A stretch of 64,000 bases of DNA from Calcarisporiella thermophila CBS 279.70 (taxonomy: Eukaryota > Fungi > Calcarisporiellomycota). Shown piece by piece: positions 1 through 64,000 of this stretch. Made by a program: the position numbers and the translations under genes. Position 1 is the stretch's first letter; every line of letters begins with the position of its first letter. The notes under the pieces are model-generated. The model made no database searches and was not told the DNA's origin. It saw only the letters and a program-made list of their open reading frames with translations. The DNA lies in NCBI RefSeq assembly GCF_041956535.1, contig NW_027192194.1, positions 155,444 through 219,443 of the forward strand, in the 5' to 3' direction.

Positions 1-1019
1 GATGTGCTGGCCCCTCTGGGTGGTGTGCCGGGCGTAGAGAGCGGTGACGATGGCGGATTGGGCGTAGAGGCCCGTTGTGAGATCGGTGATCGCCACCCCC
101 ACCTTGACGGGGGGACCGTCGCGTTCGCCCGTGATATGCATGAGGCCGGCCTCGGCCTAAAGAAGTGCCGGGAGGCAAAATGGAGAGAAGGGGAGAGAGC
201 CGACGTTTGAGTCTGATGCCTGACCATTGACAGCTGTAGCGAATGTTTACCTCAATCATAACATCATACCCTGCACGGGTTCTGTGTGGCCCAGTTTGTC
301 CATATCCTATGGATTGGATGCCAACGTCAGGCAATGTAACTCGCCATCTTTAGAAACACCGTGAAATGAAGAGTTTACCTGTAATGCTGCAATAGATCAG
401 CCGCGGATTGATCTCGCTTAGCTGCTCATATCCCAGGCCCATGGAATGCAGTTTCCCGGGTACATAGTTCTCTACAAGCACGTCCGATTTCTTTGCCAAC
501 TCCCTCACGATCTCCACCCCCTCGACCGACTTTAAATTAACCGTTACCGATCGCTTGTTTCGATTTACCCCGAGAAAATAGGCACTTTCAGGAAGTGCAG
601 TGTCGGAAGCGGATCGATTGGGGGCCCACGGTGGTCCCCACGCGCGTGTATCGTCTCCTCTCTTGGGATTCTCGATCTTGATAACATTGGCCCTGTGATG
701 TGAAAAAAAAGGCTTGTTGAGTCGCCGGCCTTCGGGAGGGATCGTAAAGAGCCTACCCAAGATCACCCAGGATCATGGTGCAGTATGGGCCGGCTAACGA
801 TTATAACACACAAAAGAAATGAGCGGGACAAGCAGAAACCATGCCAAGGATGAGTCATTTTACGCAACCCAGCACGCGAGTCAAGTCCAACACGCGCACC
901 CCAGCCAAGGGGAGATCCTTGGGAGCCGAACTGGAGCTCGCGGCGGTGGAATAGGATAGAAAGGATGCCCTCACGCGGGCGAATGGCGCTGCTAGCAAAG
1001 GCGATATTGATTTCAGCAT
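1..1019 (-). CDS. CoA-transferase family III (CaiB/BaiF, SUGCT-like), mitochondrial; 3' end runs off window
   Basis: Spliced translation [17 protein letters not shown]...[34 protein letters not shown]...[10 protein letters not shown]...[11 protein letters not shown]...[10 protein letters not shown]; N-terminus looks like a mitochondrial presequence. Confidence 0.92.
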
Positions 1020-1458
1020 GGATTTTTAGCCGTGCACGAGGAAGCCGTCGATAATCGGTTTCAATTTAGGATCAAGAAAAGTAAAAATTCCACGGGCCAG
1101 ATTGGAGTCTTCTATTTTCCGAACCTTTGAATTAGATTATTGCGCGTTGAGCTGCAGGCCATAGGCTGGCTGCTGTATTGCATTGTTTTTGTGCATCCCT
1201 TCCTCTCCAGCCTTTTATTTTTTGCTTCTCAGTTGCTCGATTCATATAGAACACACATACCTCTTCCCTGGTGCATCACTATTGCTATTTTTTTTCTTTT
1301 TTCCATCTCTCTCACCGCATTCCCCTTCCCCTCCGCCCTCATTTAAAATTTGCATTTCATTTCCTCTTCCTCCTTACAACCTAATCGCCCCATCCCCATC
1401 TTGAAATCACCTAGAGGATACGTCGTCTATACCCAGCCCGCATCCCCAAAATTAAATT

Positions 1459-3476
1459 ATGGCGCCTACAGCGCTCCCCCCAATCGAACCGTTCAAGTCC
1501 TTTAAATCCACCCCCAACCTAAAGACGGTAGACACCGCCGTACTGCCCTCCATCCATTCCCTAGAGCCCGCCCATCCCCAGGCTTCCTATGCTTCTCATC
1601 TGCCCTCTAAGCTACGTTCTATCCTTAAGCTAGGATTTCATGTGAGTCAAGCACGGAAGCCATCCCCAACTAGCGATTCATCCCTTGATTCATCGGTTGG
1701 CTCTATGACCACAAGCCCCACCTCAACCTCGTCCTCGCTGTCCTCTCCCCAGGATCCTAGCGGAGAGAGGGAGAAGAGCGGCGGGTGGGGCTACAGCGCT
1801 AAGGGGGAGGAAAAGAAGGTGAAGCGGGTCTCCTCTGTTCCAAACCATCAATCGGCGGAACAGCGGATATGCCAGGGCGAACGGAATGGGAGCGGACTGC
1901 TGGCAGTAAATCATCCCACGGGATTCCGGCGCACATACTCCTCAAGTTCGATGCGCAGGCTGAAGGTGGAGGTGAGCCCAAACAGCTTCCAAAAAATCAA
2001 GCTGCTTGGAAAGGGCGACGTGGGGCGCGTGTATCTGGTGCGACACAAGGGAACCTGCAAACTCTATGCAATGAAAGTGCTCTCCAAAAAGGAGATGATC
2101 CGGAGGAACAAGGTGAACCGGGTCCTTGCAGAGCAGGTACGTCTATTTGGCATTTCGATGTCGAGGCGCAATGGCGCATACACCCGTGAGCTGCTGTTGA
2201 CCTTCTCTCTCGCTCTGTGTGTGTGCATAGGAAATCCTTGCGACTAGCAACCACCCGTTCATCGTCACCCTCTACCATTCATTTCAGAGCGAGGGATATC
2301 TCTATCTGTGCATGGAGTACTGTATGGGCGGCGAGTTCTTTAGAGGTGAGCATGGCTCTTTTGATGACGCACCCTTTGCGCTCCATCAGGGATGTTGGAT
2401 GACTCAACATTCTCTTTCCTCCTCTTGCCCTTTGTAACTGCAGTGCTACAAAATCTCCCTGGAAAATGCCTTCCCGAGGAAGACACAAAATTTTACGCTG
2501 CAGAAGTGATCGCCGCTCTAGAATATCTGCATCTGAACGGCTTCATATACCGCGACCTTAAACCAGAAAACATCCTGCTTCATCACACCGGGCACATCAT
2601 GCTGACGGATTTTGACCTTGCCAAGCAGTCGAGATCAACGGTGGCGCCGTCGGTCGTGAAGGGCTCCTCTCCATTCATGGTGAGTCGTTAAGTGAAACCT
2701 AGACTAAGGAATGGCGCTGACAAAACTCCCCCCTCCCCTTTGGAGTGTAGATGTCGAACATTGATACACGGGCATGCCTTGGCAACCTGCGAACAAACTC
2801 GTTTGTGGGGACTGAAGAATATCTTGCCCCAGAGGTTATCAAGGGATCAGGGCATACAAGGTGGGCGCGCTTTTGCTTAGCCGAAATCGCTCCAAACCGC
2901 TAAGCGTTAATTTGTTTATTGTTTTTCTTTGGCTTTAGTGCGGTGGATTGGTGGACGTTAGGCATCCTAATATTCGAAATGCTCTACGGGAGAACTCCAT
3001 TCAAAGGAGCCAACCGAAACGCAACCTTTGCCAACATTCTTAAAAATAACGTTGCCTTTCCTAGCCATGGCGTACAACAGGTTCCAAGGTATAACATTCT
3101 CTCATCACGATCCCACTGCTTTACTTCGATAGGATCTAATCCCACCTGTCTCTCTCCTCCCAGCACATGTAAAAATCTTATCCGGAAGCTCCTCCAGAAA
3201 GAAGAGACCCGCCGGCTTGGTTCACGCGCCGGGGCAGCGGACATCAAGAGCCATCCGTGGTTCCGTTCAATTCACTGGGCGCTTTTGCGTCATTCAACAC
3301 CCCCTATCATTCCGGGGCACAAAGGCGCGCCCACTTACACCATGAGGCAAGAGAGCTTTAGTTTAGACATGGAGGCGGAGACTTTGGTACTAGGAGAGGG
3401 AGACAGCAATCCCTTTGGAAAATTCTCTTCAGTGACATTGAGATATGGGGATGAGGTGGATGAAGATGAATGGTAA
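1459..3476 (+). CDS. nrc-2: AGC Ser/Thr kinase, Nrc-2/Fpk1/Kin82 flippase-kinase family (multi-exon)
   Basis: FRRTYSS motif, [47 protein letters not shown]-terminal [11 protein letters not shown]; GT-AG introns. Confidence 0.92.
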
Positions 3477-5327
3477 ATGTTAAATGAATCTAGTTCCCCT
3501 CCAGGAAATCCATATAGAATATTTTATTGTTTTTTTTTCCTATGCTTTTCCTCTCTTCGGCTGTTGTGTTCTTTTTCTCCTCTTGATTCCCCCCTCCCCT
3601 CCTTCGCTGCTCCTTCTGTTTGCATTATTGTATTACTATCCGTTTATTTCCGCATTACTCTTTCAAGGTGAAACTTTTACGAACTTTCCACACCCCCCCT
3701 ACCCTTACTATATACGCTCTCCAATATTTCACTTTGAGTGGGAATACAACATCAAGAGATGATATCCCTTCCTTTGCCTATACACCACATTCGTTCTTTT
3801 TTCTCTTATGCTGTGCCGGGTGCATTTGTATGGTTTTCTAATTCTCTTTTATAAAATATCTCACTATTGTTATCACCCCATTGGTGCTTTGCCCTTGTAG
3901 CGTTCGGCCCTAAGCCCCCATGCTGCCCATGTAATCGAAGGTCAGCTTTGCAAAGTAGTACCATGTCAGAAGCACCCTCCCAAAGTGACTTTGCATTTCT
4001 AACTCAGCTGACTCCTTTCGATTTAGAAGCCCGTTCTCACCAGCTATGCGCCAAGGGGTTGGTTACAAGGACAAAGGCCATTTTCGTTGGCCGACTGGGA
4101 AATGAAAATGACGTGGAGAGGAGATCTGGAGCAAGTCCAAGCCCTACTCCCCCTTGGGAAGATAGTGGGACGCTTTTGTGCCGCCAAGCTTTTCCCCCAT
4201 TTCACAGGCGAAGAAACTTTCTCTCTCCGCTCAGGTGAGGTTTGAGATCTATTCGTATATATTGCTTGTGCCCTCTCGTGTGTTCGAAATGACAGAGCGA
4301 CCTGCTTGGGATATCCTGTAGATATTCTTGTAGATAGGGAGAAAGTTGGGATAGCCGCATAAAAACTCGCTATTTCAACGACTTTGAATGTTTTACACAT
4401 TCTTTGCATCAAAGTGAAGCTTCACAAAGAAACATGCTAACAAAAGATTGCGGCTACACATAGAAGCAATTAATATGTCTGTTTTACATATGCAGTTGTA
4501 GTTGAAGTCAATAGAAAGTTAAGGCAGATGGTATCGGAGGGATATTATTGCCATGAATGCGTGAGACTCCGAGTAGTTATCGTAACTTTTCATTTATCCC
4601 GACCGCTTATCTTTTTCTCTTGTGCCTTGATCGCCGAAAAAGATATTGAAACTGCAGGATCCCTCCAACTAACTGGTATAGGGCCACGTTGATCGATACC
4701 AGCCATGCAAGAGCATCATAATAGGGGGTATCCATTAGAAGGTTATCCCAGGGGGATTGTGATCTTTTGCCTATTTTCCGCATTACTTATTACCTGGGCT
4801 ACAAGCTTCGATGTAGCCTCTTTACGCTCAATGTAATAAACAGAGAAGTGTTATAATGTTGTCGGCCCTCACGTCAGAGCCCACGCAGGGCCACAAGCGG
4901 CCAATCAGGATTCCAAGTGTGGGAGAAAAGGTCGGAAAGCTGCTGGGATGGCAATTCAAAAATAAACTACGCTCCCCATCCATTCAAATGCCTTAAAAAT
5001 GTTAAGATTTCAAAACAACCTCATTGGGTCAAAAAGGGGCTGCTTTCAGACGTCGCGTGTCTAAGGAAGGTTGAGTTGAGGGCGATTTCGCGACCAAAAC
5101 AATCCTACTTGGAGTGGAAACCAGACGAAGCGTGTCAAGAGTTTTCTCTCCGAGATCGTATTATTCTGATTGTTCGATCGTCGCAAGGCCTCCTTCGATC
5201 AGTATTCCTCTTTTTACGTGGACGGGCACCTAGATCGCGAACGACAGCTTCTCCAGAAGGTTTTCAGGACGATCCCCTTTTCGCTTTTTGCCGTTTCCTA
5301 TCTCTTTCGAATCTTTTCTCATTGATC

Positions 5328-7974
5328 ATGCATCTGGACAAGCCTACAATCCAGGATCTTGAACAATGGTTAAAGACGGAACTAGAACCTATGTATGTGC
5401 TTCCATTCTATCTGCGTTTTCCCATGCCTAATACGGCCGAAAACAAACCCATCACTGATCTAACCCGCTTTTTTTTTTGTTACGTTACTAGATCTGATGC
5501 AGATCCCGCGGTTCTAAGCGAGTATGTTATTAGTATATTAAAACATTTTGATCCAGATCATGATTTTGAGCAAGAATGTAAAAACCAACTACAAGAATTT
5601 TTAGAGTCTCGTAAGTCGATTCCCCCCTTCTTTCCCCCTCCTCCTTCGATGGTATGTCTGACATATATTGCTTGGATTCTTCTTTTTTGTAGACACAGAA
5701 TCATTTGTAAAGCGATTCATCGGCCTATTATCACAAAAGGCACTCATAAAGTCTAAGAGCCACGGGAACAACGCCTCCAAACCGGACCACTCGGGACATC
5801 ACCACGAAATCGAGCATCACGGCGATGCCTCCCACCACTCCCGTCGGGGAGATAGTGATCTATCGGATGAGGAGGAAAGCGACCGTAATTTTAAACACCG
5901 GCGCTCTGCAAATTCAGAGGCGCGAGAAGAGGGAGGTGGAGATATCGAGTCTGGTGAAACATCCTCGGCCTCGAGGGGTGAGGGCGCAAGAAAAAGAAGG
6001 CAGGACAGCACCGAGGCGGAAGGCCGAGGGGGAAAGATGGCACGGTTTGGGGGTCCAGGCGGGCCTGGCCGATTTCTCGCGGGGGGGTTCCCACAGGGAC
6101 CCTCGGCAGGATTCATGCCTGGGATGATGGGCGGGGGCGGTGGTGCATTCCCCCAGGGCATGGGCGGGCCTGGCCAATGGAACCGGATGCCAATGGGGAG
6201 GATGGGTTTTGACGCACAGCGACTTGGCAACCGGATGCATGGTCGTATAGGCGACCAGGTGACCAGAAAAAAGCCATGTTTCGATCTACGATGTAAGTGC
6301 TCGCTTCGGATGCCCCTTCCTTTTATTTAAAGTACGGTGGGATCAGATGGCAGTTCTTTGCTAACCCCTTTTCATGATGTTGTAGACAAGGGATATTGCA
6401 CACGTGGGAGCAATTGTCCCTATGACCACGGGGAAGGTATGCTGCCTACTGATGGGATGCCGGGTATACCAATGAATCCTATGATGCCAATGGGCTTACC
6501 AATGCCCGGATTTGGCCAGGTATTAATACCCCAACAATCGTTTCCACCGGATGGAAGTGCGGGAGGGATGGGCGAAGAGGGCTATGACCCAGAGCATGCA
6601 ATGATGGGTCGCCAGCCGGGGCGGATGAATGGGCCCGAAGGGGCGCAAGGCGGCCTAATGGAGGATGGATCCATGGGGCGCCGCGCACCTCATGGGACCG
6701 GGTTTACCCCTGGTCGGGGGAGTGGCAGTGCAGGTGGACGATTCGGTGGCCCGTTTGGCTCCAGTATATCCGTAGAAAATATTCCCGAAGAGCACTGCAA
6801 TACAGACAGTGTTCACTCTTTCTTTCAGACATTCGGCACTATCCGCAATGTGCAGATAGATTCTCGCTCACGTCGAGCGATAGTGCGATTTGAAACCGCT
6901 GAGCAGGCGCGGGCTGCCTACGCTTCCCCCGAGCCGATTTTTGGAAACCGCTTCGTTAAGGTGTATCGCCGCAAAGTAGAGCAAGATCTACTTGAACAGG
7001 CCAAGGGACCGAATGGTACTGGTGGGGCTGGTGGGGATCGTGGTGCTGGCGCCAATGCCAGCGACAGTGCTGAACAGGCAAAGCTGAGGGCCGAGCAGGA
7101 GGCTGCACGCGAGGAGGCGGCCAAAAAGCGACAGGAAAACCTAAAGAAGATGCTCGAGCTACAAAAGCGCAAGGAGGAGCTATTGCAGCGGCAAATCGAC
7201 GCGCAAAAGCAGCTTATGGCCAAGCTCTCCACCATCGATCCCAAGGAACGAGTGGAGTTGATGAAAGAGATCAACAAGGTATCAGAGACGATAAGCTCTC
7301 TGACCGGGTCTTCGCCGGCCGCAACCTCGAGCACAGGTGGTGACAAGGCCGCGGCAGAGGGTAGGACTGACCGAGCGGCCGCCGCCTCCTCCTCCCAGGC
7401 AAATGGATCAGAAGTGGGCACTGACTCAGCTGGCGCTGGTTTGCGGGAGGCCAACCCTTCCTCTGACGCAGCATCAAAAGACGGATCTGCTGTCGCCCCT
7501 GTTCCGCATGCTGCACCGTATGCCACTCGAGGACGGGGCTCTCCCTTCCGAGGGCGCGGCAGAGGATTTGGACGCGGTGGGGGGGCATGGGGTGGTCGCC
7601 CGACCTACTCGCTCGATCTACGACCTACGAAGCTGCTTGTGCAGAAATTACCAGCTGAAGCGACTGAGGAGGAGCAGCTACGCAAGCTGTTTGCCCAATT
7701 CGGTCAAATCAACTCGCTGCTTGTGGACACGGAGGCCCGGAATGCGATGGTGCACTTTAAGGTGCGGCACGAGGCGGAGGCGGCTATGGCGGGGGCCAGT
7801 AAACTGCCCGAGCTTGCTGGGGTCGAGGTACGGTGGTACCAAGATACTAAGCCGGTGAATACCGCTGCCAAGCCTGGGTCCGAAACGGTGAGTATAGAGC
7901 CAACCACGGTAGACCATGAGGAGAGATTTGATGATGAGGCGGAGGAGAACGACGAGAGATCATGGAAACGCTGA
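5328..7974 (+). CDS. RBM26/RBM27-like RNA-binding protein (PWI, CCCH zinc finger, two RRMs, RGG)
   Basis: WLKTELEP..DADPAVLSEYV (PWI); CFDL.DKGYCTRGSNCPYDH (CCCH); RRM with IFGNRFVKVY; DLRPTKLLV second RRM; ends ERSWKR. Confidence 0.9.
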
Positions 7975-8536
7975 GTCGACCCTATCTACCCAGCTCCATA
8001 TAAATACGTGTTTGTTTCCATGGTTTCCTCTGGCATTTGCGGTTTAAAAAGACGCTGAGATTAATATATATAAATTTATTTCTACCCCACCAACACATCA
8101 TCCCCCAACCTTTTTTTTTTTTACTAATTCTTCTCTTTTTTCCCCCTCTTTCCCCCTCTTCTCCTTTTTATTATGCAGCTATATTTTTTTTTTCATTCTA
8201 GCCTTGGCTTAGTATACAAAAGTGCTTGCAAAATTTCTTTTATGTGTTGTAGGTAGGGACTTTTTAATCCCTTTTATTGCTTGAAAAAGAACTTCGCGTA
8301 ATCATCTGACTTGGCAAAAGAATGGATTAATTTTTGAAGCATTATTCAATTGATTCCGCATGAAATGGTCGATGAGAGAAAGACAAAAAGGAAAATAAGT
8401 GAAAGTGTTACAAAAGGAGAAAAGAAAAAAGTAAAAGGGGGGGGGGGGGGGTGAAGACAATATAACGCTGAATACATTAGCAAAAATCTTTAGAAGAGAA
8501 TTAAAGACAAGAAGAAGGGATAATCTAGGAAGGAAC

Positions 8537-10890
8537 TTATTCGTGGGCAGAGACCATATCGGAAGGCGCTGCCCCACGGTAGGTTTCCCTAATGGCTTGA
8601 CGCAGCCGAGCAATAAGAAGGACATGCCGCCGACGCTCCTCCTCCTCATGCTGATGCTGGCCGGCGTTTTGTTCCGCCTTCTCCCGGTGGGCGGGGTTGT
8701 TGTCCCGATCAGAATTGCCCTGGGTTTTCTCACAGTACACGGACATCTGCGAGGTTTTCTGGGCCAGCATATCCACCTCGGACTCCATCCCTTCATCCGC
8801 CTTCTGCACCTCACCCTTGCGCATTCTATAGTCGGCCGAGTGCCGTGTTGAGGACAAGGGCGGCTGCCGAGAGTTGGCGGCCCATTCAATCTCCTTGATT
8901 TCGGTATCATTGTTTTGTCGGCTAGAGGTCACCGGCTGTGTCGCGTGCACTTGTTGTGTCCATTCGGATAAGATCACCTGGGCCTGCGGTTGTGATACGA
9001 GGCGCTTGCCCGTGGTAGTGGAGGCAGTTGTGGTAGCGTTTGCTGCTGCTGCTGCTGCTGCTGCCGCCGCCGCTGCTGCCATGCTTTGCGGTGCATAGAA
9101 TACTCCGTGCTGGTTCTGCTGAACAACCAGGTGCGGTGCAAAGCCGAACATCATCGGGAACCCTGCAGCAGTGCCGGGGTGGTCGGGGTTGAAAGGAGGG
9201 GGGCGGGTGTGGTGAGGATTGGCGTTGCTGAGCCGTGCCGCCATCTGGGCGGCCATCAGATTGGCGGCATTCATGGACGACGCAGTGGCTCCCAAGTCCA
9301 GCGATGGATACGCAGCAGCTGATGCGCTTTCCTCCGGCAGGGCCGTGATATCAAATCCGGACGCGCCAGGCATCCCCATGAATTCGGCCGCTTGATTCAT
9401 CGATTGCGCCATAGGCTGTGATGAAAGGGTCGGGTACATGCCCATGTCGCCGTGCATGTTTTCCACAGACAGCGGCAGCGGGTTGGCGTACTCGGGTTTG
9501 GTCCCCGCGACCTGAGGGGGATGCTCGGCGGCAGGTATATCGTATGCCTTCATGGGGGCAGACACGTCTGCCCAGATATCCTGCGATAGCTCCGAGAGCC
9601 ACTGGTCGAGCTCGTTCAGCTCCTTCTCCGTCTGTACCACTCCTTCGGGTAAGGGCATGGGTATTGCCATGGGCATCATCATGGGCATGGACATGGGCAC
9701 GGATGCCGATGCATCGGGGTAGCTGGCATTGCTACTCTTGGTCGTGTTTGGTTGGGGGACGAGGAAAGAGGGGTCGTAGGCCATGGAAAGAGCGTTGAGG
9801 CGCATCGCCATTTCTGGAGTATACTCAGGCCGTAGCCGTTTGTTCTTCACCACGTCAAAGAACTCGGTGAGTGGGTTCATTTCTCTGGACTCGGGGGGTT
9901 GGTCTGAGGCGAGGTGCTGCATATAGGCACGCTTTTTTGTATTGGATGGCGGAAGAGCGGGATTGGGAGTGACGGCGTCTTGAAGCAGAGGGGCATATGC
10001 GGTTGTGTTTTGTTTGTTGGCTGAGTCATCTGTGAGAGGAGAGGTTGCTTTTAATATGACTCAGCCTCATTGTATGCAAAATAACGAGGCATGGATCCAA
10101 CAAACTCACCTGCAATGCTGGGCGGCGAGAGCGGCGTGTGCCCCGGAGACGACCGACTGGATACAAGCACTTTGGGCACGGGATCGTCAAAGTGACTCTG
10201 CGGCGGGGTAAGTGGGCGATAGTGGTGGTGGGGAATTGCTTGAGCCTGGTACTGGTGCGGGAGGTGGGGAGGGCGTTGGTAGAAGGGGTGGTGGTGTTGG
10301 TGAACTTGATGGCTGCGGAGCGCCTCCTGGTGTGCCTCGGTGTGAATTTTCTCATGTTTCTTCAGATCTTGGGGCCGCTTAAATGCTTTTCGACAATACT
10401 ACAGCCAGCCATAATAGAGCAGGTGGAAAATGGTTAAAACAAGTCCCGTGTTTTCTGTTCCCAAAAAAAGGGTATGCATCGTGACACTGAATATAAGCAA
10501 TGGCTTACCGAACAGAAGTGTGGTTTCAGCGGCACATGCACACGCAAATGACTGGTAATGTGATCTCTCTTGACAGTTACCACGTTGCAGTCGTCCCATT
10601 TGCCTGTAAAAGAATAAATGCGATGAGCATGAAACACTTGGCGGCCAACATCTCAGCATCAACTCACAGGTCAGGCATAGATTGTTGGTTGATTTCCGCC
10701 CGACATGGTCATTACAGGCATGAATGTAAAGAAGCTCAGCATCGTCAAATTCGCGATTGCAGTCCCTCCAGAGACAGCGCAGCATGTCCGACGGTGACGC
10801 CTGCGGCTGCTCTTGCTGCTGGACGGGGGCGGGGGGATGATTGGGGAGGGGATAGTCATTGGCAGGGAGCGCGGCAGCCATGGTGGTCAT
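8537..10890 (-). CDS. pacC: pH-response C2H2 transcription factor PacC/Rim101
   Basis: [34 protein letters not shown]...[22 protein letters not shown]...[14 protein letters not shown]; [14 protein letters not shown]; YPxL motifs. Confidence 0.95.
9041..9079. repeat. (GCT/GCC)n trinucleotide repeat encoding poly-Ala in PacC
   Basis: tgctgctgctgctgctgctgctgccgccgccgctgctgc seen directly. Confidence 0.9.
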
Positions 10891-11194
10891 GGTAGGAGAG
10901 TGGTAAGGAGAGGGGAGCCTTAGGGCGAAAAGGAATTTATCTAGCTTTTTTTATTTTTTTCTGGGTGGTGATACTCTCACAAATTCTCTTGGCAGTCCTT
11001 TCATTTGTCCAAACCGCAGGAAAAACCACCGGGAAAATAAAAACGGGCAGATAAGCCTGTGGCAGAGTGAGTAAGGAGAAGAAACCAAAACGAGAGAAAA
11101 AGATTGCCAGACTTAGGAAGCTGGGGGAGATAGGCCTCTTGCGTTTGGCAGGTCTCATGGATCCATCCAACGGGCTTGCAGTTAGTTTATTTAT

Positions 11195-11765
11195 TCAAGC
11201 CAGCAATAACACATAGATCATATAGAACAGATACAGCGAGAGCGACCCAAGCAGATAAAACAGCAGCACCGCCACCTTCTTCTCCGAATGCCCTGCCTCG
11301 CTCGCCCCCAGGTCGTAGCGCTTCTCGCACTGGCAGCTCTCGACGGCGGCTTGGGCATCAAAAATGCACCGGCATATTTCGGTGACATGTGCATTCGTCG
11401 CCTAATTAGCGTGTATTGATTGCGCATATAAGCGATTAGAATCCCGCAATAATGATAGGGAGTCCAGCTGGCTTACCAATACGTAAAAGGCTAGCAGGAT
11501 CAGCAAGGCAATGGAAATCAGAAAAAAAGCAGCGACCGCCCTTGTACGCCTATACTGCAGGCGAAGGGCTTGTGATGCGGATTCGGCTCCATTCTTCTCG
11601 CATACAGTGTTGTCAGGAAAATCTAGGGTAGAAACGAGGTTAGCGGGCCAGCTCCTCCAAAACAAATCCACGGCTAGCTCTACTTGATTCCAGGTGCTTC
11701 AAGTCCTCAGATAGTGGTTTGCTGGGGGTCAGGTGCGGATCGAGGGTTTTCACATTAGCCATCAT
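11195..11765 (-). CDS. Small multi-exon membrane protein, two TM helices flanking a Cys-containing loop (weak TMEM9 resemblance)
   Basis: Two GT-AG introns (about 11622-11684 and 11402-11476) join exons in frame: MMANVKTL...RAVAAFFLISIALLILLAFYVL|ATNAHVTEICRCIFDAQAAVESCQCEKRYD...KVAVLLFYLLGSLSLYLFYMIYVLLLA*; possible extra 5' exon from about 11853. Confidence 0.6.
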
Positions 11766-12232
11766 CGCGAGCTGTGCAAGAGAATTCACGGCAGAAGAGC
11801 AGGAAATCGTATACCATGTAATGCTTGATGTTCGAGAGAATCGCCCGTCTCATTGAGAGTCGTAGTGCAGTAAGAGAGAAAGAAGTGGATTCTGCAAAAC
11901 TGGCTTCTAAAATATAGAGGGATGCGTCGATTGGGAAATAGAAAAAACGTGGTAAGACTAAAATTTTGCGTGAGGCTTATCGCCATGGTTTATTCATGGT
12001 TCTTCCGAATAGAATAAAAAAAGAATGTGCAACGGAGAAGAAGGGTGAGAAAATTTGAGACCCCTCACAAGAATAACTTTAATACAGTTGTTGTGGGTAA
12101 AACAAATTCACTCCTTAAAATCAACAAAGCAAAGAAATATCTATTCAGCGTTTTTATCTTATATATAGAGAGAGAGCATCTTCAGCCGCCCAAATCTGCA
12201 ATCGCCCAAACATTCCAACTCAACGCTTTGTT

Positions 12233-15200
12233 CTAGAACAGCCCAGTTACACGGCCAGTTTCTTGATCGATATCCACGTCATAGAAGCAGGGCCGCTAAA
12301 GAGAGAGAGAAAGCGTCCAAACGCCTGAGTGAGCAGGGAGAGGAGACCACGTTCAAAGATAACTAGATAAGCTTACCGTAGGAAGGCCAGGCATTGTCTG
12401 CATCTCCCCAAGCAAGGGGTACAAAAATCCGGCCCCCACACTGGCCCGAATATCCCTGACCGGCACGGTGAATCCGGTGGGAACCCCCTTCAGCTTCGGG
12501 TCATGGCTCAGGCTGAGGTGGGTTTTCGCCATGCAAATCGGCAGGTTGCCAAACCCTTGGCGGGTGTACCGCTCTACCTTCTCGCGGGCGAGATCCGAGA
12601 GAGTGATCCCGTCGGCCCCGTACATCTCGCGGCAAATCACCTCGATCTTCTCCTCGATCGGGCGGTTCACATCGTACAGGAATTTGAAGTTGGGATTGGG
12701 GGTCACGGTGCTGTCGCAGGCCGCAATGACCGCCTTCCCGAGCTCAACGGCACCCGCACCTCCTTTCGCCCAGTGCTCGCATACCACGGCGCCGTTCGCG
12801 CCAGCCTCGAGGGCCAGGCGCTGCACCGTCTCGACCTCGGCCTGAGTATCGGTTGCGAAGCGGTTGATGGCCACCACCACTGCGACGCCGAACTTCTTCG
12901 CGTTCGAAATATGCTTGGCCATGTTTTGACAGCCCGCCGAGAGCATCGGCAGATTTTCCGTCACATACGCCTCGGGCAGCGGCTTACCGGGGGTGACCTC
13001 GGGCCCTCCTCCATGCATCTTCAGCGCGCGCACGGTCGCCACCAACACCACACAGTCGGGCACGAGTCCGGAGACCCGGCACTTGATGTCGAAGAACTTC
13101 TCCATTCCAATGTCGGCCCCAAAGCCTGCCTCGGTGATGACATACCCCGGAGGCATATCGGCTCCCTCGGTTCCCGCGAGCTTCAGCGCGATTCTGTCCG
13201 CAAGCACCGACGAGTTGCCGTGCGCAATATTCGCAAATGGCCCCGCATGCACAAAGACAGGCGTGCCCTCGAGCGTCTGCATCAAATTTGGTTTGATCGC
13301 GTCCTTCATCAAGACGGTCAGGGCGCCCCCGATGCCCAAGTCGTCCGCCGTCACAGGCTCGCCCGAACGGCTGCTGGCCACCACCATCCGACCAAGACGT
13401 TCGCGCATGTCCTTGAGATCCTTAGCAAGCGCAAGCACGGCCATCACCTCGCTAGCCACTGCAATATCGAATCCTGTCGTGCGCTCATGGCCCTGCTCGG
13501 TCGCATTCTGGCCAACCGTGATCTTGCGTAGGAATCGATCGTTTGTGTCGATAACACGTTGCCAAGTGATCGTGCTCGGGTCGATATCCAATCGGACGAA
13601 CCTGCTAATTTCCTCGGGGGTCAGCTCCTCCGGGTTCTCCTTATTGATCCCCAACTTCGCAAGACGGCGCTTCATCACTGGAGCAAAGCTGCGCTTACCC
13701 TTCTTTGCGGGACATAGGCGGTTAAAGAGGGCATTATCGGATTGAGTGGCTTCGTGGAACATGCGGGCATCGATGGCGGCGGCAAGCAGATTGTTAGCAG
13801 CAGTAACGGCATGAATATCCCCCGTGAGATGCAAGTTGAACTCATCCATGGGAATGACCTGGCTGTATCCTCCTCCTGCGGCCCCTCCTTTAATTCCAAA
13901 GGTAGGACCCTGGGAAGGCTGGCGCACGCAGGCAAACGCAATTTTGTCGAGGTGGGCCCCGAGAGCCTGGACCAACCCAATGGTCGTCGTGGATTTTCCC
14001 TCTCCAAGAGGAGTGGGCGTGATACTAGCCAAAGGCAAGATGCGAATAGCTGGATCAACCAATCATGCTTCTAAACAATACCAAACTCTAGGGGCTTACC
14101 CAGCCACTACGATGTATTTGCCATCCTTTCGGTGCATAAGTCGCTCCAGCACATCCAGACTCACCTTCGCCTTATAGTGTCCATAAAGCTCGATTTCATT
14201 GTCGGAAAGTCCCAGCTCATCACACAAATCGCGGATCAACTTGGGCTTTTGTGCCATGGCGATCTCGATGTCACTTGGGACTGGCTCCTGGAGACGAAGT
14301 GGGAGCGGTGAGACGTGCCTCTTGCAACTCTCTTCGAAGAAGCGCCTTGCCGCTTCCAGGGTATTATCCATCAGCATCGCCACGGTCATCGGGCCCACGC
14401 CACCAGGGACCGGAGTGATAGCGGACGCAACCTCCTTAGCCTTATCGAACTCCACGTCTCCAACCCATCGAATGCCCGATTTTTTCGTGGAGTCCTCAAC
14501 CGCATTTGTCCCAACATCAATGACCACGGCTCCAGGCTTGATCCATTCACCGCGCACGAAGTTCGCACGTCCAATGGCCACCACTAGAATATCCGCTTCT
14601 CTTACGATATGCTCGATGTTCAGGGTCTTGGAGTGGCAAAGTGTGACCGTTGCATCCTCGCCCGTCAGCAGGTTTGCAATGGGGGTTCCAACGATATCAC
14701 TACGTCCGACCACCACGGCACGCTTTCCGGCAATTTGAACCCCGACATGGCGGATAAGTTCGACGATACCTTTTGGCGTACAGGGGAGGAACATAGGGTT
14801 TGCCTTGCGCTTGGTCATATTGCCAATGTTCTCTGCGTGGAACCCATCCACGTCCTTCCGAGGATCAATCGCCTGGGTAATTAATGTTTCGTCGATATGG
14901 GCGGGGAGAGGAAGCTGTACGAGAATACCGTGTACTCTGGCATCCCCATTGAGCTCACGCACCTCATTCATTAACTAATCCCAAAAAAATGGAATATAGA
15001 ATAAGCACACTCAAGGAAAATAGCTGCGGTTCAAGTTAGCTCACTGACTTCAGTCTGAGATATATTCTCTGGGAATTTTCGATGTGAGAACTCCATACCC
15101 GCCTATTCGGTTAAGGATACCAATGTTTAATGCGAGCTGAACATCTACCAATGAAATGGAAACCACATCGACTCACTTCTTTCGCGGCTTTCTCTTTCAT

Positions 15201-15584
15201 ACGCAAATACAATGTCGAGTCGTCTCGCTGTCCAACTTGTACGACACTCAAATGCGGCTTAAATTGAGGGTATTTGGCCTTCATTTCCGCGATTTCTTTC
15301 TTAATTCTATCGCTAATCGACCTACAGATATATCTATATAGCAAACACGTCTTCCAAAATAAACCAATTCCAACTCACTTCGCGAGCGATTTCCCATCAA
15401 TTAATTGAGCCATATTATCAGATGTTACTTTCCGAGTATAGGATTGAACGGGGATATGCGACGTGTTAAAAGATGAATTGCACAGTAGGCAGCCAGGAGT
15501 ACGGAGGCGAGAGAGTAATGGAGTGAATTTGGGGAGAGGAGCACGAGCGAGCGGTCGACTTAGATGTAGAAAAGTGAACCACAT
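12233..15584 (-). CDS. ADE3: Trifunctional C1-tetrahydrofolate synthase (Ade3/Mis1 family)
   Basis: [81 protein letters not shown], ends GLF*; upstream in-frame presequence from 15584. Confidence 0.97.
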
Positions 15585-16041
15585 AGTGAACCAGAACCTT
15601 GTGGGACGGTTGTTTTTCTCGTGTGATTTCGGAGATCGTAAGATTCGAATCAAGATGTTTGATTCGAAAATGAATAGAGGCTAAAGGCACGGACATTTAT
15701 ATAGAATAAAAGGGAGGGGGTTGGGTTACACCTTAGAAATAACACTTATTTTCCCGCCCATGCATGCATCTGCTCTATTATTCCCGAGCTCATTTATGTT
15801 GGGCATCTCCCAATCATTCAATGTTATCTTTATTCAAGATTGGGTGGAGGTTGTGAGATATAATGGCATAAACCTCAGCTTTTCCATAGCATGGATCTTG
15901 AGGATTCATCTGAGAAAACTCCAACAAGAAGCCCAATTCTGATCTTAGAGTAATTTCACTAGACTATTAGACAACACACTCTTTTTATCTATGGTATTCT
16001 TAAGCTAATACAACTGTGAGAATAAACAGCAATAAGCAATA

Positions 16042-16605
16042 TTAATCCTTGTTCTCCGTAAAGTCGAGGACGAAAAAGCCGACCGGAGAAAAATTATCTC
16101 TTGAAGTGGACATGGCAAAATAGACATTGGGATGCAACTCCCTAATGAAATCGGTGACGCGGCCAAGAATTGGCTGGTTATACCGGATCCGGATGGCCTC
16201 TTTTTTGTCGGGAGGAAAGGTTTCGTAGGCAGCCGTTCCTCGTAGGAAACTTAGACCGCCCACCCAGTTGTTCTCTATTGGGCCACCGTTTTCATCCCCG
16301 TAGAAAGTCATCGACCTCCAGATGAGATCTGCGCCTTTATAAAAGGCTACTGCAAGTGGGTCAGAATCTTTGCATTCATTTAGGCGGCATGCTCTCGAGA
16401 AACCCCCACCGGTTTGGCCCCCGTGTGGCATGGGACCGTTCTCCAAGCTAAGAAAGAGATTTTCCAGCTCCTTAATCGAACAATACTTCAGGTTTTCAAT
16501 TGTTTCTTGCGGGTCATCTCCCAGGGGACATGCGTTGTCTACCGCCAATAATGGGGTAGCGAATAAGCAAGTGGTGACAAGCGTGCTGAAGAATCGAGTT
16601 TTCAT
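16042..16605 (-). CDS. Intronless secreted hypothetical protein (187 aa)
   Basis: Single ORF with signal-peptide-like N-terminus MKTRFFSTLVTTCLFATPLLA; globular, aromatic-rich body. Confidence 0.75.
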   Translation of the reverse strand: MKTRFFSTLVTTCLFATPLLAVDNACPLGDDPQETIENLKYCSIKELENLFLSLENGPMPHGGQTGGGFSRACRLNECKDSDPLAVAFYKGADLIWRSMTFYGDENGGPIENNWVGGLSFLRGTAAYETFPPDKKEAIRIRYNQPILGRVTDFIRELHPNVYFAMSTSRDNFSPVGFFVLDFTENKD

Positions 16606-17380
16606 TCGGATTAAATGTAAGAAAAGAGAAGCGGACAGGTTGGTATGTAAAATGGCCCAGAGTAAATTGTTTTATTACACTAACCGGTTGAATAGAGCTT
16701 TATATAAGATGAAAAGGAGGGTTATATGAGCTTGTTTTTGCTAGCGCAAAAGCGGGCCGTTTTTGAGATCATATTGGATTCTCATCCTCATAAGAAAAAC
16801 ATTTTACTCGAACAGGCATTTTTATTTATATTACAAAATTGGCGAAGACCTATGTAATTTAAAAACAACCCAAGGCGTTTCAACAGTATTCAAATAGTTG
16901 AAGGTTTTTGCATGGTCTCCGGTTCCAAGGGCAAACAAAACTTTTGCGTGGAGTTGGCAAATTACAATACATCCGAGAATCAAAAAGGGCAAAGATATTG
17001 GCCACATTTTTGGACGGGGAAAAACGAGAGACCCTGTGGCTTGGCAGACTTTCCATAGCTTCACTGAAGTCTGTAGGAATTAAGTTTATAAGAAATACGC
17101 ATACTTTTGTCGAAAATCCAAACCATTCTAATCAAATGAAAAGTCGTTGATCTCGCTAGACTCTAGGGGAAAGGACGTGAATATAAGTCGATGATATCCA
17201 GTCTAAAGACACCAAGAGATTGCAAGGAAAAATCCTAGCTCAACATAGTAGGTTTGATAGAAGTAGATTCGGAGATTGGATTGTGACGCGCCGTAATTTT
17301 TTTTATCCATTATTCTCACACTTACTTTGGTCACCTTGACTTTGAAATTGAAAAATCTTCACCACTCTCTCTTATCAAAT

Positions 17381-18207
17381 ATGTCGCTTGCTCGCTCCAT
17401 GGTTAACAAAATCAAGCAGGCATCTACAGCCTTATTTGTTTGTGATATTCAGGAGCGGTTTCGCCCGATGATCTACCAGTTCCCTAGCTTGATTTCAACC
17501 GCTAGCAAAATGGTATGGGTTGAACTTCATGACTAACGGCTCTATAGTCACATTCTACTGTTGGATCATTCATTACATTCATCTCGTGATAATAATAGCT
17601 TCAAGCGTCGAAGATTCTGAATTTGCCTGTGATTGTGACTGAGCAAAATTCTAAAGCCCTCGGCAATACAGTCCCCGAGCTTGATATCGGACACGCTCAA
17701 ATGGTCGTACCCAAATCACTTTTCTCCATGTACGTACCAGAAGTTTCGGAGGCACTAAAGAGCAAGGATATCAAATCAGTAGTCTTGCTCGGGATTGAGG
17801 TATGAAGGAGCCATGGCAATTCCTAACATAGTGTCTGACATTCCTTTGCTATTCTACATAGTCACATGTTTGTGTGCTCCAAACGACTTTGGACCTTCTT
17901 GAAAATGGATACGATGTGCACGTATTAGCAGATGGTGTATCGAGCATGAACTACCCGGAGATTGATGTTGCATTAAATGTATGAATAGGAGATGCTAAGT
18001 TTATTCATGAAGTCATGGTACTAACTCTTAATTTTGCTTCGATAGCGCATGAGACAGGCTGGTGCAAATATCACAACTTCCGAATCCATCCTCTTTCAAT
18101 TGTTAGTGGACGCTAAGCACGAGAACTTTAAACAGATCTCCAACCTCATTAAGCAGTTTAAGGATGAGACGAGCAACAATAAGTTACTTTTCAGACATTC
18201 GCTTTAA
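17381..18207 (+). CDS. Isochorismatase-domain protein (ISOC1/ISOC2-like)
   Basis: [54 protein letters not shown]. Confidence 0.93.
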
Positions 18208-18236
18208 AGCATTATATTGAAGTGGTCCATTATTAT

Positions 18237-19171
18237 TTATGAAAGATCTACAATATAGCAATTGGTTGCACGAATAAAGTCTTCGACAGGAAGGCAGAGT
18301 TTCCAATCGACATCTCCCCCGCCTAACCATAATACGGGAGGCTAAAATTTTATAGTAGACACAATCAGTACCAACAAGCTTTGTAAAAGCATGGTCAATT
18401 GAAAAGTTCTACCTGTAATCTTGCTATGCTCTCACTGAGAATGATGGGCAACTCTTTCTTCATTCCAATGGGGCATACCCCATTGTTGTCAAAACCTGTC
18501 AGCTCATAGGACAGTTCTGCCGATACCAAACGCATTTGCGCCGTTTTTCGTCCAGGCTCTAGTTTGTGAATAAAGGCGTTGAGCTTTTGAATGTTGATGT
18601 TCTGGACATACTGGGTAATAACACAAAAATATCGAGTCGGAGAGGACATGTCTTGACCGGTTCCAACAGAAGATTAGGGGCCGAATTAGCGACTTCGAAG
18701 CAAGAAAATTTACCTTTTTTATCTTCCATGACGACCGATTTGCATAAATGTGATTTCGAAGGGGCAAGCAGCCGAAAACTTTGGGAATCGTGCCGTTAAA
18801 AAAAAAACTTGAGCAAACGTGCCTGTAGTCAACTTAGATAGCTTTGGAAAATTACTTACGCGCGTCGCTGAAGTTCCCATTCATAGTAATCGCTCTCTAC
18901 TTTTCGAAGTTTAAAATGTTTTAACCCGATTTCTCGACAAGCCTTCTCTACCTGTGATATGGGATTCGTACATCAACATCGTGGTCTCGTACTAAGATTC
19001 CTTTTACAAAACACTCACGGTTTTGACGGTTTCAGGAGCGTGAGGCGGAAGAGTCTCATTACTAGCCTCCTCCTTAAAGTGAGAGAGGTAGGCATCCTGC
19101 ACTGACGGATGCTTATAAAGTGAGGATATAGATATGGTTAAAGTTTCTAGACATTCATTAACACTCGACAT
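18237..19171 (-). CDS. YbaK/aminoacyl-tRNA editing domain protein
   Basis: SDYYEW.LQRR, APSKSHLCKSVVME, YFCVITQY, LTGFDNNGVCPIG, LWLGGGDVDWKL. Confidence 0.85.
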
Positions 19172-19269
19172 GATTATAGGGGGCAATTTCAGTGTAAGTT
19201 CAGTCTCTCTATTTAAATTGTGACAACTTTGTGACTTTATAATTTTATAATTTAGCAATCGAGGTATAT

Positions 19270-20953
19270 TTATTCAATCTTTCTTCTCTTAGTGTTTTCA
19301 GATTCCACGACGTCTTCCTCTTTGAGCTGTTCCAGAGCACGCAATAGTATTTTTTTCTCGCCAAGTCGCACTACTGCAGCGTGGTAGAGATTGGGCTGGG
19401 TGATTTTGCTGTTGACAATCTCTTCGTCCTTCTACAAAGTTAAAAATTGAAGAGCTTCAATAAACGAATATCAAAAGGGGCGACTAAAGGGGGTGGTACC
19501 TCAATGGTCGTGTTATACTGTTCCATTCGTTTAGTCAGTATCTGCCGCAATATGGGGAGTATTTGGGGGTCCAGCTTTGGCTTAGGCAGCTTCTCGGCCT
19601 TTCGCATCTTTTTGAACTCTGACTTAGGTGCCAGTAACAATTTAACTAAGCCATATATAAATTAGATCGAGCCCCACTAATATTCGCGAAAGGGGTTGTA
19701 TGAATTACCTGTAACAATCAATTCGGGGGGCAACTTGCCATCCGAGCCAATTTCGAAGTAGTCATCCAATACCTCCTCCTCTAACAAAAATTCGATTCTG
19801 TCCTCTCGCTCTCCCTCCTCCGGGCAACAGATCTCAGCAACCTGATCTCCCGCGAGCAACACGATATCAAAAGGATTTCCGACATCATCAGAAAATCCAT
19901 ACTTTCGCAAAAGCTCTGCAGAACCCAAATCTCCATAAGTGTTGTAGATTTGTGTGCCGGTGGGAATCCGACCGACTGAAAGCATGCGGAGCGCATGTGG
20001 TTCATAGAATAGACGGGCATTGTTGTAGCCAGTTTTGTGATTAAGAAGGTCCGCCATTGGGACCATGGCGATATCACCCTCGCCTGCGTCTTCCTCGTCA
20101 TCTTCACTGTCTACTTCCTCGTCATCGTCATCTTTCGAGGCCGAACTGTTCGGGTCTTGGTCGTGGAAGCTGTATGCCATAATCAGGGATCCCATGCGAT
20201 GAAAAAGGTCGACATTGGATTTTTCCTGATCAAATAGGTCCGGATGTGCCTAGTTTAGTTTTGTAAAGGTGAGTTTGCATTGACAAGGAAAAACCGAGTA
20301 GAAAAACGCACATTACCTTAATTATAGGAAGTAAACTCTCCACAAACATTTGTTCAGCCTCTTTCTTTCCAATTCTGTCTATTGCAGAAATATTTGTCTA
20401 TATTATTCATATTCGAAGTCACTACAAACGTGGGATCATACCAGCTATGCTTGTGCCCTTCAACTCTTCCAACTCTTCATCGGCCCAGAACATGGGGGTC
20501 GAGAAATGGGTTGGTAGAATATCTTGTTGAGAAATCAATTAGTTCCAACGAATAAAAAAAAAATTCCCTCCCGTACAAGATAACATACCGAAATAAGGCT
20601 TCCACAGAGAATCGTCACGTTGCGATTCATACATCATACAAAGAATCAGTGGGCCCCATCCAGACAGGTCTTTCAATTTTTCTCCAACAGGTGTACTTGC
20701 TAGCTGACTGGTCTTGGAAGACAGTAGAAGGCGGCGAGGGATTTCAAATAGCAGCTCGTTTTCCTAATGCTATCGTTAAATAGATGAACCGCGAGAGTAA
20801 CACGATAGAGTTTACCTCAATATCCGACGTGGCCACAACGCCACGCCCAGCATTTTCAGAGGAGTAGTCTTTCAGGGCTATTTTATGGGATATTATGGCG
20901 CCATTACTTGTGAGCCATTCAAGAAATGCCTTTTCTATGTCCACCATCGTCAT
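19270..20953 (-). CDS. RKM4: SET-domain lysine methyltransferase, SETD6/Rkm4-like
   Basis: FLEWL..NG, AGRGVVAT, WGPLILCMMYE, WKPYF, IMAYSF, MVPMADLLNH, QIYNTYG, ELLRKYGF, Rubisco-LSMT-like C-terminus VRLGEK. Confidence 0.88.
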
Positions 20954-21609
20954 TATTTCGGGAGTAGGCTGGAGCCTTGATAGGTAAATATTAATGCAGT
21001 CACATGTGCCTTGGACTGCTTGCGGCTAAAAGATAAATCTCACTAGCCTCTCTATGAGTTCGCGCTAAAGATAGCAACCATTCTTCTGACTAAACTGGCT
21101 CGTAAAAGCCTTGCTCCTCCACACCGTTATATACTGAATACGTGTCGGCTTTCAAATGCCAGCGCGGGATTTTCCAATCGCCCAACACCAAAGTTGCTTA
21201 GGTAAGGGCGATTACGGAGCGCACTCTAAACGGCAACCTCCAGAACAGCATTATTTGGGTGGATGCTGCAAACCTTATCATTCAATGGGTATTTCCCGGC
21301 GCCATGACAATGGATAAATCTTGCATATTCCTCAATACACAGTAATGCCTTCCCCCCAAAAATAGCGGCTTCGGTTTGATGGCTCATCAATGGCTGGTGT
21401 GATAAGCCATTCGGTTTCTAGAAGTTCAGAAACACGGCCCCCGCAAATTTTCCGTTCCCTGATTTTATCCATACGAATTCACATTAAATTCACTTGATCC
21501 CACAGCGTTTTTATTGCTAGCGCTGTTTTTTTCCAACCTCGGACGTCACTTTCTTGCACCTCAAATCCTCTCTTTCCAGCAGCTCACCTTCCCCTCAAGC
21601 ATTAGTCTA

Positions 21610-22968
21610 ATGCAAGATTTCCACGACACTCTTCACCCATTGTCGCAGATTCAAGCCAACAAACCGCCTGATCAGGGGAAGCTCACACAAGTGGGCGGCC
21701 GACGCAGGCATAGTAAGCGGGCCCCGATGTCGCTAGAGGAACGTCGATTACAAAACCGACTGGCTCAGCGACAGTTCCGTGATAGGCGTGATCGTTACAC
21801 CCGTCAACTCGAGGAGGTATGTCATATCATTGGTTTCAATGCCTTTCAGCTAGAATCTCGCTCACTCTCTTCGATAGATGGTTGAGTACCTTCGCAATGA
21901 AAATCAGACATCGGCTCAATCAATGCGCCAAGAAATAGATCGCCTGACGGGGCTCCTCGATATTCTCTCCACAGAAAACGACAATCTCCGTCAAGTGGTT
22001 GTTCAGCTCTCGGATGGCGATCCTTATCGTACACGCCTTGTTAAATCAAGTGGGATTTTGGAGCGGCGGGCTGTTATGGGCCTTCTGTCTCCCCCGGCAT
22101 CGAGTCCTTCTGGCTCTTCCCGTAGAGAAATGTCTTCTGAGCAAGAGGACATTGGGATTGCATCCCCCCCTGTAAAAGTCGCAGATGAAACTCTGTTCTC
22201 CATGGAGGAATCCTCTGCAAACTCTGGTGCTAAAGCGTTGCCATCTTGCTGCAGCGGTGCCAATTTTGCGGACAAAAATGGAGAAACATTGGATATAGAA
22301 ACTACGAGCACGCTGACGGTATCCGTCATCAGCGAAGGCCCTGAGGAGTTTTTATCTCGGGTATTGGAGGCTTCAAAGTTGAGAGGTGCCCATGTCCTGG
22401 AGCAAGGTAAGAGTTTCAGTTTTGAGAAAGAGTGGCGAGAAAGCAGGAGAATATTCATGCGCTAATTTTCATCCTTAGTAAAATCAATTCTCGACAAGTT
22501 GCAGCGAGAAGCGAAGTCAAAAGAGGCACTTAAACGTCGCCACCCAGCTTCTATGCCGACCCTACTTCAATGCACAATACCTCATGATCCACGGGTAGAT
22601 TTAATACCCTGTCCTCTGTTGAGAGATAAAATGATTGTAGGTGCTCATTCTAGCGGGGTTTTCACCCTTTGCTAACATTGGTTTCATGACCTTAGATCCA
22701 CCAGAATCAGTACGATATAACCGAGCTCATTAATTTGATGGTTGAAAAGGCAGAGTTACTTGGTGACGATCCTGGGGATCCTGACGCCTGGCGGCTTCCC
22801 CTTGAGTTCTTCCAAAACTACGAGTATTTGGTTGCCCCTGCATGCAAGGCAATGCAGAGAGACGTGCAAATATATGTGAGCCAAGGTCTTCTAGGTCCAG
22901 AATGGCTGTCAAACGGAAGAGTAGCTGTAAGTGTGCATGCTTTTGGACCCTACGCTAAAGATTACTAA
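21610..22968 (+). CDS. bZIP transcription factor with C-terminal DUF3425-like domain
   Basis: RRLQNRLAQRQFRDRR basic region plus zipper; PTLLQCTIPHDPRVDLIPCPLLRDKMI...GDDPGDPDAWRLPLEFF. Confidence 0.85.
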
Positions 22969-23225
22969 CATGAATCCAACCGCCAGATTGCCAATCCTTA
23001 TCCAAAATATTCCTAGCCACAAGAGCACATTCAATCATCGATCCCAACTTTTATTTAGTTTTGTGTTTCCTCTATTTCTTTGCATTAAGCTTAGTGTATT
23101 TCAATATTTGTTTCTGTTGAAATTTATTTTAGGATTCAAATGCCTTCATTCTAACATCAGTGTTTAGGGAGGATTTATTTTGAATAAAAATCTATATACA
23201 TTGAATATATCGACAACTTCCCTTC

Positions 23226-23896
23226 TTACGAGGTTGGGGTTTTGGGACTTTCCTCTCCCAACACTTCCCACCCCAACTTGCGACTTCTCTCCTCCTTTGA
23301 TTTCTTCTCTCCCGTTTTTTCACTAGGAGCCGCTCTCCTCGATTCGATCCTCTCTTTTCTCCGCTTCTCCTGCCGCTCTATCACCTCCGGGGTTGGAACA
23401 TATCGCGACTTCAATATACGTCGAACTGCTTCACTCGTTATCTTAAATTCTTGGGCCAACTTTGCCGTGTTATATTCTCCGGGAAGCTATTAATAGACAA
23501 GCGAAAAGGTTGGTGTTTAATCTTGGGGTCCGTATGGAAATCCGTGTTTAACACAATCCTGATTACCTCACGGTGCAAAAATCGGATCTTCTCCATTGTG
23601 GATCTGGATACCCGTTTGGGTGGCCGCCACGCAGCACCATCAAACTTCTCGCGCAGTGCGAGTCTATGTCTTTGCCAGCTCGGTAGATCTGTACGGGATC
23701 TCCAGTAGAGTGGAGAGTGGGGATTGAGTAATTCCGAAAGGCTAGATTCTGGAGGTTGTGGTCGTTTTGAATTTACTGGTGCTCGGGAACCATGGGATTC
23801 ATTTTGTACTTTAATAGAGAAGGGGGCTATAAAATTATAGACTGGCCGGGGCGTGCTAGGTAGGTGACGATGCAAGACGGAGATCAGCTGTTTCAT
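23226..23896 (-). CDS. RRG9: Rrg9/neugrin-like mitochondrial protein
   Basis: WQRHRLALREKFDGAAWRPPKRVSR..MEKIRFLH...LAQEFKITSEAVRRILKSRYVP. Confidence 0.88.
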
Positions 23897-24252
23897 TGTA
23901 CCGAGGGTGATATGGTTGACCTGCCAAGTTGTTGACCTAAATGTGACTTGTATAAACTTAATTTTTCTCAATCACTAAAGAAGCTACAATACTATATTAA
24001 AGGAAAAAAAACAATTGTGAAAAATCTGCACAGTTTACAAGCTAGAAAATAGTGGGGGGGGGGGGGAGGAGGGATTGAAGTATATTACAATACGAGGAAT
24101 TCGGTTAACAATAAAAAAGACACTCAAACAAGACAAAATCGGAGAACTGTGCAGCATAGGCATAGAGTAAAGTGAGGCTATTTTGGGAAAAAAAGAGAAT
24201 GGAATTTCTACTTTGGTTGAATATATTTAAATTCCTTTAGCTATCACTTGAC

Positions 24253-25149
24253 TTAATTAGCACCAACTGTAGCTTCCGACGACACGCCCTGTCTTTGTTG
24301 TCCATCCTTTCCTTTCTCGCTTGTTTCCTCCTCGTCGCTCTCGTTGCTGCTTGTGCTTGCACCTCTACTTGCTCCAGTCGGAGCCGTCACGGACGAGTGG
24401 GCGTGAAAGCCATCTGTGCCCGTCAGCTGAAGCTTGGCGTTGAGTTCTTCAACTTCCTTGATCAATCGCATACTATCATCAACTCGCATTGCCCCTAATG
24501 CAAGCTTTGTGTGCAGTTCCTCGATTTCCTTACGTAGTGCTTGATTTTCTTCTTGAAGGCGTGCCACCTGCTCCTCGAGCCCTTGCACATACACCTTCTT
24601 TTTCTTGCGGCATTCCTTGGCAGCAATACGGTTTCGAGCGAGACGGCGTTGTCGGCGTTCATCTGCAGTGAGATTACGAGTGTTGCCCCGTCCTCCAGTA
24701 GAGGATTGTACATCGCCGGTGGTGCCTGTGCCTCCCATTTGCCCATCCCCGTGATCTCGTGACAAATTCGACACCAATCCATGTCCAAGCAGGGATGCAA
24801 TGTTAAATGGCTGCCCGGAAGCTTGTGCATTCTGTGCGGCTTGCACCAATGCCGCTGGACTAATACCATTGAAATTGTCGCTGAACAACTTATCGTGCAA
24901 GATGGTCGCAGTTAGAAGGGTGTTCGTGCCCGCCTCGCTAATCATGGAGGCTGCATTAGCATCCTCACTAGTGGTGGGCTTGTTCTCCATTTTCTGCTTC
25001 TTGGACCCATCATCGCCAGAGGAATTGACAGAGTCGGCTGGTCGTTTAGTGCCGTTACTTGTGGCATCCGAAGTCTTCTGCTCGTTTTCCTTCTTAGCAG
25101 ATTTATCGTTTAGTTCGACAGATTTGTCTTGCGTTAGTTTATCGCCCAT
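24253..25149 (-). CDS. CREB/ATF1-like bZIP transcription factor
   Basis: RRQRRLARNRIAAKECRKKKKVYVQGLE plus leucine zipper; probable 5'-UTR intron about 25177-25368. Confidence 0.88.
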   Translation of the reverse strand: MGDKLTQDKSVELNDKSAKKENEQKTSDATSNGTKRPADSVNSSGDDGSKKQKMENKPTTSEDANAASMISEAGTNTLLTATILHDKLFSDNFNGISPAALVQAAQNAQASGQPFNIASLLGHGLVSNLSRDHGDGQMGGTGTTGDVQSSTGGRGNTRNLTADERRQRRLARNRIAAKECRKKKKVYVQGLEEQVARLQEENQALRKEIEELHTKLALGAMRVDDSMRLIKEVEELNAKLQLTGTDGFHAHSSVTAPTGASRGASTSSNESDEEETSEKGKDGQQRQGVSSEATVGAN

Positions 25150-25610
25150 GATTCTTGCTGGAATGTAGTGTTAATTCTAGGTATGCAAAATCAGCAATTA
25201 GAATAAATGTCCGAAAGGCTAGGAATGATTAATGGGGAAGGGTGTCCTCCATCTCCTTCAAGAAAGTGGTTGGCAGCCATAATTATAGTGTTGGGAGTTG
25301 AGTGGTATGTAACCAGGGATAATACCAAAGGGAAAGCACAGAGTAATAAAAAAAGTGAGGTAGCTTACCTTGGCTATTAGTCGCGTCACCAGTTTGCTTG
25401 CGAAAGAGCGAAGAGGAATAAGTGTCGACGTAGTTGGTGACGGAAGAAAGAAGACGAAACAGAATAAAGAATAAAAATTTATTTTTACAAATCAAAGATG
25501 ACGCCATCTTTTGTTGAGGGCAGTTTGTGACTGCCATTGGCCACCATAGGGTTTTTTTTTTATGATATATTTGGAGACAACGCTTCTGTTCCAAATTTTT
25601 TGCTAACAAC

Positions 25611-27304
25611 ATGCCGGATGCCCAAACACAAACCCAATCTCTTCATATTGTAGAGCGCACTTGTCGAACTGTCATTAAGCCCGATGGACTCACCCGCCCA
25701 TCCAATACGTTCCGTCATTTACAACTTACATGCCTCCAACAAATTGAGTATCGTCTCCGCCCGGACCCAAGCAATGCCAACATCGATGAGAAAATGCTAG
25801 AACAATTTGATGTGATCCTGGATGGTGGAAAACTAAGGATGGATATATCCTTGATGTCCATACATGGATACAATTCATTAGTTTATGAAAGCAATATATG
25901 CGTTTAATAACGCAGAGCTATATTATGCTTGACACAGTTTCTTTATTCATATCACGTCTTAACATTAGTTGGCGCAAGTCAGATCTATAATTTCCATATA
26001 TGCGAGGAAGGAGACTCTCCCTTTTATGTCAAGGTAAATGCGCGTTAATTTAGCATAGTGTAGCATGGAGAACTCTTCGTATTTTCTTTTTTATAAACAA
26101 GTTTAATCGCCTCAATTCTATAGGAATGGGAACACTATGGGTACACTCACGTTGATCGATGCTTTGACGCAACAAGGGGACGAGGACAATGTATTTTATT
26201 TGCATGGACACATTGCCCTAATAGTGATTGAGATAATCTCATTATCTCATGTTTTATTTTCTATATCCTGAAAAAAATCTATAACTTCAGCGTTTTGGCT
26301 GTACCAAGGCGCCAACCATCGTTTTTACTTGCCTTCTAATATAGACCGCCCTCACGCATTCTTCGTAAAGCTGCAGCTTGAGTTTAAATGGAGTCCAAAC
26401 TATATCCTTTTTTGCCAAACCTTGATCCTGAGGCTATAACAACTCGAATTCACCACGTATCCTTGACTTAATTTAAATCGCACCCAAGCAACTAAAGAAA
26501 ATATTGAGTGGAAAACAGAGATCAAAACACGGGGAAGAAATGGAGGCTGCGCGACATGCACTTAGGAGTATATTGACAAAAAAGCTCGTACAACGGTATC
26601 CATTTGTTTTTTCGCCGATACATGTAGAGGTATTTTCAAGGATATGTCTTGGTACAATAACTATAAGTAAACGGCCTATCGTGCGAATGGGTGTTATTAG
26701 CGAGTGAAGCTTATGTCAACCTATGTTCCGATTATATCGAAGTCGCTCGCATCAATACTTGAGATGACAACCGATGAAGATACACGTTTAAAGGCAAGGC
26801 AATTAGTAAAGGTTTTCTCGTAAAGTCAATTCGAGTAGAAGGATGTTGCCCGTTAAAGGATCTGAAAATAGGATATCCACGAACGAGTTTTATCACCCTT
26901 CCAGGACCCACTTGAATACAACTTTTTCTCCAATGAAGGCAAGGATCTATCTAACTCTACTAAAGGAGTCCAGGACACTCTCAATCACGGGTTATATGCA
27001 CTTTTGAGAGATTATTTAAGAACACACAGTTGCAAGGTAACCACCAATTAACTTAGTATTCTCCATATACACAATACAAGCTAGTGCATTATTATCACAG
27101 GCAGAAATATTTTCCAACACTAACGCAAAAATTGAAACTGAAAAGGCATGGCATCACCCTCCAGCCTTGGTTTCGCCATCACATCTTCCTAAAGCAAGCT
27201 TCATGCACCCATTTCCTACACAAATGCACGAAGAACCACAAGATTTTAAATATCAAGCGAAGTTTCAGCAAGCTCGGGAAACGGATCTTGATAAAATAAC
27301 TTGA
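25611..27304 (+). CDS. Probable TopoVIB-like meiotic protein (Rec102/Rec6/TOPOVIBL/MTOPVIB family), 8 exons, about 369 aa
   Basis: Exons 25611-25844, 25956-26033, 26124-26190, 26291-26401, 26484-26629, 26701-26805, 26872-27036, 27101-27304 give an open 1110-nt frame with WEHYG and AARHALRSILTKKLVQRYPFVFSPIH..RVKLMSTYVPIISKSLASILEMTTD. Confidence 0.7.
25845..25955 (+). other. Probable U12-type AT-AC intron
   Basis: Donor ATATCCTTG, branch-like TGCTTGAC (25926-25933), acceptor CAC; phase 0, in frame. A weak GT-AG alternative exists (25881-25937). Confidence 0.6.
26402..26483 (+). other. U12-type (minor spliceosome) AT-AC intron
   Basis: Donor ATATCCTTTT, branch TCCTTGAC (26460-26467), acceptor CAC; removes an in-frame stop and restores the frame (T|CC = Ser). 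Confidence 0.85.
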
Positions 27305-27426
27305 CTGAAAAGCATATCCGTAATTTGATAGCAAAAGATTTGTGTAATTCCCACTAAACTTGTTTATTTCAACTTTTTCTTCGCTCAACTTAAATATTTA
27401 TTCAATAATTCGACCAAAAAGGTCTT

Positions 27427-28331
27427 CTATTTCCCCCTATGTTCTGCAAATGTTTCCGCGATCCCTCGCCCCTCAATGATATCACGCATACATTTTTCGT
27501 CCACTTCCACGGATTTCTTACACTCGTTTATCACATCCTTCACTAGATGCAATGGCAAGCAGACTACTCCATCTGCATCAGCTATAATTATATCCCCAGG
27601 ATTTATCTTAACTTCTCCAATGGATAAGCTTTGGTTGAGGGTGGTAGGCCGAGTGAACGGTCCAGCGGAAAGCGTAGAGGTAGCCCGTGCGAAAACCTTT
27701 AAAGTACAATGGAGGCTAAATTAAAAAAAAGTGCAATATAAATGCGCGCAATATATATATATATACCGGAAACTTGGAAGACCGCAATTCAACCAGATCC
27801 CGGACACGTCCGTCTACAACCACCCCTCTAGCGCCTCGGAACTTGGCACGTGCAGCGAGAAGGCCACCCATAACAGCATTTTTGGCTTCTACTCAACGTT
27901 CCATATTAATAGATGTTTTCTTTGCATTTTACGATTGAAAATGTGGAAGTCAACCTTTTGGAGCTGAGAGAACTAAAACATGACCTTCAGGCACGACGTC
28001 GCACTACACTAACCAAAAGTAAACATCATACTAAACACTGGAGCAAATTAGATAGTATTACAAAGTGTTCACTGGGGCGTGGTTCATTAGACTCTTTCTC
28101 CACCATCTTCACGAGAAATGCGGGTCCAATGATTCGAGTCTCGGAATGTTTATAGGAAGGAGAAAGCATGTCGATGTCAGGAATAAATCCTCCGTGTGGG
28201 ATACGGAGCTTCAAGAGAGCATCGGAAATCTAGCGATTCAGAAGCGTTAGATATAGCATTATGAAATAATGGGGATGCATTTCTCCTACATCGCATGACG
28301 TGAAATTCTCTAGTTCCTTCATATAGTCCAT
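27427..28331 (-). CDS. RraA-like / HMG aldolase family protein
   Basis: FTSCDISDALLKL..GGFIPDI, IIGPAFLVKM, AVMGGLLAARAK, VVVDGRVRD, INPGDIIIADADGVV. Confidence 0.9.
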
Positions 28332-28914
28332 ATTTTTCGATTTGATGAGATAACATTGCCACCAAGATTTTTAGTTTCATAGTGACTATTCGGCCGAGTC
28401 CTCTCAACGTGAAATTTTAGCCGGATTTATTTCGATGCACCAAAATAGACCAGAGCACTAAAAGCATTTTACATGTACATTTACAGTGATAATTCACCGT
28501 ATTCTAGCCGTGGCTCTAGCATACACAAACTTTTGAATGTAAATTACGTGGCAGATCAATATATATACTTTGTCATCATTTTTCCAAAGCAAGAGTTCAG
28601 TGCAGGTCATTGGATTGAGAAGAACGGGAAGCACGGAGAGTAGTAGAGCATGGCTATTGCGGTTAGTAAAAAGAGAGTGAAGTATATCTATTATGATTTA
28701 AAGCGAAGTGAAAAAAAAATCAAAATATAAAGAAAAATATAACCAAGATATCATAATACAAAATAGAAGAAGGAAAGCAAAATTTGAAAAACGAAAGAAA
28801 AAAGACTCAAGATATTACAATGAATATCAATTAACCAAATGTTTAGTAAGGAAGAAAACAAAATAATTAAAGATATTTATAAGTAAACAAACGGAAGTGT
28901 GGGCAGCCGGCCAT

Positions 28915-34669
<5,755 letters not shown>

Positions 34670-35156
34670 CGTAGTTATTTAGAAAATCGTGGAGAAAATG
34701 AATGGTTCAGCATATGCCCAGTTAGGATCAAGTGTGCATTGCTTGCAGGCAATTATAAAAGAAAGAAAAAAAAAAAATAGCTAAAATGCTTAATACTGAA
34801 AGTAATAGCCCCTCAGCAAGGATGAGATGGTCAACAAACTAAATGCCCAAGATGCAGTTGCACGACTGAACTTCAGAGAAAACAGTGAAATGATGATCTC
34901 TATTCGCGAAATATACCGAATAAAATAAGGGTAAAACCTTAGTGGCACAGTTCATTTTAGTTTTAACGTTTTAATTATAATGCATTTATAACATGTTCAA
35001 TAGATAAATTTAATAACCTTCAAAAACCAGAGAAATAAGAGCAACTTGCTGCTTGGTTTAGGCAGGGTGTTTTTTAATGGTGACAAGAGAGAAATAGGAT
35101 TTATTAGAATAGTTTATAACAGAAAACCCTGTCTTTTCAACTAGCGCGGGGGAATC

Positions 35157-35765
35157 TTACGCCTTGGTCTCGCCCTCCTTCTTGAACCTAGTGTGGAGAA
35201 GGATGGTCAATATGAGCCGCATGTTCGAAACGTGCGCTAGAAATGAACACTTACACATAAGTGAGACCGCACTTTCCGCAGTATTGGCGGTCATGATGCC
35301 AGGCCATGAACACACCAGCGCCGCAGGTCTCGTTGGGGCACTCACGACGGAGGCGGGTGATCTTGCCATTGGCATCCACCTTGTAGAACTTGAGCACAGC
35401 AAGCTTGACCTTCTTGCGCTTGTGCTTGATCTTCTTGGGGGTGGTGTAGGTCTTCTTCTTGCGCTTCTTACCACCACCAAGCAGAGCAAGGTTGAGATCA
35501 ACAGTGCTCAGCGAGGAGATAGCATAGTCAGCGAGGGAGCCCTCGGACAAAGGCTTGCCAGCGAAGGTGAGGCGCTGGGCAGAGGCAGCAATGCCTAAAC
35601 AGATGCATTAAATTTCGAGTTACAAGGACTGAATGGTAAGCAGACGGGCTGTGAAGTGAGCTCACCTTCGCGCTCCTGGATGAGGTTTTTGACTTCCTCA
35701 ACCTTGGTGGAGGCTTGGACGTCGAGAGCAAGGGTGTTGCTTAGGGACCTAACGAAAATCTGCAT
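35157..35765 (-). CDS. RPS31: Ubiquitin-like (divergent) fusion to 40S ribosomal protein eS31/S27a
   Basis: [11 protein letters not shown]...LALLGG followed by [30 protein letters not shown]...[25 protein letters not shown]; two introns. Confidence 0.95.
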
Positions 35766-35956
35766 GGCGAGATGTCCACGAGAGAAAGAGGAGGAACGAA
35801 GATATTCGCGCTTGCTTTGTTTTTATTTGCAAAAAAATTTTCTGAATGATAACCAAGCCACATTATACAACTATCCCGTGAGCATATCTCGCAGTTATCC
35901 AATTAATATTAACGCGTCGCGTCCGCAAAATAGGTAGCTGGAAGTGTTCTAAACCG

Positions 35957-38900
35957 ATGTTCAGCTTTGCGGGCATTTCAAAACATCAAGATGAGGATGG
36001 CCTTTCACCCTGCGATGATAAGATCTGGGATCTGTTTCGGCGCAATCCGATGGTAGGATTACAGTCGAAAAATCTGAACTCATCTGGCCATTCAAATTGT
36101 TACCATTATAGGAGGGGTCGGGGTTAACAAAATGGTATCAAGAGGAATACATTGAAGAAAAGTTTAAAGTGGGAATATACTCCCATGTTGGCACAATCCT
36201 TGATCCTGGTTTAAGCGACAATGCTTCTCTGACGGAAAGTTCAACGGTGGTAGAAGAACCCCCAGCTCCAGTCGAAGAGGAGGAAGATATATGGAAGAGA
36301 GCTTTTAGTGATCCTGAAAATGAAAAGGTATCTGGCACTGAGTAGTATTGCTTCTCCCTTTCTCCTTTGCAATATTGACTTTTACTTCAATGTCAGGCGA
36401 AAAATTTGAGCTGGGAGAGTCTAGGGAGGAATAAGAATAGTTCTCACGGTAGAATACCCAACGGTGAATTAATACCGTCACCTTATCTGACAGAAGCAAA
36501 CACAGAAGTTTATGAATCTGTATTCTACAAGTAAGCCTATTCTACGACTAATGATGGGTTTTGACTAAATGTTGAAAAATGGCAGATATTTCCGGCATTG
36601 TTTTCGTTCGGAGACTGAGCTACTCTCAATATCCTACGAAACCTTATTCGATGTAAGTAGAAACCCGTCAGGCTAACGGCCTCAATTACTCACTCTACTT
36701 TTAAACAATGGCTAGTCGATTGTCAAGATGATGCTCGGGACGTCTTCAGACATATTCGATTATGATAACGAAAGGTCAAAATTTGTAATAACTCTTTCTA
36801 AAGTACGGATAAAAAGTTGCAGTTCCAAAAGTCTAAGTAGGTTAGTTGCCCTTTGTTATTGTTTATCTTGCTTCTTTGTTCGAAAGCTTATTTTAATATT
36901 TATTTGTGTCATTAGAGTATTAGAGAGATTTTTGTGCTGTGGAACTTATTTCAGGAGGCTAGAAAGGGTTGCCAAAGATTGTATAAACAACCCAAGGTAG
37001 TTTTTCAATCTCATGGTGGGATAATAGTGACTTAAGTGGGATCTTTTCTCTTAACTCTTTAGGTTATTTGGATTGACTGGGGTTGCTTTTGGTCAGGCAC
37101 TCCTTTCATATATTATATTCTGTCAAACCACGATCTCGCAATTAGTACAAACCAGCGGGCAGCAAAAGTCTATGACCATCCTTGAACTATATCATTTGAT
37201 GGAGGGGGTATCCTTTATCCTAGAGAAACTTGCCGAACTGAGCTATTGTGTATGTACAAGCTGGATTATGCATTTCGACGATTTACCAGGGGGTACTTAC
37301 AGGCTTGGATTTTATTTTGCAGGAGGAACCAAGTTCGCGGGCTAAACAGTTGAAGGCTCAACAGAGTTCCCAATACGAAGCAATGGGATTTTTTGTTCCC
37401 AGAGGCGTCTATTTGCTCGGCACCCTTTATGAAGAAGCCTCTTTCTTGGATTTTAACACATCCGAATCCTGTTCATTACTCGGTCTTTACCGTAGCGTGC
37501 TCTTAGTGCTACTTGATCGTGCTAGCTCACCTTACCTCAATATGCTTAACTTCTGGCTTGGACTAGAAGACGTGTCGAATACTGGAGGTTTTTGTGTCAA
37601 CAGCTCGGCTGATTCAATCCTGAGCCATTTAGACCCTTATGAGGAATTTTTCATAACAAACACGGATGGAGAGACGAGCTTTCTGCAGAGGGATGGCGAT
37701 GGTTTTTGGGAAGATGGATTTCAAGTAGGTTTAATCTGTTACAAGGCACCGGTTTCTCTTCGACTAACCTACTTTCTTTTCAATAGCTCAATTCATCCTC
37801 GCCTCCTCCCCAATTTATTGGTAAATCGCTTGCAAGGGATATTTTGGAAGCGGGAAAGTCACTTTGGTTACTCCGCCAATGCCGTCCAGACCACCCACTA
37901 GCGAAAGTTTCAAATTTTGCTGAGTACTCCAAGCTTGTTGGTGTCAAATGGGCCATGACCAAAGGAGACATCGAAAAGTATTTAGATTTTCAGATCTTTC
38001 GCATGGATCCGTGGTAATTTTTCTAAACAATCATTTTTATCTCTCCTAGCTTGCATTCTGCATTACAAGATTATATTGCAATCGTCATCTCTGCTATTCG
38101 ACAGCGAAATATCAGAATATTCCGTCGTGCAACACTCGATATTCCTCTCACTGAAAATGATGCTGTATGTAATTATATCTATTTTGCCCTGCCTTAGTTT
38201 GTTAACTTTTCTGATACTAACTCATTAAATTTAAAGGATGGCATTGAGGAATACTCGTTTGAGAATAAAATTGGCCTGAAACCAGGAGAGCCTAGTACAA
38301 ATGCTCGAGAGGAAATAGTCGAACCATCCGAGGAGATTAAAGACGTCTCCCAAATCCAGCAAGACGTCTGCAATAAATTCGCTTTTATTTCATTTGCCAA
38401 GCATACCCCCTATCTTTTCTTTTCCGACACGGCACCAAACGATGCTGGCTCTCTTTCATCCTTCATATCCCGCCTTCAGGAAGCATCACAAAATCCACTC
38501 TCACCTGACCTTGCACCCGATGGCTATATTCCCCCTCTAGATCTCCTCGCATCCCTCTCTATACGACACACCCTCTCAATACACTATCGCCTAATCAACA
38601 CTGCAACCCTTTCGCTCTTCTTTCACGACTTGGGCTTACGGTCCTATATGTTGCCTTTAAGGTGGTTTATGTTGATGGGTGACGGAGCTTTCGTGCGAAA
38701 AGTAGACGAGGCCCTCTTTTATGATGGGATAGAGATGGAGGACCGAGCTGATTATGCACGCGTTGTGAAGCAAAAGTTTGCTGCTCCTGGGCTTAATGCC
38801 ACCGTTAGCTATTCGCTGGAAGGGAGAAACTCCATGGCGAGAAATACATTTTTTGCATCCCTGAATAACGCACTCTTCGAGCCCATCGCGACTAGGCAGG

Positions 38901-40026
38901 CAGTGGAACCACATCTGGTTAAGGAGACTGCAGTGAAAGGGCTGGATGAAATAATCTCATTTGGAATGCAGAAAGAGCATGAGCGCCAATCCAACCCCAA
39001 CTGTAAGTTGCTCTCTGACTTCATTTTCTCGATGTCTCCTTCTAAATTTCTATACATATCATAGCCATGCATGCACTCGACTTCCTTTATCTGAAATATG
39101 ATCCTCCCTATCCCTTGAACGTAATCATCACGCCGAATATCTTGGGGAAATACAACCGCCTGTTTGCATTTCTACTACGCCTACGGAGAATGGAAGCGGT
39201 GACACGACACACTTACCGCCTTATCTCTTTTCCACGCAGGCGGGCCAACAGTCCATACCCGCCCATACCAGCTGTGTTCCTCCGGTTCCAATTTGAGGCA
39301 CGGCAGTTTGTGAACGCATTTTCGGGATACACTATGGAGGTGGCCATAGGCGCGACATGGCATTCGTTTGAGAAGCGGCTTGACCACATTGCTCGGGAGG
39401 TGTTACTCGAGCTCTCCCCTGCAGAACCCGACTCGCTTGAAGACTGGGAATCGGAAGCGCCCCCTTCGGCCCCGTCCGTCTCAGCTGAACTCGATTCACT
39501 CATCGGTGAGGATCTTCACCGCGAGGGGGTACGCGACCTAGAGTCGCTTCGCACCTACCACGAGCTCATAGTTGACCGCATGCTTTCACATTGTCTTCTC
39601 AAGAAACGCTACGAGCCAGTCATGAAAATCATTCATGGCGTATTCTCAGTAATTCTGGAATTTGCAAACGAAGCTCGGAAACACCACTCTCACTTGTATG
39701 AAGAGGGAGAGGAGCCGGGAGCTGAGAATAGTTGCGAGTGCTTCGGCCGGGTCGAGGAGCTCTATTGTAGCTTTAAACGGTACGTGGGAATATTGGTGAA
39801 GATCCTTATTGATTGGGGTGCTAAGGGCGCAGACACCCAATTGTCACATACTCCTACTGTAAGAGAGCGACTGGGGACCGGGGCAGAGAGTTCTGACCGG
39901 AATTACCATCGACGGATCGATATTATCCAGTCAGCAACCGGTAAAGGTGGTTTCTTACGGCTACTGTTGATGCGGTTAGATATGAATGGATTTTACACTG
40001 ACACCTGGAAATCTCAATCAAGATAA
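35957..40026 (+). CDS. Gamma-tubulin complex component, Spc97/Spc98 family (GCP6/Alp16-like)
   Basis: LSWE motif, PYLNMLNFWLG, ILEAGKSL.LLR, FMLMGDGAF, LDFLYLKYDPPYPLNVIIT..ILGKYNRLFAFLLRL, LLMRLDMNGFY. Confidence 0.85.
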
Positions 40027-40365
40027 ATGTACTCTTATGTTCTTCCCGTTTATTTTTCATTCTTATTCCTGTACCATATTATGCTATCTTGTCTATCGCT
40101 CACCGTTGCATCTCCACGCTATTTTTAATCTAATCTCATCTCTTGAAAATATGGTTACGTTTTACCTTTATCAGAATGAATTTAATGGTGGAGGCCTCCA
40201 GGTACTGGTCATATAAGAAGAGGTACCATAGAATGCCATGGGCTATTTTAATTCAAGACGTATAGCCAAAATTTTGTGACTCGCCAAATGGGAAGGCTGC
40301 GCCCAAGGGGGTTTGTCTTGAAATTTCTTCGTGAAAATAGCTAGCATCCAAAGAGGGTCCACACC

Positions 40366-43199
40366 ATGTCTAGTTATATTCGCTTTACACCTCTCTCGGG
40401 CGCTAAGGATGAAAAGCCGCTCTGTTATCTCCTTGAAGTGGACGAGGCGAAAATTCTACTTGATTGCGGGTGGTCGGATGGATTTGATGTCGCGGATCTC
40501 GATGAACTGAAAAAGTACCGTTACCTCTCCTCATTCTGCCTGCCCCATCTTGTTTCTTCTCAACCCTAACGCGCCTCTATTAATGTGAATTTAGATATGC
40601 AAAGGATGTTAATGTGGTTCTGCTATCCCATTCCGATCTCCCTCATCTTGGCGCTCTACCCTATGCCCGAAGCTACTTGGGGCTAAACTGTGCAGTATAT
40701 GCGACGCTACCTACAGCGAATATGGGGAGAATGTGTATGTACGACATGTTCCAATCAAAGACGAATGAGGAGGAATTCACCCTCTTTTCACTGGAGGACG
40801 TGGACAATGCATTCGATCGTATTCAACTTTTGCGATACTCACAACCTGTCGAATTGCAGGGTAAATATTTGTCATTATTTGTTAATATCTGTTTTTAAAC
40901 CTTTTTAACCAAGTTGAATTGTAATGAAATAGGCAATTGTAAAGGTATTATGATCACAGCTTATGCTGCGGGACATACAGTGGGGGGTACTATCTGGAAA
41001 TTGAAGAAAGACACCGACGAGATCGTCTACGCAGTCGATTATAATCATAAGAAGGAGCGACATCTTGATGGCACAGTGATGCTTGTCGGTGGGATGGTGC
41101 ACGACGCACTTAATCGACCGTCCTTACTAATTACAGATGCATTCAATGCTGGAAATATTCACCCTGCAAGAAAGCATCGGGATGCTGCCCTGTTTAGTCA
41201 GTATAGAGCCTCAAGCCATACCGCCACCAAGGATGCTAACACAATTGCGCGTATTATGTAATTATAGGTAGTTTGATGAGCACACTAGAAGAGGGCGGTA
41301 TGGCTCTCCTTCCCACCGATTCGGCGGCTCGCGTTTTGGAGCTTACCTATCTTCTTGATCAACACTGGTCTGCCTACCGTCTCCCATACCCACTCATTCT
41401 TTTGACACACCAAAGCTACCGCACAGCACAATACGCGAAGAGTATGTTGGAATGGATGGGAGAGGCCATCACTAAGCAATTTGGTGCCAGCAGAGAAAAC
41501 CCGTTTGAATTCAAGTAAGTTTTTTTTTCCTGACATACGGCTTCCTTTATTTAGTTAGCGAGCACATATAAAAATACTTGACTATATATTTGGATGTTTG
41601 TGTGTTTGTGTGGGAATTCGAGATGAAAAATGATGGAGCACGGATACTCTAACTCTTCCATCTTGTCTCTTTTTTCCAACTAATTAGATATCTCCGCCTA
41701 TGTCACCAACTTGAAGATCTGGCAAAATACCCCGGCCCCAAGGTTGTGCTAGCCTCCAACCTTTCTCTAGATACTGGATACGCGCGAAATCTCCTCGCCG
41801 AATGGTCGGCGGATCCACGCAATATTCTTATACTCACTAACCGTGGTCCGCCAGACTCCCTTGCTCGCCACCTCTTCCACGCCTGGGAAGAGGCTTCCAT
41901 GGCGACTGATGCGCAAGTCATCAACTCCGCCGTGCCGCTCAACACCCAGGTGCAGATTACTATGAAGCGGAGGTTACCGCTACAAGGCGCAGAGTTGGCG
42001 GAATGGAATGAACGGGAGCGCGAAAAGCGGGAGAGGGAGGCGCAACAATTCCTCATGCTGGCGCGTAATCGCAATATCATGGAAAAAGAGGAGTCGGATT
42101 CGGACGACTCCGATGCCGACATAGACGACGCGGAAATGGCCGATATGCTTGCCTTTCGGTTCGATGTCTATCTGAAGGATGCGACCAAGAGCGGGGGGTT
42201 CTTCAAGCAAACGCAGAGCTATCGCATGTTCCCGTATGTGGAGCGAAGAAAGAAATTCGACGAGTACGGGGAGGCGATTGTGCCGGACCACTACATGAGA
42301 GGTACAAATCTGGACGGAACCCAGTTCGACCAGTTTGCCGACGCAAAGCGTAAACAAGTGAGCATTGGTGTAGAGTGTGTTGGGGGGGAGAGCATTCTGG
42401 AACTAAAGCTTCTTTTCATGGTAGGAGGGCCGAGAGGGCGAGCGAAGAGAGGATACACGAGCCGCTCCAGAAGAAGTGCCCTCCAAGTACGTAACAGAGG
42501 AGCTGGATTTACACGTCATGTGTCGTGTACAGTACATTGACTTGGAAGGGCTTTCAGACGGGCGATCGGTGAAAACCATTTTGCAACAAGTCGCTCCCAA
42601 AAAACTAGTAATGTTTTCGCTTTTGGCATTGCATTTTTATTCTTTTCATTTCGTAATAATGAGTTAATCGGTAAATTGTTTGTGTACAGATCCTTGTGCA
42701 TGGAGAGGAGAAGGCGATGGAGGAATTGGGCAAGGCTGTCCTCGGGATGGATCAAATGACCCGCGAGCTCTATACGCCCTCCACCGGAGAGACCTTGAAC
42801 GTGTCCGCAGCAACCAACATCTTCCAGCTCAAACTTACCGATGCCCTTGCCAGCTCACTTTCGCTTCATCGCCTAGGCGATTACGAGCTGGCCTACATCT
42901 CGGGCCAGGTCCACTTCCCTCCCGATTCCACCACGCCAGTGTTAGATCTGCCCTCTGCGGAGAACCAGGCACGGTGGCATCCGCCCGTGCTGGTGGGCGA
43001 TCTGCGGCTGTCCGACTTAAAGAGCATTCTGCAATCTCATGGCGTGCAGGCCGAATTCAAAGGCCAAGGAGTGCTGGTGTGCAATGAGAGGGTGAGTGTC
43101 AGAAAGACGGCTGCTGGAGAGCTGCTGGTGGAGGGGGCGGTGAGCGAGGATTACTATCTGGTGCGATCTCTGATTTACAAACAGCATGCCATACTCTGA
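40366..43199 (+). CDS. CFT2: Cleavage and polyadenylation specificity factor subunit 2 (CPSF100/Cft2)
   Basis: [74 protein letters not shown]. Confidence 0.96.
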
Positions 43200-43441
43200 C
43201 CCAATTGGAAGTCGGAGCCTAATAGGGGGACGATAGATTTTTTTTTCTTATCATTCGATATTGCGTTATCTCTTTTTTACACTTGTAAATAGACCATGAA
43301 AAGAGGGATACGATCTTTGTTGACGTTTTGGTTGTTATTATTCTCGCCTTTGCTTATACAATAAAAACTATTACGGAACAAATATCAAAAGAGGGGCCTT
43401 TGCCATAGAGAAGGTTGGGGGGGCGCGAGGTCGAGCAGAGG

Positions 43442-43627
43442 CTAGACTCGTGGCTGATTCACCCGAGCTCGTAACTGGCTCCACTGCTTGCCGGTCAGTT
43501 TTCGAACAATCTTCTCCACCCGGTAGAGGCGCCGGTCTAGCTCGACTAGATAGTGCCACTCACGGAGTTCCTTGTAGCGTCCTGCTGCTCGCCGTCGGGC
43601 ACAGTGGCATCGAGTCACGGACGGCAT
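43442..43627 (-). CDS. Possible small basic orphan protein (61 aa)
   Basis: GC-rich ORF after a pyrimidine-rich leader; amphipathic helix ELDRRLYRVEKIVRKL; no recognised family. Confidence 0.3.
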   Translation of the reverse strand: MPSVTRCHCARRRAAGRYKELREWHYLVELDRRLYRVEKIVRKLTGKQWSQLRARVNQPRV

Positions 43628-44198
43628 GGGGGGGGGTTAGAGGGAGTGGGGAGGGGAGGAGAGGTGCAGACTACCTGAGGAACAAAACAAGAAAGAAAAA
43701 AAAGGCTTGCACCCGATAACGGACGATGGTCATATATATTATCCCAGCATGACTTAATAATGCACATTCCAATTTAAGATTCTCCTCGGCTCATCTTTAA
43801 ATCCGCCCTCCCATCATTCATCATCGGGTAAAAATTTCATAAGGCCGAATTGTTTCTATCGGAGAAAACTTAGGTTCACATGGACGGCCAGCTAACGGTG
43901 AGCCGACGAACACCAAGTGTCCTAACCCCGAGGTTTTCCGCTTTACTGACCAGCTCGCGCCTCTGTTTCTGAAGTCAAAGACAAGAGAATCATGTAGGGG
44001 CAAACGCTCCGGCGCCCTTTCTCCCACTGCTGATCTACTTTGCCACCTCGAATTCCTTCGGATAATTCTTAAGAGGTACGATAAGAGGTTTGAAACTTGC
44101 CCTCATTTTGGTAATTATGCCAGTCTAAATTATCCATTCCATACCTACCCTTTACTGATCTCAATCGCCCGCCTCCCCCCCTCTCTCTCCTGACCATC

Positions 44199-44942
44199 AT
44201 GTCCGCCAAAAGACGCGCAAAATCGGCCTCCTCTTCCTCCTCCTCCTCCTCTAGATCGCAGCCTCGGCTCACCGAATCGGCCTTTAAATCCACAGCCAAA
44301 CGAAAACATGAGGTGAAAAAATCCATCGTGCAATCTGCACCCCGCGTGTCGAAGAAGCCGCAGGCCGGCGAGGAAGCAATTCCCTATGTGTCATCATCCG
44401 ATGGCGAGGATGATGCCAAAGAGTTTTATCGGAAGGCGCAGGAACGGATGGAAAGTAAGTTAGTGCAGTGTTCTTTATTTTTTATCTTTCTCTATGCAAT
44501 GCTTGTGCTCTTTCCCCATAATTATCTTCAATGCTCCGCCACTCCGCTTCACCCACGCTCCTCCAAAGCAATCCTAGCATGTTCCAGACTCCCCGCATTA
44601 CCCATTTCATTTTCACCTTGTCGTTCCCCCTTCTCCCCTCCCTTTCTGATCATTGCTAGCCACATCCAATCACAAAGTTACTAATATGGATTCTCACCTG
44701 TTGCATGGTTTGTTTGCTTAGTCCATCAAGAGGGACTTTCCAACACGGATCGGCTCCTCCGCTCCTTCGACCTCGACTCCACCTATGGGCCTTGCTTGGG
44801 CCTCACCCGCCTCGAACGCTGGGAAAGAGCGAAAAAATATGGCCTTGCGCCACCGGATAAAATCCGGCGCGTTCTCCTTCGGAAAGAGAAGGCAAAAGAC
44901 GAAGAGGCATTGCTTTGTGTGCTTCACGACCAGATTGTGTGA
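44199..44942 (+). CDS. POLD4: DNA polymerase delta subunit 4 (p12/Cdm1)
   Basis: N-terminal QPRLTESAF PIP-like box; after intron 44455-44721: LRSFDLDSTYGPCLGLTRLERWERAKKYGLAPP. Confidence 0.92.
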
Positions 44943-45607
44943 TAACCTTTTTTTTCATGTTTATTTTTCCCATTCCGACCCCTCAACCCCCGCCTCTGTG
45001 TTTAATTTTTCCCGCTTTGCTGATACTCTCTGTGCTTATTTTGCCTTAATGTTGTTTGTGTGCTATTGTTTTCGTAATCTGTTCTGAATTTCGTGTTGTT
45101 TTCGTTTCTCGTTTCCCAACCGTTTTAGCATGGCCAATTGTCGGCTTAATAAACCTGCCACCAAGAATAAGATTGTATTTTATGTCTCCAATGAAGAAAG
45201 GTAGGCGCGGAGGAAGACAAGGAAAAATGAACATTAGGGAAAGAGAGAGGAAAACGAAACAAGAAACTAGAGCAGCCCTGTTCCCAGGCTATAAATAAGA
45301 TTATGTGAATAGGAAAGAGGGAGGGGAAAAAAAAAACATACAAAATACGAAGACGCTAATAAAAAAAAAACACGAGAAAAATAAGTGATAAACAAGGGAG
45401 AAGAGAGCACATCCATCACGTTGAATATATAAAAAGAAAGAGGGAGGAAAAGGCAAGAATAACAAGAGAATATATATATATTAGAATAGGGATTAAGTTA
45501 GATGAAAGAAAATAACAATAAAAAAAAATAAAAATCAACCGAAAAAAAAAAATGAAGAGAAGGATGATGGAGGTGAGCCAAAAAAAAAAAATAAACGACC
45601 TACATTT

Positions 45608-47026
45608 TCAAAGAATCCCTGAATCCTTTAGTGCATTCTGTAAGAGAGTTTCCTTCACAGCAGCAAACACGAGCCGAATCTACCAAAGTGAAGAAGCCAA
45701 ATGAGCATTCGATACATAATAAGAGGATGCGTAAAAAAAAAGTACACACATTGGAGGTGTCGGTTGCTGTTGTGAGATGGGGGTATATGTTGAGTCGTGC
45801 CCGGTTGGTCGAGGTGAACCGCCAGGCGATGTACTTGATAGCTTTGGTAATCTCTGGTCCACCTGATATTCAATGTATCGGTAAGAAGGCGGAGAGATTA
45901 GTATCGCTACCGTTTACCACTCTATTTTCCCCATCTGGATTTAAAGCACTCACCATAGTAATCCGGAAAATATCTCTCCAGCGGTACACGCGGTAATTTC
46001 AGTTTGAACAAATCAAACTTGTTCAAGAACAAAATGATGCTAGTCCGTAGGAACCACCGACTGTTGATCACGCTCTCGAAGAGGACCAGGCTCTCCACCA
46101 TGCGATTCTGCGCCGTCTCCTCGAGCAGTGCCTGGTCGTACTCTGAAAGGGCCACACAGAAGATGATCGTAGTCACGGCCTCGAAGCAATGGATCCACTT
46201 TTTGCGCTCGGAGCGCTGTCCTCCGACGTCGAACAGATGGATGCTGAGTTGGCCCATTGCAAAACGCGTCTCGGATATTCCTGTGGATTTTAGACGTGCA
46301 CGGAGGATGTCATCTTGAGTAGGGAGATAGTTGGAAGCGCCGATGCGATGCACCTCATCAAAGAAACTGAGTGCAGCAAGAGAAGAAAGAGTCAATAAAG
46401 GCACCCCTCAAGAAGCGCAACAACGGGAGTACGTACTAAGTCGCCGAATCCATTAGATAGAACTCACTCCCGCGATCCAGAAGTTTCGGAATGACGGGAT
46501 CATGGTAAATGGAATCCACTGCTTTGATGATCTCGCGGGAGAGCCGGAAGTCTGAATCAGATGGTACCTGGAAATCCACAACTAGAGCCGCATAGGCCTG
46601 ACAGAGAAGGCAGTGAGGGGGGGGGTTATTAACAGGCTGCGTGGAAAGCGGGAGACTTACTTTGTTTTCCTCATTTTCCAATTCCATTTCAAATTTTTCG
46701 AGCGTTGTAATGATCACCTGCATGGACTCGATGAGATTTTTGTAAACCGTAGTCCGCCACCACTGTCGCTCCATTTCTGAGTATCCGTTTTGATGTATGA
46801 TCTTCATCTGTTTCACAATAGTCGACTTCCCGGATTCGCCGCTCCCTGGCCATGACACGTTTGAATATTAAAGTAACGTCTCAAATAGAAACAGAAAAGC
46901 AACGGTACCTAGTAATAAGATTTTGCATTCCTTGCTGAATTTACGACTGTCTTCCTCGATCTTTCGATCGATCTCCAGGCTCCTTAGTCGTTGCTCCCTC
47001 TCCTCTGCTGACATGCACAACCCCAT
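45608..47026 (-). CDS. Heterotrimeric G protein alpha subunit, fungal group III (Gpa2/GanB-like)
   Basis: [48 protein letters not shown], ends LKDSGIL. Confidence 0.96.
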
Positions 47027-48655
47027 GGCTGAGGCAGGCTCGTGGCAATGGTGGAAGATTAGGAAAAGAGAGAAGGAAAGGGTGAGGGAAAGAGTGGGAG
47101 AAAGAGCACAGGCGTCTTAGTATATGAGAGAAGGGCGCGGGGCAAAGGCAGTGATCAAGGCAGGCTGTTGGCGAGAAGGCAGTTAGGGTGGGCAACGCAT
47201 GAGAGGAAGCGGAGGAGACTATGAAAAGCGCAGATTGGTGCCGTTGAACAAGAGAAAAAATCACTGCACAAAATCGCAAAACCCTGACCCATTCCTAAAT
47301 TTGACCCGACTTCCTCTCTCGGGCGGTCCGGCAGATGCAGTCAGCAGCCAGGTTCCAACTCTCGATCCGCGCATCGCCCGAGAAACGGCTGGTCCTTTCC
47401 CACCGCCTTTTTGACTGTGTTTGTTCCATGCGGTGCGGCTAAGCGGACACCCTCCCTTCCGCCCCTGGCCTCGCCCCCTTCGCTCCGTGCCAGACGTCCT
47501 CGAGCCGCCCGGAGAGCCTCCCGGCCCGCCGCGCTGTCTCTCCCCCGTCGGCCCCCCTCGCCGCGCTGGGCCTACGCGGGCTGCACTGCGGCTCCTCCGG
47601 GCAGGGGATTTTTCCCTTTTTCTTCGAAGCTGCCGAGCCCTCCGCTTCCCAACAAACAACCCGGCGGCACCTGACAGTTGGACTGCGCTCTCGTCAGCGA
47701 GACATTTAACCAAAGGCCATGTTTCATAAAATCGCGAAGGATACGTGCTCTCTTCTAAAACCAGATAATTGCCTTATCTTAATAAGCGCCAAAAACCTCC
47801 ACTTTTCCGCAAGGGATTGCAGCTGCTCTTGCTTTTTTTTTTTTCCTCCACACTGAAAACAAAGACGCTAGGGAAAAGCTTAATCACCCCTCAAAAGCTG
47901 CTCGCGCAAAACACGCATTTTATCCAATATGCCGCACAGAAATCGCCGCCACCATAGTCGAGGCCACCCGCAGAGACCCCGCTTCGCAACCAGCCTGAGC
48001 CAGGGCTCCGAAGCGCAGCAACTCCCCGGCTCCGCTCTAACCAACCTGGCCACGGGCGCAGAGCCCTTGACAAGTAAAGGGCAGAGGGGCAGCAACCCGC
48101 GCTCGAGCGTGGGCGAACCCCAGAGAGAACAACATTCCGGATGAGTCCGGTGATGGGCATGCAATGCACCCACCCGCCATTATTATATAGTGTAAACCAT
48201 TTTCATTTATGTAAAACGCGTGGTCAGTGGAGTTACTGTACACTTGAATTGTCAGGATAGGCTACCTTCTTTGTTTATGCATGTACTGAATCTCTCCTCT
48301 TTTTTCTCTCCCAGTATTTCTCATTCATTCAATGCGGTCACCAAGTTCTAGACCCTTCACATTGAAATAATAAAGATTAGTCTCAAGTGGGAAAGCAATG
48401 AATATATTTTATCAATTCGGTTGACAATGATAGAGAAGAAAAGCAAAGAGTAAATTTAAAGACACCCTCCCTTTTTCCACCTTTTCACACACCACAAAGA
48501 AAAAAACGACAAAAGGCTGTATGAATGAGACAAAGAAGAGGAAGAAGTAGAAGAGAGGTAAAAGGAAAAAAAAATATACAAATAGAAAAAAAAAAAAAAC
48601 CAAGAGGAAAATAACACAACATACACATCCTTTTCTCATTCCAATGCGCTCTAGC

Positions 48656-50376
48656 TCATAGTAGACCCCGCCCCCACGTCCTCAACACGTTGGAACACTG
48701 GCGTTTGCAGTGCGTCGACCAGTGTGTATTCCACAGTCCCAACGATATCAGTTTGCCGGCATGGTACAGGCATTGCTCCTGCTGATATTTCAGGTAGAGC
48801 CGCTGGCCAAACAGCTTTTCAAAGAGGGACTCGCGCCCCGCGGGCTCGGGCTCCGCCGTCGGCACATACACCAAAAAGTCCTCGGGAAGCACGTAGAATT
48901 CGGCCCCCGAGAGATACAGCCCATAGTAACACGAGGCCAAATTGTCGCTAAAGCGCTCAGAGCACCAGGGGAGGATTTGCTTGGCCATGACGACGCTGGG
49001 AGAGTAGTGCAGCTCGTAGTCCACCACGGGATACGGTCGCTCGGCCCCAATCCACTTGTCGTAGCGAGTCGGGCCAAAGCCGAGTTTCCAGTGCTGATCG
49101 TACAGGACCAATTGCCCCTCCGCCACCATGCGTAGCACCGCCCCCTTGGAGGCCGGAACCTCTCGTGCGGTGGTGTTGGCCAGGTAGGCGAAGGTGGGAA
49201 GCACCAGAGCATGCCCCTCTCGCAGAAGCTTCCTGTACGGCTCCTGCTGTAATGTCTTGTACAGATCCGTCACTGGCCACGAGTCGGGACCCAAAAATGC
49301 AACATGATCGGTGCGAGCGAACAGGCGAGCCAGATTACGGTGCATATTTCTTCGCGGCTGGACATACTTGACCACCGGGGGATCAAGCACCAGATGGAGG
49401 TCGACGTTGCGGCGCACGGTAGGATTTTGTTGGTGGAGGTCACGGAAGCGCCGGAGAGCGTCTTGCGTGGAGTCGGGCAGAGGATCGGTGGCGGTTGTAA
49501 TGGCCAGTGTCGCTGAGATTGGCCCTAAAAGACGAGAAGAAAAAATAAAATGAGGCACAGGCCGTCGAAAGACACCACCGAAGTGATCTTGGATACGAGG
49601 ACTTACCATTCCATCTCTCAGCAAGTTGTCGCAGGGTATCTACGCCCCGTTCGTCCAGTACCGTGACGATACTTACGTCATCCTGCACAGGGATCGATTC
49701 TGCTCGCAGGTAATAAGGATCTATGTGCTCAAGCGTGGTAGGAAGCTCGTTGGAAAAAAGTTTTGAAAACAGATAGCTGTTTGAAAACTGCGAGATAACC
49801 GAGAACGGCTCATCTGTTCATACAAAGGGTCAGCATTCCACCGGAACACAAGGCATTCGTCCATCCCCTAGAAGGCTTACCAGGATCATAAGTCCGCTTC
49901 AGGTCAAAACGCTTCTCGGACGCCTCCGAGTCCGATGTACCGAGCAGCCACCGTGCAAAATGAGTGGATGTCAACACGACACACCAGGTCATAAAGAGGA
50001 AAAACGCCAATCGAAAGGGTCGTAATCTCCACAGGCGATGCTTCCACCTCCACCAGTCAAATAACATTCCATTTCCAAATGTAAACGGCGATCGTGGGGT
50101 GCGAGCGGAACGGAGGGACGCAGGGACAGGCCAATTGACCAGATCCCGAATCACACGCATTGCAGTGCTGCCACGCTGCCATCGAGATTTGCTGCCAGCA
50201 GGAGAATGGATGGATGCAGAGTCTGCCGAATTGGGCTGCGGTATAGTATTGCTAACAGGAATTTGCACAGAGAGTTTACCTCGCCGCACTGATCGACCCC
50301 CAATGCTTCCAGTGCTTTTGGCACTTGTGGAAGGATCGGAAGAGGAGGGATCCGATGGGTGTTGAGTGGGAGACAT
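48656..50376 (-). CDS. Type II membrane glycosyltransferase, GT49-like
   Basis: TM helix, DDVSIVT, RWNGPISATL, VDLHLV, RNLARLFARTDHV, ALVLPTF, WCSERFSDN. Confidence 0.8.
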
Positions 50377-50729
50377 GAGTAGCTAAGGGCAAAACAGATC
50401 TCGTACTGCTCCACTAATTTTCTCGTTGGGTCTTTACAAGATTAAATAAGTCTGGAATGCAAGAAGCTTTAAATAGGAGTAGCACTGGAAAATCGGTTCA
50501 AACGCAATTAGTGGAAGGAGAAGAGATGAAGATCAAATGTCCAAATCTTTCATGGGCTATCGACTTTAATTAAATGAATCTTGAGCGATGTTGAAAAAAA
50601 AAAGACAAAAATAAAAAATAGAATTTCTGGCTAAGGCCCTGCAAAGCCACAAGTTACAAAGAACACAGGATTTAATATTCTAATAAGAACTCTGGCAGAA
50701 TAAAAAAATCAACTTCCTCCATTCACTGT

Positions 50730-50802
50730 CGAGCGTACCAGGGGTCGAACCTGGAATCTCCTGATTCGTAGTCAGGCGCCTTATCCATTTGGCCATACGC
50801 CC
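50730..50802 (-). tRNA. tRNA-Arg (anticodon ACG), intronless
   Basis: Reverse complement GGGCGTATGGCCAAATGGATAAGGCGCCTGACTACGAATCAGGAGATTCCAGGTTCGACCCCTGGTACGCTCG folds as a 73-nt cloverleaf; T7 Pol III terminator about 22 nt downstream. Confidence 0.97.
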
Positions 50803-52102
50803 GTTTTCTCACGTGGTGTTACGCAAGTTGCCAAAGTATTGAGGAGAAATTGGCTCGTGAAATTCGGGTAGGCTCGGCGCGGTGATCTTAGTCGCATCCA
50901 AAGGGCAAATAACAAATCGATGGGGGGAGAGGTAACGGGTAATGATCGGCTACAGCAACGCCAAGGTAATGATCTGCTTTTCCAGTCAGTACACTTCTAG
51001 TTTGTGGCTAGTGTACACTCTTTTGCACGATCATTTTGATATTTTCGACTGTGGCAGCACTAGGTTCAACTTAGAGGCTCGTCGATAGATTTCATTAATT
51101 TAAGGATAAAAACGCATAATAATTGGCCCTTCTTTTCAGATCTCAGGGTTCCATTCTTTCATAGAGTAACTTCTTGAAGGTGTAGAGCTAAAAATAATAC
51201 GGATACATGCCTTCGGAGTATTAAACCCAAATAGTGGAATGTGGCTGCTTTTATTTTTTCATCAAAATACTAATTTGTTACAGCTATCATGATCATGACA
51301 ACTACCAAGTGCTAAAAAACGATGCTTATCAATACAACACGACCGATTCCGTCTACGTTAAAACCGTTGAAATTATCTGCTTAAATCAAAATTGGATCTA
51401 ACAAAATGCACTAATTACATAAGTGAAATGGTTGAGTGGGTGAAATATATTTAGGGTTATGTAGATAGACGTAGTATGATCCAAAAGCTTGTAATAAGTG
51501 GTTATGTAAAAAGTAAAGGTTGTGTAGTATTGAATACAAAAATTCCAAAAAAATGTAATTAAGCCAAGAAAAATGAAGAGGAAATATCAAGGAAGGTTGC
51601 TGTATCCTTCCAATATCACCATAGTTCTATCAGCTACAGAATATTCAAATCTACCATAGTCCACTAACTCTTATGATTTTTCCCTAATCTCGTAACTATG
51701 GTAATATGTGTCGGCTTCCAAAGCGAGAGTTTCAACAAAGATCTCGTGTTGTTAGATGATGGTTCACTAGACAATTTAGGAAGTCAGGTCTAATTGCAGG
51801 ATATTAAAATTTGGTGACCGCACAATTTGCGAGAAAACAAATAACGGTCCAACATAGTTCCCCACCTTTCACTATAACCAAGGCTATTAACACTTTACCA
51901 CAATGCACAAGATAAAAGAGCACCAATTCCTGTTTATCAGTGAAGTAGGGAGGAAAGCGAAGGAGAGAACCTGTTTGTTCTCTTTTTCTTTAGTTTTTTC
52001 CCCCATCCTTCTGCAATTCTTCTTGAGTAATTTTTTTTTTTTTTTGAATTCTCAACCTATTCTAACACCTAATCCAAACAATACACCACTACCCCAACCA
52101 AG

Positions 52103-53667
52103 ATGCAGGATGAGAAAGGAGTTGGAATCGTTGTGATGTATAATGATATTAATTATGCATCCCTTGATGACAAAGAAAATGTTGTAGGCAATCTCAATGG
52201 TAGCGACTCAACTAACGATCCTTCCAGTAGTAAAAGCGAGAATGAAAATGAAAGAGAAGAAAAGGTCAAAGGAGAAGAGGAAGAGGTGACTGTCATATTA
52301 ACTCTGCAAGACCTCCCGCATAAGTGTACGTACGAAGGCTGTGGAAAAGCATACAAGCGGCCTTGTAAACTGGCGGAACATATTCGAATTCACACCGGAG
52401 AAGTAAGTGAAATGATATTCAAGAGAGGCTTGCTACGATTATTAACGGCTGGATTCAGAGACCATTTATATGTCATATATCAGGATGCGGGAAGGCATAT
52501 CGGCGCTCTATCCATCTTGCTACTCATATGCGGACGCATGATCCTGAAAACAGCAAGAAATTCAAATGTATGCTACCTGGATGTTCAAAAGCGTTTTACA
52601 CACGTCAACGCTTAAACCGACACTTGCTTTCTCACAAATCACCGAATCCATATAAAGTAAAGACGAGTCAATTGTTTTAGGCGAGGTTTCGATTTCATGT
52701 TGATATGCTTTTGATTTTTTTTCATTCTTTTTCCCAACAGTGCGGTTGGAAAAATTGCGATGAGGAGTTTGCCAAACACAAGCAGTTACATATGCATATG
52801 CTCACGCACACAGGCAAGAAACCATTCGCTTGTACGCACGAGGGATGCGATCAGAGCTTTGTTAGTTCTGACAAATTAAAGGCACATCAGCGCATTCATG
52901 GTAGCAAAATAGCAATATCTTAATTTGTTCGTACAGTGTGTGTTCTGATACTTGTTTAATGCATTTCATTGTATGTAGCGATTTCTAACCATTTGTGCCA
53001 ACATACCGACTGTGGGGCCCAATTTAAGACGTCGGCCTCACTGCAGGAGCATATCCAGATTGCACACACCATCTTGTGTTCCACTTGCGGTAAAGGTTAT
53101 AAATCAGAATTTGACCTATGTCAGCACATGAAGTCACATGAACAGGATCGTGCTCGTATAAAGTGTGTGGTGAAGAGTTGTGAGAAAATGTTCTCAAGTG
53201 TTAGTACTAATGGAATTGCTTTTAAAAAGGAAGTCTAACTCCTAGTTTTAATCCACAATTTTTAGCGAAAGCATCTTTATTCTCATATTCGAGCTTCACA
53301 TCATCAAGTTCACCCATATGCATGCTCTTTTCCCGACTGTGATAAGACATTCGCGCGTAAGCACCTGCTTGCTCGCCACCGCCGCTCTCACAAGGTGAAC
53401 GACCAATCGTCTGCCCCAATCGACCGCAAGCGAAGCTCTGCCATGGCGGTTGAAATACGACTTGGAAAGGAATGTGAGGCGATGCTGTCTTGCCCAGTCA
53501 AATCATGTGAACATCGGTTCTTTGAGATTCTCGACTTGAAAGAACACTTGAATGTGTATCATGAGGAAGAAGAAGTGGAAAGAACTTTTGGAGAAGAGAC
53601 GAGAGAATTAGGAATACTAGGCGAGGCTGCCTCTTTATCATTTGCCGTCGAAAGCATGAGCACGTGA
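52103..53667 (+). CDS. Multi-C2H2 zinc-finger protein, TFIIIA-like
   Basis: About 9-10 C2H2 fingers with HTGERP/HTGKKP linkers (CTYEGCGKAYKRPCKLAEHIRIH etc.). Confidence 0.75.
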
Positions 53668-54261
53668 ACCCTTTGGTTTATTTTCCCTCTTAATAATTTG
53701 ATTTGAACAGAGAAACTTGATATGAACCTTCCATCTGTAACTTTGGGAGCTTTTTTGTTTGAGTTTTGGAGACTGATTATCAACACTATATTTCTTACAT
53801 TATCTTATGCTATCCTACAAAATCATTACTTTTTCTATTTTCATTTTTATTCCATTTCATTTTTTCTATTAACCGAAGCAAACATTAACGGTTTAGGATG
53901 GAAGAGCCTAAGCAGTGGAAAGTGGTAGATCTTATTGTTTCTTTAATAAATTACCATCGATGTTTAGTAAGACTGTTTAGCGGATTATACGCAGCGAGCT
54001 AAGGGTCGTAGGCAGCTTTCCCTCACCATAGCAATTAAACTATCTCCGCAGCTTAATTTTATTCACACAGCGATTTGACTCTACGGGAAACCAAACTTTT
54101 ATGAATTTAAAAACAGCTAAATAGAAAATGTGTACTTAGGCCCGCACTGTCCGCGCTCTAAAAGTTTAAATGTGACGTGCATTTCCATGATCATGATTTC
54201 CGCCGCCCTTCATTTGTAATTTTTCATTTTTATCACGAAACGACAATTGTACACCGATTGA

Positions 54262-55192
54262 ATGCTTCTGCGACCACGAATTATTTTTCCTCTTCTAGCG
54301 CGCCGCCGCTTGTATCCCCCAACGCGCAGATTAACAACGGTTGGATGTACTATCATCGGTGACGAGATTCTCTCCGGGAAGACGCAAGATACCAACAGCC
54401 ATTTCCTTGCCCAGTACTGCTTTGGACTTGGGATGGACTTGAAACGGATCGAGGTTGTCCCGGACGAAGAGGCAGCCATTGGAGAGAGCGTGAAAGAAAT
54501 GTCAAAGCGATACGATGTGGTTTTTACGTCGGGAGGGATCGGTAAATTGTATTAATGCTTTGTTCTCTTTTTTGCGACTGAGTTTATCAACGATTAGATT
54601 TGAAGGTCCTACCCATGACGACATTACCTATGATGCCATTGCCAAAGCATTTCACCTCCCTCTTCAGCTTGACGCTGAGACGTGGCACTTGATACAGAAG
54701 CAAAGACCATTCTCCCCAGATACCCCTGAGGAGGTCACGCGTGCACGTCAGCGCATGGCTATTTTTCCCTCACCTGTTGAGATTATCCGCCCGTGTGAAG
54801 GCGTATGGGTCCCCATCGTGGTGGTGAACGGAAACGTACACATCCTGCCCGGCATACCGCGGTTTTTCCGAATGCTACTTGAAGGATATCGCCCGTGGTT
54901 AGAAAAGCGGCGGAAGGGCGAAATAGAGAGCGGGGCGAGATATTGGCGCACTTCTGTCGTCACACGGTTGCCCGAATCGATTATTGCGCCTTGGCTAACC
55001 CGTGCGCAGGAAAAGCACCGGGACAGTGTTCGGATCGGTAGTTATCCTCAGCTGGTTGATGATGGCAGGGGATGGCAAGTCACGGTAAGCTTTGCTGGCT
55101 TGGATCGAGAGAAGGTGCGGCAGACAGCCGAGGAAGTTGCGAAGCAGATTGAGGGCACATTAATAGAAGGGACCTCTGGAGGGAAAGTATGA
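54262..55192 (+). CDS. Molybdopterin-binding/CinA-like domain protein (Fpy1/FAD pyrophosphatase-like), probably mitochondrial
   Basis: IIGDEILSGKTQDTNS, VFTSGGIGPTHDDITY, ILPGIP, IGSYP; Arg-rich N-terminus. Confidence 0.9.
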
Positions 55193-55434
55193 AGAATTAG
55201 GTGTAGGAGGTAGAGGGAATATTTAGTTTGTTATTGAGAAAGACCCTTTGTTTTCTATATATTCAATAAATAAAAACAATTGAAATGCCAGGAAAATAGG
55301 GCAAAAATATATCACAATTAAAACAACCAGAATCCCAAGTCCATTCAAGTAAGAGAAGAGAAAAGGCAAAAAAGAACGTCCGCAAAAAATAAAAGTCCAC
55401 AAAACTATGCATGGTATATGGAGTGAGAAGAAAT

Positions 55435-56598
55435 TCACAACATGATGGCGCCCTCTTTGGGCTCTGAAACAACCTCCGGTGGCACCTTTTCGTCAGCCTT
55501 CATGACTTCTTCTAAGGCAGCATCAACCACCTTCTCTATTGACTCAGCTCCTTGTGAGTCCAAGAGCTTGAACTCGAGCGGTTCCACTTGTCCAGGGGTT
55601 AATTTTCGCCGGCACACCGGACACCTTTTCGATGCGCTGATGGCTGCATAAATGCACTCTTCGCAAAACAGGTGGCCACATACTGTGGCGGCGACGTTGT
55701 TGGGGATCTCAAGACAGACGGTGCAATGGATGCGGAGTTCGCCAGGCTGTGGGGGTGGGGTGGGTTCTTTAGGAGGCTTTTGCTGCTGATGTAGTAGTTG
55801 AATGTTTGAAGCCTGAGAGAGCTCTGCCGCACCTTCAGTGCTTTTGGTACTAGCATTTTTTATGTGGCGGACCTCCTCGTCTACTGGTCTGGAGTCGGCG
55901 CTAGAACCTTCTCGCGAGCGCTGCCCAAAAGTGGCACTTGCTGAGCGGTCTCTTGCCCGCACATTCCTCCCCCAGAAATCATGAGTCGGATTTGGTGCAG
56001 GATGTAATGACTGTGGTATGGAGCTAAGAACGCTGGACATTACAGAGCCTAAGCGATTCGGATCATTTCTCCCTACTGAAAAGGATTGCAAAGGGGTAGG
56101 AAGATGCAGAGGTGGTAGGCCTTGGATGTGTGCAATTGGGGAGGGGCGAGGAGGAGGTGTGGTGGTAAGATCAATGCATTCTTGCTCGGCATCACTTTCA
56201 ATATTTACAACCACGATAGGTGAGGGCGCGGTAGTTAGTGTAGGTGGAGGAGATGCTATAGAAGAAGATAATGAAAACGCATTTGATGAGGGGATGTCCA
56301 GGGGGGATGGATTAGAATGGCTCATGATGAGGGTGGTGCCCTGTGATTGTACAGGCGCTTCGGCGGACAGTTCGGTAGTCGCGGATGGCACCATGGGCAT
56401 TGTGCGCGTTGAGGATGAATTGCATGCCTCCTTGCGCGGCACTAGTGAGAATCATAAAGAATGGACATGTGACTGATGTTAACATGGAATAATCATAAAA
56501 TCAGTTGGGATACCACTACCTCCTAACTGAGAGGGCACGGTTTCCTCGCCAATCCCGTTACAGCTCCTCTTTCGCTTGCCCAGCATATTGTTTAGCAT
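55435..56598 (-). CDS. RING-finger E3 ligase, SUMO-targeted (RNF4/Slx8/Rfp-like)
   Basis: SIM-like IVVVNIE and CIDLT; C-terminal CTVC...TVCGHLFCEECI...CPVCRRKL. Confidence 0.8.
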
Positions 56599-56747
56599 TT
56601 AAGACCGCCTTGTAAAATAAGTGAACGTATTTAAAACGGAATGATTTGTGACTGTCCCTTCGCAACCCCATAATAGGGCATTTCCTTTTTGGCGGATCAA
56701 TTCGGGGGAAGGAAGTATTATGTACAGAGAATCTTTATTAGTGTGTA

Positions 56748-58764
56748 TTAGTCAGATAATGAAGCGTCATAAGTCGATGTGGAGAAACAGCCCTCGCGCT
56801 CTAAAATCACCTCTTTGTATCGTGCAATAGGGAATGGAGGGGCGACTTCAATCTCTTCGCGGGGTATGAGCCATTCTAGGAACATCCAAAACAAATAGTC
56901 GACAGCCATCACCATGCAGAAAAGCTTGCCCGCCCATAGACCGCATCCGTAATATCTACAGGTCAATTAGTTGATCAGCGGCTCTCCAAATGCTGCTTGA
57001 GGAAAGAAAGTCTACCTTCTTAAGCGCTCAATCAATGGAACCGACTCAGTTCGGGAGATTTGGTCGTATACGCGCTCAGTCCGTTCTGCGACATTGACCC
57101 AGCTGTACATTTCTTTCAGCTCATCATGAAAGCGTTCCACTTGAACCTCCTTGTTCTTGTACATCTTGATCGATTTTGAGATCGAATTAACTAGATCTAG
57201 CAATAGGGGTCGAAGCCATTGAAACTCTATAAGTTCATGTCGGGGGAACATCAATAAACTGCCAAGATTAACTCACCCTCTTCCTCTGGCTTAGCAAAAT
57301 TAATCATATGTTGCGGTAAAACTTCAGGCACTCCCCCGACTTTGGTGCTTACGACGAGCAGCCTATGAATAATGTGTAAACAAAGGAGAGCGAACCATGG
57401 TAAAGAGAGTCGTACACACCCACAACATGCTGCCTCTACGATTCCGATACAAAAGGCTTCTGTCAAACTGGTATTTAAGAATATTTGACCCTGAGTTAAA
57501 ACCTTTACGAAGCCCGTTAAAGTTAATGAGAAGAGTATTGCGAAACCTAAAAAAAAACACTTTACTTTTCGAACTTCATGCTGCTTCACCGGCCCCAATA
57601 GCTCAACTCTATCCTGTAGCAAGTGCTTTTCGCGCATTTGCTCCAGATCTATTCTCTTTGGGCCATCCCCACCTAAACCAAGACAGCATAGAAGTAAAAA
57701 AAAGTGTCAGCTCCCCCATAAATTTCATCAGAATGCGCCTCAGAGATTCATCACCTATTATAAACCGCACCTCCGGGTGCATCGCACATATTCTTGGAAT
57801 TACAGCAACCAATAAATCCATTCCTTTTCTATATACTAAACGACTCACAACAACAATGGTGACTAAATATTGAATATATATGGTTAGCTTGGTCTCTAGC
57901 GAAAAGCTATAACATAAGAAACTCACTGTAATTAGGATCTGCTGCGGAAAAATCGGGGGTGAACTGAGATGCGACAACGGCGTTGGGTATAGCAGATACA
58001 TTTTGTGGGTTAAGCGCCGCTCTCAAGACTGTGTTTTCTTTACTAAGAAAAATTCGTTCAAGGGGAGTCATCCTTGAGTGTCAGAAATCAGAAAGTTATC
58101 CATCTGCAATTGCCTCCATACCTTGTATGTGACACACAAATGACATGATCAATATCAGATAACGTGAATTTCAAAAGTTTGTTTGTCAATATACTACTGG
58201 TGTCTGCAAACCCGAAAAGTGAATGGTCGGTGAAGCACGCCTTCAAGCCCATCGTCCGCCCGTGAAGTATCGCTTCATGACAAAGTGGGGAAAAAGCACC
58301 GTGTCCGTGCACAATATCAATCTTTTCACGGAGAATTATGGAGCGGAAGATTGGAAAAAACCCATAGATAGTGGGAAGACTAGCCTCGCTGTATATGACC
58401 TTGGCAGGAACATAGTATACTTTGAGACCGTTCGCGATATAGCGGACACCAGTACGATTGCCGTAAGCGTGTGTGATAATTACAACCTTATTAAACCATT
58501 GCGGCATGTTAGTTAGGGAGTCAAATGTTCGATCATGATAGCTTCCATAAACAAAGGTCCTTGTTAACCAAAGAGTAGGAGGAGTTACCTTGTGCCCCCG
58601 CTGAATAAGGCGTTGTGAAAGATGGTAAAGATGAGATTCCACCCCTCCCATATTGGGGTAGAAGAAATCGGAGACCATGCTATGGGAGAAAACAGCATGA
58701 AAGTAAATGACTAGCTCTCTCAGAGGTATACATCAGGATGTGCTCACCATATATTGTACGGCAT
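56748..58764 (-). CDS. GPI3: GPI GlcNAc transferase catalytic subunit (PIG-A/Gpi3/Spt14)
   Basis: [63 protein letters not shown]. Confidence 0.97.
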
Positions 58765-58925
58765 TTTCCTTTTTCTTCACATTTCATCCTGCATTTCTAC
58801 ACCAAAAATTCAAAAAAATAAAAGGAAAAGTGACTGCTTTCTTGCCACGACAAATTGATTCGACAGTAGGTCTTGAGAGCTTTTTCTCACGATGAAGTCG
58901 GATTAACCGCTAGGACATTAGAGAA

Positions 58926-60806
<1,881 letters not shown>

Positions 60807-61242
60807 GCGCCTCTTGAGGGAACCCCTTTCAACCCACCTCCTGATCTGACCACTTTTTTTTTTAACCCATCTATTTCATCACCAGAGATAAAGGAGTAGA
60901 GGATCCATCCTATGCAGTATTATTACCCCCTTAGAATTTCTTATATTTATATATTTTTTATTTATACTTTTGTAGTGATTTTACAGCAAATAAAGGGCGT
61001 GCTTTGTTTTGCAATAATAGAGTAATATTAGAAATTGAAAATATATGAAAAAAAAATGAAAAAGAAAGCATCGAGTAGGAAAAAAAAAATAGATTACAAT
61101 ATATGTAAAACAATATAGGAAAAAAAAATACCGTCAAAATCAGAGGAAATGAGGACATTCTATGAGAGGCGGGTGGGTGTTTTGAAAGTATAAATACTCG
61201 AAGAAGTACAGTAGAGATAGCTTCAGCGGCATAGTACCTACT

Positions 61243-61909
61243 TTATTCGCGTTGGATGCCGATCTGCTTTCCATCATGCTGCAGCTCTAACAGAGCATGG
61301 GCATCATCATCGGTTGCATTACATGTGCTGGAAGTTCGCTGTTCCCACAGAACCGCCTGTGATCGTCGCTCCAAACTACGTCAGGGTAGATGGCAATTAA
61401 TCATTCAGTTAGGAACAGCGCCGCGTACACACTAGGATGTGCCTACCTTATTGCCCTCGCATATTCCACCACCAGCTGCCCGCTTGCTAGGGCCAACACA
61501 ACCATCACAAACAGTCCGATATGGAACGACATGGTCACTAGCATATAGAACAGCCTGAGTATTGTGGCAATGGTGTAGAGGCCTGTGCGATAGAGGACTT
61601 GTTGAGAGCGTGAGAACTTGTTAAAAAGAATGTCGGCGTGGGAGACATCGAGGAGGTATGTGCATGCGCGTTCTGTCCAGCAGATGAGGGCTATGCAAAA
61701 GAAGGCAGCGCCGAGGGCAAACGGGGAGGATATCTCGAATGATTGGAAGAGAAAATGGAGACCCTGGACATCTAGAGGGGAGCCATCCAAAAAACCAGGT
61801 TGAGTCGGTGAAATCTCGATGATTCGGGGCGTGCCAGAGGAGCCCACTGGAAAAGCACAAGGTTACCTGCATGAAAAAACGAGGCTTGACTCATCATATC
61901 CGACGCCAT
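61243..61909 (-). CDS. Ctr-family copper transporter
   Basis: MASDMM...FFHAD..LHFLFQSF, three TM segments, MLVTMSF (MxxxM), ALASG; two introns. Confidence 0.75.
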
Positions 61910-62497
61910 TGTGTTGTAAGACTAGCTAGTGGGAAGATCTGACCCTGCGAGAAAGAAGAGTGTATTCGATAAAAAAAAGAAACCTAGAAGAAAAAAAAGC
62001 TATTGACTATTAAAACATGGTTAGGTGAGCGGGCGAAGTACGAGAAACACCAATCCTTACGAAATGGTAACACCGTAGAAAATCGCTCCCTTTTCCCCTC
62101 CAATAAACACACCCCTGGTTTGGTATATTAATCCGAGTTAGTCAATGGGAGTAGTGACTAGTACTACAAGATCCTCAGCGTCAAATAGAGCTAACTTCAT
62201 ATGCTTCCATGATCCGTGTTCTGTTTATCTCTAATGACTCTCATCCGTTTCAATTTCTCAAAGCATTCACAACCATGAGTACATATTGGAAAAGGAATGA
62301 AAAGAAATGACGATAAAAATTTTACAAAACTTGGGAAAGCAAAGGAAAAGAGGGAGAAAAAAAGAGAAGGGGAACAAACATAATATTCATAAAGGTTTTC
62401 CATAACAAAAAAATCATGATTTTTTTTTTCCATTCCCGGGAAGAGTACCCATAGAACATATAGGTCAGAGGATGCAAAATACACAAGATAAAAAAAT

Positions 62498-64000
62498 CTA
62501 AGCATTGTACGATGACGAGGCAACATTTCCTCCACGACCGGTCCAGTTGGTGTGGATCCAGTTGCCGGGCTGACCCTCCAGCTCATAGGTGTGGGCACCA
62601 AAGTAGTCGCGCTGGGCCTGGAGCAGGTTGGCGGGCAGGCGGTCGTGCCTGTAGCCGTCGTAGAAGGCGAGGGCGCTCGACATAGCCGGTGTCGGGATGC
62701 CAAGGAGCACGGCCTGAGCCACAACCTGGCGCCACGAGTCCTGGGCCTTCTCGGTGGCCTTCTTGAACCAGTCGTCGAAGAGCAGGTTCTCGAGGTTGGG
62801 GTTGTTGGTGAAGGCATTCTTGATGTCGCCGAGGAAGGCACTGCGGATGATGCATCCACCGCGCCACATCAGGGCAATACCAGCGTAGTTCAGGTGCCAG
62901 TTGTGCTCCTTGGCGGCCTCACGCATGAGCATGAAGCCTTGGGCGTAGGAGATGATCTTGGATGCGAACAACGCCTGTCCGAGCTGCTGGATGAACTTCT
63001 TCTTGTCGCCCGAGAACACGGTGTTGGGTCCGGCAAGGATCTTGCTTGCGCGCACGCGCTCATCCTTGAGGGCCGACAACGCACGAGCGAACACAGCCTC
63101 TCCAATCAGAGTCACGGGCACGCCATAGTCGAGAGAGGAGATGGCGGTCCACTTTCCGGTACCCTTCTGGCCGGCCGCGTCGCGGATCTTCTCCACCAGC
63201 GGCTTGCCGTCGGTATCCTTGAACTTGAGGATATCCTTGGTGATCTCGATCAAGAACGAGTCGAGTTCGCCCTTGTTCCACTCCTCGAACACCTCGCCAA
63301 TCTCCTCGGGCTGCATGTTGAGACCTTCCTTCATCAGGTGATATGCCTCCGCAATCAACTGCATGTCTCCGTACTCAATACCGTTGTGCACCATCTTCAC
63401 GTAGTGTCCGGCACCAGTCTCACCCACCCAGTCGCAGCAAGGCTCGCCGTTCGCCTTGGCGGCCACGGCCTGGAAGATGGGTTTGAGGTGAGGCCATGCC
63501 TCCTTCGAACCACCAGGCATGAGCGAGGGGCCGTAGCGCGCACCCTCTTCACCGCCCGATACACCACATCCTACGAACAGGAAGCCCTTCGCCTCGAGCT
63601 CCTTGGTTCTGCGGATGGTGTCGGGGAAATGAGAGTTTCCACCATCAATGATAATGTCTCCCTTCTCAAGGTAGGGCAAGAGCTGGGCAATGAAGTCATC
63701 GACAGCCGAGCCAGCCTTCACGAGAAGCATCACCTTGCGCGGGCGCTTGAGTTTCCGGCAGAGCTCTTCAATAGAATGAGCGCCGACGATTTTTGTGCCT
63801 AAGACAAGCATGGCATTTTAACGTGAGGAAAGGACGAAGGCGAGCTAAAGGAAGAGGGAAAAACTACCTTTGGCTTCATTCTCAAGGAAGTGATCAACTT
63901 TGGAGACTGTGCGATTGTACGCGCAGACAACATAACCGTGGTCATTAATGTTAAGGATCAGGTTCTGACCCTGTTACGAGAGGGGCAAGATAAGAGAAAG
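62498..64000 (-). CDS. GND1: 6-phosphogluconate dehydrogenase, decarboxylating (5' end off window)
   Basis: GQNLILN, DGGNSHF, VSGGEEGARYGP, KMVHNGIEYGDMQ, GQKGTGKW, QAQRDYFGAHTY. Confidence 0.98.

Follow-up and report, generated by a model that had tools for sequence, protein, structure and literature searches.

An eight-exon gene of Calcarisporiella thermophila, of which the public annotation holds only the second half, very probably belongs, judging from its predicted protein, to the TOPOVIBL/Top6BL family (Rec102, Rec6, MEI-P22, TOP6BL and MTOPVIB). Its product would be the subunit known as TOPOVIBL (Top6BL/Rec102 type) in the complex that makes meiotic breaks, here in what appears to be a transducer-only form without the GHKL ATPase. 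If what is established in yeast and mouse carries over, its product is likely to be a working Spo11 partner in meiosis. Three signals point to the family: a match to the REC102 profile, a match to archaeal Top6B transducers and an intron class found also in mammalian TOP6BL. Each is weak, and they are largely independent of one another.

Gene structure and two AT-AC introns

Spliced translation within the window (the whole stretch of 64,000 nucleotides that was analysed) joins eight exons on the plus strand, at 25611-27304, into 371 codons and a stop without any internal stop. The gene is single-copy in the genome. Its features, with the spacer upstream, are as follows.

25150-25610, no strand, spacer of 461 bp, head-to-head with a divergent bZIP gene; no frame longer than 57 codons
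25611-25844, + strand, exon 1, aa 1-78; N-terminal region whose end is a putative first transducer strand pair
25845-25955, + strand, intron 1, putative U12-type AT-AC, 111 nt, phase 0
25956-26033, + strand, exon 2, aa 79-104; no significant match on its own
26124-26190, + strand, exon 3, aa 105-126; WEHY at 26127-26138 is a candidate WKxY motif
26291-26401, + strand, exon 4, aa 127-163; a possible additional hairpin precedes candidate strand C (26353-26385); alternative acceptor at 26344
26402-26483, + strand, intron 4, putative U12-type AT-AC, 82 nt, phase 1, within aa 164; the public gene model begins downstream
26484-26629, + strand, exon 5, aa 164-212; holds a candidate switch loop and the beginning of the stalk helix; the start codon of the public model is at 26540 (M183)
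26701-26811, + strand, exon 6, aa 213-249; helix resembling the one by which Top6B binds Top6A/Spo11 (YVPII at 26722), with a third helix after it
26872-27036, + strand, exon 7, aa 250-304; C-terminal region, in which one helix is predicted
27101-27304, + strand, exon 8, aa 305-371, then the stop; no family match for this C-terminal tail

A preliminary description of this DNA had proposed an eight-exon open frame of about 369 aa; the exon structure stands, whereas the length is 371 aa. The motifs it quoted are all present on the plus strand in the places it gave, including a WEHYG about 27 residues after a VL, W106 lying 27 residues past V79. Five of the seven introns are GT-AG, and all seven have a GC content (0.28-0.38) below that of the exons (0.40-0.49). 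For intron 3 there is a second in-frame acceptor at 26344, which would yield a product of 353 aa; we prefer the acceptor at 26290 because the 54 bases between the two are exon-like in GC (~44% by direct count). Pairing an alternative donor at 26141 with the acceptor at 26344 breaks the frame.

A search with exon 5 recovered the public model XP_069254614.1 ('uncharacterized protein VTP21DRAFT_8332', Calcarisporiella thermophila, 189 aa). It is identical to the last 189 residues of the 371-aa model and holds exons 5-8 only, so that introns 5-7 are the same in both models. The public model takes as its start the first Met downstream of the second AT-AC intron, and 182 residues are dropped. The halving of the gene is due to the presence of two introns of the uncommon AT-AC class; the preliminary description had expected mis-annotation owing to non-canonical introns, and the public model breaks off at AT-AC intron 4. 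A fungal Rec102 homologue has been mis-annotated before, in Sordaria, and the present gene illustrates how AT-AC introns conceal genes from annotation.

The introns in question, 1 and 4, each have the donor ATATCCTT, a branch site CTTGAC and an AC end. We took as U12-type AT-AC introns those with an ATATCCTT donor, a CCTTRAC-like branch site and an AC end, in a genome containing minor snRNAs; on these features both introns appear to be of this type, in line with their earlier description as non-canonical, and their removal is predicted. They are the only two matches to the combined donor, branch and AC pattern in the 64-kb window, and the chance expectation for such donors in the gene region is ~0.05. 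The branch site of intron 4 is complementary to the branch-binding stretch of the genome's U12-like RNA; that of intron 1 is weaker and lies 23 nt from the 3' end. U6atac is present in the genome over cut-off, and the U12-like RNA scores under cut-off (E 1.9e-6). The latter, at C1:926673-926772, looks shortened because the whole 151-position model is matched in only 100 bases. Two scans of the 28-Mb genome gave ~27 distinct AT-AC U12 pattern matches of 66-120 nt, two of them in this gene, versus 5 control matches. Minor introns are already known in these fungi, and the ~27 matches, a lower bound, are high beside the 4 (Rhizopus) and 20 (Phycomyces) minor introns that have been quoted (PMC10639083). 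Exons 1-4 are predicted to belong to the gene, and production of the full-length protein would require two removals by the minor spliceosome.

An AT-AC intron is also found in the mammalian members of the family. Mouse Gm960 and human C11orf80 (TOP6BL) have a conserved minor intron with the donor AT-ATCCTTT (PMC6717393 supplementary file 3), that of mouse being given at chr19:4652276-4658259, and in mouse testis the splicing of Top6bl is altered upon loss of U11 (PMC12956336). AT-AC introns make up ~22% of 770 human minor introns, so fewer than 1% of genes have one. It is unlikely that the fungal gene and mammalian TOP6BL share this class by chance, and the argument is independent of protein similarity. 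Perhaps one of the fungal AT-AC introns lies at the same codon as the mammalian one, a possible reading that we offer tentatively and are inclined to doubt. If it were true, the Spo11 partner would have carried a minor intron since before fungi and animals diverged, the intron would mark orthologues even where protein similarity is gone, and meiotic break formation might be tied to the activity of the minor spliceosome.

Likeness to Rec102 and to archaeal Top6B transducers

The REC102 family had been named from the sequence before any search was run. Among 24,736 Pfam families, REC102 (PF21736) is the sole match for XP_069254614.1 (E 0.019) and for its residues 1-70 (E 0.0086), and it is also the top match for residues 1-55, 20-72 and 1-125, the best fragment giving E 0.0068 and 16.5 bits, which does not reach the PF21736 cut-off of 27 bits. 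The match always falls on profile positions ~131-185 of 197, in the C-terminal half, and starts in exon 5. The gene is not filed under Pfam REC102 as curated. Residues 60-189 of the public protein have no Pfam match, and profile searches of the genome with PF09239, PF15091 and PF21736 gave no direct match. Exon-by-exon searches of Pfam, NCBIfam and PDB returned nothing or chance-level matches, exon 1 having no match in Pfam.

When the window was cut into 2,488 six-frame pieces, profiles built from 48-63 archaeal Top6B transducers gave exon 6 the highest score, 8.0 and 9.5 bits versus 4.8 and 4.3 for the next piece. Alignment with hhalign puts exon 6 on the C-terminal Top6A-binding helix (E 0.0007; E 0.001 for residues 1-72 of XP_069254614.1), with a score reached by none of 150 shuffles. 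In two hhalign runs the best match of exon 3 is WEHY on the archaeal WKxY, a score reached by 10 of 150 shuffles. Exons 1, 2, 4 and 5 alone have no significant Top6B match with hhalign, and the placement of exon 4 is unstable, one of two runs aligning it with strand C and the other with strand B. Colinearity of four exons came out at 10 in 200,000, but we give this value no weight, as it is driven by exon 6, and exon 4 was shifted in a later run. The archaeal profile itself matched no Rec102 or TOP6BL chain in PDB at E 10; faint scores are therefore to be expected of true eukaryotic members.

The order of elements can be set beside that of yeast Rec102, which has Trp 91, strand C at 147-156, a stalk from 165 and a hairpin to 231, followed by a 34-residue tail (PMC11746154). 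With strands assigned by eye, the layout here is Trp 106, candidate strand C at 148-158, a helix from 183 and a hairpin to ~236. The WxxY thus stands in the right order upstream of candidate strand C and the stalk, with W106 as the near-invariant Trp. About 24 residues including SGKQ occupy the place of the switch loop by eye; hhalign placed exon 5 elsewhere. A single-sequence model of XP_069254614.1 residues 1-125 has helices at 2-13, 26-51 and 56-78 (pLDDT 51). According to PMC9665070, three Spo11-binding helices (the 3H element) remain in divergent family members. The three modelled helices would be in line with this element, and aa 190-250 resemble the Spo11/Top6A-binding helices in sequence. 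The single-sequence model of exon 1 is helical, without strands, and of low confidence (pLDDT 55). Searches of PDB with the fold of the residues 1-125 model returned generic helical matches only, and ESM Atlas gave no feature match and, again, generic helical structures.

The N, G1 and G2 boxes of GHKL are absent from the 371-aa model. Only 105 residues precede Trp 106, and the spacer upstream is too short and stop-rich; because of this the absence of GHKL is real for this gene. It had been noted in the preliminary description, which can now be extended by the lack of upstream coding room. The proposal made there, a TopoVIB-like (Rec102/TOPOVIBL) partner of Spo11, is supported by the REC102 match and by the Top6B profile on exon 6, with scores below the curated cut-offs.

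Genomic setting and alternative explanations

A single Spo11/Top6A locus (C1, ~457,200-459,100, minus strand) scores over cut-off with PF21180 in the genome, and RDIYY, GKGYP and DGD are kept in it. A TOPOVIBL is expected beside Spo11, and loss of GHKL is known in several lineages. A search of the genome with the DMC1 model gave one strong RecA-type recombinase locus (C22:116493-117770), which from its motifs looks like Rad51. Neither Dmc1 nor Rec114 was found in low-sensitivity searches of the genome, Dmc1 being either absent or missed through small exons. The suggestion that the gene is evidence for meiotic capacity holds only as an argument from gene inventory, in which these searches placed no Dmc1 locus. 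The genus is called anamorphic in the title of a reference listed in PMC6899921.

Homologue searches with exon 5, exon 1 and XP_069254614.1 residues 1-125 (proteins of at most 330 aa) returned the gene's own protein or nothing, and metagenome contigs contained no homologue. Synteny anchored on the neighbouring bZIP gene, in Umbelopsis, Parasitella and other contigs, gave no match to this gene. That bZIP gene (24253-25149, minus strand) is intronless and encodes 298 aa; the genes most closely related to it, in Umbelopsis and Mucorales, are likewise short and of a single frame, with different neighbours. In the spacer between the two genes (25150-25610) there are TGACG half-sites at 25384, 25438 and 25499, an MCB-like ACGCG at 25382 and an MSE-like CACAAA at 25524, all of them pattern matches without a chance estimate. 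On the other side lies a convergent gene on the minus strand (~27430-28250), presumably, from our own reading of the frames, an RraA-like/HMG aldolase gene, whose stop is ~125 bases from that of the gene studied here. Beyond it, at ~28800-33100 on the minus strand, is a formin gene whose FH1 region is rich in proline (Pfam Drf_FH1).

The faintness of the scores raises the question of whether we are dealing with a lineage-specific protein unrelated to Top6B, which owes its REC102 and Top6B matches to the chance likeness of an amphipathic helix. The lack of any homologue, scores that all lie below cut-offs, significance confined to exon 6 and blank fold searches would agree with this. We nevertheless consider it unlikely: the family was named before the search and then was the top Pfam match for every fragment covering the helices, the separate archaeal profile matches the same helix with the WxxY upstream in the right order, and the AT-AC intron class is common to mammalian TOP6BL. 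The archaeal profile misses the Rec102 and TOP6BL of PDB too, so weak scores are what a true member should give. At the other extreme, the likeness to the archaeal transducer might suggest a genuine B subunit, belonging to an ATP-driven topoisomerase VI. The gene is not a true TopoVIB, and we give this reading next to no weight, given the missing N, G1 and G2 boxes, the 105 residues before the Trp, the absence of coding room upstream, the lack of a PF09239 match and the single Top6A/Spo11 locus of the genome.

Two further readings accept the family and dispute the form or function of the protein. The gene may be TOPOVIBL-derived and no longer serve meiosis, either as a relic or reused in vegetative cells; the description of the genus as anamorphic (in that reference title in PMC6899921) and the missing Dmc1 are compatible with this, and the head-to-head arrangement with the bZIP gene could permit co-transcription in growth. 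We regard it as very unlikely, since the reading frame and the rare splice signals have survived across all eight exons and Spo11 keeps its catalytic motifs. Alternatively, the public 189-aa model could be right, and the protein a minimal TOPOVIBL of three helices and a tail with exons 1-4 unused. The public annotation does begin at M183, exons 1-4 are predicted from sequence, and minimal forms exist, as in Schmidtea or Pristionchus (PMC9665070). This too is highly improbable: two U12 introns, each with donor, branch site and terminal AC, connect the upstream exons without a break in the frame, the exon/intron contrast in GC extends over them, and exon 3 contributes the WxxY. The most reasonable explanation is a full-length, transducer-only TOPOVIBL.

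The gene is probably a new member of the TOPOVIBL family and not a new kind of system. We found no paper naming a TOPOVIBL in Mucoromycota, although the main survey (PMC9665070) may include some in its figures or supplement. TOPOVIBL is among the meiotic genes hardest to detect, and the corrected model offers a seed for searching it across early-diverging fungi. It also lengthens the list of meiotic components for a genus that has been called anamorphic, and supplies a data point for the timing of the loss of the GHKL domain; a GHKL-less TOPOVIBL outside Dikarya would bear on whether the ATPase fold was lost in a single early event in fungi. With its thermophilic host, the Spo11-TOPOVIBL pair may suit biochemistry.

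Comparison with known systems

The closest parallels in organization can be drawn with S. cerevisiae Rec102 (PF21736; PMC11746154), which is likewise of transducer-only size without GHKL. In Rec102 the Trp motif and a long spacer are followed by strand C, a loop, the stalk and a hairpin of helices, a succession that the gene described here appears to share, the weak Pfam match falling over the hairpin. It differs in keeping the Tyr of WKxY, where yeast has WEEQ, in a tail of ~135 aa versus 34, in its two AT-AC introns and in a score under the Pfam cut-off. To our knowledge, Rec104 is not to be expected outside Saccharomycetaceae. With the archaeal Top6B transducer (PF09239; PDB 2ZBK, 2Q2E) it has in common a WKxY-like motif and the C-terminal Top6A-binding helix, whereas it has neither GHKL nor H2TH, its spacer after the Trp is longer and it scores below all cut-offs.

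Unlike mouse and human TOP6BL (Gm960/C11orf80) and plant MTOPVIB, which keep a degenerate GHKL fold, the present gene is too short to contain such a fold. It also differs in giving no match to Pfam DUF4554, which we take to be the C11orf80 family. Compared by description, it nonetheless resembles TOP6BL and MTOPVIB in having three C-terminal transducer helices followed by a C-terminal domain and, like mammalian TOP6BL, it carries an AT-AC minor intron.
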